In this document: one piece after another, positions 1 to 64,000 of the stretch | How the letters are laid out: every line of letters starts with the position of its first letter | Numbering within the stretch: position 1 is the first letter of the stretch | NCBI GenBank assembly: GCA_036676395.1 | Contig: JAKFCY010000002.1 | Location: 192,001 to 256,000 of the forward strand | Source of the DNA: Bdellovibrio sp. | Lineage (GTDB): Bacteria > Bdellovibrionota > Bdellovibrionia > Bdellovibrionales > Bdellovibrionaceae | Reading direction: 5' to 3' | Length of the DNA: 64,000 nucleotides | The notes under the pieces: model-generated | The model's input: only the letters and a program-made list of their open reading frames with translations | Database searches by the model: none | Told to the model about the DNA's origin: nothing | Translations under genes and position numbers: made by a program

Positions 1-35
1 GGCGATTATGCTTGGCTAATGACGCATTATTATTT

Positions 36-863
36 TTAAAGTCCTTTTAAAGTTTCAAGCATGAATTGAATTAAATTTTTTCTGTCGCTGGTTTGAAATT
101 TTGATTCGTGCACGATAAGGCATAAATCAAAATTCACCAGCTCTTGGCCAATCTGTTCTAGATTGTAGGCTTCAGCAATAGGGCTTGGCAGTATGCCGTA
201 GCAAGAATCTGCAGCAATGCTTGCTGCTATCACTTCATAATTTTGTACCGGAACTAATTTATACTGGTGTGACAGTTTTGAAATAATTTTTGGCGCTAAG
301 TACATATCTGGATTGTACATCAGCAGCACATGATTCTTTTTTTTCTTATAGATAGCCACGTGTTCGGCTCTAACTTTTTTAGGGATTAGATTTGGGTTTT
401 TAATAGGATTAATCACGAAGCCTAAATCCAGATCCAAGCGATTTACTTTTTGCGTGATTTCGGTCGAAGTACCAAACACCGAGGTCAGTTCAAATTCGAT
501 ATTTTGTTGGTAAAGCGCAGGGGCAAGCACTGGTAAAACCGTGCGTGCGATGACCGGGTGATAACCAATCGTTAAACGCTGTTGCCAGATGGCTAATGAT
601 TTTGATTGGTTTTGGGTTTTAAGCCATTCATTTTCTAAATGTTCGATCACTTCTTTAAGGTGGGCACCTGACGCCGTTAGCTTTAACCCCCGTGAAGTTC
701 GTTCAAAGAGTTTAGCTTTTTGTCCGTGTTCTAATTGCAGAATAATTTTAGACATGGCTGATTGACCCAAACCGTGGATTTCTGCCGCCTTACTGAGGTT
801 TAAAGTCGCGCAGCAGGTTTTAAAGTATTGATATTCTTTTTTAAACGGGGTTTCTTTTGTCAT
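36..863 (-). CDS. LysR-family transcriptional regulator
   Basis: N-terminal HTH 'NLSKAAEIHGLGQSAMSKIILQLE...LFERTSRGLKLT'; start placed at ATG 863 (the track starts at 890). Confidence 0.85.
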   Translation of the reverse strand: MTKETPFKKEYQYFKTCCATLNLSKAAEIHGLGQSAMSKIILQLEHGQKAKLFERTSRGLKLTASGAHLKEVIEHLENEWLKTQNQSKSLAIWQQRLTIGYHPVIARTVLPVLAPALYQQNIEFELTSVFGTSTEITQKVNRLDLDLGFVINPIKNPNLIPKKVRAEHVAIYKKKKNHVLLMYNPDMYLAPKIISKLSHQYKLVPVQNYEVIAASIAADSCYGILPSPIAEAYNLEQIGQELVNFDLCLIVHESKFQTSDRKNLIQFMLETLKGL

Positions 864-958
864 TCCATATAAGAATACCACATATTCCAAATAGTAAATA
901 ACTAAATTAAACCAGAAGTGCGATATGTAATTTAACCCAAGCGGGTAGGAGATTATTT

Positions 959-1372
959 ATGAAATTATTAATCATGAGTTTAGTGTTAGTTATCAGTTCT
1001 TATTCAATGGCTGGGGTGTTGCCACTTCAGGCTCAGCAAAGTTTAGATGGTATTGATACTGATATGGTGTTAGTGGATGCTAAAGGTATGTCACTTTACA
1101 TCTTCACTCCTGACACACCAGATGTTTCTAACTGTAAAGGTAACTGTCTAAAGGCATGGCCAGCGGCTAGTTTGACACCAGAAGAAGTTGAAAAAGTAAA
1201 AGCTTCAAAAACTTTTGGTGTTATTACCAGAGACGACGGTACAAAGCAGCTCACGCTTGATCGCCGCCCGTTATACTATTATGTGGGCGATGAAAATCCT
1301 GGTGATCGCGTAGGTCAAGGCATCGGTGGCGTGTGGTTTTTGTTAAAGGCTAACTTTTCTTTAAAGGAGTGA
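959..1372 (+). CDS. Secreted COG4315/Lipoprotein_15-repeat protein
   Basis: Signal peptide; 'GMSLYIF..D...SNC.G.C..AWP' and 'Q.T....PLYYY.GD..PGD..GQG.GGVW' motifs; AGGAG SD. Confidence 0.8.
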   Translation: MKLLIMSLVLVISSYSMAGVLPLQAQQSLDGIDTDMVLVDAKGMSLYIFTPDTPDVSNCKGNCLKAWPAASLTPEEVEKVKASKTFGVITRDDGTKQLTLDRRPLYYYVGDENPGDRVGQGIGGVWFLLKANFSLKE

Positions 1373-1374
1373 TG

Positions 1375-1734
1375 ATGAAAAACATTTTATTATTAGTAAC
1401 AGCATTTGCTCTTTTTTCTTGTGATTATAGCCGCACCAGCGGTGATGTCGATGAAGCATTACCACAAACAGGTTTAACTGATCCTAAGCCAGGTGAAGAG
1501 CCAGCAGTTCGTTTTGCCGATGTTCGCACTGCGGTGTTTGAAAGTTCGTGTGCCGGCTGTCATCAAAATAGAGGGTTAGATTTAAGTTTTGCTGATTACA
1601 CAAATACTAAAACTTTTGCTGCTAAAATTTTTGTGCGTGTTTTTGAAGATCGCGACATGCCACCGAAGACAAAGCTAACTGCTTTACAAGAACAAGTTTT
1701 AAGATCTTGGTTAGATAACGGTTCACCGGAATAA
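1375..1734 (+). CDS. c-type cytochrome lipoprotein
   Basis: Lipobox LFSC, heme motif CAGCH, distal 'MPP' Met. Confidence 0.75.
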   Translation: MKNILLLVTAFALFSCDYSRTSGDVDEALPQTGLTDPKPGEEPAVRFADVRTAVFESSCAGCHQNRGLDLSFADYTNTKTFAAKIFVRVFEDRDMPPKTKLTALQEQVLRSWLDNGSPE

Positions 1735-1826
1735 ATTTTGCTTTATGGGGTTAAAACGATCTGCAAACCAAAATATGGAATGCAGATCGTCTATTCGGGG
1801 TTAATCACCCCACCAAGGAGCCCCAG

Positions 1827-2747
1827 ATGAAACCGGCGTGGATACTTTTGTTCTCATTACTGTTTATATTCTCCTGCCAAAAAGAAAAAGCAGAAACGGT
1901 GACACCTATCCCGGCGCCGCCACCGGCACAGGATAAAAACGACGTTTGTGAAAAAATCAAATTAAGCGAAAATTATATTGAATCTGCCGGTATCATCGGT
2001 GGCAGTCGAGTCTTAGCGACAGATGCTGATTCTAAATCTACAGCCATGATTATTGCGACCGAAAAAAGCACGGGCAATTCATTTGTTTGTACAGCTACGC
2101 CAATCACTTCACGCACCTTAATCACGGCAGCCCATTGTTTAGACCGTGCGGCTAAAGTCACAGCCGTTTTTTATGCCGACCTCACGTGCGCCAGTGGCTT
2201 TAGATTTAGCCGCGATACCATTCGTGCCACAGATTTTAAATATCATCCAGACTATAATCCCAACACCATGAATAGTGCTAATCCTGATATTGGTTTAGTG
2301 CATTTAGCTTCAGAGATTAAGCCGGGTTATCCCATCTATGAAATTAATCATGCGCCTGAAACTTTAAATTCAGAATTACTTTTATACGGGTACGGAATTA
2401 CCGGTTCAAATAATAGCGATAGTACCGTATTACGTAAGGTGACTCTTGCGCGGGCCGAGTATGGTTTTGAACTTAGCTCGATTGTGATTGAAAATAATGG
2501 TATGCGCGGAATATGCCTTGGCGACTCTGGGGGGCCAGGGCTTGTGCGTGTCGCAGACAAATTGCAAATTGCCAGCGTAAATTCATTTGGCTATGGCCCA
2601 CGTAATGATGTGTGCGGCGGGCGCAGCAGTTTGATTTTGATTCATCCGTTTATGCCGTGGATTCGTGAAACCTTAAATAAATGGGGCGAAGCCTTGCAAG
2701 AACCCCAGATTCCAGCCTTGCCGCCAGGGCCGCCAGCAGTTAATTAG
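1827..2747 (+). CDS. Trypsin-like (S1) serine protease lipoprotein
   Basis: Lipobox IFSC; IIGG, TAAHC, DIG, GDSGGP. Confidence 0.9.
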   Translation: MKPAWILLFSLLFIFSCQKEKAETVTPIPAPPPAQDKNDVCEKIKLSENYIESAGIIGGSRVLATDADSKSTAMIIATEKSTGNSFVCTATPITSRTLITAAHCLDRAAKVTAVFYADLTCASGFRFSRDTIRATDFKYHPDYNPNTMNSANPDIGLVHLASEIKPGYPIYEINHAPETLNSELLLYGYGITGSNNSDSTVLRKVTLARAEYGFELSSIVIENNGMRGICLGDSGGPGLVRVADKLQIASVNSFGYGPRNDVCGGRSSLILIHPFMPWIRETLNKWGEALQEPQIPALPPGPPAVN

Positions 2748-3408
2748 TGCGCAACTCAACCGGCGTATCGATTTGGCAAAATGGATGCGCTTTTTTGAAA
2801 GCTTCAAGATTATTGCAGTGATTTACAATTTTAGCGATCAACTGAAAATTCTCTAACGGAACCTTAAATCTGTTGGCCGTAAAAATTTGCGGCACTAAGA
2901 ATAAATCAGCTGCAGTGATTTCATCACCAAAGCAAAAAAGACCAGAATGTTTTTCTAACATTTTTTCACAAGCTGCAAGACCTGCAATGGTCCATGAGTG
3001 AATCCACTTTGTTTTTTGTTCTTCGGTCGCCGAAAAGTTTTTTTCTAAATATTGTATTGTGCGTAAATTACCATAAGCGTGGGTATCGGCATTGATGTTT
3101 TCGCAAAACTGTTTGATCAAGGCTTTTTTATACGGGTCTTTTGAAAACAGTTGATAGCTTTGGGGAAAAGCATCGTCTAAATATTCAACGATCGCGATTG
3201 ATTGACCAATCACATTTTTTTCATGAACTAAGGTTGGTACGCCGCCCATGGGGTTTAAGGCGCGGTATTCTGCAGAATGCTGTTCGCCGCCGTTATTCAG
3301 TAAATGCACGGGCTTATATTCGTAAGATAGTTTTTTAACTTCTAAAGCTAGGCGCACACGGTACGATGTAGAACTTCGAAAATAATTGAAAAGCACTAAT
3401 TTATCCAT
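2740..3408 (-). CDS. maiA: Maleylacetoacetate isomerase (GST zeta)
   Basis: 'YFRSSTSYRVRLAL', 'LNPMGGVPTL', C-terminal 'AHP..QIDTP'; start at ATG 3408. Confidence 0.85.
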   Translation of the reverse strand: MDKLVLFNYFRSSTSYRVRLALEVKKLSYEYKPVHLLNNGGEQHSAEYRALNPMGGVPTLVHEKNVIGQSIAIVEYLDDAFPQSYQLFSKDPYKKALIKQFCENINADTHAYGNLRTIQYLEKNFSATEEQKTKWIHSWTIAGLAACEKMLEKHSGLFCFGDEITAADLFLVPQIFTANRFKVPLENFQLIAKIVNHCNNLEAFKKAHPFCQIDTPVELRTN

Positions 3409-3547
3409 AAGGCCCTTAGTTTGATTGGGTGTGGCTAAAACTCCAACAGATGTCGCAGGTCGCCAATGTGTTGCTCGACTCGAGACCAATGGTTTTTGCG
3501 TGCAGCTCGCCGATGACAGGAGTAAGCTGAGCCTAATCGGAGGAACT

Positions 3548-4123
3548 ATGTTCAAAAATTTATTAACAACAGTGTCTATGATCTTAATGGCTTCGGTAGC
3601 CCATGCTGAAATTGCATACTCTATGCCAGCCCTTGAAGTGGGTTTCAAATTAAACACTATGGATGCCGACACTTCGACATCGAACAAACAGTCCAACGCA
3701 TTTCAGGGCGGTGGTTCGATTGTTTTTGATTTTGGTGACAGCGGTTTTGGCTTAAAAACAGGTTTGATGTATTCAGAACGTACTTTTAAAAATGAATTTA
3801 ACATTGGTCTTACCACGCAAGAGGGTAAAATCACTTATTTCGATATTCCGTTACAAGTGATGTTTAAATTTGAAGATTATGCTGGCATCTATTTTGGCCC
3901 ATCATTTTCAACTAAATTAGGCGATGAGTGCAAAACGAACACGGGCTCTTGCACTTTAACGAATATTAAATCATCAATTATGCCAATGACTTTTGGTGCG
4001 CAATTTAAAATGGCTGCTAATCTTGGCTTAAGTTTATTTTTTGAAACATTTTCTGGAGAAGTGGCGCAAGGGCTTAAAGCTTCTCGCGGCGTCGGTGCCA
4101 ATTTATTATTCGTATTTGACTAG
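3548..4123 (+). CDS. Outer-membrane beta-barrel protein
   Basis: GGAGG SD, signal peptide, alternating beta-strand pattern, terminal aromatic residue. Confidence 0.7.
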   Translation: MFKNLLTTVSMILMASVAHAEIAYSMPALEVGFKLNTMDADTSTSNKQSNAFQGGGSIVFDFGDSGFGLKTGLMYSERTFKNEFNIGLTTQEGKITYFDIPLQVMFKFEDYAGIYFGPSFSTKLGDECKTNTGSCTLTNIKSSIMPMTFGAQFKMAANLGLSLFFETFSGEVAQGLKASRGVGANLLFVFD

Positions 4124-4173
4124 TAAAATATTCGTCTTCGACAAAATGTTTATATAAAAGGAATTCAGGACTC

Positions 4174-5157
4174 ATGAAATTAGCAACACTTAAAACTAAA
4201 AATTCTAAAGATGGTGAATTGGTTATTGTTAGCCGCGATGGCAGAAATTTTGTTTCGGCTAAAGACATTTCGCCTAATTTATTACAAGCTATGGATAACT
4301 GGTCAGTTGTTGAACCCCAATTAAAACAACGTTACGACCAGTTAAATAGCGGAAGTGTTGCGGGCCAACAGCCAGTTTCTAGTCCTACCCTTTTTGCCTC
4401 AGCGTTGCCACGCACATGGCTTTTTGCTGATGGATCAGCCTTTATTCATCATATTAAACTTGTGCGTAAGGCGCGTAATGCGGCCTTACCAGAAACTTTG
4501 TTAACTGTTCCTTTAATGTACCAAGCTGAAAGCGGAAAATTCTTAGATCCTATCGAAGATATTCCCCAGCGCGACTTTGCTCACGGTACGGATTTTGAAG
4601 CTGAAGTGGGTGTGATCGTAGACCATGTTCCGATGGGAGTGACCCCCGAACAGGCCCTTAATCACATTAAGTTACTCGTTTTGATTAACGATGTTTCCCT
4701 GCGCGGCTTGATTCCAGAGGAGTTAGCGCAGGGGTTTGGTTTTTTTCAAAGTAAACCTAATAGCGCGTTATCTCCATTAGCACTTACAATTGATGAATTA
4801 GGTTCGGCGTGGAAAGACGGCCGTGTGCAGTTACCATTAAACGTAACATATAACGGAAAATTTTTCGGTAAAGCTAATGCTAAAGAAATGCATTTTCACT
4901 TTGGACAATTAATCGCTCACGCGGCAAAAACTCGTGATCTTGCAGCGGGCTCGTTAATCGGCAGCGGTACTGTAGCTAACGAAGATATAACTATGGGTTC
5001 AAGTTGCTTGGCTGAAAAGCGCACGTTAGAAACAATCAATAATGGTAAAGCAGAAACTCCATTTATGAAAGTCGGCGATACCATTGAAATTGAAATGTTC
5101 AATGACAAAGGTGAAAGTCTATTTGGCCGTATTTCGCAAAAAGTTGCTCAAAGATAG
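4174..5157 (+). CDS. Fumarylacetoacetate hydrolase family protein
   Basis: 'MKLATLK...DG.LV.VSRD', 'DFEAE', 'NDVSLR', 'GSGTV'. Confidence 0.9.
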   Translation: MKLATLKTKNSKDGELVIVSRDGRNFVSAKDISPNLLQAMDNWSVVEPQLKQRYDQLNSGSVAGQQPVSSPTLFASALPRTWLFADGSAFIHHIKLVRKARNAALPETLLTVPLMYQAESGKFLDPIEDIPQRDFAHGTDFEAEVGVIVDHVPMGVTPEQALNHIKLLVLINDVSLRGLIPEELAQGFGFFQSKPNSALSPLALTIDELGSAWKDGRVQLPLNVTYNGKFFGKANAKEMHFHFGQLIAHAAKTRDLAAGSLIGSGTVANEDITMGSSCLAEKRTLETINNGKAETPFMKVGDTIEIEMFNDKGESLFGRISQKVAQR

Positions 5158-6054
5158 ATGAAGCACTTTTCGGTCCATAAGAATTTTTTTCCAGAAGCTA
5201 AAAAACTTCGTTCTGAATTTGATCAGAATTTTTCTAACCCACGCACAACAGATAATAAACGTTTTGTGTGGGATTACTGGTACTTCGAAGATCAGTACCA
5301 TTTAATTAGAACCCCAGCTTTTTATTATTTCACAAAAAAGATTTATCAAAATTTTCACTCGCAACTTGTACAGTGGGGTCGTGAAAATTTAGGCTGTCAT
5401 GATATCTCGCCTCCGTGGATGAGTTATTATGTCGATGGCTGTTACCAGAATTTACATTCTGATGTTCCGCATGGCCCGTGGGCTTTTGTGTATTCATTAA
5501 CGATTGATCCTAAAGCTTTTCGCGGTGGTGAAACGTTAATCATGAAGCCAGATGTTTTAGATTACTGGCCAGGTTTTCAAGATCAGCAAGATCGCGAATA
5601 CCAAAGTTTTGTTGATCGTGTGCCGGCTAATTTTAATCAGTTAGTTGTCTTTGATCCACGTTTTCCACACGGGGTAACCGAAGTTAAAGGCACGCGTGAT
5701 CCACAAAAGGCGCGTTTAGTGATTCATGGTTGGTTCGTCGAGCCGCGCCCCTATGTGGTCGGCGGATTAACAACCGCGCAGGTGCAAAAGCCGTTATCAG
5801 AAGCGATGTTTGTGTTCTCGGAAGAAATCGCTAAACTTAATCCTTCGCACGGAACAGTGTCGCTGCGCTTAGAAATTTCTACAGCCGGAAACGTTGTGAA
5901 CTATCAAGAAGTAACAAATACGTTAATTTCATTAGTGCATGAAGAAAAAGAAATTCTTCACACTAAAAAATTGATGAAGAGTCTTTTTACGCAAATGCAG
6001 TTTCCGAAATCTAAGAAAAAGTCGTTTTTAACGATTCCAATTTTATTTAAATAG
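5158..6054 (+). CDS. 2OG-Fe(II) oxygenase family protein
   Basis: HxD ('LHSD'), 'GGET', 'HGV..V', R motif. Confidence 0.75.
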   Translation: MKHFSVHKNFFPEAKKLRSEFDQNFSNPRTTDNKRFVWDYWYFEDQYHLIRTPAFYYFTKKIYQNFHSQLVQWGRENLGCHDISPPWMSYYVDGCYQNLHSDVPHGPWAFVYSLTIDPKAFRGGETLIMKPDVLDYWPGFQDQQDREYQSFVDRVPANFNQLVVFDPRFPHGVTEVKGTRDPQKARLVIHGWFVEPRPYVVGGLTTAQVQKPLSEAMFVFSEEIAKLNPSHGTVSLRLEISTAGNVVNYQEVTNTLISLVHEEKEILHTKKLMKSLFTQMQFPKSKKKSFLTIPILFK

Positions 6055-6063
6055 AAGGTTCTT

Positions 6064-7017
6064 ATGACTCTGACCCAATTAAGTTATGTTGTAGCTGTTG
6101 ATAAATATAAAAACTTTGGCCAAGCCGCTGAAAGTTGTTCGATCACCCAGCCAACATTATCAATGCAGATTCAAAAGTTAGAAGAAGAACTGGGTGTACA
6201 AATTTTTGATCGCAGTCACCAGCCTGTGAAAACGACAAAAATCGGGGCAGCCTTAGTTATTCAGGCGCGAGTGATTTTAACAGAGAGCCAACATTTTCAT
6301 GAAATTATTCAAGACAGCAACGGCGAAGTTAAAGGTGAGGTAACGATTGGTGTAATTCCGACGTTAGCGCCATACTTATTGCCATTATTCTTAAAAAAAT
6401 TCAGTGTTAAGCACCCGAATTTACAAATCCATGTTGAAGAGCTGCAAACTGAACAGATCATCGAACGTCTTAAAGCAAGTTCTTTAGACGTAGGGTTATT
6501 AGTTACGCCGATTGAAGATGTACACCTTGAATCAGTTCCTCTTTTTTATGAACCGTTTATGGTTTATGCTTCTGAAAAAAGTGCTTTAATGAGTAAAGCT
6601 AAAGTTCAGCAGACTGATTTAAACTCGAATGATTTATGGTTATTAACTGAAGGCCATTGTTTTCGTGATCAATCGCTAACGATTTGTCGTAACCGCAAAA
6701 AAACTACAGATATCAATCGCAATATTAAATTAGAATCAGGAAGTCTTGAAACTTTACGTCGTATGGTTGATCAAGAAACTGGTTTTACATTGTTACCGTA
6801 TTTAGCGGCCCAAGATGTCGATAATAAAAAGCAACTTAAAGAATTTGCCTCGCCAATTCCAACACGTGAAGTAAGTTTGATCTATAATGTCCACTTTAAA
6901 CGTAATGCTTTTAAAGAATCTTTGATTGAAACCATTCAAAAAACATTACCTAAAGAAATTCATGTGACGCCGGCTAAAAACACTCAGATCGTGGATTTGC
7001 CGATGGGTAATAAATAA
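6064..7017 (+). CDS. oxyR: Hydrogen-peroxide-inducible LysR regulator OxyR
   Basis: 'QPTLSMQIQKLEEELG', 'GHCFRDQ....C', 'SLETLRRMV'. Confidence 0.85.
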   Translation: MTLTQLSYVVAVDKYKNFGQAAESCSITQPTLSMQIQKLEEELGVQIFDRSHQPVKTTKIGAALVIQARVILTESQHFHEIIQDSNGEVKGEVTIGVIPTLAPYLLPLFLKKFSVKHPNLQIHVEELQTEQIIERLKASSLDVGLLVTPIEDVHLESVPLFYEPFMVYASEKSALMSKAKVQQTDLNSNDLWLLTEGHCFRDQSLTICRNRKKTTDINRNIKLESGSLETLRRMVDQETGFTLLPYLAAQDVDNKKQLKEFASPIPTREVSLIYNVHFKRNAFKESLIETIQKTLPKEIHVTPAKNTQIVDLPMGNK

Positions 7018-7020
7018 TTT

Positions 7021-7431
7021 CTAAACAAATAAAATTTCAACAGGAACTTGCACGTCAGGGTGTAATGATTTTTTCACCGGGCACATGTCTGCAATTTCAG
7101 GAATTCTTTTTTTGAATTCTTCTGGTATTGTATTCGGAAACTTACATATTGTTTTTAACGACGCTATTCTTCTTGGTGGCGGAGTCATTATTTTTTCTGT
7201 GTACGAAGTGGCGCCTACGATAGAGATATTTTCTTTTTCGGCATGAATAGCCACTGTCGTTAAAATACATGTTCCAAGCGCTGTAGCTACTAGGTCAGTC
7301 GGTGAAAACGTTTCGCCTAACCCGTTATTATCTTTTGGGGCGTCAGTTTGAATTTGAGAATTTGAGGGGCCGTGCGTGGCTTCGCAATGTTTTTGCCCTG
7401 TGTATTTTGAACTGATGTTTACCATATGCAT
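7021..7431 (-). CDS. OsmC/Ohr family protein
   Basis: 'TDAP..NNG.G..FSPTDLVA.ALG.C', 'CPV..SL'. Confidence 0.85.
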   Translation of the reverse strand: MHMVNISSKYTGQKHCEATHGPSNSQIQTDAPKDNNGLGETFSPTDLVATALGTCILTTVAIHAEKENISIVGATSYTEKIMTPPPRRIASLKTICKFPNTIPEEFKKRIPEIADMCPVKKSLHPDVQVPVEILFV

Positions 7432-7473
7432 GTACCTCTTGCTTTTGTTGTATATTCAGGTATCTGTTAAGTC

Positions 7474-8376
7474 ATGAATTTACGTACGTTGTTATCTTTA
7501 TTGGCAGTGGTTTTCGTGGTTTCTGGCTGTACTCAATCTAAAGAATTAGGCAGTAAGAAAAATCCGTTTAAGTTTTATATTGTTCCGGCCCAAGATGTTG
7601 TGGCTTTAAAAGAACAAGGGCAAAAATTAGCGTCTTTTTTAGAAAAAGAAACGGGCATGTTCGTTCAAATCGAACTTCCGATTAACTATATTGCTTTAGT
7701 GGAAGCATTTGGTTCTAAGCGCGCTGATGCGGCAATAATTAATACTTTCGGATATATCTTGGCTAACGAAAAATACGGTGTTCAGGCACGACTGAAGCTG
7801 ATGAATCGTGGCCGCGATGAATATTACGGGCAAATTATTGCTCGCGTAGACGGGCCTAAATCTATTAAAGAATTAAACGGCAAAAAATTTGCTTTTGTTG
7901 ATCCAGCGTCAACTTCTGGTTATTTGTTACCGCTGCGGTTATTTAAACAAGAAAACGTAAAACTTAAAGAATTTATGTTTGCCGGCAAGCATGACACGGT
8001 TGTGCGCGCGGTTTATCAAAAACAAGTTGATGCCGGTGCTACATTTTATACGCCACCTGATGATGACGGCACACCCAAAGATGCGCGTTGGATTTTACGT
8101 ACTGAGTATCCTGATGTTTATGAAAAGATTAAAATTTTAAAATTAACTGGACCGATTCCGAATGATCCGGTGATTTTTAGAAAAGATATTCCTGAAGAAG
8201 TAAAACAGAAATTCGCTGATGCTTTGATTAAATATATTAAAACTGACGAAGGTAAGAATGTTTTATTAGGTATGTATCATATTACTGATTTCAAAGCGGC
8301 ATCTGATAAAGACTACGATCTTGTACGCAGTTACCTAAAAGACTTAGGACAAACTGCGCAAGGCTTTATAAAATAA
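7474..8376 (+). CDS. Phosphate/phosphonate ABC substrate-binding lipoprotein (PhnD-like)
   Basis: Lipobox VSGC; 'AFVDPASTSGYLLP', 'GKHD'; no cognate permease adjacent. Confidence 0.8.
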   Translation: MNLRTLLSLLAVVFVVSGCTQSKELGSKKNPFKFYIVPAQDVVALKEQGQKLASFLEKETGMFVQIELPINYIALVEAFGSKRADAAIINTFGYILANEKYGVQARLKLMNRGRDEYYGQIIARVDGPKSIKELNGKKFAFVDPASTSGYLLPLRLFKQENVKLKEFMFAGKHDTVVRAVYQKQVDAGATFYTPPDDDGTPKDARWILRTEYPDVYEKIKILKLTGPIPNDPVIFRKDIPEEVKQKFADALIKYIKTDEGKNVLLGMYHITDFKAASDKDYDLVRSYLKDLGQTAQGFIK

Positions 8377-9141
8377 TTAGTATTTACGAAGAAGAGCTTT
8401 AACTAAACCTTTGATATCAACTTGTTGTGGCGCATACCACATTGAAGTTAAACGAGGGTTAGCTGGGCGTAATTCAATCGCTTTAGTGCTTGTTGAAATC
8501 TCTGGATTCTTTTTCATGTAAAAGCGCTTAACAGTAGCGCCTTCTTCGATGCCTGCAACAACAAGATCGCCATCTTTGGCATTCTTTTGTGAAAGCACGA
8601 CAAGAAAGTCTCCATCAAAGATACCTTCATCGATCATTGAATCACCTTCAACTTTTAAAGCGAAGTAATCACCAGGTGATTTCATAAAATTCACCGGCAC
8701 ATCGATGAATTCACCTTCGTGAATACGTTCGATCGGTGAGCCGGCAGCTACGCGGCCTAAGAAAGGGATAGGAAGAACCTTCGAATCTTGTCCGTGGAGA
8801 CTTTGGGAAGACTGACCAGCGAAGGAGCTCTTCGAAGGTTCTTTCACTAAATTAAGATTAGGCTGACCCAAACGACTTGCTAAATCTTTTTGAAAGTCTT
8901 CAGCAGAGTGCAAGATTTGGATCGCGCGTTTTTGATTCTGAGGAATTAGCAAATATCCTTTTGTGCTCAGCTGCTTTAAATAATTTTGAACTGAGTTAAA
9001 AGATGCAAAGCCAAAGTGATCACAGATCTCTTGATAAGACGGTGATACGCCTTTAGAGATCAGTTCCTGCTCAATAAATTGCAGGACTGATTTCTCTTTG
9101 GCAGTTAACGGTGGGAGGGGCGAGTTTGCATGTTTCTTCAT
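8377..9141 (-). CDS. lexA: SOS repressor LexA
   Basis: wHTH 'PSYQEI..HFGFAS', cleavage site 'GRVAAG', 'GDSM', 'TVKR'. Confidence 0.95.
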   Translation of the reverse strand: MKKHANSPLPPLTAKEKSVLQFIEQELISKGVSPSYQEICDHFGFASFNSVQNYLKQLSTKGYLLIPQNQKRAIQILHSAEDFQKDLASRLGQPNLNLVKEPSKSSFAGQSSQSLHGQDSKVLPIPFLGRVAAGSPIERIHEGEFIDVPVNFMKSPGDYFALKVEGDSMIDEGIFDGDFLVVLSQKNAKDGDLVVAGIEEGATVKRFYMKKNPEISTSTKAIELRPANPRLTSMWYAPQQVDIKGLVKALLRKY

Positions 9142-9149
9142 ACACATAA

Positions 9150-9162
9150 CTTACAGTGTAAG
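9150..9162. promoter_or_regulatory. LexA operator (TTAC-N3-GTAA) overlapping the lexA promoter
   Basis: Palindrome CTTAC-AGT-GTAAG immediately upstream of lexA; matches the Bdellovibrio-type box as I recall it; minus-strand TTGACT -35 at 9177-9172. Confidence 0.75.
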
Positions 9163-9187
9163 AAATATGTAAGTCAACAGCTTATTT

Positions 9188-9376
9188 TTATAATTTTTCT
9201 TTAGGACCATGGCCTGGTTGATCTGGCAGGCTGGCCGGTTTTTTCTCGCCAGAAGGCTCAGGGGCATTCACGGTGTGCTTCGGCGCGGAAGAACAGTTCT
9301 GATAGAACAATAAAACAAACGGATTCGCGATGAATAACAGGGCTAACATTAAACTACTCTTTTTCGCCATTAACAT
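9188..9376 (-). CDS. Small lipoprotein
   Basis: AAGGAG SD; hydrophobic stretch ending 'YQNC' (lipobox variant). Confidence 0.6.
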   Translation of the reverse strand: MLMAKKSSLMLALLFIANPFVLLFYQNCSSAPKHTVNAPEPSGEKKPASLPDQPGHGPKEKL

Positions 9377-9477
9377 ATCTCCTTAAACTAAAGTCTGGTC
9401 TCGGCATAAATTACCTATCGGAGTGTGCGAGAAAAAACCTGAGGACTTTTTTGCACAGATATGGTCATATTTTGAGA

Positions 9478-10341
9478 ATGCAATTCTTCAGTCTCATTTT
9501 GATCACAGTAAACTTATTTTCGATGAATGCCGGGGCGCAAGTTTCTCAGACCGAAACTGTTTCTGGTGCGGTTGTGCAAGACGCGCAAACATTATCGCAG
9601 TGGTGTATTGAATCTTTAGGTAAATACAAAAATTATAAAGCTCAGTCTAATCTTGAGAAATCTTGTGAAAAGATTTTGCAAAAACAAGGTTGCGCTTCTG
9701 TCGATGGCAAACCCATTTTTCACCTCGATCAAAAAGGTAAAAATAACAAAGCCAAAAATATTTTAGTGATCAGTGTTATTCACGGTGATGAAATCGGTGC
9801 CGGGTCGCTAGGCCGTTATTGGTTTGAACGCGTGCAAGAAATTGATCCGCGTAATAACTGGCGTATTATTCCTATCGCAAATCCTGATGGTGCACTTAAA
9901 AAGACTCGCACCAATGCAGCTGGTGTTGATTTGAATCGTAATTTTCCAACGGCTGACTGGGAAGCCGAAGCCACGAAATTCTGGAAAAATAAATCTCAGG
10001 GTTCAGTACGTAAATTTCCTGGTGAAAAACCAGCAAGTGAACCAGAAGTGAATTGCTTAATGGATCATATTCAGGAATTCAAGCCACAGTTTGTAATTTC
10101 AGTACATACACCACTGAATGTTTTAGATTATGATGGGCCGAAGGTGCCAGCACCGAATTACAGTTATTTACCTTGGCGTCGTTTAGGAAATTTTCCGGGC
10201 AGTCTTGGAAGATATCTTTGGGTCGAACAAAAAATTCCGGTATTAACAGCTGAATTAAAACCTAATTTACCTGTAGGCAGCAAGGTGTTTGATCAGTTGC
10301 AAGATGTGATCGGTCAGCTTGTACAAACCGATTTAAAATAA
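9478..10341 (+). CDS. Secreted M14 zinc carboxypeptidase (MpaA-like murein peptide amidase)
   Basis: 'IHGDE', 'NPDG', 'RTNAAGVDLNRNFP', 'SEPE', 'PGSLG...E'. Confidence 0.8.
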   Translation: MQFFSLILITVNLFSMNAGAQVSQTETVSGAVVQDAQTLSQWCIESLGKYKNYKAQSNLEKSCEKILQKQGCASVDGKPIFHLDQKGKNNKAKNILVISVIHGDEIGAGSLGRYWFERVQEIDPRNNWRIIPIANPDGALKKTRTNAAGVDLNRNFPTADWEAEATKFWKNKSQGSVRKFPGEKPASEPEVNCLMDHIQEFKPQFVISVHTPLNVLDYDGPKVPAPNYSYLPWRRLGNFPGSLGRYLWVEQKIPVLTAELKPNLPVGSKVFDQLQDVIGQLVQTDLK

Positions 10342-10347
10342 TTAAAA

Positions 10348-10683
10348 CTAAATTTTGATATCAAGAGCCCAGATAACAAACTTGGCTGAATGCATGGCCA
10401 TTGTAGGCACGAGGGTGATGGCAAAAAAGATCAAGGTCTTCATTTGCTGCGAAACACTTCGTTCATCGCTTAATGAAAGAATACTTCCAGTAATAAATAC
10501 CGTAAGAAAAATAATCACCGTCATAATATTCAAAGTGAGCGTGCTGGCAGGGCTTGCAGCCCCAAAGCTTAAAAATTCAAACAATAAAACTAAGGGATAT
10601 GCCACGTAGGTTAAAAGTAAACCTACGCCTGACATTTGCTGGTTTAACGAAAAAATTCGTATTGAACGGTTTTTAGATTTCAT
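10348..10683 (-). CDS. Small membrane protein
   Basis: Three hydrophobic segments. Confidence 0.55.
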   Translation of the reverse strand: MKSKNRSIRIFSLNQQMSGVGLLLTYVAYPLVLLFEFLSFGAASPASTLTLNIMTVIIFLTVFITGSILSLSDERSVSQQMKTLIFFAITLVPTMAMHSAKFVIWALDIKI

Positions 10684-10704
10684 AATACTCTATCGGCTTA
10701 AAAT

Positions 10705-11169
10705 TTAGTGAACTTGTGTATTTTCGCAGGCCTGTTGAATCGCATTTAAGCGATCTTGTGGGCTTTCGACTTCGTCTTGAATTTCAGAAAGACGACCCAG
10801 CATGGCCTCTGTAGCTGCAGTAATCGCGTCATAAATATCATGACCGAAACCTTCAGCTTCAATGGTAGCTTCATTTTCTTTTAAGACGATGGCTATACGA
10901 TAGGGGTAATGATTATCACTAGAGTCATAGTCTTGCGAGATCACGTGATCTTCATCGGCATATGCATCTTCTGGGTTACGAGCTAATACGATGACATTCG
11001 TTTCTGGTGTCACGTATTGGGTAAACTCGTTAATTTGTTGATAGATAAATGACTTCACTTCCGGATCTGTCTCAATCAGATGCAGTGTGTCCGTAAGGGC
11101 CGCTTTTCCTTGGAGGTTGGTTTTATTTTTCTTAGCTGCCTGTTTCTTGTTAAGCATTTTTCGAGCCAT
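10705..11169 (-). CDS. Hypothetical protein, possibly HPF/RaiA-like C-terminal part
   Basis: GGAG SD; 'AEG...DIYDAI..A...M..RL' resembles the HPF helix. Confidence 0.5.
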   Translation of the reverse strand: MARKMLNKKQAAKKNKTNLQGKAALTDTLHLIETDPEVKSFIYQQINEFTQYVTPETNVIVLARNPEDAYADEDHVISQDYDSSDNHYPYRIAIVLKENEATIEAEGFGHDIYDAITAATEAMLGRLSEIQDEVESPQDRLNAIQQACENTQVH

Positions 11170-11312
11170 AGTGTCCTCCCATATCTGTTCTTTAATTTTA
11201 ACATTGTGTTCTCGATTACAGAAGTCTAAGTCCTCAAAAAAACTATTTATTTTCTTAGCTGCAGTAAATTAACGCTCGTGTCTCGACCTAAGTCATTGTA
11301 TCAATTTGGTAT

Positions 11313-11981
11313 ATGGTAAACATAAAACTTTCTGATAGCTGGCATAATCAATTACAATCCGAGTTCCAATCTGACTACATGAAAGCTCTTTCTAAGTTTC
11401 TGCAAAAAGAATACGAGAGCGGTAAAGTTATTTATCCTGATGCGAAAAAATATTTTAACGCACTAGATTTAGTTGAACTAAAAAATGTGAAAGTAGTTAT
11501 TCTGGGGCAAGATCCCTATCACGGTGCAGGACAAGCGCACGGGCTAAGTTTTTCAGTGCCTGAAGGCGTGCGACTTCCGCCGTCTTTAAAAAATATTTTT
11601 AAAGAATTAAAAGATGACTTAGGAAAAGAAATTCCAACAACCGGAAATTTAGAACGCTGGGCTAAACAAGGGGTACTTTTATTAAATGCAGTTCTGACAG
11701 TTGAAGAAAGTAAAGCGGCGGCTCACCAAAAAAAAGGGTGGGAGCAATTCACAGATAAAATTATCGAAGTGGTGAATCGCGAATGCGATCATGTCGTGTT
11801 TATTTTATGGGGTGCCTATGCGCAGAAGAAAGCCGCGTTCGTTGATCGTGAAAAGCATCTGGTGCTAGAGAGTGTGCATCCATCGCCGTTATCCTCACAC
11901 CGTGGATTTTTCGGTTCTAAGCCATTTTCGCAGGCGAATAAATGGCTTAAGGCTAAAGGGCTAGCTCCTATAGACTGGTAG
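11313..11981 (+). CDS. ung: Uracil-DNA glycosylase (family 1)
   Basis: 'GQDPYH', 'PPSLKNIF', 'GVLLLN', 'HPSPLS'. Confidence 0.97.
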   Translation: MVNIKLSDSWHNQLQSEFQSDYMKALSKFLQKEYESGKVIYPDAKKYFNALDLVELKNVKVVILGQDPYHGAGQAHGLSFSVPEGVRLPPSLKNIFKELKDDLGKEIPTTGNLERWAKQGVLLLNAVLTVEESKAAAHQKKGWEQFTDKIIEVVNRECDHVVFILWGAYAQKKAAFVDREKHLVLESVHPSPLSSHRGFFGSKPFSQANKWLKAKGLAPIDW

Positions 11982-12005
11982 GCTGATAGCGCCTAAACTA
12001 AAAGC

Positions 12006-12593
12006 ATGAAAAAAATATTTTTAGTTTTAGCGTCGTTAGGCTTTAGTTTACAAACTTTTGCAGACCCTTGTGGTGCGAAATCAATTAAAGTCGGCAGTGA
12101 TAAATTAGAGCTTATTAAAATCACGGATAAACCAGAAAAAACTATGCAAGGCCAACCAATTAAAGGCGCTGATGAAGTTTTAATTTCTGGAATTTATATG
12201 TTTGTTCGCAATGGCCAGACATGGAATATCTACCGCTGTGCCGATGATACTAACAGCCTAAATTTAAATAACTGCGTTGTTAAAAATGATTTCGAATTCG
12301 GAAATCTTGTTAAACGCTACGGATCTTCCGGAATTACAGTGCGAAAAACTGATTCAAATAGATTGCAAGTCAGATTGAATGTCGCTGGTAATGAAGAGTT
12401 AGATTATTACGATGTGCGCGCTACTGAAAAAGGTATGGAAGTTATTCAAAACCAGTACAAAGAAAATAAAGTGCAAAGACATTTAAGTCAGCACGAACAA
12501 GTTTCATTAGGTGTTTGTTCAAAAGCTGAATCATCGAACGCGCCGAATGGAAAGCCTGCAAAAAAATCTTCGCCAGTTGATGTTAATCGTTAA
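12006..12593 (+). CDS. Secreted hypothetical protein
   Basis: Signal peptide; four Cys; no recognised domain. Confidence 0.7.
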   Translation: MKKIFLVLASLGFSLQTFADPCGAKSIKVGSDKLELIKITDKPEKTMQGQPIKGADEVLISGIYMFVRNGQTWNIYRCADDTNSLNLNNCVVKNDFEFGNLVKRYGSSGITVRKTDSNRLQVRLNVAGNEELDYYDVRATEKGMEVIQNQYKENKVQRHLSQHEQVSLGVCSKAESSNAPNGKPAKKSSPVDVNR

Positions 12594-12606
12594 AATTTAG
12601 GTCTTT

Positions 12607-12940
12607 AAAATGCAAAAAGCGAAATGAGCTTACGCCATTTCGCTTTTACAAGATATTCAGGCTTCATTCCGAAGAAAGGAGCCGAATATCGGAACTTATA
12701 TATCCACGTATATAACTTTTCGGAATAATAAGCGAAAACTTAAGTATTACCTCTGGCTAGTTTTATGTCTTCTCGAAGTCATAAAGCGTATCTTAGACTT
12801 AATACGATAGAGTCAGTTTGTTAGAGGATTCTTTCTAGATCACCGTCTGCGTACATTGATCATCGGAAGAAGTTTCGGGTAAATTGGAAAAGTCACTGCG
12901 TGACTGCGCAGAGACCTAATTCGGAATGGCGTTAAGCTCA
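12607..12940 (+). other. Structured element 1: candidate type I toxin-antitoxin-like locus
   Basis: 5' hairpin 12615-12647; SD-sequestering stem 12652-12690; micro-ORF 12688-12810; 5'-3' pairing 12625-12642/12922-12940; same layout as 22557-22861. Confidence 0.6.
12688..12810 (+). CDS. 40-codon basic/hydrophobic micro-ORF with ATC at the start position (putative toxin, or inactivated copy)
   Basis: AAAGGAG 12675-12681, ATC 6 nt later; IGTYISTYITFRNNKRKLKYYLWLVLCLLEVIKRILDLIR*. Confidence 0.45.
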   Translation: MGTYISTYITFRNNKRKLKYYLWLVLCLLEVIKRILDLIR

Positions 12941-14767
12941 CTTACTTACTAAGTGAGCGAGCTCTTGTTTTTTAATCTCTAAATTTTCCATGTGATTCAT
13001 CAAAGCTTCTTCCATGTTTTCAGTCTCAGTGTTTAAAGCTGCGGCCTGTTTGGCTAATTCTTGCGCCTGTTGGCCTTGAGCGGTGATCAGAGTCGAAGTT
13101 AATTCAGTTTGTTTTTCAGCTTGGCGAAATAATAACTCTTCGGTTTTAAGAATTTTTCGCTCTAATTCTTTAATTTCAGAATTTAAACGTTTGGTTTCTT
13201 CTTTATAGTTAAACTTTTTCTCTGAAGATTCAGAGTTAGTCACAACTTTTTCCACCACGATTGGCGTATCAACGCGTTCGCTTAAGATGCCCTTTTCTAA
13301 ACTCCATAAGTATTCGTCATATGACCCTAAGTATTTTTCGATCGTGCCGTTTCTGACTTCGACAATTTGTGTAGTCACTTGTTTTAGAAAAGTACGATCA
13401 TGGCTGACTAAGATCACTGTGCCGTTAAACTCAGAAAGCGCTACAGCTAGGGCATTCACGGTATCAAAATCTAAGTGATTCGTTGGCTCATCCAGAAGTA
13501 AGAGTGGATTTTTTTGTAATAACACTTGGCCTAAGGCCACGCGTGTTTTTTCGCCGCCAGAAAGCACTTTGATTTTTTTATAAATGCTATCGCCAGAAAA
13601 CAACAAAGAGCCTGCCATATTTAAAATGTCTTGAGCCATATTGTCTTTATGAGCTTTTCGTTGAAGCGCGTCTAAGACGGTATCGTTATCTAATAAATCA
13701 TCGGCTAAGTGCTGGGCAAAATAAGAATGGCGCACTTGATGGCCCCATTTAAGTTCGCCTGTGATTAACGGAATTTTTTCAGCAATAGATTTTAATAACG
13801 TCGATTTACCGGCGCCGTTAAAACCAACAATACCAATTTTTTGACCGCGCTCGATCGTGACGTTCACATTTTTAAGAATAACTTTATCTGCACTATAACC
13901 AAGATTGGCATTTGTCAGAGATAAAATTTCTTTTCCGGTCGGTGTAGCTACGGGTAAGTTAATAATCGCCCGCGGCGGTAATTTCTTGATTTCGACTTGT
14001 TCTAAGCGATCTAAACTTTTCAAGCGACTTTGCGCTTGTTTGGCTTTGGTGGCTTTAGCTCTGAATTTATCGACGAAATCTTGAATGTGCTTACGTTTGT
14101 TTTCGATTTGCACAGCTTTGGCTTCTAATAAACGCTTTAATTCAGCCTTTTGTTCGAAGTAATCATCAATATGACCCGGAAATTTCACAATATCACCAGC
14201 TTCGACTTCTAAAGTGTATTCAGTCGTGCGACGTAAAAATTCGCGGTCATGCGAGATCAATAAAAACGCCTGTTTATGATTTTGCAAAAAGTTTTCTAAA
14301 GTTAGAATGCTTTCTAAATCTAAAAAGTTGGTCGGCTCATCCAAAAGCATGATGTCTGGCTCTAGCCCGATCAGGTAAAGAAGCTTCATGCGCATACGAT
14401 AGCCGCCTGAAAGCTGTGTCAATTTTCCGGCAAAGTGACTCTCTTGTAAGCCAAGCCCAAGGCCGATTTGCTTTAATTCCCAAATGGGCTTGATGCAATT
14501 GTCTTTAAGGTAGTCTTCAGAGTTCACATCGACTGTCCAATCGGACTCTTGCTCGAGGTAGCCGATGCGTAAACCATTAGCTTTTGTGACTTCGCCGTTA
14601 TCTAAATGCTCTATACCCACGATAATTTTGAATAGAGTGGATTTGCCAGCTCCATTGGGGCCGATCACGCCAACGTGTTCGCCTTGATTAATGGAAAAGC
14701 CGGCGTTATCAAAAAGGATTTTTGAGCCATATTGCTTAGATGCATTGTAGAGTTGAAGCAGATTCAT
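12938..14767 (-). CDS. ABC-F family ATPase
   Basis: Two ABC cassettes (GPNGAGKS/LSGG/LDEPTN), linker, C-terminal coiled coil, no TM segments. Confidence 0.92.
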   Translation of the reverse strand: MNLLQLYNASKQYGSKILFDNAGFSINQGEHVGVIGPNGAGKSTLFKIIVGIEHLDNGEVTKANGLRIGYLEQESDWTVDVNSEDYLKDNCIKPIWELKQIGLGLGLQESHFAGKLTQLSGGYRMRMKLLYLIGLEPDIMLLDEPTNFLDLESILTLENFLQNHKQAFLLISHDREFLRRTTEYTLEVEAGDIVKFPGHIDDYFEQKAELKRLLEAKAVQIENKRKHIQDFVDKFRAKATKAKQAQSRLKSLDRLEQVEIKKLPPRAIINLPVATPTGKEILSLTNANLGYSADKVILKNVNVTIERGQKIGIVGFNGAGKSTLLKSIAEKIPLITGELKWGHQVRHSYFAQHLADDLLDNDTVLDALQRKAHKDNMAQDILNMAGSLLFSGDSIYKKIKVLSGGEKTRVALGQVLLQKNPLLLLDEPTNHLDFDTVNALAVALSEFNGTVILVSHDRTFLKQVTTQIVEVRNGTIEKYLGSYDEYLWSLEKGILSERVDTPIVVEKVVTNSESSEKKFNYKEETKRLNSEIKELERKILKTEELLFRQAEKQTELTSTLITAQGQQAQELAKQAAALNTETENMEEALMNHMENLEIKKQELAHLVSK

Positions 14768-14817
14768 TTCTGTGCCACATTACTAGAGTTTTCATAATGT
14801 TTAAAGGGGAGATTTTA

Positions 14818-16398
14818 ATGAAAAAGGTATTTTTAGCCGCATTGTTATTGCCGTTGTTCGCACAAGCTGCAGACAACTTCATTTTTTGTACAGAAGGAAG
14901 TCCGTCTTCTTTCAATCCACAAATCGTAACTGACGGAACAAGCATGAATGCTTCTTCACAAGCGATTTTCAATCGTTTAGTTGAGTTTAAACCAGGCACA
15001 ACTGAAGTTATGCCAAGCTTAGCCGAATCTTGGACACTTTCTAAAGACCGTAAAACATACACTTTCAAATTGCGTAAAGGTGTAAAGTTTCATGCAAACG
15101 CAGCGTTCACGCCGACACGCGAATTTAACGCTAACGATGTAGTTTACACTTTCAAAACTCAGTTAGATCCAAAACATCCATTATCAATTCCGGCAGCTTC
15201 TTATGATTACTTCAAAGCTATGGAATTAGATGCTTTAATTTCTGATGTTAAAAAAACTGACGACTACACAGTGGTGTTTGAATTAAAACGTCCTGAATCT
15301 CCATTCTTGGCTAATTTAGGAATGGATTTCGCTTCTGTTCTTTCTGAAGAGTACGCGCAATCTTTAATTAAATCTGGCAAAGGTTTAAAAACTTTAGAAA
15401 CAGCTCCAATCGGAACTGGTCCATTTGTTTTTAAATCTTACCAAAAAGATTCAACAATCAAGTACACAGCTAATCCAACTTACTGGAAAGGCAAACCGAA
15501 AATCGAAAACTTAATTTTCGTGATCGTTGCTGATTCAACAGTGCGTACACAAAAAATGAAATCTGGCGAATGTCACATCATGAGTGAAGTGCAACCGCAA
15601 GATATCGAAGCGTTATCTAAAAACCCTGCTGTTAAAATTCAAAACGCAGCTGGTCTTAACGTGTCTTACATCGCGTTTAACACCGAGAAAAAACCTTTCG
15701 ACAACTTAAAAGTTCGTGAAGCGATTTCTTTAGCTTTAAATAAAAAGTCTTACCTTGATGTGATTTACAAAGCACAAGGTATGGCTGCGAAAAATCCAAT
15801 TCCACCGACAATGTGGTCTTATAATAACAAAACAGCTGATTCATCTTACGATGTTGAAAAAGCGAAAAAGTTATTAGCTGAAGCAGGACATCCGAATGGT
15901 TTTGAAACTGAATTATGGACAATGCCAGTCGCTCGTCCGTACTTACCAAACGGTAAAAAATTAGGTGAGTTAGTTCAGGCTGACTTGGCTAAAATCGGTG
16001 TGAAAGTTAAATTAGTAACTTTTGACTGGCCTACATACTTAGAGAAATCTAAAAAAGGTGACCACGCGATGATTCAGTTCGGTTGGACTGGCGATAATGG
16101 TGACCCCGATAACTTTATGAACGTTATGTTAGGCTGCGCTGCCGTTAAAGCAGGTTCTAATTATGCGCGTTGGTGTCATAAAGAATTCGACAACTTATTA
16201 CAACAAGCTAAAGAAGAATCAGCGGTTGCAAAACGTACTTCACTTTACATGAAGGCACAGGAAATTTTTGCTAAAGAAAAACCATGGTACCCAGTAGCTC
16301 ACTCAAAACAAAACAAAGTGATGTCTGCTAAAGTGCAAGGCTACAAAATCAGTCCACTTGGTAACGAAAACTTTGAAGCGGTTTCATTGTCGAAATAA
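14818..16398 (+). CDS. dppA: Dipeptide ABC transporter substrate-binding protein
   Basis: 'FCTEGSP..FNPQ', 'LAESW', 'PIGTGPF', 'GWTGDNGDPDNF'; start at ATG 14818. Confidence 0.9.
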   Translation: MKKVFLAALLLPLFAQAADNFIFCTEGSPSSFNPQIVTDGTSMNASSQAIFNRLVEFKPGTTEVMPSLAESWTLSKDRKTYTFKLRKGVKFHANAAFTPTREFNANDVVYTFKTQLDPKHPLSIPAASYDYFKAMELDALISDVKKTDDYTVVFELKRPESPFLANLGMDFASVLSEEYAQSLIKSGKGLKTLETAPIGTGPFVFKSYQKDSTIKYTANPTYWKGKPKIENLIFVIVADSTVRTQKMKSGECHIMSEVQPQDIEALSKNPAVKIQNAAGLNVSYIAFNTEKKPFDNLKVREAISLALNKKSYLDVIYKAQGMAAKNPIPPTMWSYNNKTADSSYDVEKAKKLLAEAGHPNGFETELWTMPVARPYLPNGKKLGELVQADLAKIGVKVKLVTFDWPTYLEKSKKGDHAMIQFGWTGDNGDPDNFMNVMLGCAAVKAGSNYARWCHKEFDNLLQQAKEESAVAKRTSLYMKAQEIFAKEKPWYPVAHSKQNKVMSAKVQGYKISPLGNENFEAVSLSK

Positions 16399-17411
16399 TG
16401 GCGATACTTAAAGGTCTTTTAAAAGTTACAGGTTATTTTCTTTTTATCAGCTTGATGAGTTTTTCAATCATCAGGCTGATTCCCGGAGATCCCGCTCTAC
16501 ATATTATTGGTGAGCGCGGAGCCAGCGAAGAACGCGTGGCTGAAATCAGAAAAAATTTGGGATTGGATCAACCACTTCCAATTCAGTTTTTGAAATTTTC
16601 AGCTAATGCTCTTGTCGGTAATTTCGGTGAATCTACCGTTTCGAAACAACCCGTACTTAGTGAATTTAAAGTGTTATGGCCTGCGACGGTTGAATTAGCC
16701 TTCGTGGCTTTGCTTTGGTCTTCGCTTGTCGGTCTTGGTTTAGGAATGTTAGCTGCTGTGAAAAGAAATTCGTTTTGGGATTACGGTGCAGTTAGTTTAT
16801 CGACATTGGGTTTTGCCATGCCGATTTTCTGGTGGGGCTTAATCGTTATTTTCTTTTTCTCGGTTAAACTTGGCCTTTTTCCGGTTTCTGGCCGTATTGA
16901 TGTGATGTTTGATATTCCTTATAAGACAGGATTTTATTTTCTCGACACGTTATTATCAGGTCAATGGGATGCGTTCGTATCAGCTTGTAAATACGTGGTG
17001 TTGCCGGCATTCGTGTTAGGAACTGTTCCCCTGGCTTTAATCGTTCGCGTCAGTCGTGCATCGATTATCGATGTTGCTGAAGAAGATTACGTACGTACAG
17101 CCAGATCTAAAGGTCTTCCATATAAACAGATTTTATTTAAACATATTTTTAAAAATGCACTGCCACAGATTTTAACTTCGATTGGGCTCGCTATGGGTCA
17201 GTTATTAACTGGCGCGATCTTAACTGAAACGTTATTTTCATGGCCGGGCATGGGCCGCTGGATTATTAAATCTATTGAAGCTCGTGATTACCCAGTCGTG
17301 CAAGCAGGCGTGTTCTATTCAATGTTAATTGTTATTATCGTCAATTGGATCACCGATGAATCGGTAAAAATTGTAAGTCCTAAAATGCGCGATCAACAAA
17401 GGGGTGGCTAA
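16398..17411 (+). CDS. dppB: Peptide ABC permease
   Basis: 'IPGDP', 'PATVEL', 'DYVRTARSKGL', 'RDYPVVQ'. Confidence 0.9.
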   Translation: MAILKGLLKVTGYFLFISLMSFSIIRLIPGDPALHIIGERGASEERVAEIRKNLGLDQPLPIQFLKFSANALVGNFGESTVSKQPVLSEFKVLWPATVELAFVALLWSSLVGLGLGMLAAVKRNSFWDYGAVSLSTLGFAMPIFWWGLIVIFFFSVKLGLFPVSGRIDVMFDIPYKTGFYFLDTLLSGQWDAFVSACKYVVLPAFVLGTVPLALIVRVSRASIIDVAEEDYVRTARSKGLPYKQILFKHIFKNALPQILTSIGLAMGQLLTGAILTETLFSWPGMGRWIIKSIEARDYPVVQAGVFYSMLIVIIVNWITDESVKIVSPKMRDQQRGG

Positions 17412-18229
17412 TGGCAGTCACTGCTACACAAAAACTATTCAGAAATAAAAACGTACTTTACGGAACGGTTTTGTTCGCGTTTTTCGTTTTAGTTTTTATT
17501 GTTTCTTTTTTATGGACCCCATTTGCTTATAACGAAGTGTTTGATGGCATGTCTTTACAGCCAGTCGGCGGAAAATTCTTTTTAGGCACGGATGATTTAG
17601 GTCGTGATTTGCTTTCACGTTTAATGGTTGGCGCACAGTTTTCTTTAGGCATTGGTTTAGTCGTCGGTGGAATTGCAGTCGTGATTGGCGCTGGCTTAGG
17701 TTTATTTGCGGCTTATTATGGTAAGCGCGTAGACCAAGTGTTGAATCAATCAATGAATGCGTTACAGGCGATGCCAAGTTTATTATTGGCTTTGTTTGTG
17801 GTGGCGATCTTGGGGCCAAGTGTAACAAACACGATTATTTCAGTAACTTTGGTTTCTATTCCTACGATGTTTCGTTTGGTGCGTTCACAAGCCCAGGTTG
17901 AAATGGCTAAAGAATACATCCAATCTGCGAAGGCGCTGGGTGCAGGTGATGCGCGAATCATGTTACGTCATTTATTGCCAAACTGTGTAACACCGATTCT
18001 GGTGCAATCAGCGGTTTGTTGTTCTGAGGCGATTTTAAACACAGCCGCTTTAGGTTTCTTAGGGTTAGGAATTCCAGCACCATTCCCTGAATGGGGTACC
18101 ATGCTTGCGGATTCAAAAAATTTAATGGAGACCGCTCCGCACTTGATGTGGATTCCTGGACTTTGTTTGTTATTATTAATCCTATCTACGCAATTGATTA
18201 GCGATGGTTTAAGAGATCATTTAAGCTAA
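17411..18229 (+). CDS. dppC: Peptide ABC permease
   Basis: 'LGTDDLGRDLLSRL', EAA-like loop, 'PEWGTML', 'DGLRD'. Confidence 0.9.
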   Translation: MAVTATQKLFRNKNVLYGTVLFAFFVLVFIVSFLWTPFAYNEVFDGMSLQPVGGKFFLGTDDLGRDLLSRLMVGAQFSLGIGLVVGGIAVVIGAGLGLFAAYYGKRVDQVLNQSMNALQAMPSLLLALFVVAILGPSVTNTIISVTLVSIPTMFRLVRSQAQVEMAKEYIQSAKALGAGDARIMLRHLLPNCVTPILVQSAVCCSEAILNTAALGFLGLGIPAPFPEWGTMLADSKNLMETAPHLMWIPGLCLLLLILSTQLISDGLRDHLS

Positions 18230-18233
18230 GTTA

Positions 18234-18731
18234 ATGAATATGCCCGCGGTATTTTTAGATCACAGAAAACGAAATTTAATTCTATGGCTAACGGATATGA
18301 CGATGGCCATAGTTTCTTATTTTTACGTGACTGATCCGTTTTATTTTCAAAGCGTGATGGATCGGATTGATTTTGCCACTCTGCGCCCGGATATGGATCC
18401 TGCGATGTTTCAATCGCCAGTGTTTTTCGAATTTATGTTTCAGGTTATGTCGGTTGTGTCAGTTCTTACGATCGGGATTATCGTCTTATTTCATACCTTG
18501 GCTTTTTATCGCTGCTACCTTCGTAAACCTGTAGCTATTGCTTACGTGAAAATTTATTCGTTCTTAGCGGCTGTTTCATTGCTATTATGGTTCATCTATA
18601 ACATTGAATTAAAGAATATTTTAATTTTAGTTCCTGCGACGATTTACACTTTGGTGTTCTTTGCTGAAAGGCAAAAGCCGTCGGCACTTCCTATTTTTAA
18701 TTCAGTCATTAACGAGAAATCAGAGCCATAA
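18234..18731 (+). CDS. Membrane protein of unknown function
   Basis: About four hydrophobic segments; 4 nt after dppC. Confidence 0.65.
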   Translation: MNMPAVFLDHRKRNLILWLTDMTMAIVSYFYVTDPFYFQSVMDRIDFATLRPDMDPAMFQSPVFFEFMFQVMSVVSVLTIGIIVLFHTLAFYRCYLRKPVAIAYVKIYSFLAAVSLLLWFIYNIELKNILILVPATIYTLVFFAERQKPSALPIFNSVINEKSEP

Positions 18732-18987
18732 ACTGCACACCTAAAAAGTACAGACCATTCTTTTCAAGTGTGTGCACTGAATATCCGGCCATTTTTACGA
18801 AGTCTGATTTATCATTCGGGTAGATCAAGGCGATCTGTCTTTTGGGCGCGACGATTTTTTCAATGCGCAAAAGGCATCCCATTTGCGAATAATCCACGAA
18901 ATACGCTTTGATTAAGCGCGAATCCGTTTCGATCAGACAAAATGTATTCGAAGGGTAGCGTGAAAACTGTCGTAAATTATTTGGCAT
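18709..18987 (-). CDS. PilZ-domain protein
   Basis: RxxxR ('RQFSR') and DxSxxG ('DYSQMG'), C-terminal 'GVQF'. Confidence 0.7.
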   Translation of the reverse strand: MPNNLRQFSRYPSNTFCLIETDSRLIKAYFVDYSQMGCLLRIEKIVAPKRQIALIYPNDKSDFVKMAGYSVHTLEKNGLYFLGVQFMALISR

Positions 18988-19169
18988 AAAGTTTAACAAA
19001 GCAAAGACTGTGCTTGATCTATATCACCGTGATGCGCTTGGGCTCTTCAAGTAGCTACAAGTTCGACAGCTGTGTGTAATGTTAGACGATAGCCCAGACA
19101 CAGCAGTCTTAAGTACAGAAGCAGAGTGGTCTAGTATCATATTTAATAAGCTAAATTTATTATGGTGTA

Positions 19170-19715
19170 ATGAGAAAAATATTATTAATTTCAATGACTT
19201 TTGTGCTTGGCCTAGTTTGGTTCTTATCAGCAAGTGGGCAGGAAAAAGATCGTCCAATCGAATATGCATTGAATGCTGATCAACGTTGGATCGAAGATTT
19301 TGAATCTTCGGCACTACGTTCAGGTTATAAAGTTTATAAATTAGAAAAAGATCCGCGCATTGTTCTGACGCTAGGAATTGAAACTGTCAGCATGAAGTCT
19401 GAATTTTCAAAAGCAGAAATCAATGCCTATGCTAATAAATTGATGGATGCGAAAAATTTCATCGATGATGCTTTTAATACTCCATTAGCGAAGTTAACTA
19501 AAGCAAGCACATGCCATAAAGATGGTGTTCCGTGTTTAAGCCTTGAGATGGAAAAAGATTTTAAGGCTGGCACATTCAAATTGATTGATAAATATTTTAT
19601 GGCTGATGATCGTACGGTTCTAGCAACGATCAAATGGCCAAAGTCTGCTGATTCAGATGTCATCAAATCGGCCTATAACGATTATCAGAATATCCAGATC
19701 GTGAAGGTTAAATAA
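19170..19715 (+). CDS. Secreted hypothetical protein
   Basis: N-terminal signal peptide; 1 nt before the next gene. Confidence 0.7.
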   Translation: MRKILLISMTFVLGLVWFLSASGQEKDRPIEYALNADQRWIEDFESSALRSGYKVYKLEKDPRIVLTLGIETVSMKSEFSKAEINAYANKLMDAKNFIDDAFNTPLAKLTKASTCHKDGVPCLSLEMEKDFKAGTFKLIDKYFMADDRTVLATIKWPKSADSDVIKSAYNDYQNIQIVKVK

Positions 19716-19716
19716 T

Positions 19717-21783
19717 ATGGCCTTCTTTAACAACTTAATAAAAATCAGTGTTTTTAGTTTTTTAATAATTGCTGGTTTTCAGGCCGAAGCTGCTGACAAA
19801 TGTGCGAGCGCTGATAAAGCAAAATATTTAAAGGCGGGAAGTTTTGAATCTGCTCCTGGCCAAAGAATTATTCGCTTCAAACAATTACGAGATGATTTAA
19901 AGGGTGCATTAGAAAAAGGTGAAGCCGATCGTTCACAATGTTTGTATGATCTTTATGATAAATCCGCGCAAGACGAAGCCGGATTTTGGCAAGCTAAAGC
20001 AGCTGCAGAAGGTTGCGATTTAGAAAATCCTAAAGAATGTCCGGATCCAGAGACGCCGCGCAGTTTAAAATTTTTAGAGAACATCCATAAAGAACTTGAA
20101 GCTGATTTAAAAGAAGACATCGCAAAAATTCCAGCAACAGAAGCAGCAGCTGCGGCTGAATGTAATGATTGCGAAGTGAATACAGATTTAGAAGATCAAG
20201 CCGCACTTGCAGATTACTTAAAGCATGATCAATGCTGCGGATCTAAGGATGCTAAAACGGATGGAGAAATGGGCATCGTGCGTGAGCGATACGCTGGTAT
20301 TTCTTACAATCAATGTTTAGCTAAAACAGATAAGAATGCTAAAGCGAGCGGACTACAAACGGCAGGCTCTTGTATCGCTGGTTTAGTGATGAGCGTATTT
20401 AAAGGTATGTTTGATGGCGTAGTTGGCTTTTTCAAATTACCCGGTGAACTTATCGCAGCCCGTGCTCAAATTTGGGCGATCATTACAGATTCAGATGAGC
20501 GTGCGAAATTTTTTGAACACATTAAAAATTCGCTCTTAGAGTTTATCGGTGTGCAAAGTGGTGATTTAACAAACTGTTTAAATGCTGAAGCGAAAACGAA
20601 AATGTACTGTGAAAATGCCGGCGAGGTTATCGGCTTCTTAGCATCACCTGCACTTATCGGAAATATTTTTAAAATCGCTAAACTTGGCGTTAAGGCTGCA
20701 GCTGCAGCAATGAAGACGAGCTTAGCTTCGACTGCAAAAGGTGCGAAAATGCTAGCGAAGATGAGCAAGGCCGTAAAAGCAGCTGAAACCGTCGGCGGTA
20801 AAACTAAAGCCATCGCAAGCAAAGTCGGAAAAAGTGCTAAACTAGTCGGTATGACAGTGCAGACTTCAAAAATTGCAAAATTTATCGTGAAAGCCGGCTC
20901 GCCGTTCACTCGAGGGGCTGCTAGCGTTTACAATACTCTGGCTCCGGTTGTCAGAGTGGGTGGTAAAATTATTGCATTACCAAGTAACGTTACTAATAAA
21001 GCGATTATTGCCGGCTTCAATGCTGGTCAAAAAGTTGTTGCCAATATCGCAGCTAAAAAAGCGGCACAAGTCATTACAGCAAGCGCAGTAGCAGCACCTG
21101 CTGTTGCGAGTTCAGTGGATGATGTAGCTGCTGCGGCGGCAAAAGCTACGACGACAGCTCCACAACTGGCAGGAATGCAGCCTTCGGGAGTACAAGTTTT
21201 ACCACGAGTTCAATCAACGACAGCAAATCCAACAGGTAATCCATATGCAGGAACTCCGGCGCGTAATTTAAGAGTGAACTTATCAGGTACGAATTCACAA
21301 ATTGCACGTATTGAAACACAGTTAGCAGCTAATCCAACAGATGCAGTACTTCTGCAAAAACAAAGTGATCTATTAGCAAAAAAATCAATGCTTGATGAAG
21401 CTCTGGCTCCTAAGCCAGCAGCTCCGACTCCGGTTGATAAAGTTAAAGATGGTTCTGTTAAATTATTTCAAGGCACTCCGAAAGAAGTAGCTACGGCGCC
21501 ACAAGTAAAAGCTGCTGAAAGAAATATTCAAACGCGTTCAAAAAGAGGCGGACAGACTGAAGTTAAAACTTACGTCGCTGGTGAAAGAAAACGCTTGAAT
21601 GGTTTACTTTCTAAGTACGACCAAGAATTAAATGCTGTTAAAGGTGAAGCTGCGGCAGCTCGCCCTGCGAAAGAAAAAGTGATTCAAGATAAAATGAGAG
21701 ATGCTCGTCAGCGCTTAGATGCTTTAGAGAAAGCTGAAAGAAATCTTCAATACCGCCAGTGGGAAAATCAAGAAGCTGGATAG
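19717..21783 (+). CDS. Large secreted protein, Cys-rich N-terminus and Ala/Lys-rich amphipathic middle
   Basis: 688-aa ORF, signal peptide, no recognised domain. Confidence 0.75.
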   Translation: MAFFNNLIKISVFSFLIIAGFQAEAADKCASADKAKYLKAGSFESAPGQRIIRFKQLRDDLKGALEKGEADRSQCLYDLYDKSAQDEAGFWQAKAAAEGCDLENPKECPDPETPRSLKFLENIHKELEADLKEDIAKIPATEAAAAAECNDCEVNTDLEDQAALADYLKHDQCCGSKDAKTDGEMGIVRERYAGISYNQCLAKTDKNAKASGLQTAGSCIAGLVMSVFKGMFDGVVGFFKLPGELIAARAQIWAIITDSDERAKFFEHIKNSLLEFIGVQSGDLTNCLNAEAKTKMYCENAGEVIGFLASPALIGNIFKIAKLGVKAAAAAMKTSLASTAKGAKMLAKMSKAVKAAETVGGKTKAIASKVGKSAKLVGMTVQTSKIAKFIVKAGSPFTRGAASVYNTLAPVVRVGGKIIALPSNVTNKAIIAGFNAGQKVVANIAAKKAAQVITASAVAAPAVASSVDDVAAAAAKATTTAPQLAGMQPSGVQVLPRVQSTTANPTGNPYAGTPARNLRVNLSGTNSQIARIETQLAANPTDAVLLQKQSDLLAKKSMLDEALAPKPAAPTPVDKVKDGSVKLFQGTPKEVATAPQVKAAERNIQTRSKRGGQTEVKTYVAGERKRLNGLLSKYDQELNAVKGEAAAARPAKEKVIQDKMRDARQRLDALEKAERNLQYRQWENQEAG

Positions 21784-21812
21784 ATTTTTAAGTGTTCTGC
21801 TATAGGGGCAAA

Positions 21813-22549
21813 ATGAAACAATTAACTTTATTGATTATTATCATTTTGACCTCTTTTTTTACGAACACTTATGTATCCGCTAAAGAAAATAAAAAAGAAA
21901 AATTAAAATACAGATATGAAGGCAATGATAAAATACTAAAATATAACGGATTTATCTTTCGTGCTGATAAATCTGTTTCTGACTTAGTTATTTTACGGTC
22001 GCACGCAATCATCGATGCAATGCTCGCAAATGATGAATATATGCAAGACAGCTAACTGAAATGGATTTTCAGATTAATTTTACACCATCAGGTGGAAAAA
22101 TAACGGATGTCGATAACTATGCTGAATTCAAAGGTAAAAAAGTAAAGTTTAAGACTTTACCATCGGGCAGCGGGAATTTTGAAGATCAGGTTGCTGGCCT
22201 AGCTGAATTTCATCAACTGATCGTTCCTGAAGATGATCTAGGCGGGATAGGTAAAGGGCGGATCATGGTGCATGAGTTTGCGCATGCTATTCATTTTTAC
22301 ATGCCCCAAGATGAACAACGACAAATTAGTAAAGCTTTTGAAAACGCCCGACGTAAGAGGTTGTATGCACCGAATTTGTATATCAATGAGAATTCATTCG
22401 AGTATTGGGCCGAATCTACGACAGCTTGGTTTAATGTACAATGGAAGTCTCGTTCAGATGGGATTAATACGCGCAAAGCTCTAGAGGACCACGATCCAGA
22501 GATTTCAAAAATATTAAAAAAAATCTATGGTGATTCAAAGTTTCCGTAA
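21813..22549 (+). pseudogene. Frameshifted secreted zinc metallopeptidase (HEXXH, ATLF/anthrax-LF-like)
   Basis: Signal-peptide ORF stops at 22055; the frame carrying HEFAH, EYWAE and 'L..HDP' is open from 22037; one extra base near 22050 would join them. Confidence 0.6.
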
Positions 22550-22556
22550 GGGCGCC

Positions 22557-22861
22557 AAAAATGCAAAAAGCTGCAGGTGGATAACCTAACAGCTTTTTAG
22601 TGATACCAGACTTCCGAACTTACGGAAGGAGGTCCGATATGCGTAAACCCAATTATTTACGTTATCGTCGCCTTTTAAATGTTTCTAAAGAGATTTTAAG
22701 AATAATTATGATGATTCTAGTGATTGTCATAACGATTAAAAGTATTTAGCAATCTAGATTCTGTACGTTAATTGCTAGATTTTGATTTGTGATCAAGACC
22801 AAGGTCGGACTTAAAATCCCGGGAATTTGGTGAACATGGAATCGTTGTTAGGTCTATCCAC
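22557..22861 (+). other. Structured element 2: candidate type I toxin-antitoxin-like locus
   Basis: 5' hairpin 22565-22598; GACTTCC 22609-22615 pairs with GGAGGTC 22628-22634; micro-ORF 22639-22749; 5'-3' pairing 22577-22593/22844-22861. Confidence 0.65.
22639..22749 (+). CDS. 36-aa basic/hydrophobic peptide (putative type I toxin)
   Basis: AAGGAGG 22626-22632, ATG 6 nt later; MRKPNYLRYRRLLNVSKEILRIIMMILVIVITIKSI*. Confidence 0.65.
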   Translation: MRKPNYLRYRRLLNVSKEILRIIMMILVIVITIKSI

Positions 22862-22873
22862 ACTCTTAAAAAT

Positions 22874-22904
22874 AAAAAACCCACATTTTTTAGATGTGGG
22901 TTTT
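22874..22904. terminator. Bidirectional intrinsic terminator downstream of icd
   Basis: AAAACCCACAT...ATGTGGGTTTT stem with A/T tracts on both sides. Confidence 0.8.
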
Positions 22905-22942
22905 GAAGTTGGAACGCTGCTCCCGAAAAAGGGACGGCCTAC

Positions 22943-24172
22943 CTATAGAGTCATAGCTTTTTTAAGATTAGAATCGATTTTATCTAAGAATGGCTCTGTG
23001 TTCATGTACTTATCAGTAGGAACTTTATCGCCGTAGATGCAAACCGCTAAATCTTTTGTCATGAAACCAGCTTCAACTGTTTCAACACATACTTTTTCTA
23101 AAGTTTGTGCGAATTTTGCTAAAGGTGGATTGTTATCAAGTTTAGCTCTGTGCTCAAGACCACGAGTCCAAGCAAAAATTGATGCGATTGGATTTGTAGA
23201 AGTTGGTTTGCCTTGTTGGTGCATACGGTAATGACGAGTCACTGTGCCGTGAGCGGCTTCTGATTCCATTGTTTTACCATCTGGAGTAATTAATACAGAA
23301 GTCATTAAACCTAGTGAACCAAAACCTTGTGCAACAGTATCAGATTGAACGTCGCCATCGTAGTTCTTACAAGCCCATACGAAGTTACCATTCCATTTAA
23401 GAGCTGAAGCAACCATATCATCGATTAAACGATGTTCATACGTGATACCAGCAGCATCAAATTGAGTTTTGAATTCAGTTTGGTAAATGTTTTCAAAGAT
23501 ATCTTTGAAACGACCATCGTATTTTTTAAGGATCGTGTTTTTTGTCGATAAGTATAAAGGCCATTTTTTAGTTAATGCTTGGTTAAAGCAAGAACGTGCA
23601 AAACCTGTGATTGACTCATCAGTGTTGTACATAGCCATTGCAATACCATCACCTTTGAAGTTGTAAACTTCGTGAGTAATTGTGTCGCCGCCACCTTCAG
23701 GCTGAAAAGTAATTGTTAATTTACCTTTACCTTTTGTTACGAAATCAGTTGCGCGGTATTGATCACCGAACGCATGACGACCGATACAAATTGGCGCTGT
23801 CCAGTTAGGAACTAAACGAGGCACATTAGCGCAAAGGATTGGTTCGCGAAACACTGTACCATCAAGGATGTTACGGATTGTTCCGTTAGGTGATTTCCAC
23901 ATTTGTTTTAATTTAAATTCAGTTACGCGTTGTTCATCAGGCGTGATTGTCGCGCACTTGATACCAACGTTGTACTTTTTGATCGCTTCAGCAGCGTCAA
24001 CAGTGACTTGATCGTTAGTTTGGTCACGGTATTCCATGCCTAAGTCATAATATTTAATGTCGATATCTAAGTAAGGTAGGATTAATTTATCTTTGATAAA
24101 TTTCCAGATGATTCTTGTCATTTCATCGCCATCTAGCTCAACCACTGGGTTAGCCACTTTGATCTTTTGCAT
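22943..24172 (-). CDS. icd: NADP-dependent isocitrate dehydrogenase
   Basis: '[12 protein letters not shown]', 'KCATITPDE', 'NYDGDVQSD', '[10 protein letters not shown]'. Confidence 0.97.
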
Positions 24173-24256
24173 GTGAACTCCTATTTAATTTTTAATGCGG
24201 GTTTTAATATAGGATTTCTTTCGCGTTTAGGCACGTCCTAATGCTATGTTCATAGA

Positions 24257-25294
24257 GTGAAAAAAGACACTTCTTTACTTAAAGTTTCAGGACTTCCTAA
24301 ATTAGCGCAGGTCTCGCACCCAGAGCGCCAATCGGTTGTGGTTTTTGACCGTATTTTGCTAAAAAACCCGGCTTTTAAAAAATGGATTGCCCAATTTAAG
24401 CTCGCTCTGCCAGTTCAGGCCGGCGAGTCGCTAAAAACCGTGCAACAGTATGCTAAGGTTTTGAATCAGCTGCAGAAGTGGCAAAAACAAAATTTAATGA
24501 CCCAAAAGCTACAGTTCGTAGCCATCGGCGGGGGATCAGTCGGGGATTTTACGGGATTCTTAGCTTCGACTTATCAGCGTGGGTGCCCGTTAGTGCAAAT
24601 CCCATCAACTTGGTTGTCAGCCGTTGACTCAGCCCATGGGGGTAAAAACGGATTAAATCTTAACGACACGAAAAACCAGATCGGCACTATATACCCAGCC
24701 GATAAAATTATTCTTTCGAAAGCCATCTTGTTAAATCAGCCAGCTGACCGCTTGGTCGAAGCTTTTGGTGAGATTATTAAAATCTGTCTGATTAATCGCC
24801 CGATGTTAATAGCAAAAATTCAGTTCACAGAAAATTATGTCTGGCAAAATTTAGAAAAATTTATCGAAGCTAAAATGCAAGTCGTGGCTAAAGACCCTTT
24901 TGAAAAAAGTGGGTATCGCCATATTTTAAATCTTGGTCATACAATGGGCCATGTGTATGAATCAGCTTTAGGAATCTCGCATGGTAAAGCCATTTTAATG
25001 GGATTAGTTTTTTCAGTGCGCTGGAGCTTTCACTTAGGCTATATGGATAAGAACTGTTTTTTGCATGTTTCACAACTCATTACTTCTTTAGATGAAAAAC
25101 TGGATTTTTCAAAAGCTGGTAAACTTTCAAATAAAGTAGTTACTGAAATCTTAATGCAGGATAAAAAATCAGTATCAGCTAAAGAAAAGTCATTACGTTT
25201 TGTTTTTGTTAAACGACCCGGAACAGTTTTAATTGAAAATAAAAAAGTTTTAGAGATTGTGGCTGAATTTGAACGTCAAAGGTTTTACGCATGA
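24257..25294 (+). CDS. aroB: 3-dehydroquinate synthase
   Basis: 'GGGSVGDFTGF.AS.Y.RG', 'GGKNG', 'LNLGHTMGH', 'SHG.A'. Confidence 0.88.
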   Translation: MKKDTSLLKVSGLPKLAQVSHPERQSVVVFDRILLKNPAFKKWIAQFKLALPVQAGESLKTVQQYAKVLNQLQKWQKQNLMTQKLQFVAIGGGSVGDFTGFLASTYQRGCPLVQIPSTWLSAVDSAHGGKNGLNLNDTKNQIGTIYPADKIILSKAILLNQPADRLVEAFGEIIKICLINRPMLIAKIQFTENYVWQNLEKFIEAKMQVVAKDPFEKSGYRHILNLGHTMGHVYESALGISHGKAILMGLVFSVRWSFHLGYMDKNCFLHVSQLITSLDEKLDFSKAGKLSNKVVTEILMQDKKSVSAKEKSLRFVFVKRPGTVLIENKKVLEIVAEFERQRFYA

Positions 25295-26469
25295 GTTTTT
25301 CATTTACCGGATGTCTGGACATTTCAAAATCCTGGATGAATCGTGCTCTTATTCTTAGATCATACCAGCCAGAATTAGAAATTATCGGAAGCTCTAAAGC
25401 CGATGACGTTCTACTTTTAGAAAAATGTTTAGCAGATTTAAAAGCCGGAAAAAAAGAATTCTATGTTGGCCTTGGTGGCACGACTTTTCGTTTTTTCGCT
25501 TTACGCGTATCGCGCGAAATCGGCTATTTCATTATTCGTGGTGAAAAGAAATTATTTTCGCGTCCGCAAGATGAATTAATCACCATTTTAAAACAAGTGG
25601 GCGTTACAGCGTCGTTCAATGCCGAAAAAACTGAATTTCATATCGAAAGTAAAGGCTGGCGTTCAGATGAAGACCTTTTGACTTTGTCTGTTGATTCAAG
25701 CGAATCAAGTCAGTTTCTAACTTCGGTGCTGTTAAATTCAGTGCATTTGCCGTTTGATTTGCAAATTGAAACATCAAAAGTAACTTCAGAAAGTTATTTT
25801 AATTACACGCAAAAAATGATGGCAAGTTACGGCTTTGCGATCGATGATTTATTTATTTCTAGAACGCAAAAACTTCGACCGCAAACGATTCAAGGCGAAG
25901 TTGATGTCAGTTCATTTGCAAGCCTTGCAGCGGCCGCAGTCTTAGGCGGAAAAGTTCATTTAACGAACTGGAATAAGTTTTCAGTGCAACCTGATATGGA
26001 ATTTGTCGCTTTTTTTAAACGTATGGCGATCAAATTTATCACTGAAGAAAATAATTTTTATATTTCTGAACAAAGACAATGGTCATCGTTAAAAGCAAAT
26101 TTTGAACGCTGCCCAGATTTATTTCCGGTGATGGCCGTGTTATGCGCTTTCGCTGAAGGCAGCAGTCATTTATTTGGCGCGCATCAGTTAGTGCATAAAG
26201 AATCAAACCGTTTAGAAAAAACTTTTGAATTATTACAACGCTGTGGTTTTGCCGTCGAGAAATTAGAAGACGGTTTAAAAATTCATGGCAATCCCGTCGC
26301 TAAGTACCGTCATAAAGATTTAATTCAATTTAATCCAGATCATGATCATCGTATGGCTTTTGCCGCAAGACTTCTGCAGTTAAAAGGTTTTCCGGTGCAA
26401 ATCACTGATCCTGACGTTATTAACAAGAGTTATCCGCAGTTTTACCAACATACGGGATTAGAAATATGA
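25291..26469 (+). CDS. aroA: EPSP synthase
   Basis: 'SKS..NR', 'SSQFLTS', 'KESNR', 'DHRMA', 'KSYPQF'. Confidence 0.88.
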   Translation: MSFSFTGCLDISKSWMNRALILRSYQPELEIIGSSKADDVLLLEKCLADLKAGKKEFYVGLGGTTFRFFALRVSREIGYFIIRGEKKLFSRPQDELITILKQVGVTASFNAEKTEFHIESKGWRSDEDLLTLSVDSSESSQFLTSVLLNSVHLPFDLQIETSKVTSESYFNYTQKMMASYGFAIDDLFISRTQKLRPQTIQGEVDVSSFASLAAAAVLGGKVHLTNWNKFSVQPDMEFVAFFKRMAIKFITEENNFYISEQRQWSSLKANFERCPDLFPVMAVLCAFAEGSSHLFGAHQLVHKESNRLEKTFELLQRCGFAVEKLEDGLKIHGNPVAKYRHKDLIQFNPDHDHRMAFAARLLQLKGFPVQITDPDVINKSYPQFYQHTGLEI

Positions 26470-28196
26470 AGCGAATTTTTATCGGTCACCGTGGCGTGGG
26501 TAAATCATCGTTATTAGAACGCCATGAAGAGTATTTTCCCGAAACTCCGTGCAAAGATTTAGATGCCGTCATCACTGAAAAAGAAAACCAAGCGGTGAGC
26601 GGTATTTTTAGTTCTCGCGGTGAAGCGGCCTTTCGCGAATTAGAAAAAAAATACTTTCTTGAGTTGATTGCGAGCCAAAATTACTGCATTTCTGTGGGTG
26701 CAGGTTTTAATACAGAACTATTGCCTACAGATGCAGAAATTGTTTATGTCAGCCGTAGAACTGATTCTGACGGCCGCATTTTTTTAAATCGTCCACGTCT
26801 TAATCCAGAAGTCTCAGCTTTAGCAGAATCTATTCAGCGCTATCAGACTCGCGAACCAAATTATAGAAAAGTGGCGTCATGGGTTTATCATTTGCCTGAG
26901 GGTTTGTGTGAAAGTGATGAATTTGAAGAAGCGATTTTTAAAAAAGATTTTAAAATCGAGCACGCTTATTACACATTAGCTAACGAACAAGAAATTAAAC
27001 TTTGGCCTAATTTAGATAAATTTGAATTACGTACTGATGTTTTTAAAATCGAAGATATCAAACGTATGACTGAAAGTTATACGGATAAGCGCTTTATAGT
27101 TTCAGTGCGATCACAAGTTACGGCGTTAGAGCTTCGTGGCTTAAAAGTAGATTGGGCTCTGGAATGTGGACCGATACCCGCCAATGTGAATGCGCAGATT
27201 ATTTCACTTCATGAGGGTGATTTTGTTCAGGCGCTGACTTTGATGCAGCAACAACCTGAAGATAAACATTTAAAATTTTGTCCGGTTATTAACTCTTGGG
27301 ATGAATTAATCATCGGTTATCAATGGCAACAAGATGATCCTAAAAATCGCAGTTTTTTACCACGTTCACCTGAAGGTGTAAAAAGCCGGTGGCGTTGGTT
27401 TAGAAATCTATCTTGGACAAAACAAAAGATTAACTTTGTTCAGGGCATAAAAGATTTTGATGATCAGCCAAGTATTTATGAATATTTATTAAGTCAGAAT
27501 CCGAATAAACATTTTGGCGCCGTTCTTGGTGATCCGATTCATCATTCACGAACACCGACAACCCAGGGCCCGAATATGCAAGATTACGGAATGATTTTAG
27601 CCGTGCCATTAAATGAAGAAGAATTCATTCAAGGAATTTCATTCTTGCAAGAGCTGGGTTTACAATTTGCAGCCGTGACATCTCCACTAAAATTAAAAGC
27701 CGCAGAATTAATCGGCGCAGGCCAAGCTGCAATGGGCATTAACTCACTGTATTTTCAACATTTACACTGGGCAGGTATTTCAAGTGATGCCGATGGTTTT
27801 GAAACCATGGTCGAAGAATCTGATATTCCTGATTTAAAAAAATTAAATATAGCCATCTGGGGTGGCGGCGGCGTGATTAGTGCTTTAAAAGAAGTGCTGC
27901 CACAAGCCGTTGAATATTCAGCGCGCACAGGCGAGCGGCGCGACAAAAAAAATGATCCAGCATTTGTACCAGATGTAGTGATCTGGGCCGCGCCAAGAGC
28001 TGAGGGTGTGCAATTGCCACCGAAAGATTGGCAGCCGAAATATATTTTAGATTTAAATTACGTCGAAAATTCAATGGGGCTTGAATATGCACAACAAGAA
28101 GCAAAAGCTGTGTATTTTTCAGGTTTAGAAATGTTTTATGCCCAGGCGACAAAACAATTTAAGTTTTGGGCTAAATACTTAGCTGAACATTTATAA
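26466..28196 (+). CDS. Fused shikimate kinase / putative type I dehydroquinase / shikimate dehydrogenase
   Basis: N-terminal 'GHRGVGKS..DLD..GEAAFRELE'; middle 'ELRTD', 'IISLH'; C-terminal 'LGDPI.HS.TP', 'VTSPLK', 'DLNY', 'GLEM...QA'. Confidence 0.75.
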   Translation: MKRIFIGHRGVGKSSLLERHEEYFPETPCKDLDAVITEKENQAVSGIFSSRGEAAFRELEKKYFLELIASQNYCISVGAGFNTELLPTDAEIVYVSRRTDSDGRIFLNRPRLNPEVSALAESIQRYQTREPNYRKVASWVYHLPEGLCESDEFEEAIFKKDFKIEHAYYTLANEQEIKLWPNLDKFELRTDVFKIEDIKRMTESYTDKRFIVSVRSQVTALELRGLKVDWALECGPIPANVNAQIISLHEGDFVQALTLMQQQPEDKHLKFCPVINSWDELIIGYQWQQDDPKNRSFLPRSPEGVKSRWRWFRNLSWTKQKINFVQGIKDFDDQPSIYEYLLSQNPNKHFGAVLGDPIHHSRTPTTQGPNMQDYGMILAVPLNEEEFIQGISFLQELGLQFAAVTSPLKLKAAELIGAGQAAMGINSLYFQHLHWAGISSDADGFETMVEESDIPDLKKLNIAIWGGGGVISALKEVLPQAVEYSARTGERRDKKNDPAFVPDVVIWAAPRAEGVQLPPKDWQPKYILDLNYVENSMGLEYAQQEAKAVYFSGLEMFYAQATKQFKFWAKYLAEHL

Positions 28197-28215
28197 ATGG
28201 AAGGGTAAACTTTCA

Positions 28216-29184
28216 ATGTCTGCAAATACTTTTGGTCAACGTTTTCAAATGATGTCTTTTGGCGAAAGCCACGGTTCAGCCTACGGGGTAGTGATTGATG
28301 GTATGCCTGCCGGGATTAAATACGACGAAGCCTTGTTATTAAAAAATTTAAGTCGTCGTAAACCAGGTTCTAGTGCTTTTGTAACAGCTCGTAATGAATC
28401 TGATCAGCCAGAAATTTTAAGCGGATTTTTTGAAGGTAAATCACTAGGAACCCCGATTGCCGTTGTTGTCAGAAACGAAAATCAAAAATCAGCTGATTAC
28501 GATAAAATTCAAAATGAATCCCGCATCGGTCACGCTGACGACACTTGGAAAAATAAATTCGGTCACAGTGATCATCGTGGTGGCGGAAGGTCTTCGGGCC
28601 GCGAAACATTAAACCGTGTGATTGCGGGAAGTTTTGCGCAAATGCTGATGGCTCAAGTATCTGCAAATATTCAAGTGATGGCTTACGCTAAAAAAATCGG
28701 AAACATCGATATCAAAGAAGCCTCACACGAATTACCCAAAGAGATTCAAACGATGTTAGAAAAAGCAAAAAACGAAGGTGAAAGTTACGGTGGTGTTGTT
28801 GAGTGCTGTATCTCTCAACCACCTGCTAACTTAGGCCAACCTGTGTTTCATAAGTTTAAAGCTGATCTTGCTTCTGCGATGATGTCATTAGGTGCAACGA
28901 CGGGTTTTGAATTAGGCGCAGGCTTTGACGGTACAGAACTTAAAGGCACTGAGTTTCATGAAAAAATGCTTTCGCAAAATTACGGTGGCATTCGCGGTGG
29001 TATCACGACAGGTGAAGACATCGTGTTCAGAGTAGGATTTAAACCCACGTCTTCAATAAAAGACGTGGCTAAAAAAGGTCGTCATGATCCGTGTATTATT
29101 CCGCGAGCGATTCCGGTAATTGAAGCCATCTGCTGGCATTTATTAGCTGATCACTGGTTGTGGAATCGTACAGATAGGGTCTAA
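28216..29184 (+). CDS. aroC: Chorismate synthase
   Basis: 'FGESHG', 'GGGRSSGRET', 'GGIRGGIT.G', 'GRHDPCI'. Confidence 0.95.
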   Translation: MSANTFGQRFQMMSFGESHGSAYGVVIDGMPAGIKYDEALLLKNLSRRKPGSSAFVTARNESDQPEILSGFFEGKSLGTPIAVVVRNENQKSADYDKIQNESRIGHADDTWKNKFGHSDHRGGGRSSGRETLNRVIAGSFAQMLMAQVSANIQVMAYAKKIGNIDIKEASHELPKEIQTMLEKAKNEGESYGGVVECCISQPPANLGQPVFHKFKADLASAMMSLGATTGFELGAGFDGTELKGTEFHEKMLSQNYGGIRGGITTGEDIVFRVGFKPTSSIKDVAKKGRHDPCIIPRAIPVIEAICWHLLADHWLWNRTDRV

Positions 29185-29187
29185 CTG

Positions 29188-29910
29188 TCAGTAAATAATT
29201 AAAGCCCCTTTGTCTGCAAATTGGCGAAGGTCGTAATTATCAAAGCCTGTAGAACGCACGCTGATGTAAGATTTAACAGAAGCCTTATCAATAAAACTGC
29301 GAATATCGTATGAATCAAAGGGTTGGCCGACAATAACACGCGCACCCTTTTCAATGAATGAACGTGTATCGTAACTATCAAAACCATCAGTATCTACAGT
29401 TACGCGGTCGTGACCTCTGTCGATAAAACTTCGAATGTCATACGTGTCAAATTTTTTGCCCACAGTAATCGAACCGCCACGATCTAGAATTTGTCGAATA
29501 TCGTAAGCGTCTAATTCGTCTTGATCGTAAATAACGCTGGCGCCTTTTTCCTGAAAACTGCGAAGATCATAAGAATCAAACCCTTTACCGATGACGGTAA
29601 CGTAAGATTTAATTTTGGCTTTATCGATGAGGCTGCGAATGTCATAAGTATCAAAGGGCTTGCCGGTAATCACGCGAGCACCACGTTCAATAAAGCCTCG
29701 CGAATCATAAGTGTCAAATCCAACAGTACGAACAGTGACACGATCATGCCCGATATCTATAAAACTTCTGATGTCGTAGGTATCAAACTCGTGACCGACT
29801 TCAACTGATTCACCACGCTTAAGCATCTGTCTGATGTCATAAGCATCTACCGCGAATGCAGAAATGCTAGCAAATAAAGCGATAATTAAAATAAATAGAT
29901 ATTTTGACAC
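29188..29910 (-). CDS. Secreted tandem-repeat protein (10 x FDxYDxR repeats)
   Basis: Signal peptide, then ten ~20-25 aa repeats arranged as a duplicated 5-repeat block. Confidence 0.8.
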   Translation of the reverse strand: MSKYLFILIIALFASISAFAVDAYDIRQMLKRGESVEVGHEFDTYDIRSFIDIGHDRVTVRTVGFDTYDSRGFIERGARVITGKPFDTYDIRSLIDKAKIKSYVTVIGKGFDSYDLRSFQEKGASVIYDQDELDAYDIRQILDRGGSITVGKKFDTYDIRSFIDRGHDRVTVDTDGFDSYDTRSFIEKGARVIVGQPFDSYDIRSFIDKASVKSYISVRSTGFDNYDLRQFADKGALIIY

Positions 29911-29972
29911 TGAAATCCCCTTTTACTGATGTGCTATTAAGAAATAGCAAGTCGGGGGCCAACGTTGCCGAA

Positions 29973-30692
29973 CTACTTAACAGTACCCTTGTAGATGTAT
30001 GCAATGCCGAAGCTAACTGGCGTGTAAGACATTTCAGAGAAGCTGCCAGATTTTTTCATTAAATCAATGAACTGCTCTTTACACGGAAATGCCGCTGATG
30101 ATTTTTGTAAGTATTCATAAGCATCAGCTTGGCCAGTAACGAAACCGCCGATTTTAGGTAATACTTTTTCTGAATAGAAATTATATAAGCCAGAAACAAT
30201 TGGAAAATCCATTTGTCCGAATTCAAGAATCATAACCTGGCCACCAGGTTTAACCACACGAGCTAACTCTTGTAAGGCTTTAACCGGATCATTCACATTA
30301 CGAATACCGAATGAAATAGAAGAGACATCAAATTTATTATCTTCAAATTGCAATTTTGTGACATCAGCTAATTCAAAATGGATATCAAGATTTTGTGCTT
30401 TAGCTTTTGCCGGAGCCGGATCTAACATTTCTTTACAGAAATCAGTTCCGACAACTTCGCCTGTTGAACCAACAGTTTTTTTAAATTCGATCGCTAGATC
30501 ACCAGTGCCAGTAGCGCAGTCTAAAACTTTCATTCCAGGTTTAGCGCCGCTTAATGAAACTAATTTTTTTCTCCATAAGTGGTGAATGCCTACTGATAAA
30601 ACTGAATTTGCTTTATCGTACTTAGCCGCTACTTTGGAAAACATTGAACGAATTTTTTCTGGATCGGGAGATTGACGAGTTTGGTTTTGCAT
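29973..30692 (-). CDS. ubiE: Demethylmenaquinone methyltransferase UbiE/MenG
   Basis: 'MF..VA.KYD..N', 'LDCATGTGDLA', 'SFGIRNV', 'KPGG...ILEF'. Confidence 0.92.
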   Translation of the reverse strand: MQNQTRQSPDPEKIRSMFSKVAAKYDKANSVLSVGIHHLWRKKLVSLSGAKPGMKVLDCATGTGDLAIEFKKTVGSTGEVVGTDFCKEMLDPAPAKAKAQNLDIHFELADVTKLQFEDNKFDVSSISFGIRNVNDPVKALQELARVVKPGGQVMILEFGQMDFPIVSGLYNFYSEKVLPKIGGFVTGQADAYEYLQKSSAAFPCKEQFIDLMKKSGSFSEMSYTPVSFGIAYIYKGTVK

Positions 30693-30714
30693 AAAAAATT
30701 AAACCTTTTAGCTG

Positions 30715-31497
30715 TTAAGCTCTTTGAAGTCGACGATCAAACGCCGCAAGTACACGCTCTAACTGCTTCATCGTTGTATCAAAAGTCTCAAGCGTTAGGG
30801 CCTGCGGACCATCAGATAAAGCTTCTTTAGGATTTGGATGTGATTCGATAATTAAACCATCAGCACCTGCTGCCGCAGAAGCGTAGCAAAGTTGTGGAAT
30901 CATATCGGCGATGCCAACAGCGTGTGAAGGATCAACGATCACCGGTAATTGAGTATGTTTTTTTGCATACACAACAGCGTTAAGATCTAACGTATTGCGA
31001 GTTGCAGTTTCAAAAGTACGAATGCCACGTTCGCATAAAATAACGTTTTCATTGCCGCCTGAAATTACGTAATCAGCGGCTTTGATCCATTCGTCGATAA
31101 AGGCCGAAAAGCCACGTTTTAATAAAACTGGTTTTGGTTGGCGGCCTAATTCTTTTAATAACGAATAATTATGCATATTGCGCGCGCCAACTTGATAACC
31201 GTCAACAAGATGAGCGATCTCTTCGATTTGACGAATATCAGTTACTTCAGAAACTAAGCCAAGCCCTGTTGCGGCTTTTACTTTTTTAATAATATCAAAA
31301 GCTTCAGTGCCTAAACCTTGAAAAGCTTTTGCCGAGGTACGCATTTTCCAGATCCCGCCACGTAACATGCAAGCGCCTGAGTTTTTAACAGCAAGAGCGG
31401 TTTTCATGAACTGTTGTTCTGACTCAATAGAACATGGACCTGCGATTACAGTAAATTGCGGACCACCGATTTGAATATTACCAACTTGTACGACCAT
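30715..31497 (-). CDS. aroF: DAHP synthase (type I beta)
   Basis: 'IAGPCSIES', 'K.RTS...FQGLG', 'GARNM', 'LCERGIRTFE', 'DPSH'. Confidence 0.92.
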   Translation of the reverse strand: MVVQVGNIQIGGPQFTVIAGPCSIESEQQFMKTALAVKNSGACMLRGGIWKMRTSAKAFQGLGTEAFDIIKKVKAATGLGLVSEVTDIRQIEEIAHLVDGYQVGARNMHNYSLLKELGRQPKPVLLKRGFSAFIDEWIKAADYVISGGNENVILCERGIRTFETATRNTLDLNAVVYAKKHTQLPVIVDPSHAVGIADMIPQLCYASAAAGADGLIIESHPNPKEALSDGPQALTLETFDTTMKQLERVLAAFDRRLQRA

Positions 31498-31530
31498 GAA
31501 TGCCTTTGCTATGCTAATGCCAGTGTGGAT

Positions 31531-32616
31531 ATGGACCTTAACATAAACGATTTAACTAGTTCAAACTTTTTAACTGCTGGAGGCCTACTTCAGACAGGCT
31601 CAGATCAATTTATATTGCTTCTGGGAGCGAGAAAGCCTGTTTTTGATGCTAGGGCAGACGATTCCCATCAGCTTTTCGTTTACAACCCACAGTTTTGGGA
31701 TTTTTTACAGGCGGCCTCACAGTCAAATAGGGGTCTTTTTCACGTCGAAAAAACTCTCAAAATGACTCGTGAAGAGCTTAAGAATTATCTAGAAAAATTT
31801 GTATTAGCAAAAACATCGGCGTTAACGTTAGTTGATAATCATCAAAGTGATTTTGAAGCGCAATTTGCGTGGTCACAAAAAAAATTCCAAGAAAAATTAT
31901 TACAGAAAACTGTTCCCGCAACAAAATTTGAATTTTCGATTAATGAAAAATTTAATTTTGCTTACCACTTGTTTTTATCATTACAAAAAAATCGTCCGGG
32001 ATTTATTTATGGTTTATGGGATGAAGCGGGCGGATTTTTAGGTTTAACTCCTGAAACATTAGCCGCTTGGGACGGAAAAAAACTTTCAACGATGGCGCTT
32101 GCCGGAACTTGGAGTAACGATCAGTCTTTTGACCAGGTCTCTGATATAGATATGAAAACTCGCGAAGAACATGAATTTGTTATTAATGATATTCGTGAGC
32201 GCTTAGGTCAAATCTCGGTCGGAAACACTGAAATACTGACGCTTCCAACCTTAAGCCATTTAAAAACTGAAATTGCGCAAGAGTGTTTGTCCCGGGCTGA
32301 ATTTATTTCTGCTGTTGAAAAATTGCATCCAACTGCTGCGTTAGGAATTTACCCGCGTAAACCCGAATTAGCCCACGAATTCTCAAAGTTTAACCTTCAA
32401 CAGCAACGCGGATTTTTCGGAGCTCCTTTTGGAGTGATCGGCGAGAATTTTGCCCAGGTCGTTGTCGGAATTCGTGGTCTTATCTGGACCGCCAATCGAG
32501 TGAATTTGTATGTGGGTTGCGGCGTAACTGCGCAAAGTGATCAATCTAGCGAATGGCAAGAGCTACAGACGAAAAAGAAGGCCATCTGCGAAGCTTTTTC
32601 GTTGCAGATTTTGTAA
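31531..32616 (+). CDS. menF: Isochorismate synthase
   Basis: 'TPE', 'ALAGT', 'K..EEH', 'HL.T', 'LHPT.A', 'G.G....S...EW.E...K'; upstream of menD. Confidence 0.8.
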   Translation: MDLNINDLTSSNFLTAGGLLQTGSDQFILLLGARKPVFDARADDSHQLFVYNPQFWDFLQAASQSNRGLFHVEKTLKMTREELKNYLEKFVLAKTSALTLVDNHQSDFEAQFAWSQKKFQEKLLQKTVPATKFEFSINEKFNFAYHLFLSLQKNRPGFIYGLWDEAGGFLGLTPETLAAWDGKKLSTMALAGTWSNDQSFDQVSDIDMKTREEHEFVINDIRERLGQISVGNTEILTLPTLSHLKTEIAQECLSRAEFISAVEKLHPTAALGIYPRKPELAHEFSKFNLQQQRGFFGAPFGVIGENFAQVVVGIRGLIWTANRVNLYVGCGVTAQSDQSSEWQELQTKKKAICEAFSLQIL

Positions 32617-32639
32617 AATCAAGTTGAATAGAATTGTTC

Positions 32640-34241
32640 ATGACAAACGCCGAATTAGTTTCTCATTTTTATCAGATTTTAATTAATCTCGAAGTCTCCG
32701 AGGTTATCGTTTGTGCTGGTGCTCGCAATGCTCCTTTAGTCGTTGGGCTTGAAAGTCGTTCGTTTAAAGTAAAATCATTTTTTGAAGAACGTTCTGCAGG
32801 ATTTTACGCTTTAGGTAAAATCAAAGCCAGCGGTAAACCTGTAGCGATTATGACAACCTCTGGAACTGCGGTGGCTGAATTATTACCAGCGGTGGTTGAA
32901 GCTTACTATCAAGGTTTGCCTTTAATCGTTGTCAGTGCTGATCGCCCGAAAAATTATCGCGGTTCAGGGGCTCCACAAGCTATTGATCAGGCGGGTATTT
33001 TTAATTCTTATGTGCACAAATGTTATGATTGGGATGTGACACAAGCAGATTTAAAAATAGAATTCGCTGCAAAAAAACCATTACATTTTAACTTATGTTT
33101 TGATGAACCACTTATTGATGGCGATTTTTCTATTATGACAAATAAATTTGTCGAAGTGAACAAGATCGAATCTTTCAAAGCAAAAGATTTTGACGCTAAA
33201 TACGGCGAAGAAGCGAAATTATTTAAAAATCCATTGGTGATTTTAAGCCAGCTTTCACTTGTTGAAAAAGAACAAGTGAAAGACATTTTGCAAAAATATC
33301 AGATTTATCATTATGCTGAATCTCTTTCTGGTTTGCTTGGTGATGCTGGCTTAGCTCCTTTACAATTAAATAACTGCGAACCTTTGCTGGGTTCTTTTTT
33401 AGAAAAAGATTTATTTTCGTCAGTTATTCGTGTGGGCGGGGTTCCGACTTTACGCTTGTGGCGTGACCTAGAAAAAAAATACGCGCATGTTCCTGTATTA
33501 TCGATTTCTGAATTACCTTTTTCTGGTTTAGCCCGTAAGTCATTACAAACTGGTTTTGAAAATTTAGAGGTCTTATTAAATGCAGCTGAATATCGTAAAA
33601 TCGATTATACAAATTTAAATCAACAGATTCAGGCCAAAAAAGTTACGGCCCTGACTGAGTTTAGAAATTCAGAACAAAATTTTATTTTTTTATTAAGCCA
33701 GCTTATTAAATTTCAGCCAGTTTATATCGGCAATTCATTGCCCATCCGCGAATGGGACCAGTTTTCGCAAGGGGCCTTTCCAGACACTTACGGTAACCGT
33801 GGCGCAAACGGGATAGACGGCCAGATTTCAACCTACCTAGGCTGGTCAAATCAGTTTAATATCTCTTGGGCCATCATTGGTGATCTAACGGCGATGTATG
33901 ACCTTGCAGCTTTAGCAATTAATCGCGATGATAATAAGGCCTCGTGCAAATGTTTAGTGGTGATTAATAACCAAGGTGGGCAGATCTTCAAAAAGGTCTT
34001 TGGCCATCAAAAAGAGAGTGCAAAGTTTTTAAATCCTCACGATATTCAATTTCAGGGGTGGGCGCAGATGTTTGGTTGGAATTACCTCCAAATAGCTGAT
34101 GTCGCTGATCTTCAGCAAGTAGAACAACTGATCGCAAAAAAAGAACAGAAAAATTTTGTGATTGAAATTCAAACAGACCAACTGCAATCGAATGCCGTTT
34201 GGAAATTTATGGAAGAAACATGCAAAACCGTCAAATATTAG
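32640..34241 (+). CDS. menD: SEPHCHC synthase
   Basis: 'GARNAPL', 'EERSAGF.ALG', 'TTSGTA', 'NRGANGIDG..ST', 'GDL', 'NN.GG.IF'. Confidence 0.92.
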   Translation: MTNAELVSHFYQILINLEVSEVIVCAGARNAPLVVGLESRSFKVKSFFEERSAGFYALGKIKASGKPVAIMTTSGTAVAELLPAVVEAYYQGLPLIVVSADRPKNYRGSGAPQAIDQAGIFNSYVHKCYDWDVTQADLKIEFAAKKPLHFNLCFDEPLIDGDFSIMTNKFVEVNKIESFKAKDFDAKYGEEAKLFKNPLVILSQLSLVEKEQVKDILQKYQIYHYAESLSGLLGDAGLAPLQLNNCEPLLGSFLEKDLFSSVIRVGGVPTLRLWRDLEKKYAHVPVLSISELPFSGLARKSLQTGFENLEVLLNAAEYRKIDYTNLNQQIQAKKVTALTEFRNSEQNFIFLLSQLIKFQPVYIGNSLPIREWDQFSQGAFPDTYGNRGANGIDGQISTYLGWSNQFNISWAIIGDLTAMYDLAALAINRDDNKASCKCLVVINNQGGQIFKKVFGHQKESAKFLNPHDIQFQGWAQMFGWNYLQIADVADLQQVEQLIAKKEQKNFVIEIQTDQLQSNAVWKFMEETCKTVKY

Positions 34242-34942
34242 CATTACATGGGTTTTTAGGTAGAGGCCGCGACTGGTACAAAGTACAAACTTTAACTCCG
34301 CGCCACGAATGGATTACACCAGAATTATTCGCTCCGAAATCGCCGATTGGTGATATTGATTTAGCCTCGTTTAATGTTCTAGCTGACCGCTTAGTTTCTT
34401 TCATACCTGAAAAAACCCAACCGATTTTTGTGGGCTATTCACTAGGAGCGCGCATTGGTTTATACCTTTTAGAGCGTCATCCAGATCGTTTTAAAAAGTT
34501 TATTTTTTTAAGTGCTCACCCAGGGTTATCGTCTGCGGCAGAAAAACAAGCGCGTAAGCTGAACGATTTAGAATGGAAAGATAAATTGGCCACAATGCCT
34601 TGGGCTGATTTTTGGAATGAGTGGAATTCACAAGACGTATTTAAGCGTGATAATGACCGCGAACTTATGCGTGATGCCCGTGATGTTGATGTTAAAAAAT
34701 TAGAGCTAGGCTTTACAGCATTGTCATTAGCTGCCCAAGAAAACAAAGAAGCTGTGCTGCAAAAGCACGCTGACAAAGTGATTTGGGCTGTTGGCGATCA
34801 GGATCAAAAATTCACTAGCTTTGCTGAGGATTTAAAACGAAAAAAAATCCTTTCAGGTTATGAAAGGATTTTTAATTCAGGACATCGTGTTCTTTTTGAT
34901 CAGCCTTCCGCGGTGGCTGACTTAATTGATTCTATTAATTAG
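34220..34942 (+). CDS. menH: SHCHC synthase (alpha/beta hydrolase)
   Basis: 'LHGFLG', 'GYSLGARI', 'D.KF'; follows menD. Confidence 0.85.
   Translation: MQNRQILALHGFLGRGRDWYKVQTLTPRHEWITPELFAPKSPIGDIDLASFNVLADRLVSFIPEKTQPIFVGYSLGARIGLYLLERHPDRFKKFIFLSAHPGLSSAAEKQARKLNDLEWKDKLATMPWADFWNEWNSQDVFKRDNDRELMRDARDVDVKKLELGFTALSLAAQENKEAVLQKHADKVIWAVGDQDQKFTSFAEDLKRKKILSGYERIFNSGHRVLFDQPSAVADLIDSIN
34843..34873 (-). terminator. Putative terminator for the protease gene, embedded in the menH coding sequence
   Basis: AAAAATCCTTTCA-GGTTA-TGAAAGGATTTTT perfect stem; related copy at 36068-36106. Confidence 0.6.
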
Positions 34943-35894
34943 CCTTGGCTACAGTGCCTTGATCAGCAACTGGTGTATTTACTTGTTCAATGGCTAAAGC
35001 GATCCAGTCAAGTTGACCAGCAACGCCTGTGTAGATCGCGCCTTCGTTACAGTTACCCAGTAAGTTAGTGCCACGACTAGTAACACCAACTTGGATGTAA
35101 GAACCGTCTTCTAGTTTTAATAAAGCAGGCCCACCTGAATCTCCGTGGCAAGCCCCCCTTAAATTTTTTTGATCAAATGAGATTTCTTTTTGGTCAGCTG
35201 TAATACCAGTCACAGCGATATTAGAAACTCTTCTTAAAGTGCCAGAACCGCGACCTGGAAGTTCGATCGTTGCTGGTTGGCCATTTTTACCGATAACTAC
35301 GTTACCGTTTTTATCTTTAAGAACTTTGCGGATAACAGCGTTTGTGATGCCGTAGCCAGCTAAAGTTAATTTAGAACCTTTAACTAATTGTTTAATCGTT
35401 TCATCAGTAGGTAACACAGCTAATTTGAAATCAGCTGGCGCTTCTTTTTCTAATTTAACAATCGCGATATCATTCCAAACTTTTGTTTTATCATCAGTAG
35501 GTAAAAAATCTGGGTGAACCGCGCCGTTCGTAGCGTAGATCACTTGCTCTTCAGTCACTTTACGATCGTCTAATGAAAACAAGACAGCAATACCACGTAA
35601 ACCTTCGTCCGCAATACAATGGGCCGCTGTTAACACGATATCACGGGCAATAAGGCTGCCTGTGCATGTCGACGTGCCCATGTCGCTGATGATTTTTAAT
35701 TGAACGATACCATTAGCTTTTTGAAAATTAGAGTCTGCTAAAAGACCGCCAAGAATATTTGAATTTTGGATCTCGTTACCAGCGTCTAGATATGAAGGAG
35801 TAGCGCTTTGGCTTTGCGGTGCACATGATGTGAATAACGCGGTAGCCGTGATCGCTAGAACTGCAGCAGTCTTTTTCATCATTTCTTTTTTCAT
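34935..35894 (-). CDS. Trypsin-like serine protease lipoprotein (tandem paralogue 1)
   Basis: AAGGAGG SD, lipobox FTSC, ILGG, TAAHC, NDIA, GDSGGP. Confidence 0.92.
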   Translation of the reverse strand: MKKEMMKKTAAVLAITATALFTSCAPQSQSATPSYLDAGNEIQNSNILGGLLADSNFQKANGIVQLKIISDMGTSTCTGSLIARDIVLTAAHCIADEGLRGIAVLFSLDDRKVTEEQVIYATNGAVHPDFLPTDDKTKVWNDIAIVKLEKEAPADFKLAVLPTDETIKQLVKGSKLTLAGYGITNAVIRKVLKDKNGNVVIGKNGQPATIELPGRGSGTLRRVSNIAVTGITADQKEISFDQKNLRGACHGDSGGPALLKLEDGSYIQVGVTSRGTNLLGNCNEGAIYTGVAGQLDWIALAIEQVNTPVADQGTVAKAN

Positions 35895-35972
35895 ATCTTC
35901 CTCCTTGGAACGATTTACGAATTTAAGATCCTCCTGGATGCCCCTCACCCTAGAGGACCCAAATTCGTAGGT

Positions 35973-36012
35973 GCAATAAAACCCATTCTGGAACCAGAGT
36001 CACAACATTAAA
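35973..36012 (-). repeat. 40-bp upstream element repeated at 37115-37154
   Basis: GCAATAAAACCCATT(C/G)TGGAACCAGAGTCACAACATTAAA, one mismatch, upstream of both proteases. Confidence 0.9.
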
Positions 36013-36130
36013 GATTATGTCGTCTATAAGCTTTGTTTATGGTTTGGTGACGCCCCAAATTTTGGGCAAAAAAAATCCCTTCAAGACTTATGAAAGGATT
36101 CTTTTTCGAGACATTTATGTGTTTAGATTT

Positions 36131-37087
36131 TTATTTCTTATTAACTTGTGCGACAGCTTTATTAATAAAGTCTTGATGGCCAAGTACGCCCGTGTAGATA
36201 ACGCCTTCATTGCAATTTCCTAATTTGTTCGTACCACGACTAGTAACTCCAACTTGAATGTCAGTGCCGTCTTGTAATTGTAATAAAGCAGGCCCGCCTG
36301 AATCTCCGTGGCAAGCCCCCTTCAAATTTCTTTGATCTAATGAGATTTCTTTTTGATCAGATGTAAGATGAGTTACAACCATATCAGCAACTAGTCTTAA
36401 AGTGCCAGAGCCTTGGCTCGGAAACTCAACAACCTGAGGTTGTCCGTTTTTATCAAGTACAGGTTGACCATTTTTATCTTTTTTAAAGTCGCGAACTATT
36501 GCATTCGTGATACCGTAGCCAGCAAAAGTTAATTTTGAACCAACAAGTAACTGTTCAATAGTTTTAGCTGATGGTAACACAGCTAGTTTAAAATCAGCAG
36601 GTGCAGCAGCTGATAATTTAACGATCGCGATGTCATTCTGAATAGCTGTATCGTCGTCAGCTTCAGGATTTTGAACATAAGCAGGATTGATAATCCAGTC
36701 TTTAGCTGCGATCGAAGTAGCTTTTACATTTGTTAAGCCGAAAAGCACATCTACTTTATCAGCTGATGTTTTACTAGACACACAGTGAGCTGCAGTTAAA
36801 ACGATATCACGAGTGATAAGGCTTCCTGTGCAAATTGATTCTGAAAGAGTAATTGTCTTACCTAAAAATTTAAGAACTTTTTTTACTCTTAACTGAACGA
36901 TACCGTGAGATTTTTGGTAATTAGAATCAGCTAATTGGCCGCCCACGATATTTGAATTTTCAACTTCGTTACCAGCGTCTAGATATGATGGCGATGCGCT
37001 CTGAGATTGTGGCGCACATGATGCGAATAGTGCAGAAGCTGTTAAAGCTAAAACTGCGGCAGTTTGTTTCATCATTTCTTTTTTCAT
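36131..37087 (-). CDS. Trypsin-like serine protease lipoprotein (tandem paralogue 2)
   Basis: Lipobox FASC, IVGG, TAAHC, GDSGGP; clearly paralogous to 34935-35894. Confidence 0.92.
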   Translation of the reverse strand: MKKEMMKQTAAVLALTASALFASCAPQSQSASPSYLDAGNEVENSNIVGGQLADSNYQKSHGIVQLRVKKVLKFLGKTITLSESICTGSLITRDIVLTAAHCVSSKTSADKVDVLFGLTNVKATSIAAKDWIINPAYVQNPEADDDTAIQNDIAIVKLSAAAPADFKLAVLPSAKTIEQLLVGSKLTFAGYGITNAIVRDFKKDKNGQPVLDKNGQPQVVEFPSQGSGTLRLVADMVVTHLTSDQKEISLDQRNLKGACHGDSGGPALLQLQDGTDIQVGVTSRGTNKLGNCNEGVIYTGVLGHQDFINKAVAQVNKK

Positions 37088-37114
37088 ATCTTTCCCCTTT
37101 GTGGAACTAAGTGC

Positions 37115-37154
37115 GCAATAAAACCCATTGTGGAACCAGAGTCACAACATTAAA
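37115..37154 (-). repeat. Second copy of the 40-bp protease upstream element
   Basis: See 35973-36012. Confidence 0.9.
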
Positions 37155-37178
37155 ACCTATGGGTGCTATAAGAAATGC

Positions 37179-38114
37179 TTATACCCGATCTGTAGCGGCC
37201 ACTAGGGCGGCTTTGATGCCAGGTTCGCCAGCAGCGTGGCCTGCATCTTGGATAATTTCTAGGCGAGCTTCGGGCCAAGCGGTGTGGAGGTCCCAAGCGC
37301 TTCTTGCGGGGCAAACCACGTCGTAGCGGCCTTGCACGATATCGCAGGGAATATACTTAATTTTTGCAATATTTTCCAAAATCCAGTTGTTGGTTTTGAA
37401 GAATGAATTATTGATAAAGTAATGACACTCAATACGGGCGAATTGCAGAGCGTAAGTAGGATCATCAAAATCATCGATGGCTTTTACATCTACGAATAAT
37501 TTTGAAGTGGCGGCTTCCCACTTACTCCATACCTTGGCTGCAGCTAAACGCACATCTGCATTTTCGTGAGTTAAACGTTTGTAATAAGCTTTGACGAAAT
37601 CACCGCGTTCATCAGCCGGGATGTGGTTGTAATAACTTTCCCACACATCTGGGTAAATTTCTGAAGCACCATGCTGATAGAACCAGTGAATTTCAGAAGG
37701 ACGGCATAAGAAAATTCCGCGTAAAATTAAATGCTGAACTTTTTCCGGATGAGAGATTGCGTAAGTTAACGCTAAAGTTGAGCCCCAGCTGCCACCGAAC
37801 ACCACCCATTTTTGGATGCCTAAGTGTTCACGAATTTTTTCGATGTCAGCAACCAGATCCCAAGTTGTATTTTCTTTTAATTCAGCTGCGGGCGTCGATT
37901 TGCCGGCACCCCGTTGATCAAATAAAACGATGCGAAATTTTTTCGGGTCAAAAAATCTGCGGTGGTCTTCGCTGATGCCGCCGCCTGGTCCGCCGTGTAA
38001 AAATACGACGGGAATGCCTTCTGGGTTTCCGGCCTGTTCGACATACAACGTGTGAAGGTCAGACACTTTGAACATTTCAGTTTTATAGGCGGCAATTTCT
38101 GGATAAAAGCTCAT
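37179..38114 (-). CDS. pip: Proline iminopeptidase
   Basis: 'HGGPGGG', 'FDQRGAGKS', 'GGSWGSTL', 'GRYD', 'AGH'. Confidence 0.95.
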   Translation of the reverse strand: MSFYPEIAAYKTEMFKVSDLHTLYVEQAGNPEGIPVVFLHGGPGGGISEDHRRFFDPKKFRIVLFDQRGAGKSTPAAELKENTTWDLVADIEKIREHLGIQKWVVFGGSWGSTLALTYAISHPEKVQHLILRGIFLCRPSEIHWFYQHGASEIYPDVWESYYNHIPADERGDFVKAYYKRLTHENADVRLAAAKVWSKWEAATSKLFVDVKAIDDFDDPTYALQFARIECHYFINNSFFKTNNWILENIAKIKYIPCDIVQGRYDVVCPARSAWDLHTAWPEARLEIIQDAGHAAGEPGIKAALVAATDRV

Positions 38115-38641
38115 TTGTGGTCCTCGGTAAAATCTTTTATGATAAGGGGTACAAGATACCTGTAAGCAAAGATTAAAAAGCCTAAGGCTAATAAAATTAA
38201 AAATATTCGACCAAAAAGCTTTTCGCTCTTTTCTTTTTTTACTTTCGCTTGATTAATTTTTGTAAAATAATCGACAAGTTTGAAATGGTGCTCTGGGCAG
38301 TACCCATCTTGCAATGCCATATAACTGCAAGCGGGGCAAAAAAGTTCGTTATCAGGTAAATATGTTTCGTTATTTTGTGCAAGCATTCCAAGATCATTAA
38401 GATACTTTTTTAAAGCCAGAAATGATTCGTTGTTAACATCAATATAAAAAAATTCACCTAGCGGTTCAGCCGTTTTCGGTGAACTGGTATCATAGTAACT
38501 TTTCGATGAAATTTTTTCTTGATACTGTTTAACAAGATCCTGATCAATTTCGATTTTGTAAGTATATCCAAGCGGCTCAAGCTTTTCTTTGATTTGGTTA
38601 ATTTGTGCTTCAGAAAAAGGCCCAAGTTTAATCATGTTCAT
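38111..38641 (-). CDS. Hypothetical protein with CxxC...CPxH motif and C-terminal TM anchor
   Basis: 'CPAC...GYCPEH', terminal hydrophobic helix; coupled to add and pip. Confidence 0.65.
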   Translation of the reverse strand: MNMIKLGPFSEAQINQIKEKLEPLGYTYKIEIDQDLVKQYQEKISSKSYYDTSSPKTAEPLGEFFYIDVNNESFLALKKYLNDLGMLAQNNETYLPDNELFCPACSYMALQDGYCPEHHFKLVDYFTKINQAKVKKEKSEKLFGRIFLILLALGFLIFAYRYLVPLIIKDFTEDHK

Positions 38642-38643
38642 TG

Positions 38644-39666
38644 TCAATTGCCTTTAAACGCTGCGGTTTTTTCCGCCAGCGGAATAAAACTTTTCTTAAA
38701 AGCGATTTCATTACAATGAGTGAATTCTTTTAAACCAAAACCTTGGTGTTCTTGCGCGATCACATATTCATCTGTTAAAACTGAGGCAAACATGCCTGGG
38801 TCATCAGAATTTAATGTTAATGGAACTCCCGCATCGTAAAGTTTTTTTAGCGGATGATCTTTATAACTGGCAAAAGCTTGCGTTAAATAATTACTATGCG
38901 GGCAAACTTCTAAAGGAATATCTTTTTCGATAAGCATTTTCATCACATCAGGATGGTGAATGGCTTGCACACCATGGCCGATACGTTCAGCACCTAAAAT
39001 TTCGATAGAATCTTTGATCCAGTTACCTGCGTCTGGAGATGGTGATTCGCCAGAGTGAACAGTAATGTGAAGCCCTGCTTTTTTGGCGCGTTCAAAATCT
39101 TTAGCAAATTTTCTGGGTTCAGAACCTGCTTCGTTATCCGCAAGATCAAGGGCAATGAAAGTGTCTTTGTTTTCAATCGCAAAATCGGTGACTGAAGCTA
39201 CTTTTTCTAAAGGTAAGATGCGCTGTAAAATACAAATTAAGCCTGTGGCGATTTGCATTTGTTTTTTTGCGCGGTTTAATCCACGCACAAATGCTTGATG
39301 AATTTTTTCATATGATAAAGAACTGTGGCCATCAGCAATAAAAGTCGGGGCGTAACGCATTTCGCAAATTCTTACGCCGTCGTTAAACGCATCTTCGCAA
39401 GCTTCAAAAGCTAAACGCTCCAAGATTTCTTCAGAAGCTAAAACCTTTTGCGCGATTAAAAATTTGGATAAAACAGCGTTTAAATCCTTCATTGGCTCAG
39501 TCACCAGAAAGTATGAACGTTGCTGCGCTGAGTTTTTTGGAATTTCGATCTTTAAAGTTGTCGCAATTTCAAGCAAAGTGCTCCATCTCATTGAGCAATC
39601 CATATGGCGATGCAAGTCAATTTTCGGAAGTGAGCGGAGTTCTTGAATAGATAGTTTTGATGACAT
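38644..39666 (-). CDS. add: Adenosine deaminase
   Basis: 'PK.DLH.H', 'HSGE', 'RIGHG', 'CP.SN', 'NSDDP'. Confidence 0.92.
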   Translation of the reverse strand: MSSKLSIQELRSLPKIDLHRHMDCSMRWSTLLEIATTLKIEIPKNSAQQRSYFLVTEPMKDLNAVLSKFLIAQKVLASEEILERLAFEACEDAFNDGVRICEMRYAPTFIADGHSSLSYEKIHQAFVRGLNRAKKQMQIATGLICILQRILPLEKVASVTDFAIENKDTFIALDLADNEAGSEPRKFAKDFERAKKAGLHITVHSGESPSPDAGNWIKDSIEILGAERIGHGVQAIHHPDVMKMLIEKDIPLEVCPHSNYLTQAFASYKDHPLKKLYDAGVPLTLNSDDPGMFASVLTDEYVIAQEHQGFGLKEFTHCNEIAFKKSFIPLAEKTAAFKGN

Positions 39667-39677
39667 AAAAAAGATGT

Positions 39678-41708
39678 ATGACACAAATTAAGCCTCTACA
39701 AGTCAAAACTCACTTAGCCAAACATTCTCAATCAAAACCGCAATTTTCTGTCGACGCAAAACTAGCTGACGGAAAAACCGTGGCTCTTGCTGATCCAAAT
39801 GCGACCCGCGCTCTTGTTGCCTTAATGGACATGAATGCCGTGCTTGGCGGAGCGGCTTCACATTACGGTGGGCCTGCAGCTTTAGCTGAACTTTGGAGCG
39901 CGTTGCATGGTTATGTTTTTGCAGAATCTGATAAGCAGAAAAAAGATTGGTTTGATCTGTTTCATGTGATCAATGATGCCGGCCACTGTGAAAATGGTTT
40001 GTACGCTTTAAAAGCCAACTACAAAATGGCGGGTCTTGATTTAAATTCATTAAAAAAGTTCCGTTCAATTGAATCTAACTTAACTGGCCACGGTGAAGCG
40101 CATTTATTTCCTGAAGGCGTGTACATGAGCAATGGCCCATTAGGTTCTGCTTTTCCACAATCACAAGGGTTAGCCTTAGCTGAAAAATTAGCTGGCACAA
40201 ACCGCACGACGATTTGCACACTTTCTGATGGTGCAGCGATGGAAGGCGAAGCGAAAGAAGCTATGGCTGCTGTTGCAGGATTAGCGGCTAAAGGCAAAGC
40301 GGCTCCATTTGTGTTAATTATCAGCGATAACAATACAAAATTATCTGGCCGTATTGATGCGGATGCGTTTTCAATGAATCCAACGTTTCAATCTTTAGAG
40401 GCTTTAGGTTGGAAATTAATTAAGTTAGAAAAAGGTAATGATTTACAAGCGTGTTTAACAACAATTGAAGACGCCGTTGCTCTTGCGCAAAAAAATCCGA
40501 ACCAACCAGTAGCTATCTGGGCAAAAACTGTAAAAGGGATTGGTACTAAAAAAACGGCAGAATCTGCAAGTGGTGGACATGGTTTTCCATGCAAATCGCC
40601 AACTGAACTGCCTGCTTTCTTAGAAGAAATTTATGCAGGTCAATCATACCCAGAAGTTTTTAAAACTTGGATGGCTGAATTAAATGAAACTGAAAAACAA
40701 ATTAAAGCTAATGCTGTACCTGACACGGGTGAAAAAATCCAAAAAGGGATCGCTAAAGCGATGATCAATTGTTTTAAAAAAGGTTTACCGGTTATTTCTG
40801 TAACTTCAGATTTACCAGGATCAACTGGCGTAGCAGATTTCAGAAAAGAATTTCCGGCAGCTTCAGTTGATGTCGGTGTTGCTGAAAGTAACATGGTTTC
40901 TACGGCTGCGGGTTTATCAAAACTTGGTTACATTCCGGTTGTTGATACATTTGCACAATTTGGTGTAACTAAAGGTGCCTTACCAATTACGATGGCAATG
41001 TTATCTGAAGCGCCATTGATCGGTGTGTTTTCACACACGGGTTTTCAAGATGCGGCAGACGGCGCGTCTCACCAAGCTTTAAGTTATATGTCGATGTTAG
41101 CGACGATTCCGGGAGTTGATTTATACAACTTATCAACAAGTGAAGAAGCTGATGCGATCATGACTGAAGTGATCGAGACTTTTGCTAAGACTGTTGAAGC
41201 CGGTAAAACTCCGCACACCAGCATTTTCTTTTTAGGCCGCGAAAATTTTCCGAAATCTTATTCAACAGAAACAAATAAATTATCTTACAAGGCCGCAGAA
41301 CCACAAATCGTGCGTCAGCATATGGTTGGCGCTAAAAACACGATGATCGTGACTTCTGGATCTTTAGTGGGCGAGGCTATTAAGGCTTCACAAGAGCTAG
41401 AGAAAAAAGGCGTTGGCTCTATTGTGGTAAATTTAAACTCGTTAAACCGTTTAAATGTTTCAGCGCTTAAACCACTTGTGAAAAAATGTGAAGGTCGCAT
41501 TGTGACTGTTGAAGATCATCAAGTGCTTTTAGGTTTAGGTTCTTTTGTAAGTCATCAGTTGGTGCAGTCCGGTGAATTTATCACGATGAAATCACTAGGC
41601 GTGCGCGGTGAATTCGGACAATCGGCTTACAATGCGATTGATCTGTATCGTAAGCACGGTATGGACAGCTCTGCGATTGCAAAAGCTGCCACTGAATTAT
41701 TAGGATAA
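39678..41708 (+). CDS. Transketolase-family ThDP enzyme
   Basis: 'DAGH', 'L.GH.E', 'GPLG', 'SDG...EG', 'GVAESNMV', 'DGASHQ', 'VEDH'. Confidence 0.85.
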   Translation: MTQIKPLQVKTHLAKHSQSKPQFSVDAKLADGKTVALADPNATRALVALMDMNAVLGGAASHYGGPAALAELWSALHGYVFAESDKQKKDWFDLFHVINDAGHCENGLYALKANYKMAGLDLNSLKKFRSIESNLTGHGEAHLFPEGVYMSNGPLGSAFPQSQGLALAEKLAGTNRTTICTLSDGAAMEGEAKEAMAAVAGLAAKGKAAPFVLIISDNNTKLSGRIDADAFSMNPTFQSLEALGWKLIKLEKGNDLQACLTTIEDAVALAQKNPNQPVAIWAKTVKGIGTKKTAESASGGHGFPCKSPTELPAFLEEIYAGQSYPEVFKTWMAELNETEKQIKANAVPDTGEKIQKGIAKAMINCFKKGLPVISVTSDLPGSTGVADFRKEFPAASVDVGVAESNMVSTAAGLSKLGYIPVVDTFAQFGVTKGALPITMAMLSEAPLIGVFSHTGFQDAADGASHQALSYMSMLATIPGVDLYNLSTSEEADAIMTEVIETFAKTVEAGKTPHTSIFFLGRENFPKSYSTETNKLSYKAAEPQIVRQHMVGAKNTMIVTSGSLVGEAIKASQELEKKGVGSIVVNLNSLNRLNVSALKPLVKKCEGRIVTVEDHQVLLGLGSFVSHQLVQSGEFITMKSLGVRGEFGQSAYNAIDLYRKHGMDSSAIAKAATELLG

Positions 41709-41820
41709 TAGCGGGGCAGCTTGCCCTGTGTTTTAGATTCAAATTAAATACATGCGAGATCATTATGGTGCAGTGCTTGCACCAGAGTTTACTTCGAAAA
41801 ATCAACATTCGGAGGTTCGC

Positions 41821-43200
41821 ATGAATTCTTTAAAAAAAACCACATTAATAATCGCACTTTTATTTCTGGCAGGATGTGCAACAAGTTTAAACCCTGTTGA
41901 ATTTGCTGCTGATGCTGATCCAAATAACGAGATCAGCCGTTTAGAGCAAGACATCCGTTCTGCTCGCAGTGAGCAAACTGATATGGCTTCGCCGAAATCG
42001 TTTAAGATGGCTGAAAAATATTTAGCCGACGCTCAGAAAAGTCGCGCGAAAAATAATTCGTCTCGCGATATCTTAAAAGAAGTTGGCTATGGAAGGGCTG
42101 CATTAAATCAGGCGCAAACTGCGCAAAACTTAACTGAAAATGAGTTCTCTGATATTTCGCAGGCTCGTGATGCGGCTATTGCGGCAGGCGCTGCAGACTT
42201 TCAAGAGCGTGGTCTTAAAAAAGCCGATGCTGATTTTAAAGATATAACTGAAGATTTTGAAAGTGAAGCGATCAAACAATCTGCGCAAAGTAAAACGCCA
42301 ATATCATTTTCGCAAGTTTCGTTAAATAAACGTGAAGCTTTAAAAAGAAATTACGCAAAATTAGAATTAGAATCGCTAACGAATAAACATTTAGGTCGTG
42401 CACAAGGTATGATTGAAATGGCTGAAAAAAATCAGGCTTCAAGCTATGCACCTAAAACTTTGAATTCAGCCCGAACTAAATATAGAGATGCACAAATGGT
42501 GATTTCAAATAACCGCCAGGATATTGCGGCGATTGAAGCGGCTGCGCGCGAAGCTAACATGGAGGCTGAAAAACTATTACGTGTAACCAATACCGCCAGA
42601 TCTGCAAAAGGTTTAAGTACTGAAGATTTAGCTTTGGATATCGAAGAAAAAAAAGAGGCCTTATCAGAAGCAGAGATGACAGCTGAAGAACGTGCGCAGA
42701 TGATTAAAGATCGTAATGCGCAATTAGCTGGGGCTTTAAATGAAAATCAAGAGTATCGCCGTAAAGCTGAATTCGATGAAACATTAGCTAAAGCGCAAAA
42801 AACGTTTTCTAAAGATGAAGCCGACGTTTATCGCGAAGGTGATAAAATTTTAATCCGTTTAAAATCAGCAAACTTTGTTTCGGGCAGAGCGGATGTCAGC
42901 CAAAAGGCTTATCCTGTTTTAGGTAAAGTAAAAGATCTTTTAAGTGAAGTCGCCGCAGAAGATATCGTGATCGAGGGCCACACTGATGTGACAGGTTCGA
43001 AAGATATTAATATGAAATTATCAAAAGACCGCGCCGATGCCGTAGCGGCCTATTTAATGAATAATACGGATATTAAACCAGATCAAATTACGACTGAAGG
43101 TTTAGGTTTTGATAGACCATTAGCTCCGAATAATACCAAACAAGGCCGCGCGCAAAATCGGCGCGTAGATATTATCGTAACACCCTCGGTGGTTCGTTAA
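41821..43200 (+). CDS. OmpA-C-domain lipoprotein with coiled coil
   Basis: GGAGG SD, lipobox LAGC, 'IEGHTD..G....N..LS..RA.AV', 'NRRVDI'. Confidence 0.88.
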   Translation: MNSLKKTTLIIALLFLAGCATSLNPVEFAADADPNNEISRLEQDIRSARSEQTDMASPKSFKMAEKYLADAQKSRAKNNSSRDILKEVGYGRAALNQAQTAQNLTENEFSDISQARDAAIAAGAADFQERGLKKADADFKDITEDFESEAIKQSAQSKTPISFSQVSLNKREALKRNYAKLELESLTNKHLGRAQGMIEMAEKNQASSYAPKTLNSARTKYRDAQMVISNNRQDIAAIEAAAREANMEAEKLLRVTNTARSAKGLSTEDLALDIEEKKEALSEAEMTAEERAQMIKDRNAQLAGALNENQEYRRKAEFDETLAKAQKTFSKDEADVYREGDKILIRLKSANFVSGRADVSQKAYPVLGKVKDLLSEVAAEDIVIEGHTDVTGSKDINMKLSKDRADAVAAYLMNNTDIKPDQITTEGLGFDRPLAPNNTKQGRAQNRRVDIIVTPSVVR

Positions 43201-44474
43201 TTGTGAGTTGGAGTTGTTTTTACAGAGGGAGCCTGATCGTCTTCAGGCTCTTCAGACAAATCTTCTGAAGAGTCAAAACGACGGTCTTCGCGCGGACGGT
43301 AAAGAACTTCTTCTTTTTCTCGCATCCAGAATACAAAATCTTGTGCCGTTAGTTCACCAGACATTAACCCTAATTTAAGAGCTAAATCAAAGTGATGATT
43401 GGCCAGAAGTGCACGTTTACGGCGTTCACCTTTTTTCAGGTATTGATCGTGTTTTGTTAAAGCGTGAATCAGCTGCATTGATAATTCAATAGCGATTAAT
43501 TCAGCTTTGAACACACCTAGTTCATCTTTGCAAAAAATTTGAAAACTTTGTTTTTCTGAAACTTCGTTGATATTAAAATTATAACCGTATTCAGCGATTA
43601 AAAAGGCATATAGCACAGCTCCGAAAAGTTCGATCGGATCATGCATGTTGATATCAACGACTTCTAAGCGGCGTAATAAACTTAAAAACTCTTCAACTTT
43701 AGCAGGATCAGTAAATAACGTTTCAAAACCTGGAATTACGGCTTTAAAAACGCCAAGGTCATGCATTTCCCATAAGGCTAATTCAGGATTGTAGAGTCTG
43801 AAAAATTTCAGCCATTCTTCGCGGCGACGAGGCAGAACTGTTTTTTTAAGCTCTTCAATGTTTTCTAAAATTGATTTGCGAAGTTCAGTTTCGATTTTGA
43901 AACTTAATTTTTGCGACAAACGAATCGCGCGTAAAATACGAATTGGGTCTTCTTTAAGACGCACATGCGGGTCTCCGATCACACGTAGTGTGCGAGACGC
44001 GATGTCATCAAGGCCTCCGCAGTAATCGACGAGGTCTTCTGATAACGGATCATAAAATAAAGCGTTCACTGTGAAATCGCGGCGAAAAGAATCTTCTTTT
44101 AAGTTTCCGAAAAAATTATCTGCTGTCATTGAAGCTACTGATTCAGTGTCGACAGAATTTAATTCATCTTGGGTGGCTTCACGGCGATATGTAGCCACTT
44201 CAAAAATTTTTTCGCCACGTTTTGCGTGCACTAATTTGAAACGACGACCGATGATAAAGCAGTAAGGAACTTTGCGTTTTACTTCATTAGGTAAGGCGTT
44301 CGTTGCGATATCAAAGTCTTTTGGTTTTAAGCCAACTAACAAATCGCGCACTCCGCCGCCAACTAAGTAACCGTCAAACTTGTTATCTTTTAGCTTTTTG
44401 ATAATGCCGATCGCTTGCGGATCAATGTCCGAATAGGCTTTTCTTAAAATATCTTTAAATTTTTGGATCGACAT
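43197..44474 (-). CDS. pcnB: Poly(A) polymerase
   Basis: 'VGG.VRDLL....PKDFDIAT', PAP signature 'IIGRRFKLVH', 'RRDFTVNAL', 'EDP.R.LRA'. Confidence 0.88.
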   Translation of the reverse strand: MSIQKFKDILRKAYSDIDPQAIGIIKKLKDNKFDGYLVGGGVRDLLVGLKPKDFDIATNALPNEVKRKVPYCFIIGRRFKLVHAKRGEKIFEVATYRREATQDELNSVDTESVASMTADNFFGNLKEDSFRRDFTVNALFYDPLSEDLVDYCGGLDDIASRTLRVIGDPHVRLKEDPIRILRAIRLSQKLSFKIETELRKSILENIEELKKTVLPRRREEWLKFFRLYNPELALWEMHDLGVFKAVIPGFETLFTDPAKVEEFLSLLRRLEVVDINMHDPIELFGAVLYAFLIAEYGYNFNINEVSEKQSFQIFCKDELGVFKAELIAIELSMQLIHALTKHDQYLKKGERRKRALLANHHFDLALKLGLMSGELTAQDFVFWMREKEEVLYRPREDRRFDSSEDLSEEPEDDQAPSVKTTPTHN

Positions 44475-44532
44475 ATATCAGATTATTTTTTAATTGAGGA
44501 AAGGGTTACAGTCGAGTACTTACTTTAACTAA

Positions 44533-45354
44533 ATGAGCTTTTTATCTAACTTTAATTACGCAATCCTGGGCACGAACACGCAAGAACGTGTGGTTTTCAT
44601 TCACGGTTTGATGGCCTTTGCAGCAAATTGGAGAAAGATCGCGAATCGTTTAGAAGATGATTTTCAGTGCTTGATTTATGACCAACGTGGCCATGGACGC
44701 TCATTCAAACCAGAAACTGGCTACAGCCCTGAGATCTTCGCTGAAGATTTAGACAAAATAACGACTGAACTTGGCTGGGATAGCTTTCATTTAGTTGGGC
44801 ATTCAATGGGTGGCCGTAATGCCATGGTTTTTGCCAACCTGTACCCTGAAAAAGTAAGAACTTTAACCATCGAAGACATGGGCCCTGATTCAGATCCAAT
44901 GATGCGTGGCTATTATGAAAATATGTTGGGGCATATTCCGACGCCATTTGCTGATAAAGCGGCCGTTAAATATTTTTTTGATCATGAATTTAAAAAAGCA
45001 TTTGCGTCTAAAGAGCCTCCGGCAGTGCTTTCAACTTTTTTGCAGGCGAACTTAGAAGAAAAAACGGATGGCAGTTATGATTGGCGCTTTTCTAAACACG
45101 CCGTGTTTGAAATTACACGCGAGGGCCATTTAAAAGACCGTTGGCTTGAAGTCAGTAGCTTTAAGATGCCTGTGCTTTTAATTCGTGGTGAAAATTCGCA
45201 CATTCTTAAACAAGAAACCTATGAGAAAATGCTGGCTGTGAATCCCAATATTCAGGGGATTGAGCTTGCTGGCGCGGGGCACTGGGTGCACTACGAAAAA
45301 TTCGAAGAATTTGTTCAAGCCTTTCGTAAATTTGTGAATGAGAGCAACGCGTAA
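44533..45354 (+). CDS. Alpha/beta hydrolase (YbfF-like esterase)
   Basis: 'HGL', 'DQRGHGRS', 'GHSMGG', 'AGHWVH'. Confidence 0.88.
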   Translation: MSFLSNFNYAILGTNTQERVVFIHGLMAFAANWRKIANRLEDDFQCLIYDQRGHGRSFKPETGYSPEIFAEDLDKITTELGWDSFHLVGHSMGGRNAMVFANLYPEKVRTLTIEDMGPDSDPMMRGYYENMLGHIPTPFADKAAVKYFFDHEFKKAFASKEPPAVLSTFLQANLEEKTDGSYDWRFSKHAVFEITREGHLKDRWLEVSSFKMPVLLIRGENSHILKQETYEKMLAVNPNIQGIELAGAGHWVHYEKFEEFVQAFRKFVNESNA

Positions 45355-45400
45355 CAATAAGCGTGACTACGCCCCTCTAAAGACTTACAAAAAAGGCTGA

Positions 45401-46996
45401 ATGAAATACGTAGACCTAAATCTGGACAGCCGCTTACAAACTAACATCTCTAATCTTGGATACGTTGATGCAACGCCAATCCAAGTCCAAGCCTTCGAAC
45501 CGATTATTTCGGGTAAAGATGTGGCGGGTCTTGCGCAAACTGGAACTGGAAAAACGGCAGCGTTTTTAATTCCAATTATTGAACGCATTTTAAAAGCAGA
45601 GACTAACCCTGAAAGCGAACGTGCTTTCGTGGATTGGAAAGCCTTCAATCAAGTTTTGATTTTAGTTCCAACGCGCGAACTAGCTGATCAAATTCATGAA
45701 AATATTTTAAAATTAACTGCCGGCACTGGTTTAAAATCAGCAACGTTTTACGGTGGCACTGGTTACGACAAACAAAAAGAAGCGTTATCTGGTAATTTAC
45801 AATTCATGGTTTCAACACCAGGCCGCTTAATTGATCTGTATAAAGAGCACCATGTTGATTTCAAAAAAGTAAAAGCGATTATCTTTGATGAAGCAGATCG
45901 TATGTTTGATATGGGTTTTAAAGATGATATGAAATACATCTTAAGCCGTATCGAGCGCACTCGCCAGTTTTTAGTGTTTTCTGCAACTTTAAATTTTGAT
46001 GTATTAAATACTGCGTATCAATTTGGTTCTGAGCCTGTTGAAATTAATATTTCAAAAGATGTGGCTAAAGCTGAAAATGTAAAAGATATGATTTATCACG
46101 TTGGTAATGCTGAAAAACCTCAGTATTTGCTTTCGATTTTTAAAAAAGAAAAACCTACGCAAACAATTATTTTTACAAATTTCAAAAATAACGTCGATCG
46201 CGTAGCGCATTTTTTAACAGACAACCAAATTCCTGCTATGGGAATTTCAAGTTTGATGTCACAGGCACAACGCACGCAAGTGATCTCAAAATTCAAAGAA
46301 TCAAATAATCAAAACGTATTAGTAGCTACTGATGTGGCTGCGCGCGGTTTAGATATTTCTGATGTGGATTTAGTTGTGAATTACGAATTACCCCAGGATT
46401 GTGAATCATATGTTCACCGTATCGGTCGTACTGGTCGCGCGGGTAAAGAAGGTAAAGCATTTTCATTAGTAAGTGATCGCGATGTTGAGTCGTTATATCG
46501 CATCGAAGAATTCACTAAAAAGAAAATTGAAGCTGGTTATCTGGAAGACGTTGAATTAGTTAAAGACTTTAAAGCTTTAACTGATCATGAACCTAAATTT
46601 AAAAAATCATTTGATCGTAAACCACAAGGTGGCGGCAGATCAGGTGGCCGCCCAGAACGTGGTGGTAAACCAGGTTTCAACAGAGATCATGATGGTAAAG
46701 CTCACGCGGGTCCTCGTCATGATGGTCCAAGAAAACCGCATCACCGCGACGAACGTCCTCGGGATGAACGTCCTAAGCACGATAAAAAACCAATGCACGC
46801 TAAGCATGAAGGTGTAAAACACGATGTTCATGGTAAGGGAAAACCTAAACATGATCATAAGCGCCCGCACCCTAAAGCAAATGGCGTAACGCCAGGTCAC
46901 TTGGTGCATAAGCGCACGGGATCGCATCGTAAACCTGTACCTCAGGCCGGTCTAGTTAACTCTGTGAAATCGTTTTTCAAGAAGTTATTTACTTAA
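45401..46996 (+). CDS. DEAD-box RNA helicase (RhlB-like) with basic/His-rich tail
   Basis: 'AQTGTGKT', 'PTRELA', 'DEAD', 'SAT', 'HRIGRTGRAG'. Confidence 0.93.
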   Translation: MKYVDLNLDSRLQTNISNLGYVDATPIQVQAFEPIISGKDVAGLAQTGTGKTAAFLIPIIERILKAETNPESERAFVDWKAFNQVLILVPTRELADQIHENILKLTAGTGLKSATFYGGTGYDKQKEALSGNLQFMVSTPGRLIDLYKEHHVDFKKVKAIIFDEADRMFDMGFKDDMKYILSRIERTRQFLVFSATLNFDVLNTAYQFGSEPVEINISKDVAKAENVKDMIYHVGNAEKPQYLLSIFKKEKPTQTIIFTNFKNNVDRVAHFLTDNQIPAMGISSLMSQAQRTQVISKFKESNNQNVLVATDVAARGLDISDVDLVVNYELPQDCESYVHRIGRTGRAGKEGKAFSLVSDRDVESLYRIEEFTKKKIEAGYLEDVELVKDFKALTDHEPKFKKSFDRKPQGGGRSGGRPERGGKPGFNRDHDGKAHAGPRHDGPRKPHHRDERPRDERPKHDKKPMHAKHEGVKHDVHGKGKPKHDHKRPHPKANGVTPGHLVHKRTGSHRKPVPQAGLVNSVKSFFKKLFT

Positions 46997-47018
46997 ATTT
47001 TATTTACACTAAAGGTGT

Positions 47019-48350
47019 ATGAAAAAAAGTATTCTGACCATTTTGTTAATGGCGGCTTTGCCGTCATTCGTTTTTGCCCAAGAAGACCCTATTCAGACGA
47101 TGAAGTTAACTTCAAATTACATTGTTCGTAATTTGAATGGTGATCAAGTCTGTAACTTACCAAAAGGTGCTGTTGTCGGTGTTGTTGGCGTAGCGCCAGA
47201 TGGCCAGCGTTTAAAAATTATGGCCTTAACGGGTCCATGTGCTGGAGTAATGAATGGTTTTGTCTATGTGAACTATCTTCGTCCAGCTTCAAAAGACGTG
47301 AATAAATACACAGAAACAGCGATGGTTGAAACTGCTGGCTTAAGTTTACGTAAAGAGCCAAGTGTTGAAGATGGAACACATTCTTGCAGTTTACCTGCGA
47401 ACACGAAATTAAATATTATCGGTGAAGTGCAAAAACGCAGTCGTTGGGTGCAAGTTGAAATTCCTAATCCTCCGAAAGGTTGTCCAACGACCGGTTGGGT
47501 TTCAGCCAGTTATTTAAAACCTGATTTCGATTTAAAAACTCTGCCGGTAATTAAAGGTCAGGCCTTAACTGAAGCTCGCACTCCAAAAGATTGCACTGAT
47601 TGCGAACAAGGTGAAACTTCTGGCGGTAAAAAATCAGAAGTTAAAAAAACTGTCGAAACGGCTCAGCAGATTGAAAAATTTGTAAATCAACCCCCAGAGC
47701 TTGCGGCTGGAGTTCCTAGTCCGTTTACCGAGTTTGCTAAAGAATTACAGCGTACAAAAAAATGTCCGAATCCCAAACAATCTGATTACAAATGTAACCG
47801 TGGTTTAATGCAAATGCCTGCCGAAGGCAATGCTGGTTTCTGCGGAACTCATCACTATACTCCAGATCGTCCGCCTGGAGTTGATACGCATGCAGCTCCG
47901 CATACAGCTTGTTCGTTATTAGCTGTCGCGCAAGAATGGAAAAAGACGGCGTGCCCGAATGACAATGCCGGATGCAAAATCGCTTGGGGAGACATCTCGC
48001 ATACAACGCGCCCTTTGTTTAACAAACACAAAGAACACACGCGTGGTGAGTGTATTGATATTCGCCCATTTAATACGGGATCGTTTCGTGATGCTGGTCG
48101 TACGGTGACTGCAAGTGATTATGACCGGGCAAAGACTACAGAATTTTTAAAACTAGCAAAAAAGCATGGCGCAGATATTCGTTACAGTGATCGTAAGCTA
48201 ATGAATGCAAACAAAGATCTGGGTATTGCGTGGGGCGGATCAGCGCATGCCAATCACATGCATATCTGTTTTGAAGCTTCTAATTCAAAAGTGCAGGCAG
48301 CCTGCAATAACTTAACGGTGGATCCAAGAGTATGTTCAGAAGTTCAGTAA
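47019..48350 (+). CDS. Secreted SH3b-repeat + MepA-like murein endopeptidase
   Basis: Signal peptide; SH3-like repeats ('GFVYVNYL', 'GWVSASYL'); 'GDIS', 'H..H..G...DIR', 'HANHMHI'. Confidence 0.7.
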   Translation: MKKSILTILLMAALPSFVFAQEDPIQTMKLTSNYIVRNLNGDQVCNLPKGAVVGVVGVAPDGQRLKIMALTGPCAGVMNGFVYVNYLRPASKDVNKYTETAMVETAGLSLRKEPSVEDGTHSCSLPANTKLNIIGEVQKRSRWVQVEIPNPPKGCPTTGWVSASYLKPDFDLKTLPVIKGQALTEARTPKDCTDCEQGETSGGKKSEVKKTVETAQQIEKFVNQPPELAAGVPSPFTEFAKELQRTKKCPNPKQSDYKCNRGLMQMPAEGNAGFCGTHHYTPDRPPGVDTHAAPHTACSLLAVAQEWKKTACPNDNAGCKIAWGDISHTTRPLFNKHKEHTRGECIDIRPFNTGSFRDAGRTVTASDYDRAKTTEFLKLAKKHGADIRYSDRKLMNANKDLGIAWGGSAHANHMHICFEASNSKVQAACNNLTVDPRVCSEVQ

Positions 48351-48781
48351 TTTTAGCGTCATTAAGTTTAGTGTTACATGCGCACTCAGCAATGGCTGCG
48401 ACTTGTGGTAATTATGTTCAGGCTTACAGCGAATACACACAAAAAGTAGATGGTAAAATCGTAAAAAAACATTCTATTTTTGAAATGACAGATTGGGCTC
48501 GTAACAGCCGTTTTCAAGGTTTAGTTTTGACTGAAAAAGCTCCGGCCAATGCTGAAGTTATTTTAGAATCTAAATTAAGTAAGAAAGCTAAAACGGTTAC
48601 AACTAAAGCTTCGAAAATTACTCCGTTTATCCGGGATGAAAAATATCGCGTGGTAGAGATAGATTTAAATAAACAATTAGGTTCTGCCCCCACGCAAGAG
48701 GGCAGTTACACTGTGAAAGTCTTAGCTGATGGCAAAGAAGTTTGTTCAGAGAAGAAGTTAATCTACGACGACGGCGATTAA
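48332..48781 (+). CDS. Secreted hypothetical protein
   Basis: Signal peptide; overlaps the 3' end of the endopeptidase gene. Confidence 0.65.
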   Translation: MFRSSVILASLSLVLHAHSAMAATCGNYVQAYSEYTQKVDGKIVKKHSIFEMTDWARNSRFQGLVLTEKAPANAEVILESKLSKKAKTVTTKASKITPFIRDEKYRVVEIDLNKQLGSAPTQEGSYTVKVLADGKEVCSEKKLIYDDGD

Positions 48782-48833
48782 ATCTCATCGGGAAAAATAA
48801 TTATTATTCATAATAATAGCTTAAATTAAAACA

Positions 48834-48889
48834 CTCTGTATTTCGGTTTACAGTTTATTCATTTAAAAAGTGTAAACCGAAATACAGAG
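48834..48889. repeat. Perfect 19-bp inverted repeat with 18-nt spacer
   Basis: CTCTGTATTTCGGTTTACA (48834-48852) / TGTAAACCGAAATACAGAG (48871-48889). Confidence 0.9.
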
Positions 48890-48912
48890 CGAAAAAAAGA
48901 GTGCGCAGAAAT

Positions 48913-48944
48913 AAAAAAAGGAGCTTGGTTGAAGCTCCTTTTTT
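48913..48944. terminator. Bidirectional intrinsic terminator
   Basis: AAAAAAGGAGCTT-GGTTG-AAGCTCCTTTTTT between convergent genes. Confidence 0.85.
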
Positions 48945-48963
48945 CTTTTTTTAAAAGCACGTC

Positions 48964-51006
48964 TTATTTAACGTGTTTTTTCATTTTTGCTGCTAAGTCA
49001 GATTTCTCTTCAGCAGTTAAAGGAAGCGGGTATAAACGAGAAACCCATTGTGGGGCGTACACTCTGTAGTAGTTGCCTTGAGAGTAATTTTCACCGCGGA
49101 AGCCACGATCGCCTGATGAGCCCATCCACCAACGTGAATGATACGGAAGATCTTCACGCGGGATAGTCATTAATTCGCCGTTGTAGTCAGAAGCTTGAGT
49201 TCCTAAGGCTTGCGCGATTGTTTTGATCGCGGCATTGTCGGCTTCAGCTGAACTTAAATTATCTAACATGACAATTTGCACACCTGATAATTTTAAGCTT
49301 TCAACAACCGCTTTAGCTACCGGGCCTACAGCAACAACAGCTTTGATATCTGATCTGCCAGCTACGGTTTGATAAATGCGTTTGTAAGTTTCAGTCATCT
49401 CAGGTTTAGTTACCCCTGCGATTAAATCAGCAGGATTAAGTCCTAAGGTATCAACCGGTAGTGAACGTTGGATAAAGTAATTTAAGCCAACACCCGTTTT
49501 AGATAACATCGCTTGTAATTTTTGACCTTCAGCGCCAGTTACTGCGCGGGCAGAGAAGAAGTCATCGTGTGAAGTTTGATCTATCACAACATAAACTTGA
49601 GCGTCACGACCACGGCCACGGTATGTTCCTGTGTAACCGAAAGAATCATGACTTACGTAATTGATTCCTAATTGTTTCATATTCGGCCAAGATACTAAAG
49701 CTTCTGATAAAGCACATGCCCCTTGATCGTAACGTAAATATCCGCAAGGGCCGTAATCGAAATCAGGCTTATCAGCAGACCAAGTTTTTGCATTATAACG
49801 AGGAGATTCGTAAGGTAAATCACGAGGTCCCATGCCGATTAATGCGGTTTTCTTAGCGTTCATTCCAGAATCTAAATCTGCTGGTTTGTATGGAAATTGC
49901 GAATTTTTATCATTGTACGCGCCCGCATCAGAATAAACCTGGATCGAGTTTGCGCCCCAACGATTAGACGTTGTGCCTTCAGAACCCATTCTCCAGTTTG
50001 TGTTGAAAGCAAAGTCACGGAAAGGAATCGGCGCATAACCTTTATAAGTGTAACCAGCTTGTAAGCGCGCTACTAATTCTTCAGGAGTTGCTTTTTCATC
50101 GATATCTTGCGGTAACCAGTTTTTGTTAGCTACTTTGTAAGAAGCTACACGTTGAGCCGCACCAGAGAAACCGGCTTTAATGTTTTCCATTGCAGCGTCG
50201 CCACCAAGATTTGGATTAGCGCCACCTGGATGTGGAACTCCGATAGCTAAGATATCATTTTTAACTTCGATATCCATATTTTCTTTAAACCATTTTTTCA
50301 TTCCACGCGTATCACAGTTTTTCATTTCATAAGAAACAGAACATTTACCACCACGAGCATTAACCCATGTTGCCAAAGAGGCTTTACCACCAGAACCGAC
50401 GCCCATGAATAAAGAAACAGTCTGAGAGTTCGTCGCCATCATGTTATCGAATAATTTATGACGGTATTCTACGATCGGAGATTCTTCGCCTTGTTCGATC
50501 CATTTAAAACGAGGATCGTCTTCAAGTTGTCCGTTAATTGTGTAAACGAAAGTATTTAAGAATAAATAACTGCGATGAATTCCTAAGTGATTTAAAAATC
50601 TTTGTGTACGTGTTCCGGTTGACCCCGTAAATGCGCGGTTAGAAACGTTTTCATCCTGAGCGCCTTCTTGGCCCACGACGAAAACTTTTACGCTCTCAGG
50701 AGTCAAACGACCGCGATACCACATCGGACCAAATTCCCAACGAAATTTTTCATCTGTTTTTGCAGTTCCACCTAAAGCTTCGACACCGATTGAACGGTAA
50801 TTCGGAGTTGAACCAAAAAGTTCTACCCATTTAGAATCTGCAGGAGCTCCTGCATCGTATTCTGCTGGTGAACCACGACGGGCATCAAAGGGTAATGCTA
50901 CGTTAATTGATTGCGGGTCACGTTGTTGTGTTGTGAACGGGGCGTGTGTGCACGACGCGATAGTCATCACACCAGCTAATAACAACGCTGTTGGTTTGAA
51001 TTGCAT
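48964..51006 (-). CDS. Lipoprotein with tandem uracil-DNA-glycosylase-like domains
   Basis: AAGGAG SD, lipobox IASC; 'YRGR...VFVVGQEGAQDE...AFTGSTG', 'HP'; second copy 'YRGR...VYVVIDQ...AVTGAEGQKLQ'. Confidence 0.65.
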   Translation of the reverse strand: MQFKPTALLLAGVMTIASCTHAPFTTQQRDPQSINVALPFDARRGSPAEYDAGAPADSKWVELFGSTPNYRSIGVEALGGTAKTDEKFRWEFGPMWYRGRLTPESVKVFVVGQEGAQDENVSNRAFTGSTGTRTQRFLNHLGIHRSYLFLNTFVYTINGQLEDDPRFKWIEQGEESPIVEYRHKLFDNMMATNSQTVSLFMGVGSGGKASLATWVNARGGKCSVSYEMKNCDTRGMKKWFKENMDIEVKNDILAIGVPHPGGANPNLGGDAAMENIKAGFSGAAQRVASYKVANKNWLPQDIDEKATPEELVARLQAGYTYKGYAPIPFRDFAFNTNWRMGSEGTTSNRWGANSIQVYSDAGAYNDKNSQFPYKPADLDSGMNAKKTALIGMGPRDLPYESPRYNAKTWSADKPDFDYGPCGYLRYDQGACALSEALVSWPNMKQLGINYVSHDSFGYTGTYRGRGRDAQVYVVIDQTSHDDFFSARAVTGAEGQKLQAMLSKTGVGLNYFIQRSLPVDTLGLNPADLIAGVTKPEMTETYKRIYQTVAGRSDIKAVVAVGPVAKAVVESLKLSGVQIVMLDNLSSAEADNAAIKTIAQALGTQASDYNGELMTIPREDLPYHSRWWMGSSGDRGFRGENYSQGNYYRVYAPQWVSRLYPLPLTAEEKSDLAAKMKKHVK

Positions 51007-51144
51007 AAAAGGGTCTCCTTAATTGTGTTAATACAACCCTTTTAGTTTATGGAATTTCGTGATTTTTTCATAGGCCTGAAACATAACCCTTAAAGACCTT
51101 GGTCTAGTGAAATGTTTCAAGATTTGGTTAGGACTATTTTTCTA

Positions 51145-52806
51145 TTAATTTAACCGTTCTAACTGTTCAGCAAGCTTATCAAAGCTTTTGCTGTCGGTCG
51201 ACTTTGCCGGAGTTTGTGCAGACCACTCTTTTGAAAAAAGATTCTTAATAACGCTTTTGTAGTTCTCGTCGTTACACGATGTTAACGAGTCTAGTTGTGG
51301 AAACACAGATTTCAAATTTGCCACTAGTTCAGATAACTTAAGCGGTGAATTCATCACCTTTTGTTCGCTGTATTTAGCACAAGCTAAGTTGTTTTGCGTT
51401 TGTTCGGCGCCAACGATTGAATCAGTGTTGTTTTCGGCGTCAGCTAATTTGCCTTGAGCGATTTTTAATTCTCCACCCACCATAACAAATTGAATTTCAG
51501 AGGCTTGAGCAGTTACGATTTGTGTGTACGGGTTTGAATTACGTGATTTTAAACGAATTGCTACGATATCAGCTAAATAGCCTTCTTCAAGGCGGCCTAA
51601 GCGATCGGCTAATCTTAGCGCTTTCGCCGGATTGATCGTCATCATTTCAAAAAGTTTTTTATCAGTTAATGATTTCATCGCTTTTGATTGGCCGTAACGA
51701 CGCGCGATTTTAACTTCGTCTAATAGATTTTTTGTTCCTGATGGAGTCCAATCAGAACCTAAAGTGATATTTACATTTTGTTTTAAAGCTAATTCAGCAT
51801 TTAAGGTATCGCCATAGAGAACTAAATTTGAAAACGGAGACCATACCAGTGAAATATCTTTTTTCGCAGCATCTGCTAAATCTTTTTCATCCATACCTAC
51901 GCCGTGAATGATCACTAAACCTTTTTCAGCCAGGCCTATTTTTTTTGCGAATTTATATTCTAATTTATTGTAAGTGTCTTTTGCACTGCCTTCAGATAAA
52001 TGCACGATCAGGCTTCTGATTTCACCTGTTGTCACAATGCGGGTAAGGTAGCTGATATATTTTGTAACGCCTTCTAAGAATTGCGTTTGACGGGAATTCA
52101 CTGCACCTTCAGTCGCTTGCAGTGAAGTCGTCACTTCAGAGATTGATTTATTTTCTGAAATCACGGTGGGTAAAATTTTATCTTGGTAGAGTAAAGCACC
52201 TTCTTGATTTACGATTTCCATGCTAGAGCGCGCATCTGAAGCAATGCCATAATCGCTTTCGATTTCTACGTTGCGGGCCAAGATGCCTTTTGTACAAGTG
52301 TCGTCTTGTCCGATACCCTGAACACTGGTTACACCACCTGCTAAGGCTTTGATTTCAGCGTACTGGTAAGTTTGGCAATATAAAGAATCTTTGTCGCTGG
52401 CTGTGCCCAGAACAGGGTTATTGAGCGGGCCAGTTACATTTTTTTTGTAACCAGGAAGTCCGCGCCAATTAAAGCGATTACCAAACTGACCATGAGCTTC
52501 TGACCATAATGGAATCACGTTATATTTTAAGTGACCGTGTAAATCGATAAATCCTGAAGATAGGATTACGCGACCGATGTCGGCTTCAAGAATTTTTTTA
52601 ATATCGCGTGAAACTTCAAATGGGGTCGTTGATTTTTTAGTGATTTTGCCATCTTCGATTAATAAATAGATTTTGCGCGAACGTAACTCAGGTTTAGCTG
52701 GATCTGGTTCGTAACCTTCGATGTAAGTGCCAGCGGCCATCGCTGTACTGGTTAAGGCAAATGTGGTGATCAGTGCAGAAAGAACATTAAAAAATGGTTT
52801 TTTCAT
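51145..52806 (-). CDS. Secreted amidohydrolase (cytosine/guanine/SAH-deaminase-like)
   Basis: Signal peptide from ATG 52806; 'GFIDLHGH', 'HLSE', 'IHG', 'P.SN', 'LGSDW', 'TINPA.AL', 'G..ADIV'. Confidence 0.8.
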   Translation of the reverse strand: MKKPFFNVLSALITTFALTSTAMAAGTYIEGYEPDPAKPELRSRKIYLLIEDGKITKKSTTPFEVSRDIKKILEADIGRVILSSGFIDLHGHLKYNVIPLWSEAHGQFGNRFNWRGLPGYKKNVTGPLNNPVLGTASDKDSLYCQTYQYAEIKALAGGVTSVQGIGQDDTCTKGILARNVEIESDYGIASDARSSMEIVNQEGALLYQDKILPTVISENKSISEVTTSLQATEGAVNSRQTQFLEGVTKYISYLTRIVTTGEIRSLIVHLSEGSAKDTYNKLEYKFAKKIGLAEKGLVIIHGVGMDEKDLADAAKKDISLVWSPFSNLVLYGDTLNAELALKQNVNITLGSDWTPSGTKNLLDEVKIARRYGQSKAMKSLTDKKLFEMMTINPAKALRLADRLGRLEEGYLADIVAIRLKSRNSNPYTQIVTAQASEIQFVMVGGELKIAQGKLADAENNTDSIVGAEQTQNNLACAKYSEQKVMNSPLKLSELVANLKSVFPQLDSLTSCNDENYKSVIKNLFSKEWSAQTPAKSTDSKSFDKLAEQLERLN

Positions 52807-52942
52807 AGTGTCAAACTTCTGGCCACAGGCCATTATTTGGCTGTTTGAGCGTAAGTCAAAGCAACCACATTTGTCTTGTTAACGTTTGTGTATCCGCAAT
52901 GGATTAAATGCAAAAACAGAGCTGAGATTTGTCATGGACGTG

Positions 52943-53725
52943 TTAGCGAGTAAGTGACTGAATCACAGCCTGTGTAGCCTTAGGAAGTTTACTTGACGCG
53001 GGTATGGCTAAGTAGAGATTTTTTTTGCGAGTAGCAATATCTTGAGAGTGAAATTTACGTTTTTCTAAGAGGGGAGTTTTCGGAACAATGGCGATTCCCA
53101 CACCTTTTTCAACAAGATCATAAATCTGATAAATAGAACTGACACGAATAAATTTCTGATTCTTTTTTGAACCAGAAACTTGCTTCAATAAATCTCCCGA
53201 ATCACCGTAAATCCAACGGTGTTCAGGTATTTTATCGAGCGCTATTTTTTGCTTCGAAATTAATGCAAAACTTTCTGAAGCTAAAGACAGGTAATTGATC
53301 TGTGCTGATTCTTCTTTGCGATTGACCACCGCCATGTCGATATTTCCTTGCAGCAACAACTCTAAAGCTTGGGTGGATGTCTTTTCCACAATATCTAAGT
53401 CGACCGATTCAATAAGGGAAGGGCTGAGCTTCGGCCAGAAATAGTGTTCTAGAGCTGCTGTTAGACCTGCAATGCGCACAAGGCTTCGCCCTTGAGCCGT
53501 GGTCCAACGTTCTAAAGGTTCAGAAAGATTTACAATCTCTTGTCCTTTTTCAGTCAGGATGACCTTGCGATTATTCCGTATAAATAAGGGCTCACCGACT
53601 GATTCTTCAAACAACTGAATCTGGCGAGTTACAGCGGAAGGGGCAATAGCCAGCTTCGTAGCGGTTTTAGCGAAATTCAGGCTGTGAGCGGCCTCTATGA
53701 ATACTTTCAAATAGCGATAATCCAT
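52943..53725 (-). CDS. LysR-family transcriptional regulator
   Basis: 'YLKVF...A.SLNF.KTA..L.IAPSAVTRQIQ.FE'. Confidence 0.88.
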   Translation of the reverse strand: MDYRYLKVFIEAAHSLNFAKTATKLAIAPSAVTRQIQLFEESVGEPLFIRNNRKVILTEKGQEIVNLSEPLERWTTAQGRSLVRIAGLTAALEHYFWPKLSPSLIESVDLDIVEKTSTQALELLLQGNIDMAVVNRKEESAQINYLSLASESFALISKQKIALDKIPEHRWIYGDSGDLLKQVSGSKKNQKFIRVSSIYQIYDLVEKGVGIAIVPKTPLLEKRKFHSQDIATRKKNLYLAIPASSKLPKATQAVIQSLTR

Positions 53726-53731
53726 TAATTG

Positions 53732-53752
53732 ATATTCTAATAATTAGAATAT
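53732..53752. promoter_or_regulatory. Palindromic LysR-type operator
   Basis: ATATTCTAA-TAA-TTAGAATAT between the LysR gene and its divergent neighbour. Confidence 0.6.
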
Positions 53753-53824
53753 TGTGTTGTAAACATTCTAATTTAGTTTTTATGCGAAGCGGCCTATAAA
53801 CTAGACCTACAGGAGAAATGAAGT

Positions 53825-54292
53825 ATGAAAAATTTAATGATTATGACTTTTATGGTTTTAGCAACAGTCACAGTTTCTGCTCAGGAATTAACTTTTAAAG
53901 ATATGATGAATGTGCTGCCTAATATGGAGCGCGCAGGAACTGAAGGTAAAGACTATAAGTGTTCAGTTAAAACTGAATGGTTAGCTAATGGTGATTTAAA
54001 AGTCGTAGCAACTCAGCAGTACAAAGACTGGGATCCATCAGCTATGGAAATCGTTTTAACTGCGGCAAAAGATGCTGAAGTGTCTATGGATAAATATGAT
54101 GACACGATTGAATACAACATCAGCCAGTCGACGTTGTTAAAAGAAGAAGATGATTACCGCGTCGATTTATATGAATCGTTTAGCTTTAATGTTGAGAATG
54201 ATGTGATTACTGGTTTTCGGGTTCAGATCGCAGAAGTGGACCACGAGAGTGATCCACATGAAGATACGATTTATTGTAATCTAACGAAGTAA
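53825..54292 (+). CDS. Secreted acidic hypothetical protein
   Basis: AGGAG SD, signal peptide. Confidence 0.7.
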   Translation: MKNLMIMTFMVLATVTVSAQELTFKDMMNVLPNMERAGTEGKDYKCSVKTEWLANGDLKVVATQQYKDWDPSAMEIVLTAAKDAEVSMDKYDDTIEYNISQSTLLKEEDDYRVDLYESFSFNVENDVITGFRVQIAEVDHESDPHEDTIYCNLTK

Positions 54293-55534
54293 TTATTTTT
54301 TAGCAACTTCTTGGATCGAGTTTTCATCAAATGGCACGAACGCTTGTGGCTTGTAGTTATCTAAAGGATCTTTACCACCGTTATTTTTGATGATGCTCGC
54401 TAAGAAGTTACGAATGCTTGTGTAGTCTTTAGTTGAAGATGTCGCGTGAAAGAAAACTACGCCGTCATTCGTTAAAGCGGCTCCAGCTAGCGAAACTGAC
54501 TGAGAGATCGTTCCAGTTTTTGCTAATAAAGAATCATCTGTGTTATTTGTTAAGTAGATGTTACTTACCGTTGAATTACCATCTGAACGAGAATCAGCAC
54601 CAGCTACCGGCAATACGTAACGTAAGCCTTTACCTTGTTTAGCAGCAATTTGCGTTAAACGTTTCATTACTTCAACAACTGTACGGCAACTAGCAGAGTT
54701 ATAAACTTTGCGGCCATCAACATACTCTGGGTAACCAGAACCATTGTAAAATGAAAATTCTTTTTCACCAGCACCAACTACTTTAGTTAAGTATGAGCTG
54801 AATTTCTCAGTTCTTTGTAAACGTTCAAATACTTTATCCGCTGCAAAGTTATGTGAGTTACGGTTTAACTCTTTTAAAGTGCGGTGTAATTCAGAAGAAC
54901 GCATCATGAAAGTTGAAGTCGCGTTAGCTGGGTTAAATACTTTCATAGATTGAGCTGCGATATTTTTAACTGAAAGGCTAACTGATTTAGGTAAAGTCAT
55001 TTTAACTAAAGGTTGAGTTTTAGCTAAGTAAGCTGAATAACGTGATTTGATACCTGTAACATCCGCGCGTAATTCACGCATGATTTCAGTTTCAGATTGT
55101 TCTCCGCTAGAGTGAACTAAGTCACCTTTTGTTCTAACAACAGAAGCATACTCAAAGTTTTCATCGTAAGTTAATTCATTGATGGCTTTAACACCGCGTT
55201 TATTTAATTCACCGATTAAAAAGTAGAACATCACGCGGTCAAAGTAAGGAAACGCCGATCCACGCAAATGCACGTTGGCCGTGCCATCGTTTTGTTTTGT
55301 AATATAAACTTGAGTTGGAAAGCGGTAATCTAAACCTAAACGCTCAGCGGCCCATAATGAAGTGAACACTTTAGATACTGAAGCGATCGGCATGCTTGTG
55401 TTAGCGTTGCTTGAACCTTTAAGGCCGCCATTATAGCCTTCTTCTGAACAGCTAGTGATTAGGCGGGCTTGTGCAGTCGTTGTAGCTAAGATAACAAGAC
55501 CTGCGATTAAAGTTTTAAGTACTGGCGCTTTCAT
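54293..55534 (-). CDS. PBP4/S13 DD-endopeptidase (Bd3459/Bd0816-like)
   Basis: Signal peptide; SxxK 'ASVSK', SxN 'SHN', 'KTG'; 'LWA..RLG.DYRF.T', 'YFLI.ELN', 'FYNGSG', C-terminal 'PFD'. Confidence 0.85.
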   Translation of the reverse strand: MKAPVLKTLIAGLVILATTTAQARLITSCSEEGYNGGLKGSSNANTSMPIASVSKVFTSLWAAERLGLDYRFPTQVYITKQNDGTANVHLRGSAFPYFDRVMFYFLIGELNKRGVKAINELTYDENFEYASVVRTKGDLVHSSGEQSETEIMRELRADVTGIKSRYSAYLAKTQPLVKMTLPKSVSLSVKNIAAQSMKVFNPANATSTFMMRSSELHRTLKELNRNSHNFAADKVFERLQRTEKFSSYLTKVVGAGEKEFSFYNGSGYPEYVDGRKVYNSASCRTVVEVMKRLTQIAAKQGKGLRYVLPVAGADSRSDGNSTVSNIYLTNNTDDSLLAKTGTISQSVSLAGAALTNDGVVFFHATSSTKDYTSIRNFLASIIKNNGGKDPLDNYKPQAFVPFDENSIQEVAKK

Positions 55535-55645
55535 AACGTCGTCCTTCCAAAAAGGGTTGGGCTTGGGGTTGGACGAAGAATAAATGAAAGAGTATGGAAC
55601 CGATAGACGCAAACTTTGTCACTACTTTTTTACTCGAAAGTAGTT

Positions 55646-55670
55646 ACAAGTTCGACAATGTCGAACTTGT
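55646..55670. promoter_or_regulatory. Perfect 12-1-12 palindrome upstream of the PBP4 gene
   Basis: ACAAGTTCGACA-A-TGTCGAACTTGT; the left arm plus flank recurs at 19049-19068. Confidence 0.5.
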
Positions 55671-55711
55671 TTTCTCAGAGACAGTTTCTGTCACTTTTGA
55701 CTATTGTTTTG

Positions 55712-56260
55712 CTATTTTTCGAGTGTGCGCCAGTTATAATTGTTTATAAGCTGGTTACACATATTTGCAGTCATCGAAAAGTAATCTGCTTTATCGATGC
55801 AACTGGCGATCGTGATTTTTTCATCGGCGGCCAAAAAGATTTGGCGTGATTGGGTCAGTTTATTTTTTTGCATTAAATCGATAACCACGGCCGGAATATT
55901 ATTAATTTTAATCGAACGGCTTGAAAGCACTTCAAAGCCATACTGATTATAATCACGTAAATACTTTTTGGCATAAGACTCAAGATTTACTTTACCGCGG
56001 TAAGTTTCGGTTTTTAGGCTTAAGCGGGCTGATTCAGATAAAGTTTTAAAGCCCATATCGATCTGTTGATTGGCAGGCAGGCGGTTTTGCGAAGGGTTTT
56101 CTAAAAACACCCATTCATCCGAGACTAACTTAAAAGAAAATCCCATTTGCGAAAAAGCCGTATTCCATTTCGGAGAATTCACGGCTGATGAGCCCGTCGT
56201 CGGAAGCGGGGCTGCGTTTGCAAATACTGGAAATAAGATAGCAAGGATAATTGATCTCAT
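55712..56260 (-). CDS. Secreted hypothetical protein (possibly PsbP/DcrB-like fold)
   Basis: Signal peptide; fold is a guess from sequence pattern only. Confidence 0.6.
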   Translation of the reverse strand: MRSIILAILFPVFANAAPLPTTGSSAVNSPKWNTAFSQMGFSFKLVSDEWVFLENPSQNRLPANQQIDMGFKTLSESARLSLKTETYRGKVNLESYAKKYLRDYNQYGFEVLSSRSIKINNIPAVVIDLMQKNKLTQSRQIFLAADEKITIASCIDKADYFSMTANMCNQLINNYNWRTLEK

Positions 56261-56269
56261 AGAATAAGC

Positions 56270-57295
56270 TTACCTTGATTTTTCCATATGGCTTAAGATT
56301 TTTTTCATTAAGCTTGTGGGATTCACTTTAGAGATATCTGAGCGCTTAGCCCAAAGTCCAGTCGAAGGCTGGCCTTTAACAAGTCCAGCTTTACCTGTTG
56401 GTTTACTGGATTTAAGAGTTACGAAGATTTCGTATTTGGTGACTGCATGTTTAAAATGAAACTCTTTGGGTTTTTTAGTAACTAACTTCGCTTTTGACGG
56501 AGGGAGCATGAGTTTTTTCAAAAACGGGGTTTCTTCGTTGGTTTCTAAATAGATCTGTTCATTTTTTTCTGAAACGTTAAACGTCCATTCCCAGATTTGG
56601 AATTTTTCTTTTTCTTTTTTGCGGGGAATAAGCTGGATAAGATCTTTTTTATTACTGACGCAGTCTTTTTTCCAGGGGCATAGCATGCACATGACTTTTT
56701 TAGGCGTACATACGGTGGCGCCTAATTCCATGAGGCCCTGATTGAGTTCAGAATTAAATTCAGTTTTTGCCATGATATCGGCGATGTCTTGTAATTTTTG
56801 GCGCTCTTTGGTTTCCCACCAATTTGATTGGATGCCGTACTTGCGACTTAACACACGAATGACATTGCCATCTAAGACGCCAACTTTTTCGCCGAAGGCA
56901 AGACTTGCGATCGCACGTGAAGTGTAAGGCCCAAGCCCTGGGTATTCGATAAGTTCTGCGGCGGTTTTTGGAAAACCCGTTTCGGCAAATTGAAGTGCTG
57001 CTTTATGTAAGTTGCGTGCTCGCGAATAATAACCAAGGCCTGCCCAGTATTCGTAAACATCTTCAATAGTAGCGCCAGCTAAATCTTTAACCGTCGGAAA
57101 ACGGTTCATAAATTTTTCGTAGAAAGGAATCACTGCAGTCACAGTTGTTTGTTGCAGCATGACTTCAGAAATCCAAATACGATAGGGGTCTTTTGACCCT
57201 CGCGAACCTGTTGGATTGCGCCACGGTAAAACGCGTTTATTTTCGTTATACCAGGCGATCAGGTTATCGCGATCTTTTTCAAATTGCTTTGTCAT
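56270..57295 (-). CDS. mutY: A/G-specific adenine glycosylase
   Basis: 'LPWR', 'ISEVMLQQT', 'W.GLGYYSRARNL', 'DGNV.RV', FeS CxxxxxxCxxCxxxxxC. Confidence 0.95.
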   Translation of the reverse strand: MTKQFEKDRDNLIAWYNENKRVLPWRNPTGSRGSKDPYRIWISEVMLQQTTVTAVIPFYEKFMNRFPTVKDLAGATIEDVYEYWAGLGYYSRARNLHKAALQFAETGFPKTAAELIEYPGLGPYTSRAIASLAFGEKVGVLDGNVIRVLSRKYGIQSNWWETKERQKLQDIADIMAKTEFNSELNQGLMELGATVCTPKKVMCMLCPWKKDCVSNKKDLIQLIPRKKEKEKFQIWEWTFNVSEKNEQIYLETNEETPFLKKLMLPPSKAKLVTKKPKEFHFKHAVTKYEIFVTLKSSKPTGKAGLVKGQPSTGLWAKRSDISKVNPTSLMKKILSHMEKSR

Positions 57296-57321
57296 GGTGT
57301 TGTTATATACGATATTCCTCT

Positions 57322-58341
57322 ATGGCAAAAGCACAAAAACCGACGAAAAAATCAGCCGCAAAAACAACACCTAAAACTTCAGCAGCTCCAGCGCCTCAGC
57401 CGGCCGCGCCAAATCGCTATAAACCACTGAGTGGGCGCGAGTTTCCGCGCTTTTCAGCGATTAAAACATTTTTTCGCTTACCGGTAGCCGATCTTAACGA
57501 AGATTTCGACGTCGCTTTATTTGGAACGCCGTATGACGGTGGCGTCAGTTACCGCCCTGGAGCACGATTTGCGCCGACGCTCGTTCGCGAGTGTTCAAGC
57601 TTAGGCCGTGGTTTTCACATGACGCGCGCGATGAGTTTATTTGAAAAATTAAAATTCGCAGATATCGGTGACTGCCCGATTGTGCCGATTGATCAAAAAC
57701 AAACGTATAAAAACATTGAAAAATTTTCTGCAGATATTTTAAAGCACGGTAAAAAATTTATTTCTATCGGCGGAGACCATTCAACAACGCTTCCGTTGTT
57801 ACGCTCGATGCATAAAAAATACGGAAAATTAAATTTTATTCATTTCGATGCCCATTTAGACACTTATCCTGCAGCTTGGGGATGTGAGTATCATCACGGG
57901 GCTTTTGCCCGTCACGCGGTTGAAGAAGGCTTAGTGAATCCGAAAAACATGTTACAAATCGGTATTCGTGGTCCGTTAGCAGCGATTGATGATTTAGATT
58001 TTATTAAAAAACATAAAATCAAAGTTTTAACGGTCGATGATATTAAACAAAAACCATTAGCCGAAGTTTTAAAAGCATTACCGAAATTCACAGGGCCAAC
58101 ATACATCAGTTTTGATATTGATTGTTTAGATCCTGCATATGCGCCAGGAACTGGAACTCCGGTGCCGGGTGGTTTGACGACTTATGAAACTCAACAAATC
58201 TTACGTGCCTTACAAATTGATAACTTAGTGGGTGCAGATATCGTTGAAGTATCGCCTCCATTTGATAGTTCACAGATCACGGGGCTTGCGGCAGTAGATA
58301 CCATGTTTGAATTAATGTGCTTAATGGGCGGAGGCCGCTAA
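57322..58341 (+). CDS. speB: Agmatinase / ureohydrolase
   Basis: 'RPGARFAP', 'GGDHS', 'DAHLD', 'FDIDCLDPAYAPGTGTP'. Confidence 0.88.
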   Translation: MAKAQKPTKKSAAKTTPKTSAAPAPQPAAPNRYKPLSGREFPRFSAIKTFFRLPVADLNEDFDVALFGTPYDGGVSYRPGARFAPTLVRECSSLGRGFHMTRAMSLFEKLKFADIGDCPIVPIDQKQTYKNIEKFSADILKHGKKFISIGGDHSTTLPLLRSMHKKYGKLNFIHFDAHLDTYPAAWGCEYHHGAFARHAVEEGLVNPKNMLQIGIRGPLAAIDDLDFIKKHKIKVLTVDDIKQKPLAEVLKALPKFTGPTYISFDIDCLDPAYAPGTGTPVPGGLTTYETQQILRALQIDNLVGADIVEVSPPFDSSQITGLAAVDTMFELMCLMGGGR

Positions 58342-58826
58342 TGGGACGCGAGATTGCTGTTATCGCTGCTGGATGTTTCTGGGGAGTTGAAGAATTACTA
58401 CGTGAATTAGACGGCGTACTTGAAACTGAAGTGGGTTATTGTAATGGTGATGGTGAAAATCCAGTTTATACTTTGGTTAAAACAGGAACAACAGGCCACG
58501 CCGAAGCGGTAAAAATCACTTTTGACCCAGATAAGATTTCATATGCAGATTTAATTCATAAGTTTTATAAACTGCATGATCCAACGACGAAGAATCAACA
58601 GGGTAACGACGTCGGTACTCAATATCGTTCGGCGATTTTCTATGTTTCTGACGCGCAAAAAGCGACGGCTGAAGAAGTGACTAAAGAAGTCGAAGCCAGC
58701 GGTATTTGGAAAAAACCAATCGTGACTGAAATCGTGTTATTAAAAAAATTCTGGAGTGCTGAAGATTACCATCAGGATTATTTGCAAAAAAATCCTGATG
58801 GATACATGTGCCACTTCTGGCGCTAA
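58341..58826 (+). CDS. msrA: Peptide methionine sulfoxide reductase A
   Basis: 'GCFWG', 'TGHAEAV', 'QGNDVGTQYRS', 'AEDYHQ.Y'. Confidence 0.95.
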   Translation: MGREIAVIAAGCFWGVEELLRELDGVLETEVGYCNGDGENPVYTLVKTGTTGHAEAVKITFDPDKISYADLIHKFYKLHDPTTKNQQGNDVGTQYRSAIFYVSDAQKATAEEVTKEVEASGIWKKPIVTEIVLLKKFWSAEDYHQDYLQKNPDGYMCHFWR

Positions 58827-58831
58827 TTTCA

Positions 58832-58875
58832 CGCTCAGGGTTTTAGCTAGCAAATGCTAGCTGAACTCCCGAGCG
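58832..58875. terminator. Long hairpin between convergent msrA and ubiB
   Basis: CGCTC..TTAGCTAGCA-AA-TGCTAGCTGA..GAGCG; weak U tract. Confidence 0.5.
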
Positions 58876-58886
58876 ATTTTAATGCG

Positions 58887-60617
58887 TTAATCTTTTAACA
58901 GATAATTGAAAAAAGCAACGATCCCTAATACGCCTGCAGCGATGTAGCCGATCACGCTAAATGCCGGCATATCAGCGATCAACCACATTCCAGGAATGTT
59001 TCCAGACATAGCGTAGATCATCGAGCTAGCCAGAATTAACGACGCGATAATTACGCCTAAAAATAATAAGTGAAATGAATTCGAAATCGTTTTTTGTAAA
59101 TGCGGTAAACCATCAAGCTGGATTTTCGTGTGATAATCCGGCGAATTCATTTTTCTCATGATTAAATTAAGCTGTCTTGGAAGCGCGCTTAAAAATGTTT
59201 TTGATTCGCGAAACAGAAGACTTGCTTCATTGGCCATTTTCACAGGTTGAAAGAAGCTTTGGGCCACTTCGCCCACTTGTGAAAGCGTAAAGGCTAAGAA
59301 ATCAAAGTCTTTAGAAATTTTAGAACCTAAACCTTCAATTGAAATGATAGATTTAAAAAACAACATCATTTCAGTCGGTACAACTAACCCCTGAGAAGCG
59401 GCGATGCCTGCTGAAGCCATTAAGATCTTACCCGCATTTACATTCTTAAGAGTTAGTCCGTAGTAAGGTGCAATAACTGCCTGTAGATCTTTAGCAAACA
59501 GATCGACGTTCACATTTTCAGAGAACGGTGCAAGATCAACATATTCGTAGGCCAGGCGCGTGTAGTCTTCTTTTGAAAGAGCTAAAAGCATATTTACAAT
59601 TGCTGACTGGGTTTTTGAATTTAAACGGCCAACGACGCCGAAATCGATCAAGCCGATTTTATCATCAGGCATGATAAAGAAGTTTCCGGCGTGCAGATCG
59701 CCGTGAAAGAAGCCGTCGATAAAAACCATCTTTAAATAAGCTTTTAAACCCTTTTTGATCACATCATCAGGATTAATGCCTAAGGCTTGCAGAGATTCAA
59801 CTTTACTTAAGGGTTTACCTTTAAGTTCTTCCATCACTAACACGCGCTCGGTGGTCATCTCGAAATAAACTTTCGGAATCACCATGGTCGCATCATCTTT
59901 AAAGTTTTCTTTGATGCGGCGAATGTTATTAGCTTCAACCACGAAATTAGTTTCAAGTTCTAAGGTTTTAAAATATTCATCCACCATCGCCACAGGATTA
60001 AAAGAGCGGGTTTCGGGAATATATTTTTCTAAAAGCTCAGCAATAAAATAAAGAACATTTAAATCATCATTAATTTTTTGCACAATGCCGGGGCGTTGGA
60101 TCTTTAAGACGACGTGATCGCCGTTAATCATTGTGGCTTTGTGAACTTGCGCGATACTAGCTGCGCCAATTGGTTTTTCGTCGACAGATTGGAATTTAGT
60201 TTTCCAGTGCGCACCGAATTCTTCAACTAATACGCTTTCGATGGTTTTAAAATCTAATTCTTGCACTTGATCATGCAATAAAGACATCTCTTGAATGTAA
60301 TCATCAGGAACCAAATCAGGACGTGTTGCTAAAAGCTGGCCGAATTTAACAAATGTAGGCCCCAATTCTTCAAAACTTAAACGTAAACGTTGTGGAATCG
60401 TCAGAAGCTCTTTTTCTTCTGACGATTTGTTGTTTGATGAAAGGAAGCTATCTAGATTTAGCTTTTCTACCAGGTTTCGTAGGCCGTGCTTTGCGAACAC
60501 CCCGAGAATCGTCCGAAGACGAGTCACGTTTTTTAGAGTCTTGCCTATTTGAAGAGAACTTATCGCCAGACTTTGCTTTGGCCGGTCCGTTCTTCTTGTG
60601 TGATGAGTGGTTGTCAT
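58887..60617 (-). CDS. UbiB/ABC1 atypical kinase
   Basis: 'LGPTFVKFGQLL.TRPDL', 'AASIAQVH', 'K.QRP', 'FFHGDLH.GN', 'DFG'; start codon uncertain. Confidence 0.9.
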   Translation of the reverse strand: MTTTHHTRRTDRPKQSLAISSLQIGKTLKNVTRLRTILGVFAKHGLRNLVEKLNLDSFLSSNNKSSEEKELLTIPQRLRLSFEELGPTFVKFGQLLATRPDLVPDDYIQEMSLLHDQVQELDFKTIESVLVEEFGAHWKTKFQSVDEKPIGAASIAQVHKATMINGDHVVLKIQRPGIVQKINDDLNVLYFIAELLEKYIPETRSFNPVAMVDEYFKTLELETNFVVEANNIRRIKENFKDDATMVIPKVYFEMTTERVLVMEELKGKPLSKVESLQALGINPDDVIKKGLKAYLKMVFIDGFFHGDLHAGNFFIMPDDKIGLIDFGVVGRLNSKTQSAIVNMLLALSKEDYTRLAYEYVDLAPFSENVNVDLFAKDLQAVIAPYYGLTLKNVNAGKILMASAGIAASQGLVVPTEMMLFFKSIISIEGLGSKISKDFDFLAFTLSQVGEVAQSFFQPVKMANEASLLFRESKTFLSALPRQLNLIMRKMNSPDYHTKIQLDGLPHLQKTISNSFHLLFLGVIIASLILASSMIYAMSGNIPGMWLIADMPAFSVIGYIAAGVLGIVAFFNYLLKD

Positions 60618-62991
60618 CTTTGTTGCTTCCTTTTTTTGCCATTTGATCTAGGTAATCAGATAAATTTGCATATCTCGGGCGAATCACTTGTTGGCCACCT
60701 GGTGTAGCTGGTTTTTCACCACGATCATCAGCCGGAGCTGATGGTTTAAAACGAGTTTCGTGTTTTTGAATCGCCTGCATTTTTTGAGACTTCGCTGGTT
60801 GATGGCCAGAGCTTCGCCCTGGTCTGAAATCATCGCCGCGTTTTCCTGCAGCAGGTTTTTCTTTTTGAAAGCTCGGAAATTTTTTATCTGTTTTAGCAAA
60901 ACGATCGCCGCCTTTTTCAGGACGACCAGATCTGTCAGGCCTGTCTGACTTTTCAGAGCGGTCATTGCGTCCGCCTCTATGGCCAGATTTTTTAAAGTCG
61001 TCTTTACCGCGAGCATATTTCGAATTGTTTTTTCTGCCCGTAGCTTTAGACTCGGTAGCGCCTTCTAAAAGAAAGTTAACTTGGCCACTTTCGATATCTG
61101 TTGAACTAACGGTAACACGTACGCGATCACCTAAGTTGTAACTTGCGCCTGAACGTTTAGCGACCAAGCGAAGATTTTCTTCGTCGAATTCCCAGTTGTC
61201 TCCACCTAGATCATCAAGGCGAATTAAACCATCAATATTATATTCGCGAAGTAATACGAATACGCCAAACTTAGTGACTGAACTGATCATGCCATCAAAA
61301 GTTTGTCCGACTAAACGTTTCATAAAGCGGGCTTTTTTGATGGCTTGAATCTGGCGTTCAGCTTTTGCCGAACGTTGTTCGCAGGCAGATAGCCAAGTTC
61401 CAGCAGTTTGAATATCTTCATCGGCCATTAAACGATATCCGCCCGGAGCACCGATAATGTTTTTAAGCAGTCGGTGAACGATTAAATCCGGATAACGACG
61501 AATTGGTGAAGTAAAGTGAGTGTAGAAATCAAACCCTAAACCGAAGTGACCAATATTTTCTAAAGTGTAACGGGCTTGGCTCATCGAACGTAAAGTTAAC
61601 ATATGAATCACTTGGGCTTGCGCTTCGTTTGTAAACTCATGCAAAGCTTTCGTTAATTTTTTTTGTAAACGATCGCCTGATAAATGAGTTTGTGCGCCGA
61701 AACTGTTCATGAACTTTTCAAGCATGGCAATTTTTAATGGATCGGGTGGTTCATGCGTTCTAAAGATCGCTGGAATATCTTTTTTGCCAAATTCTTTTGC
61801 CACAGCCACGTTGGCCGCTAACATCATTTCTTCAATCAAACGATGTGCAAATAAACGTTCTGATTTAATCACATCAACTGGTTCGCCCGTGCCATCAATC
61901 ACTAATTCAGTTTCAGGCACTTCTAAATCAAGTGAACCTTCTTTAAAACGTTTAGCCATTAAGACTTTAGCTAAATCTGCACAGCGCATGATGTTTTCTT
62001 TTACGTGCGCAAACTTTTTATGAGTTTCGCTATCGCCTTCAGGGTTATCGACAATTTCTTGCGCCTGACCGTAAGTCACACGCGCTTTACTTTCAATCAC
62101 ACCTTCGTAGAACGAAGACTCTGTCATCACGCCGGTAAAATCAAAGTGCATGTCGGCGACTAAAGCTAGGCGCGGAACATGAGGGTTTAGCGAACATAAT
62201 CCGTTTGATAAAGCTTCTGGTAACATCGGAATCACGAAATTCGGAAAATAACATGAAGTTCCGCGCTCGTAAGCATCTTTATCCATAGAAGTGCCAGGTT
62301 TTACGTAATGACTGACATCGGCGATCGCTACGATTAAATGAAATCCACGCCCATCCATATCCACATGAACAGCATCATCGAAATCTTTTGCGGTAGCTCC
62401 ATCTATAGTAATGATATTGATATTGCGAATATCTTTACGGCCTTCGAAATCTTTTTCAGTAGGATTTGTAGAATACTTTTTGGCTTCTTCTAAAGTTGCA
62501 GGTGCGAACTCTTCAGGAATGTTTTGCGCTATTACAACACGTTTAATATCGTTTAAGGCATCTTGGATATCGCCGATGATTTCAACGACTTCGCCCATGA
62601 ATTCACCTTTATCAGGGTATTCAGTGATACGGGCTACAACTAATTCGCCCTTTTTAGCTTTTAAAGACTTATCTAGGGGTATTTTTAGATCTTTTCCCCA
62701 GCCTTTGCCTTCATCTTTAATCATTCCGAAACGTTCGTTCCAGATGGTAAACGCTCCGGCGATTTTTTTCTGAGAGCGATCATTGATATTCATGATTTCA
62801 CCGCGAAAACGGCCATCACGTTCTTTTTCAGCCGTGATTGAAACTTTATCGTTGGTCATTGCGGTTTTCATAGCTTGGGCAGGAATAAAAACATCGGGAT
62901 GTTCTACATCTTCTGGAATAAAGAAGCCAAAGCCGTCGGGGTGTCGTTTGATTGTACCGTGCAGAAGACGGGGAACACTTTTGTTTTTCAT
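60448..62991 (-). CDS. rnr: Ribonuclease R
   Basis: CSD 'H.DGFGF', 'TIDG..AKDFDDA', 'HFTSPIRRYPDL.VHR', S1 domain, long basic tail. Confidence 0.93.
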   Translation of the reverse strand: MKNKSVPRLLHGTIKRHPDGFGFFIPEDVEHPDVFIPAQAMKTAMTNDKVSITAEKERDGRFRGEIMNINDRSQKKIAGAFTIWNERFGMIKDEGKGWGKDLKIPLDKSLKAKKGELVVARITEYPDKGEFMGEVVEIIGDIQDALNDIKRVVIAQNIPEEFAPATLEEAKKYSTNPTEKDFEGRKDIRNINIITIDGATAKDFDDAVHVDMDGRGFHLIVAIADVSHYVKPGTSMDKDAYERGTSCYFPNFVIPMLPEALSNGLCSLNPHVPRLALVADMHFDFTGVMTESSFYEGVIESKARVTYGQAQEIVDNPEGDSETHKKFAHVKENIMRCADLAKVLMAKRFKEGSLDLEVPETELVIDGTGEPVDVIKSERLFAHRLIEEMMLAANVAVAKEFGKKDIPAIFRTHEPPDPLKIAMLEKFMNSFGAQTHLSGDRLQKKLTKALHEFTNEAQAQVIHMLTLRSMSQARYTLENIGHFGLGFDFYTHFTSPIRRYPDLIVHRLLKNIIGAPGGYRLMADEDIQTAGTWLSACEQRSAKAERQIQAIKKARFMKRLVGQTFDGMISSVTKFGVFVLLREYNIDGLIRLDDLGGDNWEFDEENLRLVAKRSGASYNLGDRVRVTVSSTDIESGQVNFLLEGATESKATGRKNNSKYARGKDDFKKSGHRGGRNDRSEKSDRPDRSGRPEKGGDRFAKTDKKFPSFQKEKPAAGKRGDDFRPGRSSGHQPAKSQKMQAIQKHETRFKPSAPADDRGEKPATPGGQQVIRPRYANLSDYLDQMAKKGSNKDDNHSSHKKNGPAKAKSGDKFSSNRQDSKKRDSSSDDSRGVRKARPTKPGRKAKSR

Positions 62992-63596
62992 TATATTGTT
63001 AATACTCGCTTTCAGCTAAATAAAGTCTAACGCCTATATATAGACAGCTCCAACAAAAAACCTGAACCCCTCAGAGGCAAGCAAAACATAAAAAATGAAG
63101 ATAAAAGAATATTTCTGGGGCGTAGAAAGCCCATCGCAATTTGGCGAGCACCGTGTAAAAGCCAAATTCAGAAAGAATTCCTAGACCATTGTCCTGAAAA
63201 TAACACAGCGCAATCGCCGCAGCACAAAAAAGTCAGATTGAAACATAATCATTGTTTCGTTACGTGAAAAAAATCGCCCGAATAAAGAGCAATTGCTCTA
63301 CAACAAAAATTATTGATTAAACAAGATTTTCAGAGACAAAAGTCTGTGTCTATTGTGAAAAAATCGAACAGTAAAAACTAGGCATTTTAGCAAAAAATTT
63401 TTTTTGACCCACGGATTACAATTGATGCAACAAAACCACAAAGCGCGAGATTTTAAACACCTTTATCTACGCTAGACTTTGATCTCAAAACTTTTCCCGT
63501 TGCGCAGGACCAACGACCTTATTACGATTACCTTATAAGTTTAGAAAAAAATTAGCGTTTTATAACGAAACGATATTAACGAAAGGGACAACAACA

Positions 63597-64000
63597 ATGA
63601 AACAACTATTAGTAATAGCAATTGCTTTAGCTTCAACTAACGCATTCGCATCTCGCGCGAGAGTTCAATCTTTAGGAAACTCTGCACACATCACAGATAC
63701 ACAATCGGTATACTCGAACCCAGCAAAAATGTTTTTAATGGGCGACTTTGTTAACCTAGAATCAGGTGCACAAACTACGACTACTCAAAATGCAAATGCT
63801 GAAGGTTTATTAGTGCGCTCTATGGGCGATGCTAAAGCTGGTCTTTCTTTAGGCCACAAATCTGAAAATGCTTCTGCTTTCGGTTTAAGAGCTTTATTAG
63901 TTGGTGGTGCTGGTGCTCCATTAGCAACTATGAACGTATTAGTTGAACAACAAAATCCATTAGAATTATCTTACGGTATGAAATCTGGCGATATGACTTG
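63597..64000 (+). CDS. Major outer-membrane protein (Bd0427/PopA-like), truncated by the window end
   Basis: Not in the ORF track; open from ATG 63597 to the end: MKQLLVIAIALASTNAFA-SRARVQSLGNSAH...AEG...EQQNPLELSYGMK; mature N-terminus resembles the Bdellovibrio major OMP as I recall it. Confidence 0.7.
   Translation, partial: MKQLLVIAIALASTNAFASRARVQSLGNSAHITDTQSVYSNPAKMFLMGDFVNLESGAQTTTTQNANAEGLLVRSMGDAKAGLSLGHKSENASAFGLRALLVGGAGAPLATMNVLVEQQNPLELSYGMKSGDMT

Follow-up and report, generated by a model that had tools for sequence, protein, structure and literature searches.

A type I toxin-like small-gene family in Bdellovibrionales, with a lineage that retains ATC at the start-codon position

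The question raised by this locus is whether a small gene that carries ATC where its relatives carry ATG is still a functional gene. The window analysed, a stretch of 64,000 nucleotides from a Bdellovibrio sp. (contig JAKFCY010000002.1, positions 192,001 to 256,000, forward strand), contains at 12600-12975 a structured element of ~340 nt (copy 1), which is a paralogue of an element at 22558. In the latter (copy 2, 22550..22905, plus strand), an ORF of 36 codons begins with ATG (22639), and a bidirectional terminator lies beyond it (22876-22904). A preliminary description had proposed that the two copies represent one RNA architecture, and that the ATC of copy 1 is either a detuned non-AUG start or the sign of a detoxified copy. 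All of the sequence features it listed were found where it had placed them, and both copies belong to one family, with identical RNA layouts. The reading that we favour, and consider probable, is that 12600-12975 is a functional member of a new multi-copy Bdellovibrionales family with a hok/AapA-like type I toxin build, which in this lineage is translated from AUC at low efficiency.

The genome carries five copies of the family, and ~65 members were parsed in total, from Bdellovibrionales genomes and from metagenomes. The non-redundant members parsed from genomes number 41, i.e. 37 with ATG and 4 with ATC (a fifth ATC orthologue was added later); other genera gave 7 further members, and 17 of 35 metagenome loci parse as members, all with ATG. 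The cultured Pseudobdellovibrio sp. HCB154 is among the carriers, with members at loci L070 and L082. Members share ancestry, so counts across them, here and below, are not independent, and the support for structure comes from custom scripts rather than from R-scape-type statistics or a covariance model. Common to the members are a conserved 5' block, a palindrome termed HP1, a Shine-Dalgarno (SD) sequence and start codon buried in local helices, an ORF of 36-47 codons encoding a basic, amphipathic single helix, and a 3' UTR that pairs with its own 5' UTR. A motif census gave matches in 256 of 384 genomes of the order, 144 of 181 of the taxonomic family and 42 of 51 of the genus, all of which are upper bounds because a reversed-pattern control also matches often at one mismatch; membership was confirmed solely for the fetched loci. 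Overall, the family is multi-copy, patchily distributed and frequently decayed, with subfamilies swapped at one site.

The common 5' start that had been claimed for copies 1 and 2 is borne out by an exact 14-mer, AAAATGCAAAAAGC, at 12607 and 22558, although this motif with up to two mismatches has 6 matches against 4.15 expected, i.e. not above chance. Known families gave no match: Rfam at the gathering score across the whole window found none, and at E up to 10 for the five family loci gave sub-threshold terminator-like matches only; Pfam and NCBIfam searches with 5 family peptides at E up to 10 gave only chance-level matches, and PADLOC had no match to the family peptides. A literature search combining 'type I toxin-antitoxin' with 'Bdellovibrio' returned no title or abstract with either term, and the main text of the T1TAdb paper (PMC8594479) mentions Bdellovibrio 0 times. 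The family appears not to have been described before, occurs in predatory Bdellovibrio-like bacteria (Bdellovibrionales) and resembles type I toxin genes. Such loci are invisible in annotation because gene callers miss ORFs of this sort.

The ATC of copy 1 is not an assembly slip. Contigs from two other runs, which may stem from the source sample or one nearby, differ from the window over 12500-13050 at 0 and 1 positions (the latter at 12947), and the ATC is the same in these contigs and in four other species. The more distant runs X6 and X9 were set aside with respect to 12688-12690. As described beforehand, the plus-strand frame is open for 40 codons (12688-12807), starting with ATC (12688-12690) 6 nt after GGAG; it ends with TAG (12808-12810), the whole ORF (12688..12810) encoding a basic amphipathic single-helix peptide. 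Comparison of orthologous loci from five species (G000, G018, G183, G016 and G168) revealed ATC and exactly 40 codons, with no indels, in 5 of 5; every member outside this lineage starts with ATG, and no canonical in-frame start common to the five ATC orthologues was found. Variable sites in codons 11-40 of the five orthologues are distributed 5/1/16 over first, second and third codon positions, and nine pairs have a pN/pS of 0.13-0.39, the near-identical G000/G018 pair giving 0.84 on only 6 differences; this is a pattern of coding-type selection.

These data bear on the alternative that copy 1 is detoxified or decaying, the loss of ATG having silenced the ORF and left the RNA as a remnant or antisense decoy. 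The ATC lineage is the only one without ATG among the ~65 members, and decayed members do exist: L030, L031, L050 and L138 have truncated or extended ORFs, the copy in G053 has an internal deletion, and G168 has a remnant that is split. However, five species keep the ATC, an intact 40-codon frame, third-position-biased changes and, in the divergent pairs, low pN/pS, so the ATC is not a mark of decay. Indels do occur in the 3' UTR, with the distance from stop to 3' arm being 108-116 nt in the five orthologues, but not in the ORF, the length of which is fixed, and intact ATC copies occupy at least 3 different genomic contexts. A detoxified copy is thus improbable and, of the two possibilities raised initially, the detuned start is favoured.

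From the selection on the frame we infer initiation at AUC itself. A very unlikely variant is that the ORF is translated from elsewhere, whether from a different near-cognate codon or, by coupling or frameshifting, from an ATG further upstream (12624). This ATG is present in 5 of 5 orthologues and is in frame with the ORF in G016, but the upstream frame varies, being out of frame in four orthologues and, as read from the sequence, meeting a stop in G168 after 16 codons; none of the other in-frame near-cognates is common to the orthologues. The ATC alone is both conserved and suitably placed, 6 nt from GGAG being close to the family SD-to-ATG spacing of ~5 nt. Coupling to an upstream ORF was considered and rejected, no such ORF being conserved among the five ATC orthologues. 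With respect to precedent for initiation at AUC, one study (10.1101/063800) reports that AUC supports initiation in E. coli at 1-2% of the AUG level, with an N-terminal Met, and PMC8167048 acknowledges non-canonical starts as a way to lower type I toxin translation.

The copy 1 peptide has a net charge of +6 and a hydrophobic moment of 1.6; across the family, net charges are +5 to +7 and the C-terminal half is amphipathic. For an ATG paralogue peptide (contig C3), AlphaFold2, with a 38-row family alignment including the copy 1 peptide as input, predicts a helix over residues 3-39 at a mean pLDDT of 81.9. The sole invariant residue in the 38-member peptide alignment is R12, with TCG conserved at the nucleotide level. 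A protein-cluster search over 5.8 billion clusters found 43 relatives only, none of them named, and look-alikes in a protein atlas were weak, a TisB cluster scoring 0.82 and a DinQ-like cluster 0.80, both below the 0.9 level. The peptide is most likely membrane-active, and it may be toxic.

The RNA folds proposed for the element are stronger than those of shuffled controls. Copy 1 has a minimum free energy (MFE) of -112.8 kcal/mol, whereas 100 dinucleotide shuffles give -83.7 +/- 5.4 (z -5.4; 0 shuffles as good), and for copy 2 z is -7.5. The individual pairings were likewise recovered, i.e. the hairpin at 12615-12647, with arms 12615-12626/12636-12647 complementary at 12 of 12 positions, and the stem at 12652-12690 said to bury both SD and start, which is present in the MFE fold as 12652-12665/12678-12690. 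In the latter, the anti-SD/anti-start arm (GATATTC.GGCTTC, 12652..12665, plus strand) is predicted to pair with 12678-12690, opposite an SD read from the sequence as AAAGGAG (12675..12681, plus strand) and conserved across the aligned family. Most members have a local anti-SD hairpin, the mean probability of the SD being unpaired is ~0.2 (i.e. ~80% paired), and the region from start-30 to start+48 has a mean z of -2.5, with z < -2 in 22 of 35 members. With regard to the proposal that the C of ATC extends the inhibitory stem, the C is paired in both alternative local folds of G000; orthologues have internal mismatches in the stem.

Within codons 3-10 lies a further plus-strand hairpin, HP4 (12696..12715), for which complementarity of TTATATAT and GTATATAA was computed, and which is found at one position with 30 distinct stem sequences among 35 members. 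It is followed by CTTTTCGGAAT (12716..12726, plus strand), which holds the invariant Arg codon and in the local fold is an alternative partner of 12666-12678. The competing helix that had been noted (12666-12678/12716-12726) does form in the local fold, i.e. alternative folds exist in the model, a switching role for them being putative.

The claim that the 3' end of the element pairs with its 5' leader was upheld, 12622-12642 and 12922-12943 containing two 11-nt arms that are each 91% complementary. In the MFE fold the plus-strand 5' arm (12625..12642) comprises the HP1 loop and 3' arm of HP1, starting at the predicted sigma-54 +1, and the plus-strand 3' arm (12922..12940) ends on the stop codon of a convergent ABC-F gene; between ORF and 3' arm is a 3' UTR with hairpins (12811..12921, plus strand), the length of which varies among orthologues. 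The core helix of the pairing begins at family position 17-19 (12625-12627 in the window) in 20 of 35 members. The arms covary: cognate duplexes of a member's own 5' and 3' UTRs average -38.5 kcal/mol versus -24.4 for 1588 dissimilar non-cognate pairs, and the cognate duplex is stronger than every non-cognate pair in 28 of 41 members. The 6 clearest failures comprise 4 with a truncated, extended or altered ORF, 1 with an HP1 insertion that breaks the fixed coordinates, and 1 with an intact ORF. Decayed members have lost the pairing, whereas copy 1 retains a cognate duplex of -40.7 kcal/mol that outdoes all 37 non-cognates, further evidence against its being a decayed copy. The 5'-3' duplexes include 166 G.U pairs versus 7 A.C mismatches and, therefore, the pairing acts in the plus-strand RNA.

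This asymmetry also bears on whether the element is a non-coding repeat, e.g. a REP- or MITE-like inverted repeat, with the ORF incidental. A multi-copy, long, imperfect inverted repeat at intergenic sites might suggest as much, but the G.U/A.C asymmetry implies RNA-level selection, the ORF bears a coding signature with a peptide alignment conserved across 38 members, and the flanks outside the repeat pair no better with their own partners than with others, making a non-coding repeat extremely unlikely. The apparent extension of the inverted repeat into the flanks is not cognate-specific (-9.3 cognate versus -9.5 kcal/mol non-cognate, 29 members) and was attributed to chance.

Removal of the 3' arm in silico did not free the SD, its mean unpaired probability over 35 members being 0.23 at full length versus 0.22 when truncated, a comparison that is a thermodynamic model only. 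In silico, then, the 5'-3' pairing does not itself control SD access, and activation by 3'-trimming, as for hok/AapA, is unsupported because loss of the 3' arm leaves the SD masked in the model.

With regard to expression, the plus-strand 5' block (12600..12613) is a candidate compact promoter, its GG (12600-12601) and TGC (12611-12613) having sigma-54-like -24/-12 spacing. Of 40 members, all have the second G of the GG and 35 have the first, neither position having been used to pick members; the TGC, which formed part of the search motif, is invariant. Counting from the second G, the G of GC lies 11 nt on, a spacing shared with the genome's own TGGCAC-N5-TTGCT sites, and the genome encodes rpoN and ~12 genes for sigma-54 activators. 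The match is partial, the family having (T/A)GGY...AATGCA versus TGGCAC-N5-TTGCT in the clear sites of the genome, and in copy 1 only about half of the sigma-54 consensus positions are matched; by a hand count against what we take to be the consensus, members match ~6-10 of 12 positions. In 15 of 39 members a co-oriented ORF ends 9-30 nt before the element, and in about a dozen a long open frame lies upstream on the opposite strand (likely a divergent gene); with upstream neighbours this tight, the element needs a compact promoter of its own. No sigma-70-type promoter was found in a scan of 12450-13100, and the sigma-70 scans gave no conserved promoter on either strand. The pattern of the GG...TGC block, together with a pairing core that begins at the predicted +1 in 20 of 35 members, points to a promoter that may be sigma-54 dependent.

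On the minus strand, the HP1 palindrome (12615-12647) with its T-run (12607-12614) forms a candidate intrinsic terminator for an antisense RNA (12607..12647), and the terminator scan lists HP1 on that strand, with 13 pairs followed by TGCATTTTAA. There is a strand bias: of 35 members, 25 have the more stable HP1 hairpin on the minus strand and 1 has it on the plus strand, and plus-strand A.C/C.A mismatches (equivalent to G.U on the minus strand) number 13 versus 4 plus-strand G.U pairs. A search of the minus strand for an antisense promoter pinned none down; -10-like hexamers fall in Ile/Leu codons of the AT-rich ORF and may be compositional. A putative cis-antisense RNA ending at the HP1 terminator would be the likely antitoxin.

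It may be, instead, that the family is one of harmless small proteins, with a membrane or regulatory role and a tightly structured mRNA, in which case it would be neither a toxin-antitoxin system nor equipped with a dedicated antisense antitoxin. The absence of toxin family homology in Pfam, NCBIfam and PADLOC, the failure of the scans to find an antisense promoter, and local SD masking that does not depend on the 3' arm are all compatible with such a protein. On the other hand, multi-copy, patchy and often decayed loci, subfamily exchange at one site, extreme translational masking, a minus-strand-favoured terminator-like hairpin and a near-cognate start are all typical of type I toxin loci, whereas housekeeping small proteins seldom show them; we consider a harmless protein unlikely.

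In the type I toxin-like model that we prefer, an mRNA of ~320 nt would be transcribed from a compact promoter of sigma-54 type within the GG...TGC block, probably starting near 12625, and would carry the 40-codon ORF for a cationic amphipathic single-helix peptide that is most likely membrane-active. The SD and start codon would be held in local helices, with the co-evolving long-distance duplex clamping the whole 5' UTR to the 3' UTR to render the full-length RNA inert and stable, and a cis-antisense RNA terminating at HP1 on the minus strand would be the likely antitoxin. The near-cognate AUC would cut output to the percent range without copy 1 being dead. More tentatively, one branch of this new, type I toxin-like family may have swapped AUG for AUC and kept it by purifying selection in at least 5 species; if the rest of the model holds, output would be gated at three levels, namely a sigma-54 promoter overlapped by the element's own antisense terminator, the co-evolving clamp of 5' to 3' UTR, and the fidelity of initiation, where AUC would face IF3-type discrimination. 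If correct, this would represent a stable natural AUC start codon in bacteria, the peptide being made only when start-codon proofreading is relaxed.

Comparison with characterised systems is informative in both directions. The hok/Sok systems of plasmid R1 and its chromosomal homologues, described in part in PMC8167048 and PMC8594479, resemble the family in having a toxin-size ORF in a structured mRNA of ~300-400 nt with a masked SD, an mRNA 5' end clamped to the 3' end (fold-back inhibition), an antisense RNA opposite the 5' leader (only a candidate in the family) and multiple, often decayed copies. By contrast, the family lacks Hok/Gef homology (Pfam) and any Sok or other Rfam match; hok translation is coupled to an overlapping leader ORF, mok, for which the five ATC orthologues have no conserved upstream counterpart; and here the SD stays closed without the 3' arm in silico and the promoter looks sigma-54-like. 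AapA1/IsoA1 of Helicobacter pylori shares the long-distance 5'-3' interaction and successive, possibly metastable, local hairpins at the SD and start. In parts of the available accounts, the AapA/IsoA antisense RNA overlaps the 5' UTR and ORF start (PMC8594479) and the AapA1 3' end itself carries the anti-SD (PMC8167048); the present family, by contrast, has a local anti-SD that lies upstream, belongs to another clade (Bdellovibrionales), and encodes a peptide that family libraries do not relate to AapA1. The enterobacterial TisB/IstR-1 and DinQ/AgrB systems are similar in that the peptide is a short helix, amphipathic and charged, as opposed to a simple transmembrane segment, though Pfam TisB_toxin (PF13939) had no match among the family peptides; a section of PMC8594479 describes the IstR-1 and AgrB antitoxins as encoded divergently upstream, with no overlap with the toxin gene.

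With respect to the start codon, infC and pcnB of E. coli (AUU), given in passages of 10.1101/063800 as the only two confirmed non-canonical starts in that organism, are like copy 1 in that a near-cognate AUH start is kept by selection and translation is low or fidelity-sensitive, but differ from it in codon, which is AUC in copy 1, and in setting, copy 1 being a small toxin-like gene of one lineage in an otherwise AUG family. The ATC lineage offers comparative evidence that AUC, a near-cognate codon, can be kept as a start, as opposed to reflecting a dead gene or faulty annotation, within what appears to be a new, unannotated family of type I toxin architecture in predatory Bdellovibrio-like bacteria. 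Its ~65 members, which differ in sequence and form the same helices, are also a small, ready-made natural collection from which rules of RNA design could be drawn.

At the 3' boundary of copy 1, a plus-strand hairpin with a T-run (12933..12975) was read from the sequence as a possible mRNA terminator; it is absent from the plus-strand list of the terminator scan and forms in the MFE fold. This hairpin falls within the final codons of the convergent ABC-F gene, which is on the minus strand (12938-14767).

Copy 1, the element with ATC at the start codon position (12600-12975), lies in a 344-nt gap on which two genes converge: a lipoprotein-like ORF at 12006-12593 on the plus strand and, on the minus strand, an ABC-F ATPase gene at 12938-14767. 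The architecture set out in the preliminary description is borne out: copy 1 has a 14-mer in common with its ATG-start paralogue (copy 2, at 22558), the hairpin at 12615-12647 is a perfect 12-bp one, a stem (12652-12690) hides the Shine-Dalgarno (SD) sequence and start, the frame from the ATC at 12688 is open for 40 codons, a 3' segment (12922-12943) is complementary to 12622-12642, and a competing helix (12666-12678/12716-12726) is present. The 369-nt RNA is predicted to fold at -112.8 kcal/mol, compared with -83.7 +/- 5.4 in dinucleotide shuffles (z -5.4); for copy 2 the equivalent z is -7.5. Contigs from two other sequencing runs, whose source may be this sample or one close to it, match the sequence of 12500-13050: one shows 0 differences and the other 1, at 12947. 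A 34-codon ATG ORF (12624-12728) overlaps the leader and, in a different frame, the ATC frame as far as its codon 13; it is not conserved, since it shares the main ORF's frame in one relative (G016) and is shortened in another (G168).

The ATC had been proposed to mark either a detuned non-AUG start or a detoxified copy, and it is the former that the retention of frame, third-position bias and the long-distance 5' UTR/3' UTR pairing (the clamp) in the ATC lineage favours. Orthologues of copy 1 are present in five species representatives (the source genome G000, and G018, G183, G016 and G168), whose identity to it across the 12648-12945 query is 75-96%. In every one of them ATC stands 6 nt after GGAG and begins a 40-codon frame free of indels, and the stop lies 108-116 nt from the 3' arm. 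Over codons 11-40 there are 5 variable first, 1 variable second and 16 variable third codon positions. In nine of the pairs pN/pS is 0.13-0.39; the exception is the near-identical G000/G018 pair, with a value of 0.84 from only 6 differences. In codons 2-10 the changes track the stem of HP4, a hairpin inside codons 3-10, with TTATATA, TTACATA and TTACAC stems having matching partners.

The lineage has also relocated. In G000 and G018 the intact copy has the lipoprotein and ABC-F genes as neighbours; in G183 (locus L189) it adjoins the isocitrate dehydrogenase gene icd, a site taken in G000 by the ATG-type copy 2 (22558-22905), and in G016 and G168 it is found at other places. One landing site is thus used by different subfamilies, depending on the species. 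In G168 the lipoprotein/ABC-F site (L112/L113 = L193; orthologous to window 12594-12940) holds a split remnant, with the 5' block twice, 2.4 kb apart, and unrelated DNA between, the first piece stopping soon after ATCGGA. Since the frame, third-position pattern and clamp persist through both divergence and relocation, we conclude that the ATC frame is probably translated; the same features make it unlikely that copy 1 is a dead gene.

AUC is the most likely start of this frame. No in-frame ATG, GTG or TTG was found in G000 in the ORF and the 20 open codons upstream; an in-frame ATG in G016 and an in-frame TTG in G183 are not common to the orthologues. In E. coli reporters AUC supports 1-2% of AUG expression, the product starting with Met, and the same report gives only infC and pcnB, both AUU, as confirmed natural non-canonical starts in E. 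coli (10.1101/063800). According to a review, some type I toxins are translated less because of non-canonical starts (PMC8167048). In a related subgroup (L032, L196) the sequence is GGAG-TCCGAATGAA-CCGAATATCGG, in which CCGAAT is repeated, so that a 10-nt deletion between the repeats could have yielded the ATC form.

Copy 1 belongs to a multi-copy family of small genes with a type I toxin-like layout. The shared anatomy, numbered from the first A of AAATGC (window 12608), begins with a conserved 5' block in which a GG at positions -8/-7, which played no part in member selection, is retained (second G in 40/40 members, first G in 35/40) and is followed by AAATGCAAAAAGC. Next come the palindrome HP1 (12615-12647 in copy 1), a local anti-SD hairpin with a strong SD, and a start codon, within or adjoining a small CCG/CGG stem, at positions 76-80 in 40 of 41 members, the exception having an HP1 insertion. 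The ORF has 36-47 codons, with HP4 in codons 3-10 (30 different stem sequences among 35 members) and a conserved TCG(G/A) coding for arginine, the sole invariant residue; the distal part of the 3' UTR is complementary to the same member's 5' UTR. From start-30 to start+48 the mean folding z is -2.5, with z < -2 in 22/35 members. Leu-Val codons are written as CTA GTT TT (CTAGTTTT or a one-base variant) in 24/35 members, despite available synonymous codons; this stretch lies at window 12757-12764, or ~66-78 nt past the start codon family-wide, and in MFE folds its usual partner is AAAAG/AAAAC or CTGG slightly further into the ORF.

Duplexes between a member's own 5' and 3' UTRs average -38.5 kcal/mol, compared with -24.4 for 1588 pairings with dissimilar members, and the cognate duplex beats all such non-cognates in 28 of the 41 members. 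Six members clearly fail, four with a truncated, extended or altered ORF, one with an intact ORF, and one with the HP1 insertion, which upsets the fixed coordinates used for scoring. In these duplexes G.U pairs number 166 and A.C single mismatches just 7, unlike a DNA inverted repeat in neutral decay, for which roughly equal numbers are expected; this argues for selection in plus-strand RNA. The clamp is thus evidently a co-evolving one that operates in RNA of the plus strand. Complementarity between the flanks is no better than chance (cognate -9.3, non-cognate -9.5). In partition-function folds the SD is ~80% paired both with and without the 3' arm, so a simple AapA1-type switch is disfavoured. 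In relatives' contigs from two runs (X6 and X9), 12785 is joined to 12926 with 17 other letters between, leaving almost no 3' UTR from ORF end to 3' arm.

HP1 behaves in the opposite way to the clamp, having on the plus strand 4 G.U pairs versus 13 A.C/C.A mismatches, the latter spread, by our reading, over at least 7 different HP1 sequence variants. Of the two strands, the minus strand gives the more stable hairpin in 25/35 members and the plus strand in 1/35; read on the minus strand, HP1 is followed by a T-run, and the scan called it a terminator. HP1 thus likely terminates a candidate minus-strand transcript antisense to the 5' UTR, SD and start, the same layout as in Sok and IsoA1. On the minus strand, -10-like hexamers are concentrated 60-90 nt inside the ORF, but they coincide with Ile-Leu codons, and the antisense promoter could not be placed.

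No conserved sigma-70-type promoter was found upstream of the family elements, 15/39 members begin 9-30 nt past the stop of a co-oriented ORF, and about twelve more are preceded by a long open frame on the opposite strand, likely a divergent gene. The closeness of upstream genes and lack of such a promoter point to a compact promoter inside the conserved block. The spacing from the invariant GG to TGC is exactly that of the genome's own TGGCAC-N5-TTGCT sites, and the genome encodes rpoN and about a dozen sigma-54 activators; the block only partially matches the full sigma-54 consensus. With the -12 GC at 12612-12613, transcription is predicted to start near 12625, the beginning of the clamp core helix in copy 1 (this helix begins at positions 17-19 in 20/35 members), which would leave the HP1 5' arm outside the mRNA, in agreement with its lack of plus-strand selection. 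The chances that the block holds a sigma-54-type promoter with this start appear roughly even.

An AlphaFold2 model of an ATG paralogue peptide from contig C3, made with a 38-row family alignment including the copy 1 peptide, is a single helix (residues 3-39; mean pLDDT 81.9, ~90 in the C-terminal half). The peptide has a polar N-terminal part, a basic middle and an amphipathic C-terminal 20 residues, with Glu, Lys/Arg and Asp spaced i, i+3, i+4, i+7 and a net charge of +5 to +7. Its language-model look-alikes, a TisB cluster (0.82) and a DinQ-like cluster (0.80), score below the level at which such values mean much.

We infer an mRNA, an antisense RNA, a toxic peptide and AUC initiation from these features. 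A full-length mRNA would be made with its SD and start codon inside local helices; the 3' UTR would then clamp the 5' UTR, which should block ribosomes and antisense RNA and shield both ends, until a trigger such as processing, unfolding or a stress signal frees a translatable form, for which the antisense RNA would compete. In the ATC lineage, the near-cognate start would be an additional brake. The element may work like both hok/Sok and AapA/IsoA. Homology tests place it with neither of these nor with TisB/IstR; its anti-SD is local, and it has no mok-like ORF. Some type I toxins are SOS-controlled, and a 256-aa minus-strand ORF ~3.4 kb upstream (8377-9147), which looks LexA-like in its N-terminal winged-helix-like part, AAG site and GDSM motif, may be relevant to copy 1 in this regard.

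The family has no match in Rfam, Pfam, NCBIfam or PADLOC, and a 38-peptide profile, searched against 5.8 billion clusters, finds just 43 proteins, none with a name other than 'hypothetical'. By term search, Bdellovibrio is absent from the main text of T1TAdb, which covers 24 families (PMC8594479), and a full-text literature search for 'type I toxin-antitoxin' and 'Bdellovibrio' returned no title or abstract with either term. In our view the family is new but its kind is known, and its unusual variants are a selected AUC start, a candidate sigma-54-like compact promoter overlapped by a candidate antisense terminator, and a clamp that co-evolves and is very long.

G000 has five copies, four with ATG; the window contains two of the five, contig C3 another two and the rest of C2 the last. 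Among 41 parsed non-redundant members from genome searches (relatives and named records), 37 have ATG and 4 ATC, the fifth ATC orthologue being found beyond these; 7 further members come from other genera of the same bacterial family, and 17/35 metagenome loci parse as members, all 17 with ATG. Named carriers are Pseudobdellovibrio, 'Bdellovibrio sp.' and Pseudobdellovibrionaceae records, including strains HCB154 and qaytius. The distribution is patchy, with four complete genomes of sister genus g18 giving one intact copy, one internally deleted copy and two without; a motif census gives 144/181 genomes of the bacterial family, an upper bound with a noisy control. Two copies lie in tandem, 328 nt apart, in one relative (G011, L021), and in divergent orientation, ~1 kb apart, in another (G105, L177). 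Directly downstream of the copy 2 terminator is a GC-rich, REP-type-like element of ~30 nt (22915-22945; GCTGCTCCCGAAAAAGGGACGGCCTACCTA), which has over 15 occurrences genome-wide at 88-100% identity.

Follow-up and report, generated by a model that had tools for sequence, protein, structure and literature searches.

The intergenic locus at 22557-22861 of the window (the whole 64,000-nt stretch of Bdellovibrio sp. DNA that was analysed) belongs to a module of predatory Bdellovibrio-type bacteria that has no name and frequently occurs in multiple copies, of which this is one. Its architecture, with a 36-residue putative membrane peptide, a tightly folded mRNA and signs of an opposing small RNA, resembles that of a type I toxin-antitoxin pair, and we consider it to represent a new family of such systems with a probability of about 0.6. 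Comparison among related copies argues for the peptide, the helices, the strand on which each helix acts and a set of promoter-like boxes (Table 1). All five sequence features on which the initial annotation had built its type I proposal (a 5' hairpin, a Shine-Dalgarno (SD) sequence with an upstream complement, the small ORF, a distal anti-RBS and pairing of the 3' end with the 5' segment) were found where it had placed them, and homologues that preserve both the ORF and covarying stems exist.

Table 1. Features of the locus in window coordinates, with the strand on which each is read.
Feature	Position	Strand	Basis or remark
5' boundary motif GG-N4-AAAAATGCA, candidate sigma-54 -24/-12 element	22551..22565	+	GG 22551-22552, GC 22563-22564
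Predicted antisense (antitoxin) RNA, ~98 nt	22557..22654	-	start placed from the FliA-type promoter, end from the hairpin
Hairpin HP1, read as antisense terminator	22565..22598	-	followed by UUUUUGCAUUUUU (22569-22557) on the minus strand
Predicted toxin mRNA, ~290 nt	22576..22866	+	predicted 5' end; end of conserved block, fold z -5.61
Closing helix, 5' strand	22577..22593	+	pairs with 22844-22861
Anti-SD/SD hairpin, GACTTCC with GGAGGTC	22609..22634	+	RNAalifold helix, 94% of cells paired
Start-codon hairpin, CGAUA/UAUCG and GCGUAAA/UUUACGU, loop formed by variable codons 4-5	22635..22667	+	
36-codon ORF and stop, MRKPNYLRYRRLLNVSKEILRIIMMILVIVITIKSI	22639..22749	+	ATG 22639, stop 22747-22749
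FliA-type promoter, CTTTAG (22690-22685), 15-nt spacer, octamer GACGATAA (22669-22662)	22662..22690	-	inside codons 8-18
Conserved 3' UTR, hairpins 22780-22798 and 22807-22819, box GGACTTAAAATCC	22750..22843	+	alignment, consensus fold
Closing helix, 3' strand	22844..22861	+	pairs with 22577-22593

The 36-codon frame was intact in 13 of 14 copies, in each case behind GGAGGT, and dN/dS was below 1 in all 68 pairs for which it was defined (of 78; range 0.07-0.78). Residues K3, Y6, Y9, R10, R11, K17, E18 and M25 are invariant in the family alignment, as is the SD across the aligned copies, where it stands at proper spacing from the start codon. This comparison supports the ORF as a probably translated peptide. 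The N-terminal half of the peptide (MRKPNYLRYRRLLNVSKEILRIIMMILVIVITIKSI) is basic and its C-terminal segment hydrophobic; the initial description of a small ORF with a basic N-terminus and a hydrophobic helix thus applies to the frame at 22639, which is conserved among relatives. In its fixed frame length, dN/dS values, SD and hydrophobic C-terminus the gene would have the marks of a translated type I toxin gene for a small (<60 aa) hydrophobic peptide.

The peptide had not been recognised as a member of any known toxin family, and the database searches agree. A comparison of 13 family peptides with Pfam (E up to 10) gave no match to a known type I toxin family (Hok, Ldr, TisB, Ibs, ShoB, DinQ, Fst and others), the sole match being NEDD4_Bsd2 for one of the 13 at an E value of 0.1. 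NCBIfam returned no matches, and an Rfam scan of the locus returned none at gathering score and only noise below the threshold. In the Atlas comparison the nearest named cluster was DinQ-like at 0.75, which corresponds to the chance level. No name for the family was found in the literature or in Pfam, NCBIfam and Rfam. Judged by titles and abstracts, the literature on Bdellovibrio and type I toxin-antitoxin systems contained nothing on the subject, the main text of the T1TAdb paper makes no mention of it, and file 5 of the Fozo 2010 supplement lists no type I loci for strain HD100. The gene icd (Pfam Iso_dh) has its own terminator, as had been stated, which we located at 22904-22876.

Folding of 22557-22861 on the plus strand gave a minimum free energy (MFE) of -87.7 (z -4.99), which none of 100 shuffles equalled, and the segment 22576-22866 reached a z of -5.61 with none of 200 shuffles as good. 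The MFE structure is closed by the helix between the 5' segment and the 3' end. In an alignment of 12 copies, 7 of the 14 pairs of this helix, which also contains G.U pairs, were changed on both sides. The consensus structure had 94.4% of its cells paired and 11 double-changed pairs, with a covariation score reached by none of 500 shuffles. Independent optimisation of the closing helix gave the better result for the plus strand in 37 of 47 elements and for the minus strand in 7. When the 5' segments were compared with the 3' UTRs of the 49 elements, the UTR of the same element ranked first for 13 of them and among the top three for 23. Like the closing helix, the SD/AUG region shows a preference for the plus strand. 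The 5'-3' fold-back proposed in the initial annotation (22577-22593 with 22844-22861) is accordingly both conserved and covarying, and the covariation together with the G.U pairs suggests that it acts on the plus strand. Combined with the pairing of SD and AUG, the covariation of the closing helix would fit a toxin mRNA kept inert by its fold. The closing helix was also considered as the mRNA's own terminator and rejected as too weak, given the T content of the 12 nt behind it (4.8 vs 3.5; at least five T in 28 of 47 elements); the window copy has no T-run at this place.

The SD (AAGGAGG, 22626-22632) is preceded by its complement GACTTCC (22609-22615). In 42 of the 45 elements, 75% or more of the SD was paired (mean 0.89, vs 0.66 with shuffled flanks), and its proposed sequestration by GACTTCC held up, being conserved and paired in relatives. 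The AUG was at least two-thirds paired in 38 of 45 elements (mean 0.80 vs 0.54); within the genus the start-codon hairpin had 81% of its cells paired with weak covariation, and third bases are conserved at codons 2, 3 and 6-9. Comparison between copies thus points to sequestration of both SD and AUG. As to the distal anti-RBS, the box itself is present (GTCGGACTT, 22804-22812) and could form nine pairs, two of them G.U, with 22630-22638, but its pairing found no comparative support: in the 12-copy consensus fold GGAC..TCC falls in a local hairpin instead, and variants of the SD-AUG spacer were, by eye in the same alignment, unmatched by changes in the distal box.

The 5' hairpin (HP1) was present in every element folded. 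Of 47 trimmed hairpins, 37 had the more stable fold on the minus strand and 8 on the plus strand, with 2 showing no difference, and the non-Watson-Crick oppositions comprised 39 of the A.C type, which are G.U on the minus strand, vs 7 G.U on the plus strand. HP1 appears to evolve as the hairpin of a minus-strand RNA, followed by a U-tract, and two outlier elements have the hairpin without the minus-strand U-tract. Taken together, the strand asymmetry of HP1, the U-tract and the FliA-type promoter lead us to predict an antisense RNA of ~98 nt that runs over AUG and SD. It would be composed of a 14-nt single-stranded 5' tail opposite codons 1-5, a stem-loop opposite the SD region and the terminator hairpin; the predicted RNA folds at -30.8 kcal/mol (z -3.79; 2 of 200 shuffles as good). 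The earlier suggestion of a minus-strand RNA ending at about 22557 gains support from the strand bias of HP1 and from a minus-strand FliA-type promoter lying at a suitable distance. The only RNA run found was a wastewater metatranscriptome, in which 0.04 of the sampled words matched. At an 80% threshold it yielded two contigs of 151 nt, with a depth of 2 and a likeness of 95-99%, which cover 22566-22607 and 22616-22738 but give no evidence of strand, ends or transcription; they represent a related copy, with different flanks and one end that folds back.

The promoter boxes on the minus strand have the family form CTTTAG-N15-GNCGAWWA. Among 49 non-redundant elements, CTTTAG was in place in 37 and CTTCAG in 4, the latter being the elements in which residue 17 is E, and the CGA core of the octamer was present in 48. 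In B. bacteriovorus HD100, attack-phase FliA promoters follow TTAAG-N16-CCGATA with (C/A)TTTAG variants at the same spacing, (C/A)TTTAG-N15-octamer is found in seven mapped FliA-marked promoters, the CTTCAG form also occurs, transcription starts 8 nt behind the octamer, and 3 of 8 attack-phase small RNAs have FliA promoters (PMC3627812). The likeness, which concerns promoter boxes and not RNA sequences, extends to box pattern, spacing and start offset, whereas the predicted promoter described here differs in lying inside an ORF and on the opposite strand. If transcription begins 8 nt past the octamer, the offset of the mapped HD100 promoters, the antisense RNA would start at ~22654. In sequence form the boxes correspond to a sigma-28 promoter, that is (T/C)TAA(G/A) or a mapped variant, 15 nt and an octamer like GCCGATAA with its CGA core. 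Codon 16 has T as its third base in 29 of 29 elements (NCT in 28 of 29), and the rare codon CGG occupies codon 10 in 15 of 29, vs 3.2% genome-wide; these choices fit the promoter boxes and seem to exceed coding need.

Several observations limit the strength of this promoter assignment. The -35 box is imperfect, matching 4 of 5 positions of the published TTAAG and 4 of 6 of the flagellin promoters of this genome (CTAAAG). Octamer variants (GCCGAATA, GTCGAATA and TCCGAATA), present in 15 of 49 elements, have AT and not TA at positions 6-7, and TTTAG-N16-[CAT]CGATA is of low specificity, with 12 occurrences in this genome. The boxes overlap conserved residues (Y/I-R-R and T/S-K-E) as well as one arm of the start-codon hairpin, so that part of their conservation has other causes, and pairing of CTAAAG with the U-run behind the hairpin could be an alternative cause. 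A matrix scan of both strands in the 49 elements (score of at least 7 in at least five elements) revealed no recurring place for a minus-strand sigma-70-type promoter. A FliA promoter on the plus strand was considered as well and rejected; CTAAAG equals the flagellin-type -35 box, but by eye no -10 box lies behind it.

The wider sigma-54 consensus is TGGCAC-N5-TTGCW, and canonical sigma-54 sites in this genome read TGGCAC-N5-TTGCT. The motif at the 5' boundary of the locus, which on the minus strand is part of the U-tract behind HP1, matches 8 of the 12 consensus positions, a weak match. In the 46 anchored elements, conservation of its GG, T, G, C and A ranges from 78 to 98%, and the spacing GG-N10-GC is maintained (G 80% and 91%, then G 96% and C 78%). 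A subgroup of elements has TGAA where others have TGCA, and in two outliers TGGCAC/TGGCAT and (G)CA are retained but the A-run is missing. Neither the minus strand nor the 3' UTR showed GG-N10-GC at a recurrent position. The anchored elements contained no conserved upstream activator site, and rpoN as well as 12 strong activator genes are present in the genome. GG-N10-GC may be a plus-strand promoter with a start inside the hairpin at ~22576. The 5' hairpin and the closing helix had been regarded as mutually exclusive; both are present, but their exclusion within one RNA may be wrong, since with a toxin mRNA starting inside the hairpin at this sigma-54-like motif HP1 would belong to the antisense RNA only.

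The peptide profile matched 78 of the 384 genomes of the order and 31 of the 51 in the window's own genus, weak matches (E 1e-4 to 1e-2) being possibly spurious. Scanning 185,579 species genomes with a DNA pattern yielded 60 matches, 54 of them under Bdellovibrio-type titles. Loci L064-L123 carry a selection bias, having been picked by a pattern that fixes parts of codons 1-11, and the family sequences are related and non-independent, so that the counts and the Wilcoxon p-value exaggerate the support. Six of the 60 pattern matches stand under other titles, and none of these is among the 76 unique elements, each having been either a duplicate or a failure against the peptide profile; a match labelled as a Bacillota MAG lies at the same place as one in a genome of the window's genus. 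In the first draw, 5 of the 40 other genomes contained long matches, with up to five copies in one genome. The present locus had been labelled "copy 2". Neither blastn nor tblastn found a close second copy in the window; a close paralogue (86% identical) lies on another contig (G000:C3:191281-191588) and a divergent sister locus at window positions 12600-12945 is probably the "copy 1" that was meant.

The copies share a sharp-ended conserved block, with its 3' end at ..TATCCAC, between unrelated flanks, and upstream of the GG no conservation outside the block was found in the 46 anchored elements. They are dispersed between housekeeping genes, frequently directly behind the terminator of the upstream gene, and tandem triplets are present. 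The frame was broken or off-length in 15 of the 76 unique copies, and at the orthologous site of a 97-98% identical relative the ORF was lost via two deletions. By analogy, dispersal, tandem triplets, decay and site loss would be habits typical of chromosomal type I loci.

From these features we infer both transcripts with their ends, the toxicity of the peptide and the mode of action of the antisense RNA, which could operate as follows. The plus strand would be transcribed into an mRNA of ~290 nt that encodes the 36-residue peptide with its basic N-terminal half and C-terminal membrane segment. Silencing would be threefold, with the first nucleotides of the mRNA paired to the last, the SD held in a hairpin by the upstream anti-SD, and the AUG placed in a second hairpin whose loop consists of variable codons 4-5. 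The FliA-type promoter within codons 8-18 would start the ~98-nt minus-strand RNA at ~22654, which would cross AUG and SD and end at the hairpin and U-tract (22598-22557). The free 5' tail of this RNA could base-pair with the loop of the start-codon hairpin, to which it is complementary, before the RNA zips over the ribosome-binding region. The resulting duplex would block translation and probably mark itself for cleavage.

An ordinary gene for a small, non-toxic membrane protein with a regulatory or stress function, whose mRNA is strongly structured, whose minus-strand signals are by-products of the demands of coding and mRNA folding, and whose 5' hairpin is a bidirectional terminator or insulator without a dedicated antitoxin, is an explanation that we hold to be unlikely while giving it serious weight. 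The peptide and the mRNA structure are the most firmly established part of the evidence, conserved residues and an arm of a hairpin fall on the same positions as the promoter boxes, the minus strand has no fixed place for a sigma-70-type promoter, and copies often sit just 3' of the terminator of the upstream gene, all of which suits such a gene. However, the asymmetry of HP1 (37 vs 8) calls for an RNA of the minus strand or for DNA in single-stranded form. Coding alone does not demand the T at the third position of codon 16 or the rare CGG at codon 10, the box variants track known FliA variants, and copy-number variation, tandem arrays, decay and loss from an orthologous site better fit a selfish or addictive module than a small protein with a housekeeping role.

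Distinctly less probable is a type I-like toxin mRNA whose antitoxin is a trans-encoded small RNA, or which is controlled solely by its folding and processing and by the sigma factor that transcribes it. This would leave the minus-strand hairpin and boxes unexplained, and nothing is conserved outside the block, although the closing helix and the sequestration of SD and AUG could suffice for silence. The sigma-54-like motif would provide a promoter that is off by default in a genome with rpoN and 12 strong activator genes, but the match is weak (8 of 12 positions, the TGAA subgroup, no conserved activator site). We regard it as very improbable that the locus is a non-coding mobile repeat (MITE/REP-like) with terminal inverted repeats and an incidental ORF, despite its multiple copies, sharp boundaries, unrelated flanks and the inverted repeat between 5' segment and 3' end. 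Such repeats are non-coding, have their inverted repeats at the very ends and are symmetric at the DNA level, whereas here the frame has a fixed length and is under purifying selection with third-position variation, the SD is invariant, the 5' partner lies ~25 nt inside the conserved block, away from its tip, and the end-to-end pairing is strand-specific and G.U-rich, neither of which a DNA repeat needs. No transposase- or integrase-named Pfam family was found among 43 flanking ORFs scanned, 12 of them without any match.

For the preferred type I reading, two known systems serve as comparison. AapA1/IsoA1 of Helicobacter pylori comprises a small hydrophobic peptide whose full-length mRNA is locked by long-distance 5'-3' pairing with the SD sequestered. 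According to the T1TAdb paper its antisense RNA lies inside the mRNA span and overlaps the ORF start, and metastable anti-SD hairpins are described in PMC6733600. The present locus shares the small hydrophobic peptide, the 5'-3' lock, the SD sequestration and, by prediction, the antisense RNA over the ORF start. It differs in phylum and in having a peptide and an RNA without sequence likeness to AapA1/IsoA1, in the FliA type of the predicted antitoxin promoter and its position inside codons 8-18, and in a predicted antisense terminator that overlaps the toxin promoter and the mRNA 5' end. In hok/Sok, known from plasmid R1 and enterobacterial chromosomes, the mRNA ends fold back, a short antisense RNA has a free 5' tail, and loci are multi-copy and often decayed; the 5'/3' fold-back, the antisense RNA with free tail (predicted here) and the multi-copy, decayed loci are common to both. 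According to the T1TAdb paper, the antisense RNA of hok/Sok is positioned 5' of the ORF; the one predicted here would cover the toxin's own SD and AUG. The present peptide has its hydrophobic segment at the C-terminus, and the family differs further in having no match to Hok in Pfam (13 peptides, E up to 10) and none in Rfam.

In B. bacteriovorus the free-swimming attack phase is governed by FliA as master sigma factor. We tentatively raise the idea, which we consider rather doubtful in its full form, of a life-cycle-gated module in which the antitoxin depends on FliA and the toxin mRNA on an activator-dependent sigma-54 promoter nested in the antitoxin terminator, and in which the peptide is released once the cell exits the attack phase, whether by entering prey or after predation has failed, or upon a collapse of FliA activity. 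If this were true, the two RNAs would answer to two different sigma factors, and the locus would have a new type I layout with one promoter nested in the opposing terminator and another in the toxin codons. If the type I model holds, it would yield a rule for annotating dozens of unannotated loci. It would further contribute a new peptide family with a wide distribution in the group, a clean comparative case of mRNA locking by end-to-end pairing, and a directly testable connection, through sigma-28, of a toxin-antitoxin pair to the attack/growth switch of predatory bacteria.

The candidate type I toxin-antitoxin module lies in a 393-nt intergenic gap of a 3.40-Mb genome with 39.6% G+C, flanked by a plus-strand ORF on one side and the minus-strand icd gene on the other. 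All sequence features ascribed to it in the initial annotation (5' hairpin, Shine-Dalgarno (SD) sequence, ORF, distal anti-RBS and end-to-end pairing) were confirmed in place, as was a separate terminator for icd. The upstream 162-aa ORF contains a HEFAH motif and, judged by its sequence, probably encodes a small zincin-like protein, while Pfam provided no match for the two ORFs preceding it (19717-21783 and 21792-22055). No tRNAs were found in the window and no Rfam family reached its gathering score anywhere in it, hits at the locus itself being noise far below threshold.

Positions of the candidate module, its neighbors and the sister loci (window positions, the window being G000:C2:192001-256000, or genome:contig:position)
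Feature	Position	Strand	Remarks
162-aa ORF, upstream of element	22061-22549	+	ATLF metalloprotease domain, Pfam hit below threshold (E 1.4e-4, 22 bits vs cut-off 27.4)
5' hairpin	22565-22598
Putative toxin mRNA	22576-22866	+
Peptide ORF	22639-22749	+	36 codons
Predicted antisense RNA	22654 to ~22557	-
Candidate FliA-type promoter	CTTTAG 22690-22685, 15 nt, GACGATAA 22669-22662	-	likeness to HD100 promoters
Terminator of icd	22904-22876	-
icd, downstream of element	22943-24172	-	Iso_dh, E 7e-71
Sister locus	12600-12945	+	GG-N4-AAAATGCAAAAAGC motif and hairpin as in main family
Other sister locus	G000:C3:85519	+
Other sister locus	G000:C2:2162521	-

Comparison across genomes revealed that the locus almost certainly represents a family of structured small-peptide genes. 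A second copy with 86% identity is present on another contig of the same genome (C3:191281-191588), and in a first draw long matches were obtained in five of 40 other genomes, one of which harbored five copies. Alignment of 14 copies exhibited unrelated flanks around a sharply bounded conserved block extending from GG-N4-AAAAATGCA to ..CTGTTAGGnnTATCC, and in 13 copies the invariant GGAGGT is followed by a frame of exactly 36 codons, the fourteenth being cut off. For the 13 coding sequences dN/dS was defined in 68 of 78 pairs and ranged from 0.07 to 0.78, synonymous sites being saturated in the remaining ten. The peptides follow the pattern M-x-K-x-x-Y-L-R-Y-R-R-..-(T/S)-K-E-.., succeeded by about 12 hydrophobic residues and (K/R)-S-I, with K3, Y6, Y9, R10, R11, K17, E18 and M25 invariant. 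With a profile built from the peptide, matches were obtained in 78 of 384 genomes from the order (E <=0.01 per genome; some of the weaker ones may be false positives), including 63/181 in the family of the window, 31/51 in its genus and 20/44 in a second genus. The 103 profile hits fetched corresponded to 76 unique elements, 61 with an intact frame (33-39 codons), and 49 elements were left once near-duplicates (>90% alike) had been dropped. Among 185,579 species genomes, a degenerate DNA pattern covering codons 1-11 occurred in 60 stretches; 54 were titled Bdellovibrio, Pseudobdellovibrio or their higher taxa, and none of the other six was among the 76 unique elements. Searching 1.84 billion protein representatives yielded 30 proteins at E <=0.001, and in the clusters of ten of these none of the 17 members listed carried a name. 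The peptide was initially not recognized as a member of any known toxin family, and Pfam searches (E <=10) with the 13 peptides likewise gave no toxin family (sole hit NEDD4_Bsd2, one peptide, E 0.1) and NCBIfam contained no match.

The 43 ORFs surrounding 24 elements were surveyed, and 31 had Pfam hits of housekeeping types (BipA, LepA, HisRS, LeuRS, MurJ, PBP1, DNA ligase, catalase and others), 12 had no hit, and none matched a Pfam family named transposase or integrase. One genome carries a head-to-tail tandem array of three copies about 355 nt apart (L047/L064, a Bdellovibrionaceae MAG contig), in which one copy has a run-on frame; locus L116 contains two tandem copies 368 nt apart. Two inverted copies in L022 (G007:C154; 2423-2662 on the plus and 5966-6205 on the minus strand) enclose about 3.3 kb with a radical-SAM/lysine-2,3-aminomutase-like ORF and an ORF lacking a Pfam match. 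Broken or off-length frames were found in 15 of the 76 unique copies. At L025 (G018:C1:562750-567833), positions ~2491-2622 are orthologous to window 22540-22908 with near-identical flanks, and the element is a remnant in which the SD, nearly the entire ORF and the 3' part have been lost through two deletions, corresponding to 22588-22733 and 22773-22863, while the upstream gene and the icd terminator are intact.

A sister family shares the 5' module, which occurs at five loci in this genome, three of them sister loci. The sister locus inside the window, probably the copy 1 of the initial annotation, pairs end to end over 18 bp (z -4.38) and contains a different frame, about 42-45 codons long (..KYYL(R/W)LVL.LLE...RI.DL..); in this copy and in three relatives, ATC stands in place of the ATG present in the two paralogues. 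By eye, CTTAAG-N14-TCCGAAAA is discernible on the minus strand inside the frame. Among 51 other genomes of the genus, 12 contained sister relatives (E <=1e-5), many of the matches covering only the first ~50 nt.

Folding energies are -87.7 kcal/mol (z -4.99) for 22557-22861 on the plus strand and -86.1 (z -5.61, equaled by none of 200 shuffles) for the putative mRNA stretch, whose minimum-energy fold is closed by pairing of 22577-22593 with 22844-22861; the minus strand folds strongly as well (z -4.0). The consensus fold of a 12-copy genus alignment comprised five helices with 94.4% of cells paired, compared to 30-49% with slid partners, and 11 pairs with double-sided changes; the covariation score was reached by none of 500 shuffles. 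The fold-back of the 5' and 3' ends noted initially was borne out by the end-to-end helix, which has double changes in 7 of 14 pairs and numerous G.U pairs in this alignment and, when optimized independently for each strand, came out better for the plus strand in 37 of 47 elements, the minus strand being favored in seven. Its arms diverge widely among the 49 elements from both genera, and the 3' UTR of an element still matches its own 5' segment, being the top-ranked of 49 in 13 cases and within the top three in 23. The proposed sequestration of the SD was likewise corroborated, with at least 75% of it paired in 42 of 45 elements, the anti-SD 5'-ward in all 42; at least two-thirds of the AUG was paired in 38 of 45, and both values exceeded shuffled-flank controls. 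The AUG is part of a start-codon hairpin (CGUAAA/UUUACG and CGAUA/UAUCG, with the variable codons 4-5 as loop), which accounts for the conserved third bases of codons 2, 3 and 6-9 and exhibits weak covariation within the genus. The suggested distal anti-RBS found no support in the alignment and consensus fold. A CCUCC box in the 3' UTRs is a possible second anti-SD. CCAAGG(T/A)C(G)GG(A)C recurs in 3' UTRs across the subgroups, as does CCTCCAAC(A/G)(A/T)GT directly behind the stop codon in part of the family.

One wastewater metatranscriptome (run X1) contained two contigs (depth 2) belonging to a related copy; they carry no strand or end information and are evidence neither for nor against expression of the locus. 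Past window 22738, behind the ORF, one contig folds back and runs on as reverse-complemented sequence from the hairpin region of the 3' UTR, possibly an artefact of cDNA synthesis or assembly at this hairpin.

Judged by comparison of its sequences, the 5' hairpin is to be assigned to the minus strand. After trimming and folding on both strands, the minus-strand form was more stable in 37 of 47 elements, the plus-strand form in eight, with two equal; non-Watson-Crick oppositions were of the A.C type, equivalent to G.U on the minus strand, in 39 instances compared to seven G.U on the plus strand. For its plus-strand form, the genus alignment contained unpaired cells but no G.U-type single changes. 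On the minus strand, the hairpin is trailed by UUUUGCAUUUUU in nearly all members, the U-tract being absent from two outliers. Strand bias and trailing UUUUGCAUUUUU support the initial proposal of a minus-strand RNA ending near 22557. This predicted 98-nt RNA would fold (z -3.79) into a 14-nt free 5' tail, complementary to the start-codon hairpin loop and AUG, one stem-loop and the terminator.

No sigma-70-like site recurred on the minus strand of the elements. Karunker et al. 2013 (PMC3627812) describe 140 mapped attack-phase promoters of B. bacteriovorus HD100, 92 of them with the FliA (sigma-28) pattern TTAAG-N16-CCGATA. By our count by eye in supplement 3, seven FliA-marked promoters (Bd0479, Bd0551, Bd1242, Bd1623, Bd2582, Bd2644 and Bd3766) have (C/A)TTTAG, 15 nt and the octamer, and promoters of this form usually start at the eighth nucleotide behind the octamer (PMC3627812). 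Within the family, CTTTAG is present in 37 of 49 elements and CTTCAG, which also occurs in the HD100 promoter table (PMC3627812), in four; the CGA core is found in 48, and both boxes follow the strict pattern in 29. The boxes overlap conserved residues and one hairpin arm, which speaks against a promoter, and their fixed spacing in the whole family results from a frame without indels. Codon usage points the other way: at codon 16, 28 of 29 unbiased copies have NCT and one has ATT, the residue varying (T, S, A, I) with T as third base in all 29, and codon 10 is occupied by the rare CGG in 15 and by CGA in six of the 29, codons with genome-wide shares of 3.2% and 6.5% of Arg codons. Bases left free by coding are thus set to fit the putative promoter boxes. 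The flagellin genes of this genome have CTAAAG-N14-GCCGAAAG or close forms in four of eight upstream regions examined. Further points against the promoter are a -35 box one or two letters away from the main consensus, 15 of 49 octamers reading GCCGAATA, GTCGAATA or TCCGAATA and thereby off consensus at positions 6-7, and 12 genomic occurrences of TTTAG-N16-[CAT]CGATA.

For the candidate toxin mRNA, conservation begins abruptly at GG with nothing conserved upstream. A sigma-54-type promoter is a tentative reading, somewhat short of an even chance: the distance from GG to GC is 10 nt, as in sigma-54 promoters, two divergent members retain TGGCAC or TGGCAT and (G)CA although they lack the A-run, rpoN and 12 strong activator genes are present in the genome, and the start would fall at ~22576, one base ahead of the closing helix. 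It is opposed by a consensus match at only 8 of 12 positions, the best sites of the genome being TGGCAC-N5-TTGCT, by TGAA instead of TGCA in a subgroup and by the absence of a conserved activator site. Alternatively, a -10-only promoter in the A-run may initiate transcription just before the hairpin.

Among titles and abstracts, we found no literature linking Bdellovibrio with type I systems, and none of those listed joined type I toxins with sigma54; work on Bdellovibrio with RpoN contained nothing on promoters. The main texts of the T1TAdb paper and of Fozo et al. 2010 do not mention Bdellovibrio, and supplement file 5 of the latter includes no type I loci for HD100. A toxin-antitoxin system of type I is, at a probability of roughly 60%, the best explanation of the locus, and this reading is strengthened because the predicted antisense RNA would have a terminator of its own as well as a FliA-type promoter.
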